Below are positions 1 through 64,000 of a stretch of 64,000 nucleotides of DNA, one piece after another. The stretch is from Macrostomum hystrix (lineage: Eukaryota > Animalia > Platyhelminthes): contig CATNEN010000038.1 of NCBI GenBank assembly GCA_950097015.1, positions 8,618,001 through 8,682,000 on the forward strand, read 5' to 3'. The notes under the pieces were generated by a model. The model worked only from the letters and a program-made list of their open reading frames with translations. It ran no database searches and was not told where the DNA came from. The number at the start of each line of letters is the position of its first letter. The first letter of the stretch is position 1. A program made the translations under genes and the position numbers.

Positions 1-1579
1 GAGAGCAATAAAAATTGAGGCCGCGGGAGCAGGCTTTATAGTAAGGCCTTTTCTCTCGACGCCAACCCCGGCTGCCCATGGGTCTGCTCCGCACCTACCC
101 ACTGCTCCCTTCAGTCCGCAGCGCAGGCAGAACAGCCTCCTACCCCAGTGTACTTGAATGTGCAGTTCTATTCTGTCTCTCTATTCAGCCAGCTGAATCG
201 CCTTTTTCATCTCCTTCCCACCAGTCCGGGAATTTTCCATGATGCTAAATTTAGCGCTGGGTTTTTTCCTAAGCAGTGTGTTGCAATTCTGTTAGGCGCT
301 GGTTCTGCATCTCCGCTGCATTGGAGCCCCACTAGCGCTCACTAAATTTACAGTTCAGAGTAGCATTTGGGTGCATAAAAACTGGTGCTTGTCTCGGGAG
401 TCCTATTGTAGCTAGGGTATGTTCTCGCATTATTTATTAGGTTAGGTAAAGCAAAGTGGCATGCAATTTCGTTTCTGGTTTCTTCTTTATGCCTCACTTT
501 GGAGTGCGCCTACCTATATGTTTCATTGCTTATTTGCAACTCTATTTGTTTTCGGCTTAAGTTTATACGAAAAACGAGTAGCTTGTAATAAGCATGGCTT
601 TGTTGTTCATTGCGCCTATTGTTTTTAAGATCTCTGCACTTGATAACAAGGCACAGAGGGGGCAGGTAGGTCACGGGCCAAGAGCCGGCCTACAAAAATG
701 ATAAAAACCGGAGCATACCGGTTTCTGATGGGACCATCTTCAGCGTGAAGCATCTTTTTTACGGACTTAAAACTGGCCTTCTTGTGGCCCTATCAGTCTG
801 ATCTCTGAAAACTGCTATTAGAAAAAAATTATTTGACTCTACAGCAGGTTTAGTTAGGCCAAGTCAGATTTCACTTGACTTGACCCATGCAAAACAAATT
901 CAGTTCCAAGAACCAGCCGGTTCACGCACCACTGTATTTCAGAGCTGGCAGTTCTCGCAGCTCTTTTACTGAATTTTCGCACTTGAAACTTGTCTTTGCT
1001 GGTCACTTTAAGTCCAGAAGGTTCTGCAATTCATGCAGTGACGCGTGCAGGCGAGTGACCTAATTTCGGCTGTTAATTAAAGTACACGTTGGCACGGCGG
1101 CTTAGTAACTTCTGCGTCTAACCTCTAAATACTTTTGCAGGTATTCCAGAGGCAGCAGGGAAATTTGAGATCATTTGAAGGTGAAAACTTCCCCGAAACG
1201 ATGGATCTCGATTTGGGGATTTGAATAATTCATTCATTCAGCCATGCAATAGCATTCGCATACAAAAAGCAGTGGCAGTAGCTGCAGTGGCCGGTAGAGT
1301 TTGTTTATACGAGCGTACATGTCGATGGTGACTATTATGATCATGAGTTAGATTGTATATTTGCGACTGCTCATAGCAAAACTGAACAAAAAGAGACTGA
1401 AGAAGCAGATTGCTGACAAAAATATCCGACACCGTGAAGGTTGTCCATGCAGCTCTATGTACACTCATTTTAAGCATTGCTACACATTTGAAGTACGCTA
1501 CTATTGTCAGTAGGCCATGCAGCACACACTGACGAAATATTGTAATCGAGGCAAATCAGATCGAATTTTATGACCTTAG

Positions 1580-1918
1580 CCCATCAAATCCACGCTGTCG
1601 CCCTCCAAATCCACTGTGTCGCCCTCCAAATCCATTGTGTCGCCATCCAAATCCACTGTGTCGCCATCCAAATCCACTGTGTCGCCATCCAAATCCACTG
1701 TATCGCCCTCCAAATCTACTGTGTCGCCCTCCAAATCCACTGTATCGCCCTCCAAACTACTGTGTCGCCCTCAAAATCCAGTGTGTCGCCATCCAAATCC
1801 ACTGTGTCGCCATCCAAATCCACTGTGTCGCCATCCAAATCCATTGTGTCGCCATCCAAATCCACTGTGTCGCCATCCAAATCCACTGTGTCGCCATCCA
1901 AATCCACTGTGTCGCCCT
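1580..1918. repeat. 21-bp minisatellite (TCCAAATCCACTGTGTCGCCA)n, ~16 units
   Basis: Periodic unit visible directly; it explains the repetitive ORFs 1570-1973. Confidence 0.95.
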
Positions 1919-3541
1919 TTAATTTAAGAAATGTGAGACTCAAGTCAAATTTACTACTCGAGCTGTGAGGCATTTTAGGAAACGATATATACTCGAGTTT
2001 ATTCAGTATAGTGGTGGAATATTTGTGTTAGACTCTTACGTTAACTCCTACACGTGTATATCGACACCTTGCTACTTCCGATTCGACTTGCAATTTGATT
2101 AGAATCGAAACTACCTGCTGAAAGTTTTTGCATAGTACGCTCTCAAACTAATTCTCTTAGGGCTTCGAAATTATTCCTGAGTGATCCTAAAGTTAGTCTG
2201 CTGCATTTGCAACAACGAGAACATTTAAAGAGTAAGTTAAGCCTAATTATTTTAAACAGAATAGTGACAGGTGACAGCTTCGAAGCTTAATCGCGACTGT
2301 ATGACGGAATTGTAATAAGCAGTTTCAGTGCAAGCACTGCACAATATTATGGTTTATATTATTTGTCGTGGCTCGTAGGCGAGCCTCAGAGAGACGGAGT
2401 GACGATGCGCAAGGTGTATTTTAAGATTGGTGCAACTTGAGTCACGAACGCATAGCGCTTGCTATTGCTATTGGAATTGCTATTCCGCGATCGAGCTGAA
2501 TCACGGGGCAGAAAAGTTCCCCATTTTGATCCGGTGGGATTATAAGAAGCGCCCTCCATGCTAGGTAAGCACTAGCTCTGCTGAGAGTTCCTTCAATATT
2601 TGTTAGCTGGATCACTTATCTGAGTGACCCCAGGGGTTGCTGGCAGCGGCTCTGACAGGGTCATGACAGGCCACAGCTATGACTTTTGAGTTTGCAGCCA
2701 CATTTTCAAGACAGACTCCATAAATGAGAAAAAAGCTACGCAGAACGTCACGCGGAGTGACATCTGCTGCCAAAAACTGCTCGGGGAAGTTTGTCTGTCG
2801 CGATCCCCCCAAAACCCTTCACCCTGCCCCAACCCAGCTCATGTTTGAGCAGGGCTTGGCCCACTCCACTATAGTGCATTTGGATATTGCAAAGGCTCTC
2901 CTGGGGGTGTCCGCTACCACTTTGTTTCAGTCCCGTCTCTGAATGTGTAAAAGTTGGGAATAAACCAGAACTGTCCGGCAGTCCCTCTGGCAGTCGCCAC
3001 TTTGCCTCTCTCCCACCTCTTTGTGTTTGAGTTTCCTATTTGGCATTGGCACAGGTGCAACAATATCCCCAGTCAGGCAGCCCAGGCGCAGCTCGACCTC
3101 TTGGCCCGGGGGAAACAGTAAATTGGTTTTATTGCCCTTGCCAGTAGGGGCGGGCGGTGTTTTGATTGTCTTCCACCGCCGCTTCGTGAAAAACTCGCGT
3201 GGTTTTAGCACTTTTTCGCATACAAGAAATATAGGAATTCAATTTGTTGCAGGACTTGGTGAAGGCCACTAAGGGGTCGCTGCGAGACACCCCTGAGTTC
3301 AGCCCCCCTCATACGCGTTTGTTCGCACCGCGGTGCCTCCACTTCCCTTCCCTTAGGCCCCCAGCTGTGCCTTAGCCAGCCAATAAGCATGCGAACCGCT
3401 TCAAATACGCAGGGAGAGAAGTGGCTTCTGACAAGAAGACACGCAGAGAAAAACCCGGAGTGCGGCCGAGAAAACAGCTGCCTCCTGTTAGCTCTCTTTA
3501 TTTTGACCGGAAGCGAGAAAGACTACGCGGATTTCGTAAAA

Positions 3542-5269
3542 ATGCTCTACGAAGACTTGCTGACTCACATCTCAAAATCAGGGCCGGCCTACAGATGGAC
3601 CATCACGATACTCATCGCCTTCTTGTCCATGAAGTCCGCCTTCGACATGTTCGTGCTGAACCTGGCCACCGCCAGTGTGCCCTATCATTGTGCCGAGGCG
3701 CTGGTCGATGGTTCCGTGCTGCCCTGGTCCGATGTGGCCGCCAACAGCACCTTCGCCACCAACTTCAGCATTAACGATTTCACCTGCACCCGGCCCAGGC
3801 TTATGCGCAGCTCGGACGGCTCGCTGCATCTGGCCGTGTCGTCAGGCGGCGTTGTCAACAAATCTTCGACGTCGTCAGACGAGACGAAGTGCACCGCTTG
3901 GACGTTCAAGCCCGACCCGCCAGAAAGGTGGACTATGTTCATTGAATACTCGATGGTTTGCGACCGTCAGTACCTGATGGACCGCATGCAAACTGTCATG
4001 CAGTTCGGCATTTGCTTGTCCACAATCTTCGGACCCCTTGGCGACATCATCGGTCGCAAGCCGCTGCTCGTGGCCTTCTGCTACCTAGATCTCACCTGCA
4101 ATATCGCAGTCATCTTTGTCCGCGACCTCACACTCCAGATGGTGCTGAGATTCTTCATGGGCTTCGGCGCTCCCGCTGTGCTGATCGGCGTGATCCTTAT
4201 CACGGAGCTTGTGGCCGAGGACTACCGCGGCATCCACGGAAACCTCATCTGGATCCTGTGGGTTGTGGCCTACAGCTGCTCCTCCGCCATCAGCTATTAC
4301 GTGCACAACTGGCGCACCCAGATGATCGTGGTCGTGTTCATAATCGGGGCGGGCTATGCCACCTACATACCGATGCTGCCGGAGTCGCCCCGTTGGCTGC
4401 TCACGCGAGGCAAGACCAAGCGAGCCAAGCGGATTCTAAAGGAGGTCTGCAAGTTCTCGGGCTGCAAAGAGGTACTTAACGAGTTCAACTTTGATCACAA
4501 CGAGCTGGTTGAATCAGCTGAGCAGACCGGCGAGCCGAGAGAGGAGAGCTGCATCTTCAAGGTCATCCCTAGGGAGAATCTGCTCCGTGTTGACTATTTT
4601 GTTACGCTGGCCGTAGTCACATTCAACTTCTTCACTGTTTCCCTTGTGTACTTCGCTTTGTCATTCAAGCGAGACTTCATCACCCGCGATCCCTACCTGA
4701 ACGTGCTGATCTCTGGCCTGCTCGAGCTGCCCGCCTACATCCTGGCCTGGCAGCTGACCAACAGGGCCGGCCGCAAGTACACCTGCCTAGGCACAATGGC
4801 CTTCTGTGGCATTGGGCTGATCATCCTGCCCTACGTGCCCACCAACCCGGACATTGTGTTCCAGGGCAGCAGCGTTCTGGCCATCGCCATCAAGTTCAGC
4901 GTCACCGTCGCCTTCAGCGTCTTGGCCGTCTACGGATCCGAGGTTCTGCCAACAACCGTGCGCAGCTGCTCGTTCTTCTTCGCCTGCTTCCTGATGCGCT
5001 CAGCCCAGATCCTGGCGCCGGAGCTCGGCGGTGCCCTGGCCAAGGTTTACACCCACTTGCCCTACCTGCTGTACGGCGTGATCTCCGTACTGGCCAGTCT
5101 GACCATTCTGCTGCTCCCGGAGACCAAGGACAAGCCGATGCCCAACACGGTGGCCGAGATGGAGCCGATCAGCTGTCCGTGTTGGCCGTCTGGCAATAAT
5201 CAGCAGCAGCAACAGGGAAGTCGCGAGTGTGACGCTTCAGGTGAAGAGATGAAGCCGCTTGGAGTTTGA
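3542..5269 (+). CDS. SLC22-family organic cation/anion MFS transporter, paralog 1 (intronless, 575 aa)
   Basis: Large Cys-containing loop after TM1, EYSMVCDR, GDIIGRK, ITELV, PESPRWL, SEVLPT..R and LLPETKDKP motifs. ATG 3542 (MLYE..) chosen by homology to the other three copies. Confidence 0.92.
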   Translation: MLYEDLLTHISKSGPAYRWTITILIAFLSMKSAFDMFVLNLATASVPYHCAEALVDGSVLPWSDVAANSTFATNFSINDFTCTRPRLMRSSDGSLHLAVSSGGVVNKSSTSSDETKCTAWTFKPDPPERWTMFIEYSMVCDRQYLMDRMQTVMQFGICLSTIFGPLGDIIGRKPLLVAFCYLDLTCNIAVIFVRDLTLQMVLRFFMGFGAPAVLIGVILITELVAEDYRGIHGNLIWILWVVAYSCSSAISYYVHNWRTQMIVVVFIIGAGYATYIPMLPESPRWLLTRGKTKRAKRILKEVCKFSGCKEVLNEFNFDHNELVESAEQTGEPREESCIFKVIPRENLLRVDYFVTLAVVTFNFFTVSLVYFALSFKRDFITRDPYLNVLISGLLELPAYILAWQLTNRAGRKYTCLGTMAFCGIGLIILPYVPTNPDIVFQGSSVLAIAIKFSVTVAFSVLAVYGSEVLPTTVRSCSFFFACFLMRSAQILAPELGGALAKVYTHLPYLLYGVISVLASLTILLLPETKDKPMPNTVAEMEPISCPCWPSGNNQQQQQGSRECDASGEEMKPLGV

Positions 5270-7544
5270 AGGGCCTTTAAATTAAACTGAAGGCCGATTG
5301 TAACGACGAGATTGTTTTGGCAATTTGGCCCTATCTAGCTGCGGACCAATTGTTGTCAACTTACATAGACACCGATGGCGCAAATGATTAACACTGCTAG
5401 ACATATAGCTAATATTTTTTTGATAGGATTTCAGCTGTATATTTAGTACCAGAATACGCACTTGAATGTTTTTTTGTTTCTTTAGCTGCATAGATAGGCG
5501 CGAAAGTCAATGAAATGCTTCCCTGAAAACATTTATTCGCCTAGACTGTACAAAGCCCGCACTATAGCTAGTACAGCTTATGGTCGTTGAATTTAATTGT
5601 TCGAAATTTTATCTTAGTAAAATTTGCTTCATTCTCTGAAATTTTCAAATGAAACATGAATAATGAGACCTAAAGTGTTTATTCACAGTTCATTAGAGTA
5701 TGTTCATTGTATCATTCTGTTAGCATCCGCACCTAGCATTGCAGGCTTTTGCCCCATCTCTTTGCTTAATACCACAGCTTGATTTGCTGCGCCAGAAATT
5801 TATTTGTTGTTTTTAACCTGTAGCTCTTTTCTCATTATGTTAGTTTTTTAGTTATTTTTCATTTTAGACACTTAGCTAATTACGATGTTATTAGCTAATT
5901 ATTTTAATGTTTACCAAGTATCTATAATTTACTTTCTCTGCGCCGATAAAAAATAAATCTTTGATCTTTAATTCGTCCCCCATGTATCATTTACCTGCAT
6001 CTGTTGTTAATATCGCGTGGTTTAAGGAACAGATTTCGCTATCTTTTTAGTCGCTTTCCGTACTGTGACAGTGCTTCAAATTTTCTATTGAACGACCTGA
6101 TTGTCGTTTGATTATACACAGCTTCAAAGACGTACCTGAAACTGAATCTGAGTTCGAAATTGATTTCTGGTGTCTTTGAAGCTAACCAACTTTAGTAAAT
6201 AAATTGCAGCAGGCAACTTTACCGATTTATCTTTTGATTGCAAATCTGCCCTCTGAATTCTCAATGGCAATGTGTCTGCAACTATCTTATCTAGCTCGTA
6301 TGTTTGTTTCTGTTGGCTTAAATTGAGCACGACTCACTGAAAACGTTTAGCTAGAGCATATATCAAAGCCTTGCCTTCAATTGTACGCATGCATATAACG
6401 TGTTTGAAGCACGATAAAAATTATGTAAGGGCCACTCGGATAGGCATAAGAAAGAGTTAAATTCCATTAAAGCCTACCAACACTAAATATCTAAAAAAAA
6501 ACATTGAAACAATGAAATCATGATTGAAATAATTAGCATAGGATGTTAGTAACTACACATTATAATATTCTCATGATCTAGAGATGCAAAAAACTGACCG
6601 CGAAAAACAAAGATCTCGCCTACTTTGCTAAAGCATTTGCTTCAAAATATGCCTACAAAAGTTTTCTAGGAAATAGAAGAGTCCCGATTTGCTTTAGTGC
6701 CGCTACAGCTAGGAGGTCCATTGTGGAGGTGTTGGAGAATCATTTTTTGTTACTTGTGAAGCATTCAACAAAGCTTTACAAAATCGAGATATTTTAAACA
6801 AATCGTAGCAGGGGTTGGGAAAATTTTTGAGGGGTAAATCCAAAGAAAAATGTCAACAGAGACATGAGCTTTTAGAATTGAAATGTTTTGCCAGAATTTT
6901 TCTGCAAATGCCTTGAAGTGGCGAAATGTTGAATTTGCAAGATCTGCAAATCCGCTCTCTGATGGAAGCTTTAGTGGGGCTCGCGACCCATCGACGCTGT
7001 CCCTGCAGGGCTGGCCGTACTGTAAATGTCACGCCAACCTGGCCCGAGGCCGAAACTCTAACAAACAGAAGGTGGCGAGGAAATTCACACTTTATTCCGC
7101 ACGAAACGAACGATTCCGGATATGAAAACCCGCTACCTACGTACATGTCATGTAGTCACTTTGTGAATTCCTTTGTTTAAATGCTAAATTCTGACCTGAA
7201 GAAAGACAAATAATTGTTTTGCTCTGTTTGCTAGCTCAAATCGTGTTGCCGGAACTTCAGAACTTCTGTGCTTGTCAGCTAGAAAAGGCGAAATTCCTAC
7301 TCACAGCTTTGGTTAACAAGGATCATGAATTCCGTTCTTCGCAAGCTCGAGAGATTCGCTTTCTGGTCAGTAAAAGCTTGAAATTCAATCTGGCTGTCCG
7401 TGACAGACGCGGCTGGATATGACGTGGGAAGGATGAATCTGAATGATGCTCACGGTGCTTCAACATAGGTTTTAGCTACAATTATACAATAATTTCATCA
7501 AAATTTGGTAGCTAGCAAGGAATTGTTATAAAATGAGTGCAAGC

Positions 7545-7938
7545 ACTGGGGGTGAGTGGCAGAGATGTTCCTGAGCTGGATTCCACAGCGAGGCCACATA
7601 TTTTAGGGAATTGTTATAAAATGAGTGCAAGCACTGGGTTGAGTGGCAGAGATGTTCCTGAGCTGGATTCCACAGCGAGGCCACATATTTTGGGAGAGAA
7701 GGCTTGGAGGTTTGTCGTGTAATTTACACCTGTGGGAGCAAACCTCCAAGGCTGACAGTGACAGTGTACACTGCCTGACGATGAGAAAGTCAGGCCAGAT
7801 GTACACCCCCGTGTGAGCGAGTGCCTGCGAACGGTATCTGTGTGCGTGTGTGCTCAGGAGTCAGCGCAATGGGCAGAATTGCCTCCTCGCTGACTTGCAT
7901 TGCCCGCAGCCCATTTGCAATTATTATCATTATTATAG
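7545..7938 (+). mobile_element. tRNA-derived SINE family A copy; 5' part lies within an 88-bp tandem duplication (7519-7693)
   Basis: Homologous to 23757-24130: GAGAAGGCTTGG, TGTACACTGCCTGAC hairpin, CTCAGGAGTCAGC tail, (TAT)-rich end. Confidence 0.75.
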
Positions 7939-8659
7939 TGCACGCTCTCGCGAGACATGAACTGCATGTACTCCTACTATAATTAATCACACTGCTATCA
8001 AAAAAGTTGTACGAAAAAATTAATGCTTTAGCGAATTTTCTCAAAAGTGTAGCTATAATACTACAGCACCTAGTTGAACAGGTTACGACTAGCTACGAGC
8101 TATAAACTAACCAGATTTTAAGAAACTGAATAAATTTCAACATTTTCATTACTCTCTCGTAGCGGCATGGATTTTTTAAAGCGGCATTTTGGCCTGATGT
8201 AGCTAATTTCGGAATGTACAGCATGCACTGTACGTAGCTACTATAAAGAGAATATTTGTACATATACAGTATGCTGTACGCAGGCGGCAGTGCCTAGGGG
8301 AATAATGAGAGCACTGACGAAATTCTCAACGTGCAGCTACACAGAAGGCTAACAAAAGGTTCTAGCATTGTATAGACATGAGGTGGTGCTTGCAGAGCAC
8401 ATTGTGGAATGAGCATAGCATTCTCTGCATCTGTAGCTAAGGGCAGATGAGCAATCCAGGTAGAGAAGATTGGGAGACGAAGCTACTGAATCAGTACAAT
8501 GGCTCAGTGCATTAAAGACACAATGCTACATTTAGCTTGCAACCTGCCTACAGGCATTTCATCGACTCGCGGAGCACGCTGCAGCCAAAAAAAGTCTCCG
8601 GACTTGCCTAGCAGAGAAACGGACCGAAAAAATATTTGGTCCCTCGAGTTGTTGGAAAG

Positions 8660-10372
8660 ATGCTGTACGAGGAGCTGTTAACACAAATTTCCAAGTCCGG
8701 TCCGTGCTACCGCTGGGTCATTACCATACTCATCTCATGCCTTTCATTGAAGGCAGCCTTTGACATGTTCATCCTGAACCTCGTCACTGCCAGTGTGCCG
8801 TTCCACTGCTCGGAGGTCTCTGTGAACAATGAGACTCTGTCATGGACTCAGGTAGCTGCCAACGTCAGCATTGCAGACAACTTCAACATCACCAGCTTCA
8901 CCTGCACTCGACCCAGACTCGTGTGGGACTCCGACGGTGCGCTGCGACTTGCCTCGACTGAGACTAACTCTTCTGCACTCAACCAAAGCCTGTCTGGTGA
9001 AACCTGTCGCTCGTGGACGTTCATGCCGGATCCGCCAACACGCTGGACGATGTTCATGGAGTACTCGATGGTGTGCGACCGTCAATACCTGATGGATCGA
9101 ATTCAGACGGTTTTGCAGCTGGGAATCTGCATATCCACTGTTTTCGGCCCCCTCGGCGACATCATTGGTCGCAAGCCCGTGTTGGTCGGCTTCGCCTACC
9201 TTGACATTGCATGCAACATTGCCGTCATCTTCGTTCAGGACCTCACAGCACAGATGGTGCTTCGATTCCTGACGGGATTCGGCGCACCCGCCATCATCAT
9301 AGGAGTCATCATTATCACAGAGCTAGTAGCGGAAGAGTATCGAGGTGTCCATGGCAACCTGGTCTGGGTTCTGTTCGGCGTTGGCTTCAGTGGATCCGCC
9401 GCAATCAGCTACTTCATTCACAACTGGCGAGTTCAGACGGCGGTGGCCTGCCTGATCGCCGGGGTCGGCTATGCCGCCTACATTCCTATCATTCCGGAGT
9501 CTCCGCGTTGGCTGCTCACCCGCGGAGACACCAGGCGAGCAAAGCGAGCTTTGAAGAAAGTCTGCAAATTCTCTGGTTGCAAAGAGGTGCTCAATGATTT
9601 CAATTTTGAGCATAACGAAATCGTTGAGTTGCCTCAGCAGACCGAGGAGCGACGAAATCGGGGCTGTATTTGTAATATTTTTCCCCGAGAAAATCTGTGC
9701 CGTATAGATTATTTCGTCACCATTGGTGTTGTTTCGTTCAACTACTTTACCGTCTCTCTCGTGTACTACGCATTGTCCTTCAAACGTGACTTTATCACTA
9801 GTGACATCTACCTGAACGCGCTGATCTCAGGTCTGCTCGAGATCCCAGCCTACCTGCTTGCCTGGCAGCTGACCAGTAGATCTGGCCGCAAGTACACCAC
9901 TCTAGTCAACATGGCATTTAACGGTGTCGGTCTCATCATTTTGCCTATCTTTCCGACAATTCCAGGCATCACCTTTCAGGGCAGCAGCGCCCTCGCCATC
10001 GCAATCAAGTTCAGCGTCACCGTTTCCTGCACCATCCTGGCTGTGTACGGCTCCGAAGTCCTGCCCACGAAAGTCAGGAGCTGCTCTTACTTCTTTGCGT
10101 TCACAATGACGCGGACGGGTCAGCTGCTGGCACCTGAGCTCGGTGGAGCTCTGTCTGGCTTCTACCACAACCTGCCCCCGCTGTTTTATGGATTTATGTC
10201 CGTTCTCGCCAGCTTGTCCATCCTCCTGCTGCCAGAGACCAAGGACAGACCGATGCCCAACACGGTGGCTGAGATGGAGCCTGTTGGTTGTCCTTGCTTT
10301 TCTCGTCCATTCAGAACTAGCAATGCTGGCGCACTAGCTGATGATCATGAGCTTAAGCCGATGCGAGCTTAA
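8660..10372 (+). CDS. SLC22-family transporter, paralog 2 (intronless)
   Basis: Same motifs as paralog 1; ATG 8660 (MLYEELL). Confidence 0.92.
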   Translation: MLYEELLTQISKSGPCYRWVITILISCLSLKAAFDMFILNLVTASVPFHCSEVSVNNETLSWTQVAANVSIADNFNITSFTCTRPRLVWDSDGALRLASTETNSSALNQSLSGETCRSWTFMPDPPTRWTMFMEYSMVCDRQYLMDRIQTVLQLGICISTVFGPLGDIIGRKPVLVGFAYLDIACNIAVIFVQDLTAQMVLRFLTGFGAPAIIIGVIIITELVAEEYRGVHGNLVWVLFGVGFSGSAAISYFIHNWRVQTAVACLIAGVGYAAYIPIIPESPRWLLTRGDTRRAKRALKKVCKFSGCKEVLNDFNFEHNEIVELPQQTEERRNRGCICNIFPRENLCRIDYFVTIGVVSFNYFTVSLVYYALSFKRDFITSDIYLNALISGLLEIPAYLLAWQLTSRSGRKYTTLVNMAFNGVGLIILPIFPTIPGITFQGSSALAIAIKFSVTVSCTILAVYGSEVLPTKVRSCSYFFAFTMTRTGQLLAPELGGALSGFYHNLPPLFYGFMSVLASLSILLLPETKDRPMPNTVAEMEPVGCPCFSRPFRTSNAGALADDHELKPMRA

Positions 10373-11651
10373 TCTTAGTAATTTTCTAGCAAAAAATGCG
10401 TTTTAATATTATGTCTGCCTCCAGAATTTTTTACTGGAGCTGTGTAAATTGCGCTAGAAGCGAAGTTTAATAACGTGACCACTTAGCAGACACTTCCTTT
10501 CGAATTTGTGCTTTTTTAACGACTTTATATCCACAAAAATATCATTTTGCGTTACATTTTTTCTGACAGCTTTTATAATCTCATTGTATCTTGAGTTTTA
10601 CAGTTTTACTTGAAATGAGCATTTTATTCTCCTAAGCTCAATTATTCAATAATTATTTATTCAATCATTCGTTTATTTATCAGTAATAAGAGAAAAAAGG
10701 TTCGATGGGCGTGATTGCTAATTTTCGGCTTATTAAAACTTTTCAACACAAATCTCCTTCCGTGTGCTCAGTGCTACTCATTTTTGAGATTCCACTCTGA
10801 GCTCTATTCTCACGCTTTCGCGAAGTCTTTTTTAACAGTTTTCAGTTCCGGTGGCTTTGCAACCTGACTAGCCAGTATCCTACTAAGAGTAGCCATGTAT
10901 GTTGTGCCAGGCAAAAGCCGTGTTACGATACGACCCCGCGTTGCTCAGGACTGCGAAACGCAAACGTTTAGATGAAACACATAGACTCACAGATTGTCTT
11001 TTAGAAAATTTAACCGATGTATTCGTTGTAATCGTTGTGAGAATACAATTTAGCTCGTATTAGTTTTCTAGTCTATTTCATGCCTTCAGTTGTGTGTAGC
11101 TCACAATGCCAGTCAGCTATATACTAAACCACCAGTGGCAATCGCTTAAAAGCGCCCCCTATCTACCTCATAATATTAACGGGTGCAGAAGAAGCACACG
11201 AGAAACGAAACAGTGCGCTCTAGTCATATCACGAGCGTTTGCCGAACAATAGACGAATTCCAAACCCTAGAGGCGATTCCAGCTGCAGCCCTTAAAACAG
11301 TTTGAGTACGCTATAAGATGAGAACTTTAAACGAAACACCGCAGAGACCGTGTGCACAAACAGCATGCTCATCAACTCGTCAGTCATTTTAACTCGACTT
11401 TGCCTAGGTCTGCAAAAAAGTCTAACCATGCAACCCCATCTCGTTGTTGTGGGCTTTGAATTCGTCTTGCAGGTTGCAGTACCGCGCTTGAATACCAGAC
11501 AACTAAGCAGTGCGAAAATATAGAATAATAGGCGGCAAAAATATTTTTAAAGACAGACCTAACTGACCACGTTAGTGCACGAACCAATTTTGGAAACTTA
11601 ATTCCGCACTTTTTTGTTCTTTTTTATTATCCCCCGAAAAGATCGCAAGCA

Positions 11652-13364
11652 ATGCTGTACGAAGAACTATTAACACAAATTTCCAAGTCCGGTCCGTGCT
11701 ACCGCTGGGTCATCACAAATCTGATTGCTGTTTTGTCTTTAAAGGCAGCCTTTGACATGTTCATCCTGAACCTCGTCACTGCCAGTGTGCCGTTCCACTG
11801 CTCGGAGGTCTCTGTGAACAATGAGACTCTGTCATGGACTCAGGTAGCTGCCAACGTCAGCATTGCAGACAACTTCAACATCACCAGCTTCACCTGCACT
11901 CGACCCAGACTCGTGTGGGACTCCGACGGTGCGCTGCGACTTGCCTCGACTGAGACTAACTCTTCTGCACTCAACCAAAGCCTGTCTGGTGAAACCTGTC
12001 GCTCGTGGACGTTCATGCCGGATCCGCCAACACGCTGGACGATGTTCATGGAGTACTCGATGGTGTGCGACCGTCAATACCTGATGGATCGAATTCAGAC
12101 GGTTTTGCAGCTGGGAATCTGCATATCCACTGTTTTCGGCCCCCTCGGCGACATCATTGGTCGCAAGCCCGTGTTGGTCGGCTTCGCCTACCTTGACATT
12201 GCGTGCAACATTGCCGTCATCTTCGTGCAGGACCTCACAGCACAGATGGTGCTTCGATTCCTAATGGGATTCGGGGCTCCCGCAGTGCTGATCGCACTTA
12301 TACTTGTGACAGAGCTGGTTTCAGAAGAGTTCCGAGGCATCCATGGCAACCTGATGTGGCTTCTGTTCTGCGTAGGCTACAGCGGATCCGCCGCAATCAG
12401 CTACTTCATTCACAACTGGCGAGTGCAGACGGCGGTGGCCTGCCTGATTGCAGGCATAGGCTACGCAACTTACATCCCTGTGATTCCGGAGTCTCCGCGT
12501 TGGCTGCTCACCCGTGGACACACGAAACGTGCAAAGCGAATTTTAAAGGAGATCTGCAAGTTCTCCGGTTGCAAAGAAGTACTCAACAATTTTAACTTTG
12601 AGCATAACGAAGTGGTCGAACCAGCGGAGCAGACCGCAGAGCCAGAGGAGGAGCGCTGCATTTTCAAAGTCTTTCCCCGGGAAAATCTGTGCCGCCTCGT
12701 CTACTTTGTCACTCTCGGAGTTGTTTCCTTTAACTTTTTTACCGTTTCGCTTGTGTATTTTGCGCTGTCATTTAAGCGCGACTTTATCACGAGTGACATC
12801 TACCTGAATGTGTTGATCTCCGGTCTGCTGGAAATACCTGCCTACATTCTTGCCTGGCAACTGACTAACCGAGCTGGTCGCAAGTACACAAGTCTGGGAA
12901 ACATGGCCTTCAGTGGTGTAGGGCTTATCGTCCTTCCATATATTCCAAATAATCCAGACATTGTTTTTCAGGGCAGCAGCGTCCTTGCCATCGCCATAAA
13001 GTTCAGTGTCACTGTCGCGTTCAGCATCCTGGCCGTCTTTGGCTCCGAGGTCCTGCCGACCAAGGTTCGCAGCTGCTCCTTCTTTTTTGCGTCCACGTTG
13101 ATGCGCGCTGCTCAGCTGCTCGCACCGGAGCTAGGTAACGCTCTGGCCAGCCTTTACGGCAACCTGCCCTTCTTGCTGTACGGGGCGATGTCTGTTCTGG
13201 CCAGCCTGTCCATCCTGCTGCTCCCGGAGACCAAAGACAAGCCGATGCCGAACTCTGTGGCTGAAATGGAGGCCGTTGGCTGTCCATGCAGCTCCAAGCG
13301 TCCAGCTTCCTCTGGTAGTGCAGCCCGAGTTGAACAAAATGAGCTTAAGCCTCTGCGAGCTTAA
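11652..13364 (+). CDS. SLC22-family transporter, paralog 3 (intronless, 570 aa)
   Basis: Same motifs; complete ORF. Confidence 0.93.
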   Translation: MLYEELLTQISKSGPCYRWVITNLIAVLSLKAAFDMFILNLVTASVPFHCSEVSVNNETLSWTQVAANVSIADNFNITSFTCTRPRLVWDSDGALRLASTETNSSALNQSLSGETCRSWTFMPDPPTRWTMFMEYSMVCDRQYLMDRIQTVLQLGICISTVFGPLGDIIGRKPVLVGFAYLDIACNIAVIFVQDLTAQMVLRFLMGFGAPAVLIALILVTELVSEEFRGIHGNLMWLLFCVGYSGSAAISYFIHNWRVQTAVACLIAGIGYATYIPVIPESPRWLLTRGHTKRAKRILKEICKFSGCKEVLNNFNFEHNEVVEPAEQTAEPEEERCIFKVFPRENLCRLVYFVTLGVVSFNFFTVSLVYFALSFKRDFITSDIYLNVLISGLLEIPAYILAWQLTNRAGRKYTSLGNMAFSGVGLIVLPYIPNNPDIVFQGSSVLAIAIKFSVTVAFSILAVFGSEVLPTKVRSCSFFFASTLMRAAQLLAPELGNALASLYGNLPFLLYGAMSVLASLSILLLPETKDKPMPNSVAEMEAVGCPCSSKRPASSGSAARVEQNELKPLRA

Positions 13365-13694
13365 AGCTGGAGTTTCATTGTTATCGGAGAGTTCCTTTTA
13401 CGCTGTTTAACAAAATTTTTCACAGACGTATCTATTACGCGCATGCTTACTTTCTAGTAATCAGACAGTGTCAGAAAACCTGTCTTCCAACATTAATTAT
13501 CTGTTATTCACTACACGTAGATGTACTATGTATGCGTAAATTTGTACGATTTTATAGTTCTCAAAATAAAGAAAAGCAAATCAGATGTTTGACAATTTTT
13601 ACTCTTCAAAAGTCGTGCCCAATACTCGCACAGACTGTCCTTTCGATGTTGATGCGCTAATATAATAAGTATAGTCTACTGAAGAGCCGAACTC

Positions 13695-14000
13695 TTGGAG
13701 CAGATTGGCAGAGCTGTATTAACACATTTGCCTCTCGCACCAAGGTCCCTCAGCTCGTATCGTTTACGCACTTGAGGGGCATAAACCCTCTATGCCACAG
13801 TGAGAGTGTACACTGCCTGACGATGCGAAAATCAAGGCAGATGTACTACACTGTGTGAGTATGAATGTGTAACTACCTACAGCCTTGTGTGCTCAGGAGT
13901 CAGCAGGATGAGCAGAATTGCCTCCTCGTTGCGGGTCTACGGTCGCCATGCAAATGATGTGCCATCGGCCCAGAGCCCACCAGCAAGCATTAATTATTAA
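13695..14000 (+). mobile_element. tRNA-derived SINE family A copy (internally deleted)
   Basis: TGGCAGAG, TTGCCTCTCGCACC, GTGTACACTGCCTGAC and CTCAGGAGTCAGC...TGCCTCCTCG blocks match 23757-24130. Confidence 0.75.
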
Positions 14001-14569
14001 ATTAGCATTCAGGGAAATAAGGAAAATTTCAGAGAAATTTTCTTGTCCATACTGAAGTATTCTAGACTTAAACAGCAGGGGGAAATTATAAGAGACTCCT
14101 ACTGTAAATGACAGGTGTATGTGCATATGATGGTAAATGCACATACATGGCTACAACATGACAGTTGCAGTGGTACTTTTTTATTCGAAGCGTATAAAAA
14201 ACTTTGTGAGCAGAAGTACAAGTCAAACTGTACGGTAACACACCAACCCACTGTAATGTTCTCTTTGTCGGCGTAAGTACATTTGTACTTACAATTTGCC
14301 CTCTATCCTGAGTACGATATTGTGTTTTGCTTAAATGTCTAGGAAAGGTTTTTGGATGAATCCAAAAACCAACGCTTCAAAAGCAGTGGAGTTGCTTGTC
14401 GGCCGTCAGCAAAGAAGTCTTCTCTCTTGGCAGAATGAAAAGCAAGACTAATAAAAATCTAGAGAAAAGTTGAATAAAGCAAAAATATTTAAAAGGCTAG
14501 TTGCATCATCAGTCAGTAAATCTGCCAAATTTCCTTAAAACATTTTAATTTTGAAGTAAACAAAAATAA

Positions 14570-16294
14570 ATGCAGTACGAAGAGCTGTTAACACACATTT
14601 CCAAGTCCGGTACCTGCTATCGATGGACTGTCACGAACCTGATAACGGTACTTTCGATGAAGGCAGCCTTTGACATGTTCATCCTGAACCTCGTCACTGC
14701 CAGTGTGCCGTTCCACTGCTCGGAGGTCTCTGTGAACAATGAGACTCTGTCATGGACTCAGGTAGCTGCCAACGTCAGCATTGCAGACAACTTCAACATC
14801 ACCAGCTTCACCTGCACTCGACCCAGACTCGTGTGGGACTCCGACGGTGCGCTGCGACTTGCCTCGACTGAGACTAACTCTTCTGCACTCAACCAAAGCC
14901 TGTCTGGTGAAACCTGTCGCTCGTGGACGTTCATGCCGGATCCGCCAACACGCTGGACGATGTTCATGGAGTACTCGATGGTGTGCGACCGTCAATACCT
15001 GATGAATCGAATTCAGACGCTGCTGCAGCTGGGAATCTGTCTGTCTCTCATCTTCGGCCCCCTGGGCGACGTCATTGGTCGCAAGCCCATGTTGGTCGGC
15101 TTCGCCTACCTTGACATTGCGTGCAACATTGCCGTCATCTTCGTGCAGGACCTCACAGCACAGATGGTGCTTCGATTCTTGATGGGATTCGGCGCACCGG
15201 CAGTGCTGATCGGGATAATACTAATCACAGAACTAGTATCGGAGGACTACCGAGGGATCCATGGCAACCTGGTTTGGGTTCTGTTCAGCGTTGGTTACAG
15301 CGGATCTGCAGGAATCAGCTACTTCATTCACAACTGGAGAGTGCAGACGGCGGTCTCCTGTCTGATAACAGGCATTTGCTACGCAACTTACATTCCTTTG
15401 ATTCCGGAGTCTCCGCGTTGGCTGCTCACCCGCGGAAACACGAAAAGAGCCAGGCGGACATTGAAACAAATCGCTAAACTCTCTGGCTGCAAAGACGTGC
15501 TGAATAACTTCGATTTTGAACACAATGAGGTCGTGCAACAGCGTCAAGATTCGGATGAGGCAACGAAGAAGTGTTGCATTTTTACTCGTAACATATTGCC
15601 CCAGGAGAACCTGTGTCGCTTCTCCTACTTTGTCACTCTCGGCGTTGTTTCGTTTAACTTTTTTACAGTTTCGCTTACGTATTTTGCTCTAGCGTTTAAA
15701 CGTGACTTCATAGCAAGCAACATCTATTTGAACGTGTTCATATCTGGACTGATTGAGCTGCCGGCCTACATGCTTGCCCTGCTGCTGTCAATCAGGGCTG
15801 GTCGCAAGTACACCAGTCTGGCCAGCATGACCTTCTGTGGCATTGGACTGATAATTCTACCGTTCATCCCTAATAATCCTGGCATTGTGATTCAGGTCAG
15901 CAGTGTCCTGGCAATGGCTATTAAATTCTGCGTCACTGTTGCGTTTAGCATACTGACTGTCTTTGGCTCGGAAGTCCTGCCAACCAAGGTTCGAAGCTGC
16001 TCCTTCTTTGTCGCTTCGATGCTGATGCGCAGTGCACAGCTGCTTGCGCCTGAGCTCGGTGGAGCCCTTGCTAGCTTCCATGACAACCTTCCGCCGCTGC
16101 TTTACGGTGTGCTTTCCATAGTGGCCAGTCTGTTTATTTTGCTGCTTCCGGAGACCAAGGACAAAGGGATGCCGAACACAGTGGCCGAGATGGAACCAGT
16201 AGGCTGCCCGTGTTTTCAAACAACTTCAGTAGCTGCCAACGGAGGTCCCACCATTCAGATTGATGCCGAGGAGTTAAGGCCGCTTAACGGATAA
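14570..16294 (+). CDS. SLC22-family transporter, paralog 4 (intronless, 574 aa)
   Basis: Same motifs; complete ORF; AATAAA at 16471-16476. Confidence 0.93.
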   Translation: MQYEELLTHISKSGTCYRWTVTNLITVLSMKAAFDMFILNLVTASVPFHCSEVSVNNETLSWTQVAANVSIADNFNITSFTCTRPRLVWDSDGALRLASTETNSSALNQSLSGETCRSWTFMPDPPTRWTMFMEYSMVCDRQYLMNRIQTLLQLGICLSLIFGPLGDVIGRKPMLVGFAYLDIACNIAVIFVQDLTAQMVLRFLMGFGAPAVLIGIILITELVSEDYRGIHGNLVWVLFSVGYSGSAGISYFIHNWRVQTAVSCLITGICYATYIPLIPESPRWLLTRGNTKRARRTLKQIAKLSGCKDVLNNFDFEHNEVVQQRQDSDEATKKCCIFTRNILPQENLCRFSYFVTLGVVSFNFFTVSLTYFALAFKRDFIASNIYLNVFISGLIELPAYMLALLLSIRAGRKYTSLASMTFCGIGLIILPFIPNNPGIVIQVSSVLAMAIKFCVTVAFSILTVFGSEVLPTKVRSCSFFVASMLMRSAQLLAPELGGALASFHDNLPPLLYGVLSIVASLFILLLPETKDKGMPNTVAEMEPVGCPCFQTTSVAANGGPTIQIDAEELRPLNG

Positions 16295-16666
16295 GAACCA
16301 ATGCTGGTACTGAATTCAATTTGTACTAAATTTATCACATTTTTTAGCTCTTTGGAATGGAAACTAATTATTTACTTATGGTGTCCTATTGATTTTTGAT
16401 AAGAGTAATATGCATGCTTATTGTTCCCCTTAACACAAAATAATTGGAAGCCCACTACGGCTAAAAATATAATAAATTATTGTAAGTAACTTGTCGGATT
16501 CAACAGCATATGCACTTTATATTTGCAACATGACCAAAATGAGTAACTTGACTTACTTTGACTTAGCGGCAGGGGGCCTCCATGACGGACGCAGCGAGGA
16601 GGCGGCTGTTGCCGCCCATATCGCTAACCCCTGGCAGCCAGACGGCCTCCAGCGAGGCGGTGCCGC

Positions 16667-19600
16667 TCAGGGTGGTCCGTCGGTCGGTTCCGCCGCGCGA
16701 TCTTCCTCGCCATAGGCTGGGAAGAAATCAGCTCGGCCGGTATCCCGGAGGAAGTGGGCGAGCTGAGGGATGTTCTCGGGCGAGCAGGCTTCGGCAAGAG
16801 TCGGTGCCGGCCCGAGGTGTTTTAGCCTAGCCCGGGTGAAGGCCGGGCAGTGGCAAATGAAATGCTCGGCGTTTTCACGGCCGGAGCAGCAGAAAGGACA
16901 CGTTTCCTCAGGCACGTGGCCTTGGAGGTAGCGGTGTCTGGTGAAGCAGCCATGTCCCGAAAGGGCCATGGTGACTGCTCTCAGGTCTCTGCGGTTTAGC
17001 CTGAGTAAGGCCTTACGCAGGTTACTAGAGGGGGTTGGCACCGCAGCCCTGGACTGGCGACAGTTCAGGGTGCTGGACCACCTCCTCCGGTGCTGGGTCT
17101 CCATCCAGTGGTTGATGCTGGAGTTGACAACGGAGGCGGGGATCGGGGATTCCGGGCCCGGGCCCATCAGGGAGCCGGCTGCTCCAGCCTTTGCAAGCTC
17201 GTCCGCCATCTCATTCCCTGTGAGCCCGGCGTGCCCAGGGATCCACATCAGCTCCACCTTGTTAGACTGCGCCAAACCGTTTAACTGGGTGTTGCAGTCC
17301 AAGGTGGTTCTGGAGCGAGAGGTGCAGCGACTGAGGGCCTTGAGGGCTGCTTGACTGTCGGAGTGAAAAAAGATCCTCCGACCAGCCAGCTGCCTCTGGC
17401 GCAGCTCAGCCGCACAGAAACTGATGGCGAGCATTTCGTTTTGGAAAACGCTTGAGCTCTTGCCACAGTGTTGGGAGTGGGTCCAGAGGACCTCGCCACC
17501 CGAGGCGACGCACACCCCGAATCCCGATTTACCGTTCATCAGGGAGCCGTCAGTGTAACAGTGGACTGCGGGGTCATCCCAGCAGTCCTTTACCTCATTA
17601 CGAGGGAAGATGCTGACTTTGTACCTGTGGCTCCGGAGTAAAGTGGCCGGGGCCCCGTCCGAAAGGATGGTGAGCCCTCCGCACTCGCCCAGAGTTTTCA
17701 GGCAGAGGTCAGAGTGGGGCAGAAGGGAGCGCTTCGAGAAGGCTCGCGAATTCTGGAAGGATACACCCGCATCAAGGAGACGACGGGTGGACTTTGCCGC
17801 TTCCCCCTTAACAAAAATGTCAATGGGTGTAGCGTTGAGGAAAGCGTTCATGCCTTCAAAGGGAGTGGAGGGTGGGGCGCCCAGCGTCATGCGACAGGCT
17901 CTGCCCTGCACCCTATAAAGCGCCTCCAGGTTTTTCTGGATGCTCATGGCACTGGCCCAGATGAGGCCAGCGTAAGCGACTGACGGTCTAATGATCGCCG
18001 TGTAAATCCACCAAAGGTTTTTGGGGGTTAGCCCCCAAGTGGTGCCCACGGCTCGCCTGACTTGCGCCAGAATGGCCAGGGCCCTCTTGGCCTTTGTGGT
18101 AATGTGCGGGGTCCAGTTAAGCCTATGGTCTAGCAGGATACCAAGGCACCGGACCTGCTTTTCCATGGCAATATTCTTGCCATAGAGAGTCAGAGGCTCA
18201 ATGGTCCAGCGCAGCCTGCTGGTAAACATAACCGCAACGGTCTTGGACTCAGAGAGTCGGAGCCCGCATTGGTCCGCCCAGCGCACCGCCCTGTTGATAA
18301 AGCCCTGAATGAGGTCCCTGGTGGTTTCCGCCGAGGGGCCCGCGCAGATGGCGGTCACATCGTCGGCATATCCCACCTTCAGGACTGGGTCAGGCCGAGT
18401 GCTTTTTAGCAGCTCATCCATGACGAGATTCCACAGCAGTGGGGTGAGGACGCCACCTTGGGGCCCTCCTTTTAGGACAGGTGCCGAGAGCACCCTGCCT
18501 TCGAGGTGGGCCACCACGTGGCGATTCCGGATCATGTACATGACCCAACGGACGAGGTGGGGGTGAGTGGCCCTGGAAACCAGGGCCTTCTCAAAGGCTT
18601 CGAAAATAACGTTATCGAAGGCCCCCTCAATATCAAGGAAAACAGCCAGGGCAAAACCGCTGCCCAGCACTGCCTTCTCGAGAGTCTCCACAATGCAGTG
18701 GAGGGCGCTCTCCGTGGACCGGCCCGCCCGAAAGGCGTGCTGGTTTGGTGAGAGCGGGGCCCGCCCTAGCTCTACAGTAAGAAGGCGCCAGAGCACCAGT
18801 CTTTCCATGAGCTTGAGGCAGGTGGAAGTCAAGCTTATCGGGCGATAAGACTTGACCGAGCGATAGTCGCCTTTGGCGGGCTTCGGGATGAAGACGACCC
18901 GGGCTTCATGCCACCGCGCTGGTACGTAGCCCAGCACGATGCAGGCCCGTAGAAGTCTGCAGAGGAGATGGAGGAAGCGGCCATTTTTAACCGCTTCATG
19001 CAGAAAGGCCGGATATATACCATCTGGCCCAGGTGCTTTAAAAGGATTGAATGACTTAGCCGCGCGAACGATGCGGTCATTCGTAACGAGTGACTGAGCC
19101 AGGCCCTGACCTCCACGCGAGTGGTCGTCTGGGCCGAAGTGCGCCGGTACACTCGGGAAGAAATGCCCTAGCATAAGCTCGAGCGTTTCCTCCGGGCGCT
19201 CAGTGATCGAGCCGTCCGGCTTTTTAATCGATGAGAGCTTGGAGAAGCGGTCGTTGGTGAGCGCCTTTACCACGCGGGCCGTGGGCCGCGAGCCCTCAAG
19301 CCCTTCGCAGTATTGTCGCCACTTGTCCGCTTTTGCCCTTCTGACCCGGCCCTTAAACTCATGGATGGCGCGAGTATAGGCCTCTTTGTCATCAGGGTCG
19401 TGCGAGGTTTTCAGCTTCCTCTGGAGAGCCTTAGCTCGGCGTCTTAGGACTCCGAGCTCGGGGTTCCACCAGGGGGCCGATTTTTTGCCTTTGTAGGCTT
19501 TGAGCGGGCAAGCCATTTCGTAGGCCTCTGTGATGGCGCCGCCCAGCAGGGCAGCCACTCCATCCAGGTCCTGCGTGGTTTCCATGGCCATGGAGGGGTC

Positions 19601-20371
19601 AGAATCCCGAAGGCCCTCATGCAGCTTTTGGCTGAACGCGGGCCAGTCGGTATTTCTGACATTACGCCTCCAAATAGGCTTTTGCTTCTTATCGGGGGTG
19701 CCGATGTTGAAACGGATGAAACGGTGGTCCGAGAGCGAGCTTTCGGTCTCCCACACCTCCCACCCCAGCACCCTTGGGAGGATGCCGGGTGAGGCCAGGG
19801 TGACGTCAAGCACCTCAGCCCACCGCCCATTGTCGAAAGTGGGCGTGTTGCCCACATTGCAGAAGTTTAGAGGCGTGCCGCTGACGAAGGCCAGGAGCTC
19901 TTCGCCGCGGTCATTGATTTTTGAGCTACCCCAGTGGGTGTGATGCGAGTTTACATCTCCCGCGAGGAGCAGCTCGAAGTTTCGTGCCCTGGCGAATTCA
20001 CAGAGGGCGACGAGGGTATCGCTAACCACGGGGGCGTCGCCTGCCAGGTAGGCGGATGCCACGAGGGTCAACTTGTTAGGCACAATGTGTGCAGATTGGA
20101 TGACGCAGATGTCCCCGTTAGAGAGATCGGGTCTCATCCACGCATTTAAGGCTTTTGCGGCATAGATCAGTGATCTAGGGCGGACAGAGTCTGCCATGCA
20201 GAAGCAGTCATAGCCAGCAGGAATGTTGCTTGGCTTGTTCTTTGATAGCCAGGGCTCCTGCACAAGTACAAGGCCCGGCATCATGCGCTCTGTCGTGCGC
20301 ATCAGATTGACTGATGCTGCCACGCAGTGCTGGGTGTTAACTTGCAGACATAATATTCCGGGGATCATCAT
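16667..20371 (-). CDS. LINE ORF2: AP endonuclease - reverse transcriptase - RNase H - C-terminal Cys/His knuckle (1234 aa)
   Basis: APE: LQVN, VQEPW, GDVNSHH..WGS, SDH. RT: [31 protein letters not shown]. RNase H: YTDGS, DSQAAL, WIPGH..GNE.AD. Knuckle: CPFC..E..EHFICHC. Confidence 0.97.
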
Positions 20372-20383
20372 GCAGGCAGAGGT

Positions 20384-21931
20384 CTACTTGGAGGGGGACC
20401 CAGCCAGAAGGCGGTCCTCCTCCTCCGGGTCGATGTCGGTAGCCATGGGCTCCTCCGTGCCCAGGCCCCGAGCCGGAGACGGGAACTCGACGGCGTCAGC
20501 CGCCCAGTCCCCGCCCCCGGCCCCGAGCCCAGGCCCAGAGTCGCCCTCAACTGGAGCCGACACCGCTCCCTGGGCCGTGGGAGGGGCGCTCGAAGGGCCC
20601 TGCTCGATGGAGCTGGGCACCTCTGAGGCCTCCCCCGTAGCCCTTGGTTGCGGCGCCTGCCCCGGTGGGCCACCGCGCATCTCAGCGCGCAGCTGGGCCA
20701 TCTTGGCGGTTCGCACCACCTCGGAGGCCCGCTGGAGAAGGCCCCGGCGCTTTGTGACACGCGCGGGGCGACGCTCAGAGCTGCCAGCGATGGCACGCTC
20801 TGGCCTTTTTTGGCGGGACGACTGGGCCCTGCCCCCAGTCCCAGCCTTGGGGTCCGAGGACCCTTCATTGGCCGGTACGGTGGTGGGCCCGGTCTGACCT
20901 CGGGTTTTATCCGCCTCGAAGGCGAAGATTTTGGTCTTCCACAGACCAATGCAAATGTTGGCGCCATCTGGGTAGCGGCGTGTCCATTGCTCGGACAGGC
21001 CCAGAATGGCGGTGAAACCGGTGCCGTCGGGGCGCAGGATCGTGCGGTGCACGATCAGGCCCGCTGTCGGCAGCTCCCGGTTCATCGCGATGAGGCCCCT
21101 GCGGAGGTCCTCAGCGCTGGTGACGACACTTTTCGCCGGGACGAAGATACGGTGTTGCTTGGTCTTTGGTGGCTCGTTCTCCCGTAGGAACTCGAGGCCA
21201 GCCGCCCAGCTCTGCGTGGGCAGCAACTCGAGGAGCCGCCGCCCCGATTCCGCATCGCCGGGCCAGACGACGAAGCACGATTCCCTGGTAGCGCTTGCGC
21301 CGACCGCCAGGGGCTCGCCCTTCAGTTGAAGTTGCCACAACATAGCATCTATGTTGCGGCAAATGTCGCTGAGCTGTTCGCTGCTCAGCCTTTTCCCGTC
21401 TCTGCCGGTGATGATGACGGCAGGTTGCCTACGTGCGATGGCGGCGTAGGTAGCTTGTGGTCCCGGGCCCTGTCCGGTGGCGTCCCCACCCTCGGGATCT
21501 GCGTCGGCGGTGGGCACAGGGCCCTCCGCCTCCGCTTCTCCTTCGGGCCGGGCAGCCGTCCGGATGGGCGCCGGGCCCTCCTTGGCCCGCGACCCTGGCC
21601 TCGGGGCGTCGTGGGCTCCGCCCCGTGCAGGAGCCTGGGCAGGAGGCACAAGGCCCCCCGCCCCAGCCCCCGCCCTAGGCAGAGCCCCTTCGGCCCCTCT
21701 GGCCTGGGCCTGGTCCTTGGTCAATGGAGCCGACGTGCCGTGGGCCAGCATGCGCCTACGGCGTTTTGCCGCTCCAGAGGTGGTGGAGCGCTTAGCGCCC
21801 CGGTCATCGCGCGAGTTGGGCAGCGCGGCATTTGTGGCGGTCGCGGGGCCAGCTAGCCCGGGCGCCGCAGCGTGTATGGCCTCAGGCACCATGGTGTCCT
21901 CGGCCGGAGCAGTTGAAGGGCTAGAAGCCAT
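20384..21931 (-). CDS. LINE ORF1 (gag-like; resembles DUF4780-type ORF1 of LOA-clade elements)
   Basis: Long ORF ending 12 nt before the ORF2 ATG. TYAAIA..PAVII..GKRLSSEQL segment with basic/disordered flanks. First ATG at 21931 (the track starts at TTG 21943). Confidence 0.85.
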   Translation of the reverse strand: MASSPSTAPAEDTMVPEAIHAAAPGLAGPATATNAALPNSRDDRGAKRSTTSGAAKRRRRMLAHGTSAPLTKDQAQARGAEGALPRAGAGAGGLVPPAQAPARGGAHDAPRPGSRAKEGPAPIRTAARPEGEAEAEGPVPTADADPEGGDATGQGPGPQATYAAIARRQPAVIITGRDGKRLSSEQLSDICRNIDAMLWQLQLKGEPLAVGASATRESCFVVWPGDAESGRRLLELLPTQSWAAGLEFLRENEPPKTKQHRIFVPAKSVVTSAEDLRRGLIAMNRELPTAGLIVHRTILRPDGTGFTAILGLSEQWTRRYPDGANICIGLWKTKIFAFEADKTRGQTGPTTVPANEGSSDPKAGTGGRAQSSRQKRPERAIAGSSERRPARVTKRRGLLQRASEVVRTAKMAQLRAEMRGGPPGQAPQPRATGEASEVPSSIEQGPSSAPPTAQGAVSAPVEGDSGPGLGAGGGDWAADAVEFPSPARGLGTEEPMATDIDPEEEDRLLAGSPSK

Positions 21932-22371
21932 TGAAAGCTGCAATGAAGAGAGGGGCTTCCTGTAGACACAGGCAGGAATAACCCGCTCAGCCGCGATCCC
22001 AAAACTGAGCGGGGGCAGCCAAAAAAGACAAGTTACAACCCGGGGTGGGATGCCAGGACCACCGGGAGGAACCGTAAGAGACCAGACTACTCCCTGGCCA
22101 AGCGTCCATCAGCACGGTCAACACTGGGACATTGGAGGGTGCCATTGAGCCGGCGCCGAGGCCTGCGGGCTGGCCGCAAACCCTGTTAAGGTCAAAGGGT
22201 GACACCTGTCCCTCAGGGCCGTAGCCAGAGGTACCTGATCACGCACAGGTGCACGAAAATTGCGGACAAGCCACATACCCTGTTAAGGTCAAAGGGTGAC
22301 ACCTTTCCCTCCAGCCGGGGCTAGAGGTACCCAGTTTGGCCGGAGGCCCTGGATGGGTCATCCAGCGCTGT

Positions 22372-22600
22372 TGCCCATTCTGTCCGGCTGCCCTAGGGTC
22401 AGCCTTGAACACTCGCGGGACGTGTACCCATGGGTCAGCTGACGGGACAGCGTTGGAGGGATTCCTGCACCCGAAGGTACAGGTCTCCTTCCTGCCAGGC
22501 CTGCTCAAAAAACGGCTGCAGGTGTGAGGCATCGCAGACCAAAGCCCGTGGGCCTGGACTGACTCATACCTCACAGGCACTGTGTCCCGCCGGTGCGAGC
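22372..22600 (-). ncRNA. HDV-like self-cleaving ribozyme at the LINE 5' end
   Basis: P1 GCUCGC/GCGAGU, P2 CCCAU/AUGGG, P3 GGG/CCC, L3 UACACGU, P1.1 AC/GU, P4 GGCUG..CAGCC, J4/2 C-A-G-A. G1 abuts the TSD. Confidence 0.85.
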
Positions 22601-22857
22601 AAAATGAGTAAGGAACATTTCATTTCAAGTTTCATTTCTCAACACGGAGTTTACTGATCGTAAATCAGAGAAACTGCCGACTTGAATTCTTCTTGAACAA
22701 AAAATAGAAAGTTCAGTTGTAAAACTGGCCACCACATATGCGACTCCACCTGTACTACTGTCGCTGATGTAGTGACACTTGCTGCGCAAATTCTTGGAAC
22801 CTTGGTCCCGTATGCAGTCAGCGCTGTACTTCATTTTTGCTTTTACGCCCATAACAA

Positions 22858-23589
22858 AAGACAGACATGATGCATGTAAATTGATTGTTGCCGACTGTTG
22901 GCCAGTCGACGTCTACGGTCAAGACAGACATGATGCGTGTAAATTGATTGTTGCCGACTGTTGGTCAGTCGACGTCTACGGTCAAGACAGACATGATGCG
23001 TGTAAATTGATTGTTGCCGACTGTTGGTCAGTCGACGTCTACGGTCAAGACAGACATGATGCGTGTAAATTGATTGTTGCCGACTGTTGGTCAGTCGACG
23101 TCTACGGTCAAGACAGACATGATGCGTGTAAATTGATTGTTGCCGATTGTTGGTCAGTCGACGTCTACGGTCAAGACAGACATGATGCATGTAAATTGAT
23201 TGTTGCCGATTGTTGGTCAGTCGACGTCTACGGTCAAGACAGACATGATGCGTGTAAATTGATTGTTGCCGACTGTTGGTCAGTCGACGTCTACGGTCAA
23301 GACAGACATGATGCGTGTAAATTGATTGTTGCCGACTGTTGGTCAGTCGACGTCTACGGTCAAGACAGACATGATGCGTGTAAATTGATTGTTGCCGATT
23401 GTTGGTCAGTCGACGTCTACGGTCAAGACAGACATGATGCATGTAAATTGATTGTTGCCGATTGTTGGTCAGTCGACGTCTACGGTCAAGACAGACATGA
23501 TGCGTGTAAATTGATTGTTGCCGACTGTTGGTCAGTCGACGTCTATGGTCAAGACAGACATGATGCGTGTAAATTGATTGTTGCCGACT
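22858..23589. repeat. 63-bp tandem repeat, ~11.6 nearly identical units
   Basis: Unit AAGACAGACATGATGCGTGTAAATTGATTGTTGCCGACTGTTGGTCAGTCGACGTCTACGGTC. Confidence 0.97.
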
Positions 23590-23756
23590 ATATTGCATGA
23601 CTCAACACGAAAGAAGGGCTCGCCACTCAAGATTCCGACAGGCGCTATGTGCAGGATATAGACAACCTCGAGCGGTCGTCCAGCAATGGTAGACTGCCTG
23701 CTAAGCAAGAGCGGTAAGCACTATTTAGACTTGAGCCAGATTTACGTCTTAGCAAT

Positions 23757-24130
23757 GGGGTCGGTGGCAGAGTGGTATGCATGCTTGCCTCTCGCACCAC
23801 GGTCCCTAAGTTTGATTCCGCAACGAGGTCATATTCATTTGTGGCGCAGCCGCGGAGAGAAGGCTTGGGGGCTTGTCGTGCAATTTACGCCATTGAGTGC
23901 CAACCTTCAAGGCACAGTAAGAGTGTACACTGCCTGGTGATGAGAAAGTCAGAGCAGATGTACACAATAGTGTACACAATAGTGTGAGCGTGTGCCTGCG
24001 TACGGTATCTGTGTGCGTGTGTTCTCAGGAGTCAGCGAAATGAGCAGAATAACCCCCTCGGTTGCAGGTCTAGTGTCACCAAATTATGCATCATTTCCCG
24101 CAGCTTTCCTGCAAGTTGTATAATTATTAA
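23757..24130 (+). mobile_element. tRNA-derived SINE family A, most complete copy
   Basis: GGGG start, Pol III A box TGGCAGAGTGG 23765-23775, B-box-like GTTTGATTCC 23810-23819, central hairpin, LINE-like structured tail, TAATTATTA end. Several homologous copies in the window. Confidence 0.82.
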
Positions 24131-25056
24131 ACCAGTTCGAACCTAGTTCGCCGGTGCATAACGCGCCACACTAAATAGGGCTGGGCAAGGCCGACCCCAA
24201 GGGGGGGGCGGCCCGCGACCAGGCAACGTACATCAACCCCCACCAATGCACCCAAACGTTTTAACCTCCAAGCTACGCTTGGTCGGACCATTATTTTTTC
24301 ATATATATACTTTTTACGTCGTAGCCATAACCGTAAGCCGGCAGCAATACAAGCGTGACATATGTCGTGGTCGTAAACATAAAAGGAACAATAATCATGT
24401 ATGCCCCTTTTCCACCAGGGACTGCGCGACTAGCTAATTGGAAACGGTGTATATACATGCTTGCATTGAGTTGTAAAGGTACTTTTTTAGGTACTTTGAG
24501 TTGTAAAGGTACTTGCCAGACAGGCAAGCTTGGGCATTGTTTGTTCGCATAATATCTTAAACTTAGAGGAGTCTTGCCAGGTTGATTGCGCGCTAAAACC
24601 ACCGAATTTTGTCTTTGCTTTTCTTTTTATCTATTTTTTTCTTAGCTATTCCACGAAAATTTATTACCAGCGTATCACTTGGTACACTTGCTGTTGCAGC
24701 TGCGACTTCAAGCTCTTGAATTTCCTGCATTGAGTGTGCATTCATGCAGACTAGTGTGCGCGCAGTACAAGCGAATTGCTTCCCCCCATGAATTTGCTGA
24801 TAACACAGGGCACATGCGTACACCTACTTCAAAAGCAATTGGCTGGCCCAGAGATTACCTGCAGTCAGCCCGGCTGTGTTCCTGACGCTCGAATGTGCAA
24901 TGTGCAACGGCAAAGTTCCTAAGAGCGTAGAGAATTGGTCAAAGCATTTGCGGTAGCACAAAGTCAAAGAGATTTTAACGCAGACATTTTGGGAAGCGAC
25001 GTTCTAACTGACATTAGCATCAATCAAAAGCATTTTTTTTCTAACACTACGACAGC

Positions 25057-25536
25057 ATGGGCAACAGTGTGTTTTTGTGTCGACGCGGTGCTGGCCGGAC
25101 GGAGACCTACACCACAACCGCAGTGCATGACCCGTCCATTGCGTATCGAATGTCGCCAGGAGCTGATTTGGTTAACGGCCGGCACCAGAGTAACAACTTC
25201 CGAGATCGAGAAGCTGACGAAGAGGATGAAGAGGCAGAGGAGGCTGAGCACTCCGTTTACGAGAATCGTCCAAAACAGCAGCAGCAGCATCGGTTACAAG
25301 GCATGGATCCCAAATCCTCCGTGGTTATCGTGACTAACCCAATGTACGAGGATGTCGATAATGAGGATGGTTGCAGCCGCGGCAATGAGTTCACGCCAGT
25401 GGTCGACCCGGCAGCTGCCGCCGCGGCTGCAGCAGCGGCACTCGAGCAGGTTCGAGCAGAGGCCACGATACAGAGAAGCTTCCTGGTCGAACAGTGCCAC
25501 CCGGAAGTCAAGCAGCCTGACCCGGTGTTGTTGTGA
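25057..25536 (+). CDS. Putative small disordered protein with N-terminal Gly/Cys lipidation signals and Tyr motifs (159 aa), orphan
   Basis: GC-rich, exon-like codon usage. T-tract, CTAAC and AG immediately before the ATG. YEN and NPMYEDV motifs. Confidence 0.55.
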   Translation: MGNSVFLCRRGAGRTETYTTTAVHDPSIAYRMSPGADLVNGRHQSNNFRDREADEEDEEAEEAEHSVYENRPKQQQQHRLQGMDPKSSVVIVTNPMYEDVDNEDGCSRGNEFTPVVDPAAAAAAAAAALEQVRAEATIQRSFLVEQCHPEVKQPDPVLL

Positions 25537-25921
25537 GCTGCCAGTTCCCAAGAACTCAAACCATTCACCCACTTGATGAACTTCATCGAAGCTTTCTCTT
25601 AGCATGTTTTGATTTCTCACCCGCCGTTCATGCATTCAGCTCTTTGTACGTGTGTCTGGATCTTTGTTTGCTTGACTGAAATCGAAATACCTATTTCGCT
25701 TGATACTCGTAAATGGTGTCATGACCCTTTGGTGTCATGATGGTGTCATGCCTATTTCTCTTGATACTCGTAAATGGTGTCATGACCCTTTGCGCGACAT
25801 AATTTGCACACATTTAGTGCCAAAACTATCGCGATCAAATAACTTTTTTTGTTTTATTTTTAAAATTTCCAGTTAGAAAGACTTAGTGAGTTAAATCATA
25901 GACAGAATATGAGTACAAATA

Positions 25922-26034
25922 GGCCTTAACCAGACAAATGGGCCTTAACCGGACAAATGGGCCTTAACCGGACAAATGGGCCTTAACCGGACAAATGGGC
26001 CTTAACCGGACAAATGGGCCTTAACCGGACGGGC
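25922..26034. repeat. 19-bp minisatellite (GGGCCTTAACCGGACAAAT)n, ~6 units
   Basis: Direct periodicity. Confidence 0.92.
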
Positions 26035-27639
26035 CCAGACGTGGTCTGGACTAGTATAGTACGTGTTTAACAATTGTTCATTTACAGTATCTCACTAGCA
26101 CTTAATGAATATAATGAATTAAGTCGTCATGAAAATTTTAATTTAAATTTAATCTTGAGAGTTATAATTTTTAGGTGAACGAATTCTGAGTATTTGCCCG
26201 GCGGTTTCCCAGGAGCTTGGTCTTGTTCACTTTGGTCTGGTCGAAGGCGGATTTCGAGCACTTCGCCGGATATTTGTCAGAGATCGACAGTTGGTCGAGG
26301 GAGATTTTTCGTCGTGATGACGCCTCAATAAGCGTCATTACCCTACAGAAATGCATTCAGTGGGTAAATCATACTCAACCGTTCATTCAGAGGTGCCTGC
26401 AGCGAATCGACATCTTTGATTGTATGGCAAGCGACAGACGACTCTACGACTCTCTATGTATATCAACTCTTCGAATTCATTGTGCAGTGTGTCAGCTCAT
26501 TCACTGTTAGTTTTAGTTGATTCGTCCTCAAATAAATTTGTTTCGGACAAACTTGATCGCAATTTTGGCAAAGTTGAATGCAGTTTCTAGGATTTGTCTA
26601 TGGTTCAAACTAATGGCAAATAATGGGCAGGCAGAGCCAAGATATAGAAATATGTTAGTAAATTCTCTCTGAGGACAAAATTGATAGCAGTTTCAGCAAA
26701 CTGCAGTTTGCAGATAGCAAAAATGTTGCTCGTATATTATATTACATATAATATTATATTACATATATATAGAACAACAAAATAAGCTTGAATTCATTCA
26801 AGGTTGAATAATGTGTTGTCTCCCTAGGCTTTCATATTCAAATGAAGCAGTCATGCAGATTTATCGATGGAATTCGGAAACCGGAGCGGTCAGAAATGGA
26901 GGGGCATTTGCTCCTGTATTTTTTGAGTCTCGCAGGTCTGTCCATTCTTGCTAATTGCTGCCGTCATTAACCAGGCATTAATTAACTGCCCCACTGAGTA
27001 ACAGCTAGCGATGCTATAATACCTTCTTGTACAAGCTACGAGCGTAGAAGCTTACGAAAAGCCTGGAAAAAAAAGAAATTTACGGGACAACATTTTTCTT
27101 TGAAAATAAATTAAAAAGTTAATAAGGCCGGTGTCACTTGGGCAGTGGTGTACCGCAAAAAGTATTCTGGTATTCAAAAACTATAGAAAAATCGCTGAAA
27201 ATCGTGACGCAGAGAGTGGACTTTTGTTGTCATGCCAACTGTCAACCGTGAGGCTCTTGTGTCCCTAATTTGCGTTGAATTGGCTTCCGCAATCAATCAA
27301 TCAAGCGCATTGTCAGCGGCACCCTGCCAATTTTTTGCCGACCTTTTCATACTTTTCATCGCCTATACGAGCAGGGCACAGTGCTCAATGCAGTGCTCAA
27401 ACATCCATTGCCCTGATATAGCCAGACAAAGCGCACGTCAGTCTTTGGATCTGACCCAAGCTGTTTATAATCAATTAGTCTTTGGGGGACCGCGACCTGT
27501 CAAGATGGCTAAATTAGCCAGGGCATGGATGAGCGAGGAGGCTCGTCAGTCGACTGCAAGAACTCCTCCTAGACTGCGGCAGACCGTCTTCTTTTTGAGC
27601 GTTCTGTGCATTGATTGAAAAGAACTGTAATTTGTGCTG

Positions 27640-28160
27640 AATTAGCTGTATTAGGAGTCTGTGATCAAGCTGTATTAGGAGTCTGTGCTCACGCTGAATA
27701 AGGAGTCTGTGCTCACGCTGAATTAGGAGTCTGTGCTCAAGCTGTATTAGGAGTCTGTGCTCAAGCTGTATTTGGAGTCTGTGCTCACGCTGAATTAGGA
27801 GTCTGTGCTCAAGCTGTATTAGGAGTCTGTGCTCAAGCTGTATTAGGAGTCTGTGCTCAAGCTGTATTTGGAGTCTGTGCTCACGCTGAATTAGGAGTCT
27901 GTGATCAAGCTGAATTAGGAGTCTGTGATCAAGCTGAATTAGGAGTCTGTGCTCACGCTGAATAAGGAGTCTGTGCTCACGCTGAATAAGGAGTCTGTGC
28001 TCACGCTGAATAAGGAGTCTGTGCTCAAGCTGTATTTGGAGTCTGTACTCAAGCATTATTATGAGTCTGTACTCAAGCAGCATTATAATTTTGTGCTCAA
28101 GCTGTATTAGAAGTCTGTGCTCAAGCTGTATTTGGAGTCTGTACTCAAGCAGTATTAGGC
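27640..28160. repeat. 24-bp minisatellite (TATTAGGAGTCTGTGCTCAAGCTG)n
   Basis: Direct periodicity; it explains the LEHRLLIQ-repeat ORF. Confidence 0.95.
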
Positions 28161-28779
28161 TCTGCCTGCTATCTCCATAGCGATCTCCATAGCGGAGAGC
28201 ACTGTAATCAAGCAGTATTTGTTAGAATCTGAATGGTTTACCGGCCTGAGAAAACACAAGGATTTTTTTAAACGAAAAGAGTGTTAGAAATTAATCCTCA
28301 ATCAGAACTAGACGTCTTGCGTGATAGGGGCTTAAGGAATTAAACCTTGGAGGTTTGGGAATGACGTGAATGATGGGGGGTACAGAGTTGCTTAAGCCAG
28401 CCACGCGCACTGATTGGCCAGCCACTAGCATCTAGTCTAATGCGGGAAAGTGTTGGTTAAGAATCTGCATCAACTTAAGAAGCTGAGCAATCGTAACAGG
28501 AATTGTAAATAGTTGTTGCTGTGCCCGGGCTGTACTGTAGCAGTTTGCACTGGCCCATGTGAAGGCCTGCGGTGCTAGCAAAGTAACATTGTACAAGATC
28601 GTGCGCTGAAACAAAGGAGAGGTCCTTCAGATAAAACAAACTTGTCAGTCAGTGCTAAACTCTGAAATTGAGAAGCGGAAAGTCTGCTAGGGCGAAAAGG
28701 CTCAGAAGACTGCCAAGTCTTCAGAAGCCATCTAATAAAAACACGAAGATAGGGCAAAGCCAGATTTGGTTGAATACTG

Positions 28780-31186
28780 ATGACCACTACAGCCCCTGTG
28801 GCAGCAGCTTCAACTGCTGGCCTCGCAGCATCTTCAGGCAGGTCAGCTACCGAAGAAGCCCTGCTCATCACCTGCTACTCAGCAGCAGTTTTTCTTAGCA
28901 CGATTGGCAACCTCACAGTCATTGTTGTGGTCTCTCGCGGCCGTCAATGCCACACGGACCTCCGAGGCTTCTTGCTCAGCCTGGCCGTTGCTGACTTGCT
29001 CATCGGCTGCTTCTGCCTGCCGTTCACCCTCGTCAACGTGCTGCACAGAGCTTGGCCTCTGCCAGACATCCTGTGCAAGCTGGTGTCCTACTGCCAGCTG
29101 GTGGCCGTCACATCCTCGGTGCTGACTAACATGGCCATCGGCTTCGACCGATTCTGGGTGGTGGCCTTTCCTCTGAATCAACGCCTGACCTTCAATCGGT
29201 CGCGGGTGGTGATTTTGGCTCTGTGGGCCGCCTCACTGCTGGTGTCATCGGTGCAGCTCAGAGTCAGCGGAAAGTACGCCACGCTTGGCCCTGTAGGACG
29301 TCCTGGCAACGTCAACGAGAGTGTGCCGCTTTCGCCCACGATAACAATGGAAATGTGCCGCGAGCACTGGAACAACCCGAGCATTCAGCGGGCCTACTCA
29401 ATCTTCGTCCTGGTGCTCACCTACCTTCTGCCGGTGTCGGTGCTGTGCGCCACCTACGCAGCGATCGGGCGCAAGCTTTGGACTCGAACCATGCCAGGAA
29501 ACGCGAACCCGGCCAGGGATCAGCAGCACGTCAGGGCGAAGCGCAAGGTGGAAAATCAAGTCTTTTTGTTCCTTTATTTCAAAGTATAGCACGAATTATA
29601 CTAAATTACCATTGAAGCTGTCTACGTATAGTGCAGAGTTACGACTACCAGAATAAAGTAGGCTCCATCGCCTTCACTTGCACTGCTCCTGGGAGTCCTT
29701 GTGGTTGAGCTCAGACTCGGAGTAGTTGGGAGCCCGAGCTGGTGATTCTCGGTTGCTTCTTAGAAATTCTCTGCACTGGTGATTAATCACACAAGCCGAA
29801 ATTGTCAAAGTAAAGCTGAGCGAAATAAAAAAATCCTGTCCCCCAAACTCTGGAGACAGCTAATAAGCTGGGGCACTAGTCTCGCATCGGTTGGATTGAT
29901 CAGCGCACTAATAAAAATGTCTGTCTAGCAGCAAACAACGCTTGAAGCGTCGACAGTTAATCCTTATGAATCCCCGAGGAAGCCGCAATCTCAGGCAGCT
30001 GCTCGATTCTTCTGCACGCCTCTCTTCGCCTCTATCCGACTGGAGCTGAGCAGGATGAGCACCAACCCCCTGCATACGCTCGTAGCGTCTTGTTAGCGAT
30101 CTAGCCCCATCGGGACAGAATGCAAGAAGTTTAGCTGAGGGCTAAAATTAAGAAGACACTAATTTTGACACGCTGAAACGTCGGTGCGAAGACAAGACGG
30201 TTGAAGCAATAATCGGTAATTCTATCGAGCAATGCTTAAGGTCCATAAATTCAGAAAAATATTTGGTCCATGCCCGTCAAGGTGTGATGCAAGCTAATAG
30301 TAGATTAGTCTATTTCTCAGTGCTAATGCGTCTGACTATTGCACGAAGGTATCTGAGTGCGAATATGCGAGAAGACTTCGTGGCTTGTCGTGAAATTTGC
30401 GCCCATAAGTGCTACCCCTCAATTTGTGGAAGTACATTGTGTATGCACTGTCTGTCGACGATGTAAAAACCTGTGCATGTGTGCTCAGGAGTCAGTGAAA
30501 TGGGCAGAATTTCCTCGTCGCTGGCTTGCAGGTCTAGTGTCACCAAATGATGTGCCATGGCCAAAAATTTCATATCGAGGCAATGGCCTTTAGGCACTCG
30601 TCGGCCATTGCATAGAATTAATTGCCCTGTAGCAATGGGGTTTTTGGAAATTTTAACCAATGATGCTCATTGGAATTCAGAGTTTAAGGCAATGGCCTGA
30701 TTGGCTCGTGTCAAAGGCCATTGCCTTAAACTATGACTTCCGATGAACCCCCATAGCCCGCAGCCCTCCTGCAATTATTTATATTTTTGTTTGAGTAGGT
30801 GTGTGTGCTCAGGGGGCCATCGGAATGAGCTGAATTGCCTCGGCGCTGGCTGCTTCCTGCTGATGAATGCGAAATAAATCTTGGCTTCCTGCACCGAGTC
30901 ACTCTTTAGCTCTTCGCGACGAACGCTATAATTAGAAAGATGTAATTATATCAGCAATAAAAATGGCACCTTAGCTTGTGCTTTAACTGTCTGTATCGTC
31001 CGTAGTATGTGTACATGTTGGTACACTTAAGCAGTCAGCGTGAACAACAGCTTGGGGTTGTCAGTCAGCGAGTGTTGTAGCAACTTAAGTACACGTGGCA
31101 CATTGTGTTGACCTCCGCGCTGCTCCCGTTGGCTGCTCTCCCGAGCAAGTTTGACATGCATAATTGACAAGCCCGGCCTTGAAAAC

Positions 31187-31222
<36 letters not shown>

Positions 31223-33042
31223 GCAGGCCAGACCTGCCCAGAGGAGAAGGGCGGGCAACTGCATGTAGAGAGCAACCTGCTAAGCAGGGCGATGGCCAAA
31301 GGGCAAGTGCCCTGGTCCTGGGAGACGAAATCCCAGCTTGAATACTCTACTCAACCCAAGGACTGCTCTTGGTAGATTAGGGAGGCAGTCTTGCGAGGCT
31401 AGTGCTCACGCTGGAAATTTTCGGTGATTAGGAATAAAATACTCCATACTCCAATTAATTAGGGACCAGTTTTATATGAATTTCAATTACCGTTTCGATT
31501 GAAGCATTGCACTGACCGCTGAAGAAAGCATTGGCGTCATTCTACGTTACCGTGCATCAACTGGACGTCCTTGCGCATTGAAGGAATCATGCCAAGTGCA
31601 TGAGTTTGAACCTGTGGCTAGGTTACATTTGGAGCGCAGCCGCGAAGAGAAGGCTTTCAATTCAATAATCCATGAAGGCCTGTACCCATTGTCTCAAACA
31701 AAGTGACTTTCATGAGACAGCATTTTAATGGTAATTGAGACAATACGAAACTCAAAACCCCGCGTAATTTTGAAGGCCCAATTTGAGTTAGCCTTGCTTG
31801 AGCATAGATCGAATGAGTTATACGAACTATGGCAAGCCTGTTGCTTCCATTTGAAAGGTATTGCTTTTGAATTATACCACTTCATAAAGATGTCATGCGT
31901 ACTAATCTCTGAGCTAAGCTTTCACAGATCACACGTGAGTTGAATAGTGTCGAGAATGATTCTAATTAAAAATTCAGCTCAAGTGCTCATGAAGGCTCTT
32001 GTCCTCATCAATCCAGCCCCAGGAGCAGTGCGCTGAATCTTGTCAATTCGGACTAGCCTAATTATCTAATTTTCGCTCTCAGATTGTGAAGATGCTGATT
32101 GTGGTTGTCCTGCTGTTCGCTCTGTGCTGGCTACCGTTGCACATCTTCAACGTACTGGTGGACTACACTCACCTGCAGAGCTGGCTGGACAGTGTCACAC
32201 TTGAGCGCATCTTTGTCGCCTCCCACTGGACTGCAATGGCCAACTCCTTCGTCAACCCCATTGTCTACGGATTTATGAACGACTCTTTCCGGGTTTGTTG
32301 TGCTTTAATATCTGATCAATAAGATTTAATATGCCACCAAATATTCAGAATTCACAACCCAGCGCGTACCCAACCTGATCCATTTAACCTCGAGTAAATG
32401 AACTTTTACTAAAAATGCTTCCGTAATCAAACAGAAAAGTTTCCGCAGAAAAAGCTAATTTCTCCAGACCTTTTTATTGACTTCCCGATGAATTTTGGCT
32501 TATCTATTTCGAAATATTGCTTTAACTCCCATTCAGCTGATGTGCAACAAGCGATAGCTCGTAATCCCAGATCCCAAGCCATAAACAACCGCCCGGAATC
32601 CCCAAGCCACTACGCGACCCCGTTGCTTTGGGGCTCCGCATCGATCAGATATCCCATGAGGCGAGAAGAAGACATCAGGAGGGCTATTATTCTAAAGCTG
32701 GGGCACTCCGCACGATTCTCTGACGGAATCCGGACCCGCACACATCCGCCGCACACACAGAACGATCTCGCGACCTTGATCAGCCCGCTATGCAGAAGCC
32801 TGACCGGCTGCCCGTGCGCTCGCTGTCAGCAGCTGACGCTTCCATCCTCACTGGAGGAAAACTCCACCCGACTGCAGCCGCAGCAGCGGCAGCGATGCCT
32901 GATTCGACCGGAACAGAGCTTCTGCCTGCAGTCAGGCTCGGCGGCGGAATACTGTCTGCTGCAGAAGCAACAGCAGCAGCAGCAGGCTCGAAGGCGTCAT
33001 GAATCCGACATTGTTATTTCGCAGTTTGTGACGCAGCTGTAG
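28780..33042 (+). CDS. Rhodopsin-class neuropeptide GPCR (NPY/RYamide/tachykinin receptor-like). Exons 28780-29547, 32083-32292, 32761-33042
   Basis: GN in TM1, LAVADL, DRF, W in TM4, CWLP, NPIVY. GT-AG phase-0 joins keep frame. Last exon less certain. Confidence 0.88.
30370..30785 (+). mobile_element. SINE family A copy (5'-truncated) interrupted by a ~190-bp palindromic insertion (~30559-30754)
   Basis: CTCAGGAGTCAG...CAGGTCTAGTGTCACCAAATGATGTGCCAT resumes as AGCCCGCAGCCCTCCTGCAATT after the insert. Confidence 0.72.
31186..31226. repeat. (CA)n plus (CAG)n compound microsatellite in the GPCR intron
   Basis: Direct. Confidence 0.9.
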
Positions 33043-33669
33043 TCGTGTTTCTCGTGAAATGCTAGCAGCTTAAACTTATCAATTTTGTTGATGGTGGAAA
33101 TAGTTTTAAAATAATTCTGCCGTTAAAGAAGTAAAATTTCTTTCACGCTGTATCTTAGAATAAACACGAAGCAATGCACCCAATACTATACTTACCAGCT
33201 AGACACGCGGGAATGTCTAGAACAAGATTCAAATACTTCAGTGTGTATAGCCGTATGTATGTCTATACAAACAAAGTTGAAACTAAAAATATGGATAACA
33301 TGACAAGTCTGTCTTGTTTAGTCTCTGAATAATTCAGCTTTTAAGCAAACTGTCGTTTATCAATATCACTCATTTATCTCACATTTACAAAAAGTTGCCT
33401 ACTTATCCTCTTGCCAACTTGATGTTACCTTGCAATGGTCCGAAGCAATATTATTAAATAGAGGTCTTTGAGCTTGAGAAACTTGAAGTCTGGCTAATTA
33501 ATTGCGTCATGATTTCCCCGGGTGAATTAAGTCGACGCTGTTGATTACGCAACAGAGACAGAACAGTTGAAAGAATTCGACGACATTTAAGACTGAACTG
33601 TCATTGGTTAATGATTGCTTATGGTTAATCATAGCTCCACTTCAATACTTCACTGTACTTCACTGCAAT

Positions 33670-34828
33670 TTAGTGAGCCACTGCTGTGTACTTCAGTGAG
33701 CCACTGCTGTGTACTTCAGTTAGTGAGCCACTGCTGTACTTCAGTGAGCCACTGATTTGCATTGTACATCAGTTAGTGAGCCACTGCTGTGTACTTCAGT
33801 GAGCCACTGCTATGTACATCAGTGAGCCACTGCTGTGTACTTCAGTGAGCCACTGCTGTGTACTTCAGTGAGCCACTGCTATGTACATCAGTAAGTGAGC
33901 CACTGCTGTGTACATCAGTGAGCCACTGCTGTGTACTTCAGTGAGCCACTGCTGTGTACTTCAGTGAGCCACTGCTGTGTACTTCAGTGAGCCACTGCTG
34001 TGTACTTCAGTGAGCCACTGCTGTGTACTTCAGTGAGCCACTGCTATGTACTTCAGTGAGCCACTGCTGTGTACTTCAGTGAGCCACTGCTGTGTACTTC
34101 AGTGAGCCACTGCTGTGTACTTCAGTGAGCCACTGCTGTGTACTTCAGTGAGCCACTGCTGTGTACTTCAGTGAGCCACTGCTGTGTACTTCAGTGAGCC
34201 ACTGCTATGTACATCAGTAAGTGAGCCACTGCTGTGTACATCAGTGAGCCACTGCTGTGTACTTCAGTGAGCCACTGCTGTGTACTTCAGTGAGCCACTG
34301 CTATGTACTTCAGTGAGCCACTGCTGTGTACTTCAGTGAGCCACTGCTGTGTACTTCAGTGAGCCACTGCTGTGTACTTCAGTGAGCCACTGCTATGTAC
34401 ATCAGTAAGTGAGCCACTGCTGTGTACATCAGTGAGCCACTGCTGTGTACTTCAGTGAGCCACTGCTGTGTACTTCAGTGAGCCACTGCTATGTACTTCA
34501 GTGAGCCACTGCTGTGTACTTCAGTGAGCCACTGCTGTGTACTTCAGTGAGCCACTGCTGTGTACTTCAGTGAGCCACTGCTGTGTACTTCAGTGAGCCA
34601 CTGCTGTGTACATCAGTGAGCCACTGCTGTGTACTTCAGTGAGCCACTGCTATGTACTTCAGTGAGCCACTGCTGTGTACTTCAGTGAGCCACTGCTGTG
34701 TACTTCAGTGAGCCACTGCTGTGTACTTCAGTGAGCCACTGCTGTGTACTTCAGTGAGCCACTGCTATGTACATCAGTGAGCCACTGCTGTGTACTTCAG
34801 TGAGCCACTGCTATGTACTTCAGAGTGA
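33670..34828. repeat. 23-bp minisatellite (CAGTGAGCCACTGCTGTGTACTT)n, ~50 units, each with a CAGTG-AGC-CACTG micro-hairpin
   Basis: Direct periodicity. Confidence 0.97.
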
Positions 34829-35794
34829 GCATTTTTAAGAACTCTGTAGCGATTGCGCAGTTTTCTATTGTACCTTTTCATTAATTGATCGAGCCCTGCT
34901 CTGGGATCAAGGGGGCAGCTGACGCAGTTGACTGATGTCAGGGAGGTCAAAGGCGAGTCTAAGGGCTAGGGTACAAGGGTATGTATAATTAGGTACAGTC
35001 GGTGCTGGGATCTGCTTGATAATGCTGGTAAGCATTTATACAGTACATATGTTCATATAACAGTACATTGGGGTATGTGTAAGCTGCCGCTTATAGCAGA
35101 ATTGCGGTTCATATCGATCTCAACGGAATTATGCCGATTGTGTAGGGAAAACACTGGAAATTCATCTCCCGAGGTAAATATTCCCCAGAAGTTCAGTTTT
35201 CAGAACCCACCTCTGCTCTACCTACTGCAGGGAGTTCATTGTAAACAACGGGGTGGATGCGGCCTTCATTTAGCAGACAATTCCCTCAGCCCTGCAAGAC
35301 CTTCATTTTAATAGCAGCAGAAAGGAGAGAGACGACAAAAGACAGCTAGTGCCCCCACTGGCTCAGTTACATTATACGGAGTATAATACTCGTACAGGAA
35401 GCTTTTAGAACACTTGTATATTCAGTGCAGTACAAGAATCATACACGTGTACCTCGTAAGTATTGCTTTTAAGCGATAAAACCCACAACAATAGACTATA
35501 CTGAAGAAAAAATAATAAAGACTTGTGGAGCTTGCCGCATTGTTTTCGAACCTCAACAGACCTAAGAACAAAGTGCCACAAGAAGCTATATGTTGCTAAA
35601 ATTCTACGAATTTTCATTCAGTCAAAAATCGGAGATTGTTACGTGCACATGCACGCAGTATGCAGCACCCGCGCGATTTGGAAGTAATAAAGCTACAAAG
35701 GATCCGAATTACTACTGTCCGAGGGAATCATAACGAGTTTTAAAGCTTGAAAATAATACTTAAAAATGTACATCGTAACATGTGCGATCAGAGT

Positions 35795-36010
35795 TGGGGT
35801 TTGAGTGCCAGAGCAGTCTAACGCGTCTTCCTGTCGCACCATGCAACAAGGTCCTTGTCATGAGCTCGATTCCGCGGAGAGGGCCACATTCCAATAGGAC
35901 GCAGCCGAAGGGGGTTTGGGGGGCTTGTCTTGCAATTTTAGCCCTTTAGGGCCAACCTTCAAGGCATTGTAAAAGTTCAAATCGTCTGTCAATGGAATTA
36001 CAGGCCTGTA
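35795..36010 (+). mobile_element. SINE family A copy, degenerate 5' half
   Basis: TCGCACC, GCTCGATTCCGC, CGCAGCCG, GGGGCTTGTC, GCCAACCTTCAAGGCA match 23757-23920. Confidence 0.65.
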
Positions 36011-36329
36011 TGATTGCTTGTGTTGATTTTTCGATGAGCCTTAACTTCAGAATGTCGCTCAGGATTAGTTCAATCCAGTAAACACAGTAGCATGAAGTCA
36101 GTTTAAAACATAGTATAATAAAAAAGATATGATTTTAATTTAGACATTTTTCAAGATTTTTTAAACTATTTAACTCGTTTGTTTGGTAAATCTTGTTTCG
36201 GAGAAAAACGCATTTGCAATCTTTCAAAGAAAACGAACACGATTTCTAACTCTTTCACATGTGTTTGTATTTGACCAAAGCGTGAGACTCCTGTATTTTT
36301 CGACCGCTTAGTGTCCATTCGAAGTAACA

Positions 36330-38559
36330 ATGAAGTCAGATGAAATTGAACTAGCTAAGGAGAATATTGCTACTCTATTACATGGCATTGACAGGTAAAA
36401 TATGCATATTCACACTAGGCCTACTTTACTTTTCCATAATTTGTCTTAGTGTAGCCATAGGCCTTTGCTCTGCTCACTTCACTATGTTCTGCACCCAGCC
36501 TATGCCCATCGCTATCAGGCCAGTGTCCCTGCAGGATGGTGCTAATGGAAGATTTATCAGCAGTTGCAAATAGCTGCTGCAGGAAGTTGGTAAATGTTAT
36601 AATGTTTACAGTACCTTATAGCTGCAATGGGATATGGCTCAATCTGATCCCAAGTCAAATTATCTCCCTGACATTCTGAAAATGACATGAACTGAGGTAC
36701 AGCCTGAGGGGCTAGATTTCCATTGAAAAGTGCTTTTGATGCTTGATGTTGCACCTATTGCTTAATATAGGTTGAACAAGAAAAATAAATTGTTTGACTA
36801 AATGTTCTAAATGTTAGTACAGATAACTGCTTTTTTATTTACTGGACCTCACATAACTAGCAAAGTGAGATCAAATTTATAAGCAATAAACACAAAACCC
36901 TTTCTAACAACAAAGTGATAAAATGGTGTATAGGCCCTACTCTTGCCTTAGTCTTAGATTCAAATCTATTGTTGTCTATAAAAATACCTTTGCAGCCACA
37001 TTTCTGGTAGTTCTTTTCATTTTAGGTTGGCCTGGTACATAGTAAAGTTTCACAACATGATACAGTGAAGCTATACAATATTGCATGAAATGTCATATTG
37101 TATGTTGACCCTAACAAGGATGCCTTATATAGGCTTGATATACTTTGCATATGCATATATATGAGTATTCTATATAGCTATGATCATTATCATAAATTTA
37201 CAGGAGAATAAAGTAAATAGGAGAACTAAATAATAAATAACTTAAAACAATGTACACATATTTTAGTTAGGTGTTAAATTACAATTAACAAAGGGCACAA
37301 AAATGCTGTGTTTAACTATTTTAATAGTTGTGAAACTTTGCATAATATTTTGAAAAATAATTAGGAAATTTTTAGTATAGGTAATAGTTTTTTGTAACAA
37401 ACTTTACAAGTCATTGTGTAGTTAAGGGTTTTAAATCACTAGATTTTGTGGTCTGAAACATTTGTGAACTACTTGAGGAAACTTGTCCTCTGTTTGAAGA
37501 AAAATCATATCTAAAAGACCATGTAAGCTTATTCATAGGCAAAGAAATGTTTTAATGAAAATAGCTATTAAAATCTAGAGGAGGCATCTATTTTTGTGGA
37601 ATCACCTTGCAACATCATTTTCAATGGAAAAAACTTTTGTTTTTCAAATTCATTATTCATACTCATATTCCCACTGCAAAAATGTATACAATTCTCTGCT
37701 TTCCACCATGCAAAGTTTTGTAAGAGATTTTTTTTAAGAAATGTGTGTACAGATTTATGTTTTTTGGTGCATAGAAAAAATGTAAACACTTAATGATTAT
37801 GTCAAATTGTAGGTACAATCCTGGGAACATGGCAAGCCTTGAAAAATATGTGGAACTACAGGTCACAGAGAATGTCTATGACTGTGAGGCCAACTTGGCT
37901 GTGTTAAAACTGTAAGTCTGTTGTTATTCACTTAGTCAGTTAGTATGTAGCGGCTACTTAAGTAGTCTCACTCGCATATCGAAGCGTCTTTATTACTTTG
38001 CCCTAAATTTTGCATTGGCAGGTACCAGTTCAACCCGTCCTATTATCAGACCAACGTGACCATCAAGATTCTCCTGAAGGCCATCGCCAATCTGCCTCAT
38101 CCGGATTTCTCGCTCTGCAAGTATCTCATCGAGCCTGATAAGCTCCGAGAGCAGCCCCTGAGCAGTGTGGTCGCCCTTGGCAACAAGCTGGAGACTTGCA
38201 ACTTTGAAGAATTCTGGCAGAGCTTGGCCGCCACCAACATCCCCGTCATCGGCACTGTCGTTGGCTTCTCCGACTCGGTGAGGAAATTCATCTGTCACGT
38301 GGTGGGCATCACCTACCAGAAGATCAGCACTGCCCAACTGTGCAGCATCCTGGACATCAAGCGCGAACAGCTGCCAGTCTACTTGGACGAATGCGGCTGG
38401 AAGCTTGTGCCCGAAGATCCCAGCCACGTGTTCGTCTACAACTACGAAGAGACTATCAAGACCCGCAACATTAGCGAGAAGATCGGCTTCCAGCAGGTCA
38501 AGCAGCTGGCGCCGGTTCTGCAAAGCGCAGCCGCTGCCTGCCACAAGCAGGGCAAGTGA
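36330..38559 (+). CDS. EIF3K: Eukaryotic translation initiation factor 3 subunit K. Exons 36330-36394, 37813-37911, 38022-38559 (233 aa)
   Basis: LHGIDR|[25 protein letters not shown]|[52 protein letters not shown]. Splice phases are consistent. Confidence 0.95.
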
Positions 38560-39656
38560 CGGACTGGGTTGAAACAATTCATTTACTTGAAGGCTTCAGA
38601 CGCCATCAGCTTGGCTCTGTTGTACAATGCCGACAGTTGGTCCCATTTTCTCATTCTTTTCTGTGTTCCTGATTGTCCGCAGTGACTTCCTGTTGGCTGA
38701 TGTTCTGTCAGTGGTTTAAAATGATAATATATTTGGTTTAAAGGGCCGATTGGCATAAGCGAAACTTGCGTTTGCTGAAAATTTCCTTGAATTCATTCGG
38801 ATAGCTGTTGAATCGATGCAGAAGTTCAGTTTTTATAGTTATGTAATTTGTGTTTTATACGAGCTATTATTCTCTATGGAAAGTATTCTAAATGTACATT
38901 GTAAGTCTGCCCAATGTACATTTAATTTGAGAGGCTCATCTAGTCTTTACTTAGTACTCTTTTTAGGTCGCAGCAGTTGATTATAAACCTGTCTATCTAG
39001 TACGAATGACAATAGGCAAACCTAAACTTATAAATGGCCTTCACTTTGCTTGTAGTTGTGCCTTTCGCAGCTTCTTACTAGTACAGGTGCATGAAATGGA
39101 ATGGTTGGTCTCCATTTTGTGAGTATAGTTACTTGCTGTATTCTTAAGCACTCTTATGGCGCGAAGGTGGCGTGACCATCTCGAGCGGTGAAAAGCCTTG
39201 GAAATTGTGCATTGCTATTTAGTCACCCCAGAAGCGTGTACATGTGCTGACAGCTTCGTGACTAGCTTAATTGCTGATCGAATGTCGAATATCGCCAACT
39301 GATGAGTCAGTGACCACTTAAACAAGTGTACAGTACATGCGCGAGAGACAGGCGCACTACCGTTTCAGAATTTGACTTGACTTAGCTGCAGGGAACATTG
39401 TCCAGATGCTGCGCGGAGGCTGCACGTTATTCACTCAATATCTGATTGGCCCCGTTCTTAAACTGAAAAAGTGATCGGAAAAAAGTGGATCAAAGCTTGG
39501 GCGAGCGTTTAAAACAGACATTTCTCGGAATTCGTACACTGTCTTCAGATTTCATAACTTAAAAGCGTATAAACTAGCTTGGATATTTACATAAAATGCG
39601 TCACTGTATGTGTCTGCTTTATTGCCAAGAGCACATGTACATAGTTTGATGCGCGT

Positions 39657-39666
39657 GTCACGTGAC
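39657..39666. promoter_or_regulatory. Palindromic E-box GTCACGTGAC (CLEAR/USF-type) upstream of the MFSD2-like gene
   Basis: Perfect 10-bp palindrome ~235 bp upstream of the putative ATG. Confidence 0.4.
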
Positions 39667-39901
39667 TTTTTTGTCATTGGGTTCTATCGAACAAAAGAGA
39701 TTTTTTTTCTCTTCTCTATTCTTTCTGGGGTAGCAGGCACAGACTAAAATGCAGCCATTCGTTGAAGGCTTTTTTTAACTATCTAAATGGACAGCCTTGC
39801 TGAGATAATTGTGCTCGCAAGCAGAAAAGCGAACAGAAATTGTAGTTCCAACAGAAACCCGCTTCCAGCACTATAAAATAAGCTGGCTATCATTCATCCG
39901 C

Positions 39902-42900
39902 ATGGACCACAAAACAGCCGAGTCTGTAAAAGCCCGAAAGCAGAACCGTAATGGAAATGTTAACCAAAATGGTTTCGGTCACTGTCATCAGGTGAGTCTT
40001 AATTGTGTGTTTCTGCATTACTATGTACTTTGGTTACGAGTCTGGTGCATGGCACGTGCTTTGCTTCTCGGTATTAGAGTTATCTTGCTTAGTTAAGTAA
40101 CTGCTTCACCGAACAAGTCACAGTAAACAATGCTTTTAAGATTTAAGATAAGTGACAAAGTTTTACTCACACTAACTGCATGTAAGCATTTTTTACGTGT
40201 CATGGTCTGTGTATGGCTGTGACACGTCATCTACACGTCATCTTTGACTGCTCTTCTGCTACTGATTTTCGATCGAAAGGTGCTGCGAGAAGTTTCGTAC
40301 ATTTTTCGTAAATCTTCGTTAGCACTATAGTAACGGATTAAGTTAAGTCCGTTACACGACGACTACTACAACGTTGATTAATAGCTCTACAAAATCTGTC
40401 ACAGAAGTATTCGATAAAACAGGCCGATAAAGCAGTAAAAGTCCAGAAATTGATATAAAAATGGAGTATGGCATTGTTTGTGCTTCTGCTTTTAAACAGA
40501 TAATTTTCCTCCGTTTTGCCTGTGGAAGCAGGGGTTAAAGCCTAAAGGTCAGAGCGTCGGACTCACGACTTGAAGGTCGGTGGTTCGATTCCCGACTCCA
40601 CAGGAACAGTTTGTGTTATTTAACAATGCACTTAACTCTGTATTGCTTCAGTTCATCCAGCTGTTAAATGGGTGAGCTCAGGGTGCGTGTGGCGTCCCCT
40701 CAGTCCATGTACTGAACAGCCTTCAGATAGCTGTGACTGTGCTGTCGACTGCACATCTGACCCAATCGATGCAGTAGTAATCAACTATTATTATTATTAT
40801 ATCTGTTATTATAGACATACAATTTTATAAAAACGAGATTAAGAAAACTAACTAACCAAAATTCAAAATGCAAAAATAAAAAAACGCAAAAAAATCTTAG
40901 AAACGAGGCATAAAATTCTTTTTTTTAAACAAGGACAAGCCAGCAGGAGACGGAAGCCTCTCTGAGTTCTCGCCAGCGGAAACGCTTCGCAATAATGAGC
41001 TCCAGCTGCCGCTGCGTCGCCAGCTGAGTCTACTCCGCGTGGTACTGTTCGGCCTGGCGGGGCCGCCGCTCCAGATGACGGGCAACATCGCCGCCTTCTA
41101 CTTCAGCATCTACCTGCTGGAGGTGGCCCGCCTCAGCCCGGCCTACGTGTCCGTCATCAGCTTCTCCGGCCGGGCCTGGGACGCCGTGACGGACCCGCTG
41201 ATCGGCCTGCTGCTGTCCTGTACCAGAACGCGGCTTGGCAAGACGAGGCCGTGGATCCTGGGCTCCAGCCTGCTGGGCAGCTCCATGTTCCTCTTCATGT
41301 GGTGGCCCGCCTGCGGCATCCAATCCCAGGCTTGCAAATTCGCTTTCTACCTGCTCATGCACCTGGTGTACTGTACGCTGATAACGGTGAGCACACCTAT
41401 CTTCTTTGTTTTCTTGATTCGTTTTTGCTAATTCCTTGAAAATTCTGTTGATTCTGTACACATGCTCACGGACTCAGTTTCCGTCCGAATTCCCACCGCA
41501 GTGCTACCATATCCCGTACACTTCCTCTACCGTGCTGCTGTCGCCAGTCCCAGCCGACCGGGACGCTGCCACAGCGGCCCGCATCGTCTGCGAGCTGCTC
41601 TTCACCATCGTCGGTAGTGCCGTTTTCGGCGCAGTGATCGGCTCCAAGAGGATCGCAACGCAGTGCAGTAACTACTCGCTGAACGGCACCGCTGATATGC
41701 TGCTGCGGACTGCCGAGGAGGTCCGTGGTTCGAGTCCTGTTTTGTGCCAATTTTTGTATTTATTGAAAACGTATGTGTATTTGTTTTTAAATGACTGCAT
41801 TATTGTTTTTTCTGTATCCAACATAATATTCAATCAATTGCCATAAAAAATCCAGAACAGTAGCTAAAATATTTTGCTCTATCCGGTGAAACAACTGACA
41901 GAATCACAAAACATCGGCATAGTCGAGATATTCAACGATTCTCATCGGGTGTCTTGTTTCTGCTCACAAAACTGCATCGTTGCTCAGGTCGGCAAGTACT
42001 GCAGATTGTCTTATTTTTCAATCAATATGGATTCGCTTAGAGTTTTTACACAGCAATGTTAGTTGTCTCTGTCACCAGTGTCTTGGACAACAATCGCTGA
42101 ATATCTCGACGATGTTGACGTCGGATGGCTCTGAAAGTCGGTTCATCGTAAAGTGCGGAAAATTTTCGTCTGTCCGAAGACTTTTTTTTCGAAAATCGGT
42201 CATTCGGTTTGGGAACTATCGTGAAATAAACAGCGGGTGCTTGAAATGCACCAGCGGTCTTGCCTCAGGGGGTACAATAGTGGGCCATTTCTACTGTTAA
42301 AAGGCTATAGTAATCTAACAGAGAATGAAGGAGATACACTTAGCCGCCAATTATCTCACAAAGTAGCATTTCTGCTGCGCTCAACCTTTTCTTATCGGGC
42401 CTGTAGTTTTTCCATACACAAGCTAGAAAGATTGTTCGCACTTGAAAAGTGGAGCAGTCTGTTAGCGTTAACTAGGGCACAAAAGCACGGGCAGTTGAGG
42501 CCTGACGGGTCCAACAGATGGAAGGCAGTTTCGCATCGCCAATTATTTTTAAATCAGCTGTCTGGTAAACCGCGCGCGGCCGTCCTGCAGATTTTAAAAG
42601 TACATCTTATGTACTTCGTGAAAAGTACTTCTTATCGGGCCTGTAGTTTTTATCAAAAGGAAGCCTGCTGGTCAGAGAAAGACGGGTCCAGCAGACTGAA
42701 GGCTGTTTCGCATGGGCAATTATTTTTAGTCCAGCTGTCTGCAAGACCAGGTGCAGATTCTTTAAGTACATCAGCACCGCCATTTTCAGCAGGACAGTTA
42801 CAAGCTGGCTGCTGGGATTATCTCGCTTATCTACCTCGGCTGCGGCGTCGTAGGCTTCGTCGGCATCCGGGAGCGGGTCGCCTCAAGTCGGGAAAGTCGG

Positions 42901-43987
42901 CAGTCTCTGGCTGGCACCTTCCGCAGCGTGGCCAAGGTTGTCACCTTCAAGCCGTACGTGGCACTAATGATGGCCTTCCTGTTCATGTCACTTGGCATCC
43001 AGGTAAGTTGTCTCGGAATGTCTTGCTTGAAAGAAATCTAAGCTCTGAATCGATCGCATGTACTTTTCATCATTTCTGGAATTCTCAGACAATACAGGCC
43101 AACCTTGGATTGTTCACAACGCACCGACTGAAGATCGGCTGGCACATGACCTTTGGCTTCTTGTGCGTGCTGCTTGTGGCCACGCTGTGCGTCCCCATTG
43201 TGCATCTGCTCAACCAGCGAATGGGAAAGAAGAGAGTCTTCATTGTTGGAGTCATGGTTTGTGGCCTGCGCGATAATTGGCTCTTGCTATGGGCCTGCTG
43301 GTCATTGGGTAGGGTCAGAGTGCAGTGAGGTGGCTGGTCATTGGGTGGGGTCAGAGTGTGAGGTGGCTGGTCATTGGGTGGGGTCAGAGTGTGAGGTGGC
43401 TGGTCATTGGTTGGGGTCAGAGTTTGAGGTGGCAGGTTATTGGGTGGGGTCAGAGTGTGAGGTGGCTGGTCATTGGTTGGGGTCAGAGTTTGAGGTGGCT
43501 GGTTATTGGGTGGGGTCAGAGTGTGGGGTGATTGGTCACTAATTTGAACCAATGACTGACATTTCAGATCGTGTTTCCCTGCCTGCTGCTCACGCAGCTG
43601 ATGGAGCCGCAAAGCCTAGTCCTGTACTATCTAGTCACCAGCGTCTCGGGCATCACCGTCTCGGTGGCGATGCTCCAGCCCTGGTCAATGCTGCCGGATG
43701 TAATCGAGGAGTTTTACCGTCACCATGGCGACCGCATGGAGGCCACATTCTACTCCCTGTACGCATTCTTCACCAAGTTCGCCGCGGGCATCAGCTTGGC
43801 CGTATCTCAGCTGGCTCTGTGGCTCAGCAACTACGACAGCAACTCCTGCGAGCAGCCGGAGTCAGTGTCCGACACCCTGCGGCTGCTCATGGGCCCCGGA
43901 CCCATCCTGTGCCTGCTGGTGTCTATGCTCATCATCATCTTTTTCTACAAGGTGCAGCCAGCGAGACCAGCAGCCAGTGCTGAGTGA
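39902..43987 (+). CDS. MFSD2: MFSD2-like sodium:lipid symporter (GPH/MelB family). Exons 39902-39991, 40934-41386, 41502-41720, 42790-43002, 43089-43256, 43568-43987 (~520 aa)
   Basis: GRAWDAVTDPLIG, RLGKTRPW, CYHIPY, PWSMLPDV, EATFYSLYAFFTKFAAGISL motifs. All introns GT-AG phase 0. Exon 1 less certain. Confidence 0.88.
40528..40800 (+). mobile_element. tRNA-derived CORE-type SINE (family B) in MFSD2-like intron 1
   Basis: B box GGTTCGATTCC 40582-40592, tRNA-like head, CORE-like CACTTAACTCTGTATTGCTTCAGTTCATCCAGCTGTTAAATGGG, (TAT)n tail. Confidence 0.75.
41745..42300. mobile_element. Dispersed non-autonomous DNA element (MITE-like). Related copies at ~46400-46600 (inverted) and ~59430-59770
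   Basis: Shared GTCGAGATATTCAACGATT / AATCGCTGAATATCTCGAC inverted motifs and TTAGTTGTC..TGTCAC block. Boundaries approximate. Confidence 0.6.
43296..43538. repeat. 33-bp G-rich minisatellite in MFSD2-like intron 5
   Basis: Unit GTGAGGTGGCTGGTCATTGGGTGGGGTCAGAGT. Confidence 0.93.
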
Positions 43988-44119
43988 GTGCGCGACTCCA
44001 AGATTTTCGAGGATTTTAAGCGGCTATCGAAGCTAACCAATTAAAATAGGGATTGATTGGAAATACGGAAAACTGCAAAGAGAACTAGGGATACAGATAT
44101 AGAGGAAGTATGAAAAAAA

Positions 44120-44568
44120 TATAGAAGGGACGAAAAGAGGGATTAGAAAAGAGAGAGGGAAGAAGAAAATAAAAAAGAGGAGAAGCGAAAAAGGGGAAAA
44201 GGGAAGAACAAAGGGAAGGAAGGAGGGGAGAGGAGAGGAGAGAAAAGCAGAGGGAGAAGGGAAGAGCGGAGGGAGAAGGGAATTACAGAGGGGAGAATGG
44301 AAGAGCAGAGGGAGAAGGGAAGAGCAGAGGAAGAAGGGAAGAGCGGAGGAAGAAGGGAAGAGCGGAGGAAGAAGGGAAGAGCGGAGGGAGAAGGTAATTA
44401 CAGAGGGGAGAATGGAAGAGCAGAGGGGAGAAGGGAAGAGCAGAGGGGAGAAGGGAAGAGCAGAGGGGAGAAGGGAAGAGCAGAGGGGAGAAGGGAAGAG
44501 CAGAGGGGAGAAGGGGAGGGCAGAGGGGAGAAGGGAAGAGGAGTGTGAGAAGGGAAGAGCAGAGGGGC
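44120..44568. repeat. Polypurine (GA-rich) tract with ~20-bp units (GAGCAGAGGGGAGAAGGGAA)
   Basis: Direct; lies between the convergent 3' ends of MFSD2-like and HPS3. Confidence 0.9.
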
Positions 44569-45087
44569 AATATATGTAGGGAGTGAAGGGATTAAGTGCT
44601 TAAGAAATCTGTTCTTACAGAGTTTACAGAAGGCTTCGAACTGAAACAGCAAGTCTAACAGTGTTCTAAAAAGCAGAAAATTTCAATTTCAGAACCATTC
44701 TGCTGGAGGAGGCGGACCCAGGACTACCCGCTTCACAGACTCAAGTAGCTGAGAAATTAACAGAAACGCTAACCACGAGTAGCTAGTATAATTTTCAGAG
44801 CCTTTTTAGAAATCATTTTGTATTTTTTTAAACTGAATCGCCATGCATACTAAAGAACCGCTAGCATTTTGCTATATTAGAATAGTTTGATCTTCACTAA
44901 ATAAACTAGATGCATTTTTATCGCATCATTAGACTCAAGAAAACTAAAGCAAATCAATTTCGTCATTTTAAGCAACAATGTAAACAATATTTCACATAAT
45001 ACGAGCTCGTAAATCGTATTTAATTTATGATCGAAAGCAAAATCGCACAAATTGCCACAATAAAATAGTCATAACTGTCACTGCGCA

Positions 45088-48000
45088 CTACTCGGCCAGC
45101 TGGCCCGCCAGTAGTCTGGTGAGCTCATCGCGCTGGCTACGCAAATGCTCTATGCCAGTGCAGTGAAATAGCAGGTCCTCCTGCCCTGAGGCGGCAGCAG
45201 TTGCGCCAGCTTCTAGCAGCAATTCCAGGGTGGCTCGGTCGGCAAACCGGCTGGCGAGATCGATTACCGCTTCGCAATCTGATTGGCTGCCGGCGGCCGC
45301 ATCAATAAGTTCCAGCCAATCTGAGCGACTTAATTTGAGGCAGCCAATCAGGCGACGCCGCGTGTCAGCTTCCAATTGGAGCAGAGGTATTAGGCGACTC
45401 GCTCGTTTCGGATTGGCTGCGGCTGGGGAATCTCGGCAGCCAATCAGAAGCAGCGGAGCGTGAGAGACGCACAGCGCCAAAGTGGAGTCCACGGAGTTCA
45501 GGCGGTGGCAGAGGGACGCGAAGCCGGTCGGGGGAGGATCCGGCCGCAGCCACAGCAGCTGGAGCAGCAAAAAAGGATTTGAAACTGTTTAAAAACGCCC
45601 AAGACTAGGAGCATTGCGATCCACTCGCCAGCTCACTTACCAGAAGAATTCTTTGAGCCACAAATGACAAGCAGCAACAGGTGCGGCTTTCCATGCTGGG
45701 CAGATTGTACAACAGCGACAGCAGCCGCTTGAGCACACCGTCCGGGGTGGACAGGCTCACCTTGGAAATATCAAAATATCATCTGGGTCGATTGGTTCTC
45801 TTCAATCGGTCGAGGATTTGCCAAATCTGCGAAAAAAATGCAAGCACACTGACCCTAAAATCCCACCGACCCTAAAATCCCACTGACCCTAAAATCCCAC
45901 CGACCCTAAAATCCCACCGACCCTAAAATCCCACTGATCCGAAAATTTTACGCATCAAAAAATTGTGCTTAACTTTTAATCCCACTGACTATAAAATCCC
46001 AACTATTCTGAGATCGTACTAACCGATACATTCTAAAATCCCCGCGAGGGATATAAGCCCAATAAATGGAAGGTGCTCACATCAATGGGCAGCTGGCAGC
46101 CGCTACCAGAGCCCCCGCGGCACAGTTCGACGGCGCGCTCAAGCTGCTCAACCAGCAGCTCAGACCAGTGCTTGAAGTCCTCATCGGCGTACTCAGTGCT
46201 GGTCTCGGCGATGTCTAACATCGGCTCCAGCCAGCGGACCTCAGTGAAGTACACGGACAGCGGCCAAGGCAACTTAGCGAATGAATTGCGACAAGCCGCC
46301 GTCAGATTATTGTTACTAGAGGAACCACCTGCCCAGTGACTTCCTTAACAGCAGATTTCCCCCTCCCTGCGTAAAGACCACGTATTAATATAGGTATTTC
46401 AATACCCACTGCCTGCTTCTCGATAGCTCCCAAACCAAATGACAGATTTTCGTGAAAGCTCACACCATATGGATTGAAATTTTCTGCCCTTTGTACGATG
46501 AACTAACTTTCAAAGCCGACCGACGTTAGCATCGTCGAGATATTCAGCGATTGTTGTCCAAGACACTGATTACAAGGACAACTAACAGTGCTCTGTATGG
46601 CGAATCACTATTGTTTTAGTAACAATGTAATTAAGAATACATTCAAACCAATATAATTAACAAAAATAGCAGAAATGAGCAAAATATTTGTGGCTCTTGG
46701 CACCAGACAACCCGATTTTTTGTGATCCTGCAAGTTAGGGGCGAGTGGGTCAGCGGCTAGCGTCGCTGCCTCGGGTTTACTCCCGATTCGTTGAATCCAG
46801 ATTCGCCGATTCCCGATTCGCCGAATCCCGATTCGCCGAAATTCCTGACTCGCCGAATTCCCGATTTGCCGAAATTCCTGACTCGAATCCTGATTCAATA
46901 CATCTTACGAGTACTTTATCATAAATTAAAATTAAACCACACAACCATTGCCCTCTTTGAGTGTTGGTCAAACATTGGAACTCTATTTCTATTGTATTGA
47001 AATTAATTAAAAAACTAACTTAAATGAAATGCACTTTCTTCATTCAATAACTTGTAAACTTCCTTCTAAACTTTATTAACTTTCTGGAACGTAGATTGAG
47101 TGAGCAAAGAAGAACATCACACGTACTTCGGAAAAAGCAAAACTTGCTGGACATCCTTGTAGAGCCGAAAGTAAAAGTGTAATGAGGTACGGTAGCTCAG
47201 CAAAAAATGTTCTTATCAATTTTTTCGGCAAATAGGGAATTCGGCGAATCGGGATTCGGCGAATCGGGAGTAAACCGCTGCCTCGCACTCCAATGGACGC
47301 TAGTTCGATTCTCCCTTCAAGTCACGATTAATTTCGGGACTTGTTGGAGGGTTTTTGACAGTAGCGACCGGCGGAGGTGCACCATATTTCGTGCAATCAA
47401 AGCTTGAAATAATAGCTTCGCTCCTACCTTCTGTGTGCCTGTTCTGCGTTGTGTGAGTTGTGTGCGTTGGCGCTGGGGCGTGAGGCCTTGGGGGGTGGCT
47501 GGGGGGCGGGTGTACACCACCGCGCGCTTTCTGGATTTCCGTCAGCGCGATTGGATAAGCACGATTGTACACTCATCACCCGCCCCCCCTGAGGACTGAT
47601 TTTTTATCAGACTCCCCCCGGCTTGGTCTGCTATGTGCGTGTGGGGCTGGGGTGGGGGACACTGCTGCCTATTCTGGGTGCCTCCTGCGCTCCCCTGCTG
47701 GTCTGTGCTGCTGTGTGTGGTGCCTGCTCAGGGGAGGCGGCGCGATGGGCGCTAAGCGCCTAGTTCGCCAGTCTGGGGGCGTGCCGCTCAGTCGCTTGTG
47801 CGACAAGTGCCCCGGGCCCCCTGCAAATAGATGGATAGAGATCCTGGAAGTTGTTTCATCGGATAGAGCGGAAAGGTTTAGCCCTGGCTCTGGATTTTCA
47901 TGTCGATTGATTGAAAATATCGGGAGATATAGAAAAAATGTGCGTATTTAAAAGTCTCCCCGTGGTCGTTCTACTATTAATGAACTCACCCGCTGAGCGA

Positions 48001-51000
48001 ATCGCCAATCGAACCGACTCATCGACTCCATCGCGGAGCACACCGCCAACGGCTGCTGAGCGAACAGTCTCTGAAGCAAAGGGAAGACGCAGGTGTTTAA
48101 ATTCAAACCCTCATTAAAAAGTTAATTAAGCTTCCAGACAATGTCCATCGATGCACACATAATACTACTCGCCCTATCATCAAGGCGCATCCGATAGGAT
48201 TAATTGTTTCCCAAGTTACCTGGAAGAATACGGCAAAGTGTTCCAGCGGGGCCAGTTCAACCAATGCGGGCAGCCAGTCGCCGATCTCCGATTCGCAAAG
48301 TCCACTTATACTACTGCTATCGTCCGCTTTGTCAGAAGTATCATCCCCAGCGGCAAAGGCGGCCAAGCAGCGAATCAGGCTGCCAGGATTTAGTCTGGGC
48401 AGCTGATGCGAGCACAGGCGCGACAGCATCGGTCCGTTGCTAGGCAACACACCGAGCAGCCGGATTAGCAGGGCGGCGCTTTCCGCGGTGCTCTCGCGGG
48501 CCAGAAGAGCTCGGAGAAGCTGCTCAAGGCACGGCCAGACCGCCTGCATTACGGAAATCATCGAAGGGCTGTGGCTTCATCTGCGCCTCAAACCAGAGTT
48601 TATTGGGTCATCCGTACCTGGTTTACTGGGTCATCCGCCCCAGGTTTAATGAGTCATCCGCCCCTGGTTTACTGGGTCATCCGCCCCAGGTTTAATGAGT
48701 CATCCGCCCCTGGTTTACTGGGTCATCCGCCCCTGGTTTATTGGGTCATCCGCCCCGGGTTTACAGGGTCATCCGCCCCGGGTTTACAGGGTCATCCGCC
48801 CCGGGTTTACAGGGTCATCTGCTCCGGGTTTTCAGGGTCATCCGCAACTTGTTTAATGGGTCATCCGCCCCGGGTTTACTGGGTCATGGCCTAGTTTACT
48901 GGGCCATCCGCACCTGGTTTACTGGGCCATCCGCCCCTGGTTTACTGGGTCATCCGCCCCTGGTTTATTGGGTCATCCGCCCCTGGTTTACTGGGTCATC
49001 CGCCCCTGGTTTACTGGGCCATCCGCCCCTGGTGTACTACTGGGTCACCCGCCCCTGGTTTACTGGGCCATCCGCCCCGGGTTTACAGGGCCATCCGCCC
49101 CGGGTTTACTGGGTCATCCGCCCCTAGTTTCATGGGTCATCCGCCCCTAGTTTCATGGGTCATCCGCCGCTGGATTACTGAGTCACTCCCACTCTCTATC
49201 CGCAGAGTTTACTGGGTCATCTGCTTCGCCTTCATAGTCACTCAAGTCAAAATTACTCACAGACTGATGGTCGGGTAAGGAGAATTTAGCGCTGCCAAGC
49301 AAGCCGTCCCTGATGTAGCTGACAAGGCTGGTCGATCGCAGCAGCTGGAAGGGTGGGTATTGATTGTTGAGGGCGAATTTTGGGAGTTCCACATCGTGTG
49401 CTTCTCACACATATTCACTAGATGAATAATCCATTCCAGAAACAACCGCCCCCGACTGCATGTACGCTCGATGACTCATCCCGTCCAGAAACAACCACCC
49501 CAATCCTGCATGTACACTCGATGGCTCATCCAGTCCAGAAACAACCACCCCAATCCTGCATGTACACTCGATGGCTCATCCAGTCCAGAAACAACCACCC
49601 CAATCCTGCATGTACACTCGATGGCTCATCCAGTCCAGAAACAACCACCCCACTGACCGATCAATGATCGATCAACGCTAAACCAACCTTGGCGGGGTCG
49701 GTGCCGACTGCTTTAATAATTTCGTCCAAACTGGGCTGCAGATAGTCCAGCATCAGCCGCGCCGCAATTAAGTCCTGTGGCTGATCTCTGAGGATTGTTT
49801 GACGCGAACCCAACAATGATACAGGATAAATATAACTAACTACTTACTGAAATCCCTCACCTAATCAGGTCAGTAACGAAGAGGAAGAATTTTTCTCTCT
49901 GCTTATTGCTAGCGGAGCTCGCGCTAGGCGATGTTAGCAGAAGGAACGCGGCCTCGCAGCCCAGGTGCTTGTAGATTTCCTCGCTGTCCTGCTTGAACTC
50001 CTGGCACTTTTCGATCTGCAGATAGAGTGACACCTTGGCCTTTTCAGTCATCCGCCCCTTCCCTCTCTGCACCCCTTCCCTACCTGCACCGCCCCTTCCC
50101 TCCCTGCACCGCCGGTTCCCTCCCTGCACCGCCGGTTCCCTCCCTGCACCGCCGGTTCCCTCCCTGCACCGCCGGTTCCCTCCCTGCACCGCCCGTTCCC
50201 TCCCTGCACCGCCCGTTCCCTCCCTGCACCGCCCGTTCCCTCCCTGCACCGCCGGTTCCCTCCCTGCACCACCGGTTCCCTCCCTGCACCGCCGGTTCCC
50301 TCCCTGCACCGCCCGTTCCCTCCCTGCACCGCCCGTTCCCTCCCTGCACCGCCGGTTCCCTCCCTGCACCGCCCGTTCCCTCCCTGCACCGCCCGTTCCC
50401 TCCACGCACCAAACCTTCTATTCCTACACTTTGGAAGTCATCCGCCCCTTCCCTCCCTACACTTAAGTACAGTCATCCGCCCCTTCCCTCCCTATACTTG
50501 AGTGCAGTCATCCGCCCCTTCCCTCCCTACACTTGAGTACAGTCATCCGCCCCTTCCCTCCCTACACTTGAGTACAGTCATCCGCCCCTTCCCTCCCTAC
50601 ACTTGAGTACAGTCATCCGCTCCTTCCCTCCCTACACTTGAGTACAGTCATCCGCTCCTTCCCTCCCTACACTTACTAAGTCCTCCACCAAGTTGGGAGT
50701 GGACTCAAATGTCAGGGTGTAGAGTGTGCTCAGCAGTCTGCCACCGCCCGCCGGCTCCTCCTCATCCGCAGCCGATGAGGCCAGCAGGAGGCCGCGGCCG
50801 TGCGCCGCCAAGGCAAATATTCCAGGAAACATCTGCGAGCCAATCAGCAAGTTCGGCACAGTCGACGTCGCGGTGGTCGCCAAGTCAGCGGATTCGCTTG
50901 CCCTTCCAACGGACGAGGCGATGGATGAGGACAGGCGACAGAGCGGCTGGTGAGTTGTGTAGGACTCCACCAGATCGTTGGACAGTGTGTGCAACAGGCC

Positions 51001-54000
51001 GTCTGCCCCAATGACTGCCTGTAGACAAAAAATCGACATGGATACTTTAATACTAAGAGTAGTAATGAGTGGTTAAGCTTCTTTACAGCTAAAACAGTAG
51101 AAACACACAGCGTGCACCGCAGAGTTGTATCGGAGCTCCACCAGCTTCTCGATGCGATCCTCCGCCTGGTGCAGACAGAAAATGAAGCCCTGGGTACGCG
51201 TGGAGAAGAACGCCATCAGATGGTCTGAGTCTGAGAAGTGAAGGAGGATTTTATATACAGACTAGGCCTCACATGTTAGATGAATAGATCCTAGATCTCC
51301 TAGATTCTAGATCTCCTAGATCCTAGATCCTAGATCTCCTAGATTCTAGATCTCCTAGATCCTAGATCCTAGATCTCCTAGATTCTAGATCTCCTAGATC
51401 CTAGATCCTAGATCTCCTAGATTCTAGATCTCCTAGATCCTAGATCCTAGATCTCCTAGATTCTAGATCTCCTAGATCCTAGATCTCCTAGATTCTAGAT
51501 CTCCTAGATCCTAGATCTCCTAGATCCTAGATCTCCTAGATCCTAGATCCTAGATCTCCTAGATCCTAGATCTCCTAGATTCTAGATCTCCTAGATCCTA
51601 GATCCTAGATCTCCTAGATCCTAGATCTCCTAGATCCTAGATCTCCTAGATCCTAGATCTCCTAGATCTCCTTGATCCTAGATCTCCTAGATCCTAGATC
51701 TCCTAGATCTCCTTGATCCTAGATCTCCTAGATCCTAGATCTCCTAGATGCAAGATCTCCTAGATCCTAGATCTCCTAGATCCTAGATCTCCTAGATCCT
51801 AGATCCTAGATCTCCTAGATCCTAGATCTCCTAGATCCTAGATCTCTTTGACCCTAGATCTCCTAGATCCTAGATCTCCTAGATTCTAGATCTCCTAGAT
51901 CCTAGATCCTAGATCTCCTAGATTCTAGATCTCCTAGATCCTAGATCTCCTAGATCCTAGATCTCCTAGATTCTAGATCTCCTAGATCTCCTTGATCCTA
52001 GATCTCCTAGATCCTAGATCTCCTAGATCTCCTAGATCCTAGATCTCCTAGATCCTAGATCTCCTAGATTCTAGATCTCCTAGATCTCCTAGATCCTAGA
52101 TCTCTTTGACCCTAGATCTCCTAGATCCTAGATCTCTTTGACCCTAGATCTCCTAGATCCTAGATCTCCTAGATCCTAGATTTCCTAGATCCTAGATCTC
52201 CTAGATGCAAGATCTCCTAGATCCTAGATCTCCTAGATCCTAGATCTCCTAAGATCCTAGATCCTAGATCCTAGATCTCCTAGATCCTAGATCTCCTAGA
52301 TCCTAGATCTCCTAGATCCTAGATCTCTTTGACCCTAGATCTCCTAGATCCTAGATCTCCTAGATTCTAGATCTCCTAGATCCTAGATCCTAGATCTCCT
52401 AGATTCTAGATCTCCTAGATCCTAGATCTCCTAGATCCTAGATCTGCTAGATCCTAGATCTCCTAGATCTCCTTGATCCTAGATCTCCTAGATCCTAGAT
52501 CTCCTTGATCCTAGATCTCCTAGATCCTAGATCTCCTAGATCTCCTTGATCCTAGATCTCCTAGATCCTAGATCTCCTAGATCCTAGATCTCCTAGATTC
52601 TAGATCTCCTAGATTCTAGATCTCCTAGATCCTAGATCTCCTAGATTCTAGATCTCCTAGATCCTAGATCTCCTAGATCCTAGATCTCCTAGATCTCCTT
52701 GATCCTAGATCTCCTAGATCCTAGATCTCCTAGATCCTAGATCTCCTAGATTCTAGATCTCCTAGATCTTAGATCTCCTAGATCCTAGATCTCTTTGACC
52801 CTAGATCTCCTAGATCCTAGATCTCTTTGACCCTAGATCTCCTAGATCCTAGATCTCCTAGATCCTAGATTTCCTAGATCCTAGATCTCCTAGATGCAAG
52901 ATCTCCTAGATCCTAGATCTCCTAGATCCTAGATCTCCTAGATCCTAGATCTCCTAGATCCTAGATCCTAGATCCTAGATCTCTTTGACCCTAGATCTCC
53001 TAGATCCTAGATCTCCTAGATCCTAGATCCTAGATCTCCTAGATCCTAGATCTCCTAGATCCTAGATCCTAGATCTCCTAGATCCTAGATCCTAGATCCT
53101 AGATCTCCTAGATCCTAGATCCTAGATCTCCTAGATCCTAGATCCTAGATCCTAGATCTCCTTCATCCTAGATCTCCTGGATCCTAGATCTTCTAGATCT
53201 CCTAGATCCAAGATCTCCTAGATGTCCCCTAGACCACTTGCTCACCGAAGGGCCACAGAGATAGCGAGTGCAGTCTGTCATCGCCCTGCAGCACCATGGT
53301 CTTCAACAGCCAAGTTTTCGAACTCATCTGCTGCGATTGGCTAAAGGCCACTGAAAAGTACATGAAGTGGGTGACAAGATGTTATTTACCGCATAAGAGC
53401 TCTATTTACCTGCGTGAGTCGTGGCCTCACCTCTGCAGACAGGCTTGGTAGCCGGGAACAGTCGCTCCTTTGGCTTGGCATTCAGTTGGATCAACTTGCC
53501 CTGCTGCCTGCTTTCGTCTGCAGCTTCGGCTGACCCTGCATGGTCATCGACTGGCATGACCAAAATGGGATTCGGATGGGGTCCGATAGTACTGAGATCC
53601 GTTAAAATAAAAGTTCGGGCGTATGTACGTTTCATTTTTGTCAATTAGAAACCTAAATACTTTAACCATGATGTATCTGATCCCAAAGTATCTGATCCCA
53701 CTGCTTCTGATCCCAATGCCTCTGATCCAACAGTCTCCGATCCCACAGTCTCCGATCCCACAGTCTCCGATCCCACAGTCTCCGATCCCACAGTCTCCGA
53801 TCCCACAGTCTCCGATCCCACAGTCTCCGATCCCACAGTCTCTGATCTCACAGTCTCTGATCCCACTGTCTGTGATCCCAGAGTTTTCCGCCTTCCATAC
53901 CAACGATATCTGATAGGGGAAAAGTCTTGCATTGCATTTCCCTCACAGTCAAACAAGCTGAACTCGTTGACGCTGCCACAGTCTTCTTTTTCCCGGCCAG

Positions 54001-54724
54001 TTTCTGCCATAGACAGTTGCGGACGGCGCCTCAGCTGCAGCAGCAGCAGCCGGTTGGCGGCTGCCGCCAGCATGCAGCTGGTGGATGCGTTGATTTCTAG
54101 CTGGGTAAGCACGAACTCCATCTCCAGCACTGTCGTGAGCTCGAATCCTAACGGACGAGACTGGCCGTCAGTTTTCAGGTGATAGACCGACACGGTGCGA
54201 GACTCGGCAAGGACGACCCTTTCTAAGTCCACTCGGATTAGGTTGGCCCGCCGGTGCTCGGAGAAAGCGTGGCGCCACAGGGCACCGTCGCTGCCAGCCG
54301 GCGCTGGGTTTCGCCAGTTTAGGAAGGCCTGGCAGACAGTGCCAACCCCTCGGTCGGAGGGCGCCTCGGCTGAGCAGAGAGCCACCAGAAGGCCCGAATG
54401 TGGACAGCAGCGAACCTGACACAGCAGGGCGATAGACACGGATTAACAATGTGACACGTGGACTAACAAGCATGCAAAAATATCCCAAAGTCTAACACAG
54501 ATCCCAATCCACACCTGTATGATAGGCAGTCCAATGTCCAGCTGGCCGCACTGCATGAGCTGCGCGCCACCGCCGGGCTCACTGATCCACTCGAGAATGG
54601 AGAGCTGCCGGGGTCCACTGGCCACAATCAGGCAGTCGCCGGAGCTGCAGAGGCAGCCAACAGGCCAGTCAGGTGACAGCACCGACTGGGACAGGAATCG
54701 GTTGCAGCAGATCACTCTAGTCAT
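45088..54724 (-). CDS. HPS3: Hermansky-Pudlak syndrome 3 (BLOC-2 subunit) homolog, multi-exon. First exons 54724-54515, 54415-53901, 53591-53410, 53350-53246, 51230-~51117, ~51019-50677; 3' exons approximate
   Basis: MTRVICCNRFLSQ N-terminus, QAFLNWRN (cf. RAYVNWRN), FFSTRTQGFIF and QAVI..LLHTLSN..ESYT blocks typical of HPS3. First splice phases checked. 3' end tentative. Confidence 0.72.
45848..45940. repeat. 17-bp minisatellite (GACCCTAAAATCCCACC)n in HPS3 intron
   Basis: Direct. Confidence 0.88.
46774..47276. mobile_element. Non-autonomous Mutator/Foldback-like DNA transposon
   Basis: TIRs GGTTTACTCCCGATTCG...CGAATCGGGAGTAAACC with internal ~15-bp tandem units. 9-bp TSD GCTGCCTCG at 46765-46773 and 47277-47285. 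Confidence 0.88.
48595..49225. repeat. 23-bp minisatellite (GGGTCATCCGCCCCTGGTTTACT)n filling an HPS3 intron
   Basis: Direct. Confidence 0.93.
49428..49651. repeat. 50-bp tandem repeat in HPS3 intron
   Basis: Period 50: CAATCCTGCATGTACACTCGATGGCTCATCCAGTCCAGAAACAACCACCC. Confidence 0.93.
50046..50675. repeat. 20-bp (TCCCTGCACCGCCGGTTCCC)n followed by 35-bp (CAGTCATCCGCCCCTTCCCTCCCTACACTTGAGTA)n arrays in HPS3 intron
   Basis: Direct. Confidence 0.93.
51285..53232. repeat. ~1.95-kb satellite of mixed 7-mer (CCTAGAT) and 9-mer (CTCCTAGAT) units in HPS3 intron
   Basis: Direct; variant units (TTTGACC, ATGCAAG) recur in higher-order blocks. Confidence 0.97.
53670..53896. repeat. 15-bp minisatellite (CAGTCTCCGATCCCA)n in HPS3 intron 2, possibly one arm of a foldback element
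   Basis: Direct periodicity. Confidence 0.9.
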
Positions 54725-55859
54725 GCCGACGCTGGAGTCGAGTTTGAAATTTAAATTTAAAGATACTAACTAACTGATTATAATAAAGCATCCAGTATAG
54801 ACAATAAGCTACAATCAATGTATTGACTTAGATTACTTAAAATTAGGTCTGCAAATAAATACTTTTTCACATATTATATTACCTTTATTGATTAAGTAGT
54901 AAACAAAAGCGCACAAGCTACTTTAACTATTACAGATCCCAGATAAAAGGTATAAGATTTTTTACTTTCTCTATCCCGTTTAATTTAATTTAATTTACAG
55001 CACGTAACTAAAAACATACACGAAAAAAGCAAAAAATCAACAGTAAAACCACAATTTTTGCAAAAAGTTTCTGAAATGTGTGATAAAAAGTTGATAGTTG
55101 TGATACTAAAATGCTACTTACTATAATCTAGTATTTTTATCTGCCTTAATCTATTTTATTTAGATTATTAATAACCAGGATATATATTTATATCCTAACA
55201 TATTAAATAAATATAAATTTAAATGATGAATATACACAAGAAATTACTAAATTAGGAAGCCATCTCATCAGGCTAGCTCCTATTACTATGATTTCTTATT
55301 ATAAAAATGTATGTATCTGGACATCAAATATAAAGGATAGGACACACATGTTTTTAGTGCAGAAACATACCAATTAACATTTTAAGTAAAAAATTTACTT
55401 GCTATTTAAACTTAACAACCTTACAGGTAATGGGGAAATTAAGTTCTTAATAATTTAGACAGATGTGTCAATGTTCGCTTTCTACGTTAGTGCTCATACG
55501 TTAGTGCTTTCTACGAGGTAGTAGCCAATAATAATTTGCTCTTTGACTTTAGTCTAGTTATAATATCTTTATTCTTAGCTTTTTAGTCCAAAAAGTGGGG
55601 CAAAACATTCAGCTTCAAGTTCGACCAGGAGAGCTATAGGCACTTTTCATTCTTTGTAAAACGCATTTCTTGTAAAACTGCACCCTTAAGGTCATATTTT
55701 AAGTAAAATATGAAGTATTTTACGCAGGTTAACAAAATGAAAAAGTTGTAAATAAGAAGAGTTTAAGCTTGTTATAAATACTTACTTGGAAAAGTTTTTT
55801 TAAATATTTATATGTCTTAAAAGCTTTTTAGTTATGTACATTCGATAAATAACATAATT

Positions 55860-56050
55860 TGGGTACCATAATTTAACACGATGATCCCACGCTAATTTTC
55901 ATTTGTATTTTCACGTGCCATCTTACGCGAAATAATTGACTGTGATGCCTAAATTTCTTAGATTATTTGACTCACGCTGTATCTTTGTATGTCTACGAAT
56001 TGCATTCGATTCGACAACTTAATGTATTTAAATACATTCCAGAATCGGGA
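55860..56050. promoter_or_regulatory. Putative bidirectional promoter core for HPS3/CERT
   Basis: Head-to-head genes. Local CpG cluster within AT-rich DNA containing abutting CACGTG, GCCATCTT and TTACGCGAAA motifs (~55912-55931). Confidence 0.45.
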
Positions 56051-56783
56051 ATTAATGGTTGAACTGTGTAGCCTCAAAATAAATGAATTAAAAAAAAATA
56101 TATATGCAGTATAAAGACAGTATAAACAATTTCAATCTATGTGCAGTTTAAACAAAAATGGATTATGGACCATTTTATTGGATCTATTTATAGTAAAAAA
56201 TGTTTTTTATCCGAAACAATAATTGTTTAATTCTTTTATGACGATTTAGACATTTTAAAGACAATGTCACAAAGGACTACTAAAGTAATTAACTACTAAC
56301 TAGTAGCTAACTACTAGTGATCATTAAATGACACTTGCATTTAAATTTATTCAGTTAGTAGCAACGTTTGCAGAAATATCTACTTTGGCTACACTTACCA
56401 AATTCTGTGCTCATATGTCAAATATTTCTGAATGAAAAGCATTATTTATTTTCATGTGTCTAGGTAGTTTTTGTTATATAAAAATGCTCTAGAATTCAGA
56501 ATTGGTATCAATATATTGTACTTCCTTTTACAATTTTAAGGAATAAAAATAAAAAACATCGCTAGCTTTATATAACCTGAGCAATATAACCTGAGTCACA
56601 AGTACGAGGTACGAGAGTCACTCGTAGAACTATATGTTCGTACTCTCGAAAGCTCCATCAAATATGAAATATGGCAGCTTCATCTCTACCTGCAACCACA
56701 GCTTCGCACTCAGACTGCCGCTGCATTCCGATCTGAGCAGCGGCACAGGCAGCAGTTTGACCTCCTCAGCGGCAGCGGCCGAG

Positions 56784-59700
56784 ATGGACGAGGGCGACGC
56801 TGAGGACGAATTCAATGCGCCAGATGAGCTGGTAATTCAAGGCTCGCTGAGCAAGTGGACCAACTACGTGACTGGCTGGCAGGCGCGCTTCTTTGTCCTG
56901 AAGGGAGGGACTCTGTCCTACTTTAAGAGTGCACAGGTTCGTTGCAGCAAGTCATTTGCAATGTTTTACGAGCGTACAGTGGTGCGAATTAACGAGCTCT
57001 TTTAAATTGCACTGAAGTAAAAACCTGTCACTCCACATCATCACCTGTCACTCCAGCGCATTCTCTGTCACTTCCTTCTATGTATATTATTTCTTATTTC
57101 TTTAACAATTCGACTGAAACCTTCAGGAGACCGGGCTCGGATGCCGAGGCGCGGTCAGCCTTTGCCGCGCTGTGGTCACGGCGCACAGTATTGACGAAAA
57201 TCGCTTCGACCTGTGCGTTGGCGATCACATCTGGTACCTGCGCTGCGAGTCGCCGGATCTCAGGTGAGAAATCTCTCATTTTTGCAGCTTTGGTGATCGT
57301 TTTTTTCTTGAAAAATTTAACACCTGTCGTGTTAAGGTTTTAAATGACATCAGCACCCGCCACGTCTTCAAACCCCAGGGCCACCTGGATCCGGGCTCTG
57401 GAGAGCTACCGCAGCGATCTGGAGTGCCGCGCCTGCGGCCTCCGCCGCCAGGGCAGCGCGCTGAGCCTCGCCTCGGGCTCAGCAGCCAGCCGGGGCTCGT
57501 TTCGCCCCGGATACGGCGTCCGGGAGAAGCTGGCCGAGATTGAGACCTTCAGGGAGATGCTGAGCCGGCAGCTGGATACCCTGCAGGCCTACTTCGACCT
57601 CTGCAGCCAGCTGACCGCCTCTGCGACCGTCTCGGAGCCGGCCGAAGCGGGCCTCATGCAGCAGCACGCCGGACACGCCAAGGAGTTTCGCAGCGAGGCC
57701 GTCACTTTCAAGGTGATTTTGCCGGATTATTCTTGAGATTCGCTTCCGTCCCTTGTCAATAAAATGTCACTGGATGTAAAACGAAAGTAAATGTGACTGA
57801 AAATGCATGTGCACTCAAAGGGGTCAAGTGAATAGTCTCGTCACTCGTCAATAACCCGATAGTTCTTTGAGTGTTTTTTTCCCGAGCACTGAGATCCTAT
57901 GAAATAAAAAACTCAGATTACCATTTTGAGAAGCAAATACGGAAGCAATAATCAATGCAGCCTAGCTATGCTGCCATTGTTCCACAGAAGTCCTTCACTG
58001 TGCCATTGTTTCAGATGGCTGGTTGGTCGGTTTGTACATGACATAATTAGATTAGAAAGGACCTGAGAGAGTTTTACTGTCGTGGATTTACGCTCCTAGT
58101 TGGAGCCTGGATGTATACATTTAGTGAGGCTTCACAAACCAAAAAACACACGGATGACCTATTTTTCGTATTTTCAAAGCCCAATCACTCATTCTAAGAA
58201 ATGTTTAGCTTGGCCTTCCAAACAGTAGAACTACCAAAGGCGGGCATTATATCTGACTTCGGTGGTCACCGACCTTTATCTAGACGGAGCTGCAGGACTT
58301 TCAACTAGCAAAAGTTGAGTTTCGTCAAATAATGAGGCTTCATCTGCGAAAGCAGAAAAATTCACTTTAGGGACTACATAGTTAGCTGAAGGCACCCTGC
58401 TGACGGTGCTGACGACGTCGGGGTGGTGACTGATTGGTTGACTGACCAGGCGAGGGTCCTTTGGTGGAGCTTCGTCCTGCGGTATTGAGGCTTGATAAGC
58501 GAAATGGGAGAGATTTGCATCAGGGTGTCCATATTCGGCTGGAGCCACTTGTTGAAGGTCCAGCAGCTCCGTCAAGATAAAGGTGCGTGACCAGCGAATT
58601 CGTAAATGATGCAGGCACATTCGGATGACATGCAAAAAGTTTGAAGGGCAGGCAAGGCTGCACTGAAGCGCTGTGCGAATTCGTATGTAGGGGTAAGAAA
58701 TACACTAGCTCATACACTACAAATTCTCGCAATTGTATTTAATGAGGAGATTGCCCCCCATGGTATAAAAATGTGGGAGTGGAGTGGACTGGGTAGCCCT
58801 ACCTTGAAAGAACAAATTAAAGGTTTTTATCTATTCGACTGCCCGAATGGGCTGACGGGTAGTAATGAGCAGACTGGAGGTCCAACCCGCAAACCTATTG
58901 CCAGGTGACAACAGCGGGCATCATTCATCAGATGCGGGGCTGCTTGGACCTGATGAGCCAGCGCGAGGACTTGTGGAAAAAGCGGCTGGAGCGCCAAGTC
59001 GACAAGCGGCGCTACATCGAGGACACGGTGCGCGCCCTGCAGCAGCGCATCGAAGCCACTAAGCAGCTGGTCGGCACTGGTCCTCTAGGGCCGGACTACG
59101 AGGAGGGCCCCTGCTGCCGGCTGGACGAGGAGGAGTTCTTCGACGCGGTGGACGCCCAGCTGGATCGCATGGACGAGGCAGCCAGCAGCATGTCCCGGCT
59201 CAGGGCGTCCCGGCTGCCCAGCCACGGCCTGGATCCGGAGCACCCTCTCGCCAGCGAGATCGTCTCGGTGTGCCAGGCGCACTGGGACAGCTGGGGCGCC
59301 TCCACGGCCGGCATGGAGCTGCTGGAGTCGGACGGGCCGCTGAATGTGTATCGCAGCCGGCTGGAGCAGGAAGGTGAGCGGGCTTGGGCATAGCCGGTCA
59401 TTAGATTTTGCTTTGTTAATCAGACCACGGGGGCATTTTGAATGCCCAATTTTTTTCTGCATATCCTGAAATATTCAACCAGTCGCCTTGAAACCCCAGA
59501 AGACGGGCTCATAATTTCTGCTCTATCCGAAACAACAACAAAAAAAAACTTCCAGACTTAAAAAAACATCGGCATTGTCGAGATATTCAACGATTCTCGT
59601 CGGCACAAAACACCAATATAAGCATAGTTTGTGCAGAGCAATTTTAGTTGTCCTTGTCACTAGGGTCTTCTACAAGAATGGCAAAGGGCATTCGGTATGG

Positions 59701-60473
59701 GAGCTATCGTACAGCAGGCAGTGGGCCCCGTGGTCTTTCCCAATGGGGGAAAACAGTGTGGTCTATTTACTGTTTACAGTTTACAGTTTACTGTCTACTG
59801 TTTCCTGTTTACTGTTTACTGTTTACTGTTTACTGTCTACTGTTTCCTGTTTCCTGTTTCCTGTTTACTGTTTACTGTTTACTTTTTCCTGTTTACTGTT
59901 TGCTGTTTACCGTTTACTGTTTTTCGTAAACCAGGCGCAGCCGTAGACCCCATCCTGGCGATGCACACTGTCACCGGAGTGTCAGCTCGCGAGGTGGCCG
60001 AGATCTTCTGGAACCTGCAGTATCGCCTCGACTGGGAGCATACGCTGGACTCGGCCCCCACTGTGCTAGACACCCTGGCCTCGGACACCCTGCTGCTGCA
60101 CCAGATCTACAAGCGGTTGTGGCCGACAGCTCAGCGCGACTCAGTGTTCTGGTCTCACATCCGTCACGCGGAGCAGCGCACAATGGTCGTGAACTGCAGC
60201 ACGGAGATCGGTGCGCCGCCTTTGGTCTCCGGTCGGCAGCGAATGCAGCTGAATGTCAGCCTGATCTGCGAGACGGAGATGCCGGAGGGCCGGCTGCCGA
60301 CAGAGCGCAGCCAGTTGCGCTGCCGCCTGCAGTACTCGGCCACGGTGCACCCTGGCGGCTGGGCGCCCATGGCGGTGCTCCGTCAGGTTGCCAAGCGCGA
60401 GTATCCGAAGTTCTTGCGCAGGTTCACGTCCTACTGCATCGATCGAGTCAAGCACATGCCTGTACAGCTGTGA
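56784..60473 (+). CDS. CERT1: Ceramide transfer protein (PH - FFAT - START). Exons 56784-56936, 57127-57263, 57379-57712, 58905-59373, 59935-60473
   Basis: [33 protein letters not shown] serine motif, [26 protein letters not shown] (FFAT), [31 protein letters not shown]. Splice phases are consistent. Confidence 0.95.
59766..59922. repeat. 7-bp (CTGTTTA)n microsatellite abutting the last CERT acceptor
   Basis: Direct. Confidence 0.92.
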
Positions 60474-60614
60474 TAGCTGTGTGTTGCCATGGCAATGCCT
60501 GGCTTGTTCTGCTGGTCATGACTTCTAAGAACTGCTCTCAATTTTGCTCTATTAATTCAGGATATTGTGATAAAGTGCGTTGTTTTTGACACTCCATAGT
60601 CTGCAAGACACGCT

Positions 60615-61052
60615 AGAGATCAGACACGGGAGAGATTAGACACGGGAGAGATTAGACACGGGAGAGATTTGACACGGGAGAGATTAGACACGGGAGAGAT
60701 GAGACACGGGAGAGATTAGACACGGGAGAGATTAGACACGGGAGAGATTAGACACGGGAGAGATGAGACACGGGAGAGATTAGACACGGGAGAGATGAGA
60801 CACGGGAGAGATTAGACACGGGAGAGATTAGACACGGGAGAGATTAGACACGGGAGAGATTAGACACGGGAGAGATGAGACACGGGAGAGATTAGACACG
60901 GGAGAGATTAGACACGGGAGAGATTAGACACGGGAGAGATGAGACACGGGAGAGATTAGACACGGGAGAGATTAGACGCGGGAGAGATTAGACACGGGAG
61001 AGATGAGACACGGGAGAGATTAGACACGGGAGAGATTAGACACGGGAGAGAT
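60615..61052. repeat. 16-bp minisatellite (AGACACGGGAGAGATT)n downstream of CERT
   Basis: Direct, ~27 units. Confidence 0.96.
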
Positions 61053-64000
61053 ATTAGGCAGGTGTTGGTGTGGCAATGGGCAAGGGCCACGGGGGCGGGA
61101 TTCAACTTTGTGGAGACATTACGGAGGCATCCGACCCCTAGTCTATATTTTTGCATCTTTAAAAATGGTTTAAGATCCATATTGGTCCGTTGACTATTGC
61201 TGTTTGAAGTTTGTAGGTCCCTTCCAAGTTTATAATACTTGATTACAGCCGTGCGCACTCTATGAGAAGCTGCTGCTGCTGTTGCTGCTGTCCCGTCCTC
61301 TAGTGTGGTTGCTCATTTTCTATTCATCTGCTGATCAAGCATGATTTTGTTTTGTTTTTATTTTTGTTAGTGTTATTTACCTTAATTTTTGTCGCTTACA
61401 AAGTTTCTTGTCCACAGCTTGTTAATTTTATGTTCTTGCTTCTCTATAAATCGAGTTTTTTGCACCAATGACACCGAGTTCAATATCTTCACTTCAGCCG
61501 CTCCACTTAGTATGAGCAAAGGCCTACAACGAGGAATGTGTAAAAATCATTACACAAGATCTCCGATTTTTAGATTTATTTTGCTGAGATTCGAACTCCC
61601 GGCGTTTCGATCAGAAGTCCGAGGCTCTGATCACTGGGCTACGAGCTCCCTTAGCTGGAAGACTGTACAGAAAATGTTGCAATAGCTTCAGCTACTTTCT
61701 TGTTACTTTTTCAGACAGTAGAAATTGTGATTCAGTTTTTAGATAGATATAGCATTTTTCTTTTTTACTTACCTGACGTCTGATCAATATTTGGGTTCTC
61801 TCCACTCCCAAATGGCTTACTACATTCCTTTTTTGATAGCAGATATTTCCTAGTGACTAGAATTTTTGTGAAACTTTCACTTTCATGACTCAATATTTTA
61901 TCACATAGCGTATGGCACTGTGAGCTATTGCTTGCAATTTAGATGACCAAAATGACATTGCAATTTTAAAATCAAGACAGGAAAACACCTAATATAAGTA
62001 ACGCATTCGAAAATGACAGCGTTGAACTCTGACAGCTGTGTATTAATACCAATAGTGTACGCTTTTCTGGTGCATTATTTATTCCTTATTGCAATGCCTA
62101 CCGGCGCTTGCAAAACAATTGTCTGTCTAACACCGTGGCCGCTGATCATTTCCATTGGCTAGAATTGAAATGATTATTGTCATAGACAAAAAACGCCACG
62201 CTGAAAAAATCTGGTGCACCCAAGTAGAAATTAATCATTTAGAAGAATCCATAGTCAATTGTAGATGTAGAGAATGGTAGATTTATGCTAGGCTTCCGAG
62301 TGCCATAGACTATTTACGCACTAGGAAGCCTAGCATAAGTGCATTGATTTATGACCAAGTGTGTGTGCGCAAGACCAGCTCCTTCGGCCCATAGACAATA
62401 CCCGTCTGGGATTTACTGCATAGTAGCTCAGAAGAGGGATGGCACGAAGATCAAGTGGGGCAAGATTTACCGCACAGTTGCGGAATTTACTGCACACTTC
62501 AATCTATTTCTTTGATGGCCTTTCGGCCATAAACTATACACGAGCTTGAGACGTTTACGCACACTTGGTTATATGTCAATGGAAAATAGAGAATGGAAAG
62601 TAGAGAGAATGAAAGAGTAGCAGAAATGTGACAGTACTGAGCCTCATTCAGCATTCGCAAGTATCAGCATTGAGTTTCACAAGAGGCATCTGATTCGAGT
62701 GATGACTATGCTTTTTATCAATGTTGGGATGAAAAAGCTGGCTAAAGATATTATACGCACTGGAGAAAAACCAGGCAAGTGGCCAGCGGCTGTCAGCTTT
62801 ACACCTAACTGCCGGGTTAATTCAACAAAACCTTCTCCTCGCTCAAATTCTCCAATAATCCGAGCTCTATCAGCGTTGCTGATCCTGTCGCTTTTTCGGT
62901 GTTGTTGACAGTTTGGTTCGTCATTTTGAAAGTCATTAACACCGTAAGCATGTCTTTTTTAACTTATTCTAAGCCATGCCAGTCGCTTATAGCAAAACGT
63001 TTTGACCATAGAGCATTTCATAAGTTTTTACAAGGACAACTTAATAACTCAGGACCGGAAACGAGCCAATTCATGGCGAAAAAAGTATGAGGCTCGTTTA
63101 AAAGCATTGTTCTATGGCCCATCCAAAGCTACGAAAGCGAAGAAATCTGAGCTGAAAATTGAGTTCTTCGCATGCACTTGCAATTGAGAGAGAGAACTTT
63201 TATTCTTGCTAGCTGAAACTAAATATCATGCCGAGAAAATGCAGCGTTATTTTCTGTTGTTCAAACTACAATAGTAACCGTGATCGGAATGTTACAGTAT
63301 TTTCGTTTCCTAAACATGCAACTGAACGAGAGGCTTGGCGACTGTCTCTGCCTAATCAACTGACGGTAAGACTTTCTTCAAATGTGCTTTGCTAATCAGA
63401 TTTAGCCTGGCCACATGAATTCATTAACAATTTTGTTGTTGTTTAGACCGTGACAGACTACATGGGCGTGTGTGCTAAGCACTGGCCTCAAGATGCCCCA
63501 ATGATAAAAAAGGGAAGAAATGAAAGGCCGCTACATCCACCATCAGTTTTCGACGGAGTCCCGCAGTCTTGCCTCGTTCAAACACAAGGTTTGTGAAGTT
63601 CTACTGCTTTAATTCAAATATTCGAGCGTATTTGTACTGCATCAAATAGGGTCGAAACGAACCACTAAGATGCGCGCTTGGATATTGCAGTGCGTGCCAG
63701 TCGACAGGCTGAGGGAAGAGGCGTGCTGTTGTCCGAACGATGCCTTTTCCAAGATGAACTAGTAGAATTTCGAGAGCGTGACACGCTGCCATCGTGGACT
63801 GAATTCCGAGCATCCATTCACTGTTCAGACGTCATCAAAGCACATCAGCTTATTGTTACCATTGTTCAAGAGGAGGTGTTTATCTTCTCGTTAAGCGCCA
63901 ATGCCGAAATGGTTCTGCGAGTTTTCGTTTCACCAAACTATTCCGTACGATGCTTTCGGTTACATTCACCAGTTGCGGTTCGAGATCTGCTTGGATTTCA

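What the first reader, a model, noticed from the sequence alone, without database searches (positions are those of the whole stretch)
16569..16633. LINE 3' UTR and the local tRNA-SINE tail share a covarying three-way-junction RNA: candidate new SINE/LINE partner system
Seen: the LINE 3' UTR (minus) reads CAGGGG-TTAGCGA-TAT-G-GGCGGC-AACA-GCCGCC-TCC-TCGCTG-[TCC GTCAT GGA hairpin]-CCCCTG, then the tail. SINE-A tails (starting 7855, 13894, 24026, 30486) give a consensus CAGGAG-TCAGCGA-AAT-G-GGCA-GAAT-TGCC-TCC-TCGCTG-[TTGCRGGTC..GCCCGCAG hairpin]-CTCCTG, then a (TAT/TAA) tail. The closing stem covaries (CAGGGG/CCCCTG vs CAGGAG/CTCCTG), so does the inner stem (GGCG/CGCC vs GGCA/TGCC), and the asymmetric internal loop is kept. 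Established: stringent-type SINEs borrow the 3' stem-loop of a partner LINE for RT recognition. Inference: SINE-A is mobilised by this LOA-like family or a relative. The terminal repeats differ, so the true partner may be a sister family. I am not aware of a LOA-clade SINE partner described in this lineage.
Basis: partly seen in the sequence, partly recalled or inferred. Interest (0 to 1): 0.82.

Follow-up and report, generated by a model that had tools for sequence, protein, structure and literature searches.

The report
SINE tail copies LINE RNA junction
A very abundant short jumping element in this flatworm genome ends in the same folded three-armed RNA module as the 3' end of a young, intact long jumping element (LINE). 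The short element therefore most likely borrows the copying enzyme of that LINE group, which is a known kind of parasitism seen here in a new animal lineage, but the exact LINE that drives it is not settled.

Summary
The intact LINE in the window (16547-22599, minus strand; APE+RT+RNase H) has a 64-nt three-way junction (16570-16633) just before a fixed (TAAGTCAAG)x2 end.

**What supports a shared module**
- The similarity is beyond chance: local alignment score 37, against 17.3±2.3 for shuffles (0 of 2000 reached it).
- A covariance model built only from three LINE tails finds every SINE-A tail it searched, at E from 2e-7 to 1e-2.
- 96% of pair cells form standard pairs, against 37-57% in slid controls, and each of the four helices has one double (compensatory) change.
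- Both families are young, and their target-site duplications are similar (SINE-A mode 13 bp; LINE 12-14 bp).

**What stays open**
- The second hairpin and the terminal repeat differ: the SINE ends in (TTA)n, the LINEs in TAAGTCAAG repeats.
- No hybrid tails exist in the genome.
- No LINE with a SINE-type tail was found, but that search was limited.

**Unverified labels and novelty**
- "LOA-like" could not be tested.
- tRNA finders do not recognise the SINE head as a tRNA.
- SINE/LINE pairs with RNase H-bearing clades (I, Tad1, Vingi) are already known, so this is a new member of a known kind.
- First readers of this scan noted the same idea on at least 7 other windows.

The parts
16547..22599 (-). 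Full-length young LINE ('LINE1', 6,053 bp) flanked by a 12-bp target-site duplication, TTACTCATTTTG, at 16535-16546 and 22600-22611
   Evidence: ORFs. Pfam finds APE, RT and RNase H in ORF2. Target-site duplication. At least 40 genomic 3' ends are about 100% identical, out of 532 candidates. Copies are 99.6-99.9% identical over up to 2 kb.
20384..21943 (-). ORF1 (519 aa) with no Pfam domain and no CCHC knuckle
16667..20371 (-). ORF2 (1234 aa): APE endonuclease, reverse transcriptase, RNase H and a C-terminal CCHC-like motif
   Evidence: The closest relatives are Macrostomum lignano proteins and unnamed assembly contigs at 54-73% identity.
16570..16633 (-). Three-way-junction RNA module in the LINE 3' UTR: closing stem CAGGGG/CCCCTG, stem TAGCGA/TCGCTG, hairpin GGCGGC-AACA-GCCGCC, and a small hairpin TCC-GTCAT-GGA
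16547..16569 (-). Linker CCGC plus the terminal repeat TAAGTCAA(A)G x2. The terminus is the same, apart from small variants, in the 30 genomic copies read.
23757..24126 (+). Full-length but old SINE-A copy (84% identical to the young consensus). Its junction starts at 24026 and it ends in a (TTA)-type tail.
7654..7938 (+). Old SINE-A copy with a rearranged 5' end; its junction spans 7855-7938
   Evidence: The LINE-only model hits it at E = 0.006-0.01.
13706..13999 (+). Old SINE-A copy (75-81% identical); its junction starts at 13894
30369..30785 (+). Old SINE-A copy interrupted by about 190 bp; its junction starts at 30486 and the tail end lies at 30752-30785
39375..39454 (-). Short fragment ending in ...CCCTGCAGC TAAGTCAAG. 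This is the LINE2-type end, so it is probably a heavily 5'-truncated LINE copy.
   Evidence: weak model hit at E = 0.13

Best explanation
The roughly 64-nt three-way junction at the end of the LINE 3' UTR is most likely the cis-acting element that the LINE's own reverse transcriptase complex recognises before target-primed reverse transcription. It is kept, with compensatory base changes, in at least three LINE families of this flatworm genome.

SINE-A is a roughly 350-bp element with pol III A-box and B-box motifs and roughly 8,000-14,000 copies. That number is extrapolated from its density in the window and in the flanks of the fetched loci. SINE-A carries a homologous copy of the junction at its 3' end. 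It is therefore most likely copied in trans by a LINE of this group, the 'stringent' type of SINE/LINE partnership.

Shown: the homology, the common fold, the covariation, the youth of both families and the similar target-site duplication lengths.

Inferred: that the junction is what the enzyme binds, and that the abundant young LINE1 family, rather than a sister family, is the present driver. I put about 0.35-0.4 on LINE1 itself. The SINE has kept the junction but carries its own second hairpin and its own (UUA)n end, on which priming probably uses 1-3 nt of microhomology with TA-starting target sites.
For: Sequence and fold:
- The alignment score is 37 against shuffles at 17.3±2.3 (0 of 2000), and the match lies at the 3' end of both elements.
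- The junction is the minimum-free-energy fold of the LINE1, LINE1b and SINE-A cores.
- A covariance model built only from LINE1, LINE1b and LINE2 tails finds all SINE-A tails searched, over the full model length, at E from 2e-7 to 1e-2. It finds the Element-B mini-insertion at 2e-4. The nearest other hits have E > 0.1.
- 96.4% of pair cells are paired, against 37-57% when partners are slid.
- There is one double change in each helix: G-C/A-U in the closing stem, A-U/G-C in stem 2 (in both LINE2 and Element-B), G-C/A-U in hairpin 1, and C-G/G-C at the base of hairpin 2.

Other support:
- The junction is conserved in LINE2, whose ORF2 is only 56-60% identical.
- Both families are young. SINE-A copies are 0-0.9% from the consensus and LINE1 copies are 99.6-99.9% identical.
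- Target-site duplications are similar: SINE-A mode 13 bp; LINE1 12, 12-13, 13-14 and 27 bp.
- No other multi-copy element was found with the SINE-type junction in a non-SINE context.
- There is precedent for SINEs that share 3' ends with I-clade, Tad1 and Vingi LINEs (PMC3747384, Table 1). That review's reference list also cites a paper titled 'changing tails' on the mosquito SINE Gecko.
Against: - The terminal repeats differ completely: (TTA)n against TAAGTCAAG x2. No hybrids exist, meaning zero SINE junctions with the LINE terminus and zero LINE1 junctions with (TTA)n.
- The second hairpin is 41 nt in the SINE and 11-15 nt in the LINEs, with no sequence similarity.
- Identity in the shared 40 nt is only about 80%, much lower than in classic pairs whose tails are nearly identical over about 100 nt (PMC3747384).
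- The covariation rests on about five independent source sequences, on an alignment fitted to the model.
- In its longer context the LINE closing stem competes with another pairing.
- The minimum-free-energy folds of LINE2 and Element-B are not the junction.
- There is no binding or mobilisation data.
Confidence: 0.62

Rival explanations
1. SINE-A is driven by a different LINE family that ends in (TTA)n and was not sampled here, or is now rare or extinct. Its likeness to LINE1 only reflects common descent of 3' UTRs within the LINE group. LINE1 itself does not move SINE-A.
For: - Tail type and junction type are strictly coupled, with no hybrids.
- All three LINE families seen share the TAAGTCAAG terminus, so the terminus looks important to them.
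- Element-B shows that SINE-type tails with other hairpin sequences existed.
- My exclusion searches miss a LINE that shares more than 7 nt upstream of the junction with the SINE. The follow-up at the -12 boundary gave 136 hits that I could not read.
Against: - Searches for the SINE-type junction or SINE-type end in a non-SINE context found only SINE deletion variants and the four identical Element-B copies. No recurrent LINE-like context appeared.
- In about 330 kb of sampled genome, all SINE-type tails sit on SINE-A bodies.
- SINE-A is active now (copies 0% diverged), so its driver should be active and multi-copy.
Confidence: 0.3
2. The shared junction is real but serves something other than reverse transcriptase recognition, for example RNA stability, 3' end formation or localisation. 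Sharing it would then say little about which enzyme copies the SINE.
For: No binding data exist. The LINE's conserved terminus, which the SINE lacks, could be the true recognition site.
Against: - The module sits at the very 3' end in both elements, where target-primed reverse transcription starts.
- Short insertions consisting of only the junction plus tail (Element-B) show that this piece alone can be retroposed. The search design did, however, select for that 5' start point.
Confidence: 0.06
3. The resemblance is chance or convergence between two GC-rich hairpin-forming sequences.
For: The shared stretch is short (about 40 nt), and the blastn-short search with the LINE tail as query (E up to 0.01) returned no SINE tail.
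Against: - 0 of 2000 shuffles reach the alignment score.
- The LINE-only model hits every SINE tail searched and almost nothing else.
- The internal-loop and junction sequences, the order of the arms and the position at the 3' end are all the same.
Confidence: 0.02

Closest known systems
Stringent-type SINE/LINE pairs that share a 3' tail (for example tortoise Pol III SINE/CR1, salmonid SINEs/RSg-1 or SalL2, and the eel LINE UnaL2 with its SINE partner, the last from my own knowledge), as reviewed in PMC3747384
   Same: A non-autonomous element with a pol III promoter carries at its 3' end a structured element homologous to the 3' UTR of a LINE in the same genome. Both families are active, and both make target-site duplications of like size.
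   Different: In classic pairs the tails are nearly identical over about 100 nt and both end in the same short repeat. Here only a roughly 40-nt part of a three-way junction is alike (about 80%), one arm is replaced, and the terminal repeats differ.
Gecko SINE with I-clade LINEs (MosquI, I-74_AAe) in Aedes aegypti (PMC3747384, Table 1; Tu et al. 2004 is cited there, but I could not read it)
   Same: The partner belongs to a LINE group that carries RNase H, the host is a protostome, and the SINE 3' repeats vary ('changing tails', by the paper's title).
   Different: The host phylum and the LINE family differ. I could not compare sequences or structures.
Tad1-clade and Vingi pairs (Mg-SINE/MgL, SINE2-1_BG/Tad1-24_BG, SINE2-1_Acar/Vingi-2_Acar; PMC3747384, Table 1)
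   Same: These are further examples of SINEs that share tails with non-CR1, non-RTE LINE clades.
   Different: They come from fungi and a lizard. No three-way junction is described for them in the review I read.
LOA clade of non-LTR retrotransposons
   Same: The domain order APE-RT-RNase H, two ORFs and a C-terminal CCHC-like motif in ORF2 fit the broad I/LOA/R1/Tad group.
   Different: Clade membership needs an RT phylogeny with reference elements, which I could not build. ORF1 shows no known domain.

Membership tests
SINE/LINE partnership of the stringent (shared 3' tail) type | Significant sequence similarity between the SINE 3' end and the LINE 3' UTR of the same genome | tested here: met
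   Alignment score 37 against shuffles 17.3±2.3, 0 of 2000. The LINE-only covariance model finds SINE tails at E down to 2e-7.
SINE/LINE partnership of the stringent (shared 3' tail) type | A common RNA secondary structure supported by compensatory changes | tested here: met
   96.4% of cells paired against 37-57% in slid controls. 4 of 21 pairs have double changes, one in each helix. The junction is the minimum-free-energy fold for 3 of 5 cores. The independent sequences are few.
SINE/LINE partnership of the stringent (shared 3' tail) type | The same terminal repeat in the SINE and the LINE | tested here: not met
   The SINE ends in (TTA)n and the LINEs in TAAGTCAAG x2. There are zero hybrid tails in the genome.
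SINE/LINE partnership of the stringent (shared 3' tail) type | Trans-mobilisation of the SINE by the LINE protein | not testable with these tools
   This needs a retrotransposition or binding assay.
SINE/LINE partnership of the stringent (shared 3' tail) type | Overlapping periods of activity and like insertion signatures | tested here: met
   SINE-A copies are 0-0.9% from the consensus and LINE1 copies are 99.6-99.9% identical. Target-site duplications are 13 bp (mode) in the SINE and 12-14 bp in the LINE (n = 4, one of 27 bp).
tRNA-derived SINE | A head recognisable as a tRNA, with pol III A and B boxes | tested here: inconclusive
   By eye, the head has an A-box-like motif (TGGCAGAGCGG) and a B-box-like motif (AGTTCGATTCC). 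ARAGORN finds no tRNA in the window or in four young copies, and Rfam finds nothing at E <= 1.
LOA clade LINE | Placement inside the LOA clade in an RT phylogeny with reference elements | not testable with these tools
   No named reference LINE sequences are on hand, and hits carry no clade names.
LOA clade LINE | APE + RT + RNase H domain order with two ORFs | tested here: met
   Pfam finds Exo_endo_phos, RVT_1 and RNase_H in that order. This order is shared with the I, R1, Tad1 and Ingi groups, so it does not discriminate.

The most novel reading that the evidence does not exclude
Recognition by this LINE's enzyme is modular. On this reading the three-way junction alone is enough for capture in trans, and reverse transcription can start on any short tandem repeat that follows it. 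That would explain how a SINE with (UUA)n instead of the LINE's conserved TAAGTCAAG terminus reached roughly ten thousand copies, using TA-starting target sites by microhomology. It would be a natural experiment that separates the 'binding' and 'priming' parts of a stringent LINE 3' end.
Probability: 0.3. Interest if true: 0.55.

Novelty: new member of a known kind. Interest (0 to 1): 0.4.

Why it matters
It gives a first concrete LINE/SINE pair for Macrostomum flatworms, whose repeats are uncharacterised (PMC10468722 leaves them for later work). Both partners look active today, in a species kept as inbred laboratory lines.

The module is small (64 nt) and well-defined. It has natural variants in LINE1, LINE1b, LINE2, SINE-A and the mini-insertions, which makes it a convenient system for asking which parts of a LINE 3' end are needed for recognition and which for priming.

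It also matters for annotation. The SINE makes up roughly 1-2% of the genome, and other notes of this scan report copies that act as introns.

Tried and rejected
**Looking for a LINE with the SINE-type tail**
- I used patterns that demand the SINE junction with a non-SINE upstream 7-mer (78 hits, 30 read).
- I also demanded the SINE end with a non-SINE hairpin arm (27 hits).
- Both gave only SINE deletion variants, 5'-truncated copies and four identical 'Element-B' copies. Element-B lies about 1.5-2.7 kb from a MULE-transposase-like ORF.
- One candidate with LINE-like upstream bases (L092) proved to be a fragment.
- A repeat of the trick 12 nt further upstream gave 136 hits that could no longer be read.

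**Other searches**
- A search with the Element-B tail found only its four copies and hits at about 85% identity.
- Hybrid-tail searches found none.
- A generic junction pattern gave 14 hits that I could not read. Through my own gap error it also missed LINE2.

**Blank or uninformative results**
- Rfam finds nothing in the window at gathering thresholds.
- The metagenome scan for the LINE terminus found many contigs, but none has the junction.
- A loose regular-expression scan was useless.
- The LINE1-then-SINE-tail junction in L036 could be an insertion or a template switch. Its 5' side is outside the locus.

**Contigs left out**
- L134, from a human-gut metagenome, was left out of the analyses.

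Full report
**What is in the window**

On the minus strand lies an intact non-LTR retrotransposon, which I call LINE1. ORF1 spans 20384-21943 (519 aa, no Pfam domain). ORF2 spans 16667-20371 (1234 aa) and carries endonuclease (Exo_endo_phos), reverse transcriptase (RVT_1) and RNase H domains. It also has a C-terminal CCHC-like motif.

A 12-bp target-site duplication, TTACTCATTTTG, flanks the element, which fixes it at 16547-22599. The 3' UTR runs from 16666 to 16547.

In the window's genome at least 40 copies have 3' ends about 100% identical, out of 532 first-look candidates. All 30 copies read end in (TAAGTCAAG)x2, or a variant differing by a base or two, followed by unrelated flank. Copies are 99.6-99.9% identical over up to 2 kb. 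This is a very young family.

**The SINE**

A search with the window's full-length copy (23757-24126) gave 4,397 first-look candidates. Thirty copies align almost without differences. They give a consensus of about 350 bp plus (TTA)n, and their median divergence from the consensus is 0.86%, with several at 0%.

The head has A-box-like and B-box-like motifs by eye. However, ARAGORN and Rfam do not recognise a tRNA in it. The label 'tRNA-derived' therefore remains a motif-level statement.

The 3' part of the consensus reads as follows:
- closing strand CAGGAG
- stem strand TCAGCGA
- loop AATG
- hairpin GGCA-GAAT-TGCC
- TCC
- stem strand TCGCTG
- a 7-bp stem CTGCGGG/CCCGCAG around 27 nt
- CC
- closing strand CTCCTG
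- CAA
- (TTA)n

From the density of extra copies in the window and in locus flanks, I estimate roughly 8,000-14,000 copies. This is an extrapolation.

**Is the resemblance real?**

- The local alignment of the LINE1 3' UTR to the SINE consensus scores 37. Dinucleotide shuffles give 17.3±2.3, with a maximum of 31 and 0 of 2000 reaching the observed score. The match lies at the 3' end of both elements.
- The isolated cores of LINE1, LINE1b and SINE-A fold into the same three-way junction as their minimum-free-energy structure, with z = -3.7, -2.6 and -6.1.
- In a 131-nt context, the LINE closing stem competes with an alternative pairing, while the two inner helices persist.

**Other LINE families**

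By chance the fetched flanks hold two relatives.
- LINE2 (L005, minus strand) has an ORF2 56-60% identical to LINE1's. Its junction reads CAGGG(A), CTAGCGG, a shorter first hairpin, TTC, CCGCTG, TCCC-loop-GGGA and CCCTG. It is followed by CAGC and TAAGTCAAG-T-TAAGTCAAG.
- LINE1b (L086) has an ORF1 85-89% identical to LINE1's. It differs in the first hairpin's loop and in the innermost closing pair.

The junction plus the TAAGTCAAG terminus is therefore a feature of a LINE group, not of one family.

Four identical copies of a mini-insertion (Element-B; L070, L088) consist of only a SINE-type junction and a (TTA)n tail. They carry a G-C pair where SINE-A has A-U in stem 2, and changes in the long hairpin. 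They lie about 1.5-2.7 kb from a MULE-transposase-like ORF.

**An independent test of homology and structure**

I built a covariance model from the three LINE tails alone, with the junction as its structure. In 117 kb it found every SINE-A tail present, aligned over the full model, at E from 2e-7 to 1e-2. It found Element-B at 2e-4. The next hits have E > 0.1.

The exact LINE terminus alone is worth only about 14 bits, as the metagenome contigs show. The SINE scores of 20-38 bits therefore come from the junction.

On the model-based alignment of LINE1, LINE1b, LINE2, three SINE-A copies and Element-B:
- 96.4% of pair cells are standard pairs, against 37-57% when partners are slid by 1-3 columns.
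- 4 of 21 pairs show changes on both sides, one in each helix.

| Helix | One form | Other form |
|---|---|---|
| Closing stem | G-C in LINEs | A-U in SINE |
| Stem 2 | A-U | G-C in LINE2 and Element-B |
| Hairpin 1 | G-C | A-U |
| Base of hairpin 2 | C-G | G-C |

Two caveats apply. There are only about five independent source sequences, and the alignment is fitted to the model.

**Insertion signatures**

SINE-A copies have clear target-site duplications with a mode of 13 bp. These often start with TA or A, so the tail-flank boundary is ambiguous by 1-3 nt. LINE1 duplications are 12 bp (window), 12-13, 13-14 and about 27 bp. This fits one kind of endonuclease but does not discriminate between LINE families.

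**What speaks against LINE1 as the direct driver**

- The terminal repeats differ.
- The genome holds no SINE junction followed by the LINE terminus, and no LINE1 junction followed by (TTA)n.
- The second hairpin is unrelated in sequence and three times longer in the SINE.
- Identity in the shared part is about 80%. In the classic cases the tails are nearly identical over about 100 nt and the terminal repeat is shared (PMC3747384).

I therefore looked for a better LINE.
- Patterns demanding the SINE junction in a non-SINE context (30 loci read), or the SINE end with another hairpin arm, gave only SINE deletion variants, truncated copies and Element-B.
- This excludes a multi-copy LINE with a near-identical junction, unless that LINE also shares the bases just upstream with the SINE.
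The 3' UTRs of the closest ORF2 relatives found (63%, 54%, 44% and 42% identity) could therefore not be examined.

**Mechanism**

My best reading (0.62) is the known stringent mode. The LINE's reverse transcriptase complex binds the junction in its own 3' UTR, and SINE-A RNA, carrying a homologous junction, is copied in trans. I give LINE1 itself about 0.35-0.4 as the present driver, because it is the abundant young family.

The main rival (0.3) is an unsampled sister family with a (TTA)n end.

The Gecko SINE of Aedes, paired with I-clade LINEs, is listed in PMC3747384. The paper cited there speaks in its title of 'changing tails' and slippage. This is a lead that tail differences need not exclude a partnership, but I could not read that paper.

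**Organism and literature**

Earlier AI notes of this scan name the genome as Macrostomum hystrix. I did not verify that directly. It is consistent with the closest named ORF2 relatives being M. lignano proteins.

The M. hystrix genome paper leaves repeats uncharacterised (PMC10468722). A full-text search found no description of a Macrostomum SINE/LINE pair. Repbase, Dfam and SINEBase could not be consulted.

The table of known pairs lists I-clade, Tad1 and Vingi partners, but no LOA partner and no flatworm (PMC3747384).

First readers of this scan noted the same idea on at least seven other windows of this genome, and no follow-up was visible.

**Verdict**

This is a new member of a known kind, with one interesting twist: a shared junction without a shared terminus. 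Interest is about 0.4.

Noticed in passing
It often sits at retroposon-like 3' ends that share a different GC-rich hairpin ending ...GCCAAGGCAT, and some have visible target-site duplications. None has the flatworm junction. Only one (L147) shows weak RT similarity to this LINE's ORF2 (25% over 173 aa). The terminus may be much older or more widespread than the junction.
   Followed up: partly
window 22372-22600: Another first-reader note (s1-851535) proposes an HDV-like ribozyme at the LINE's 5' end. Rfam at gathering thresholds reports nothing in the window. I did not examine it.
   Followed up: no
L036 about 1935-2100: A LINE1 3' end is followed at once by a SINE-A tail that starts 4 nt before its junction (TGCT, then CAGGAG). 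This is either a LINE1 insertion into a SINE copy or a template switch between the two RNAs. The LINE's 5' side lies outside the locus.
   Followed up: partly
L070/L088 with L091 (G000:C1:907872-913900): Four 100% identical copies of a junction-only mini-insertion (Element-B) lie about 1.5-2.7 kb from a 412-aa ORF with weak Mutator/MULE transposase matches (E = 1.6e-4). The insertion may have been multiplied as part of a DNA transposon or a segmental duplication.
   Followed up: partly
window 33650-34800: A long tandem array of a roughly 23-bp unit (CTGCTGTGTACTTCAGTGAGCCA...), seen while scanning with a regular expression.
   Followed up: no
window 14570-16294 (+): An uninterrupted 574-aa ORF for a sugar/MFS transporter (Sugar_tr, E = 1e-25) lies directly next to the LINE's 3' end.
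   Followed up: no
SINE-A consensus, about positions 195-240 (e.g. window 23925-23965): The SINE body holds a long, near-perfect hairpin (GTGTACACTGCC TGAC ... GTCA GGGCAG ATGTACAC) whose loop, GAUGAGAAA, recalls hammerhead core motifs. Rfam finds no ribozyme at E <= 1 in a young copy.
   Followed up: partly
L032 about 800-1114 (-): A fragment of another LINE's C-terminal zinc-knuckle region (40-57% identical to ORF2 residues 1134-1183) is followed by a different structured 3' region closed by CATGGGG/CCCCATG.
   Followed up: no
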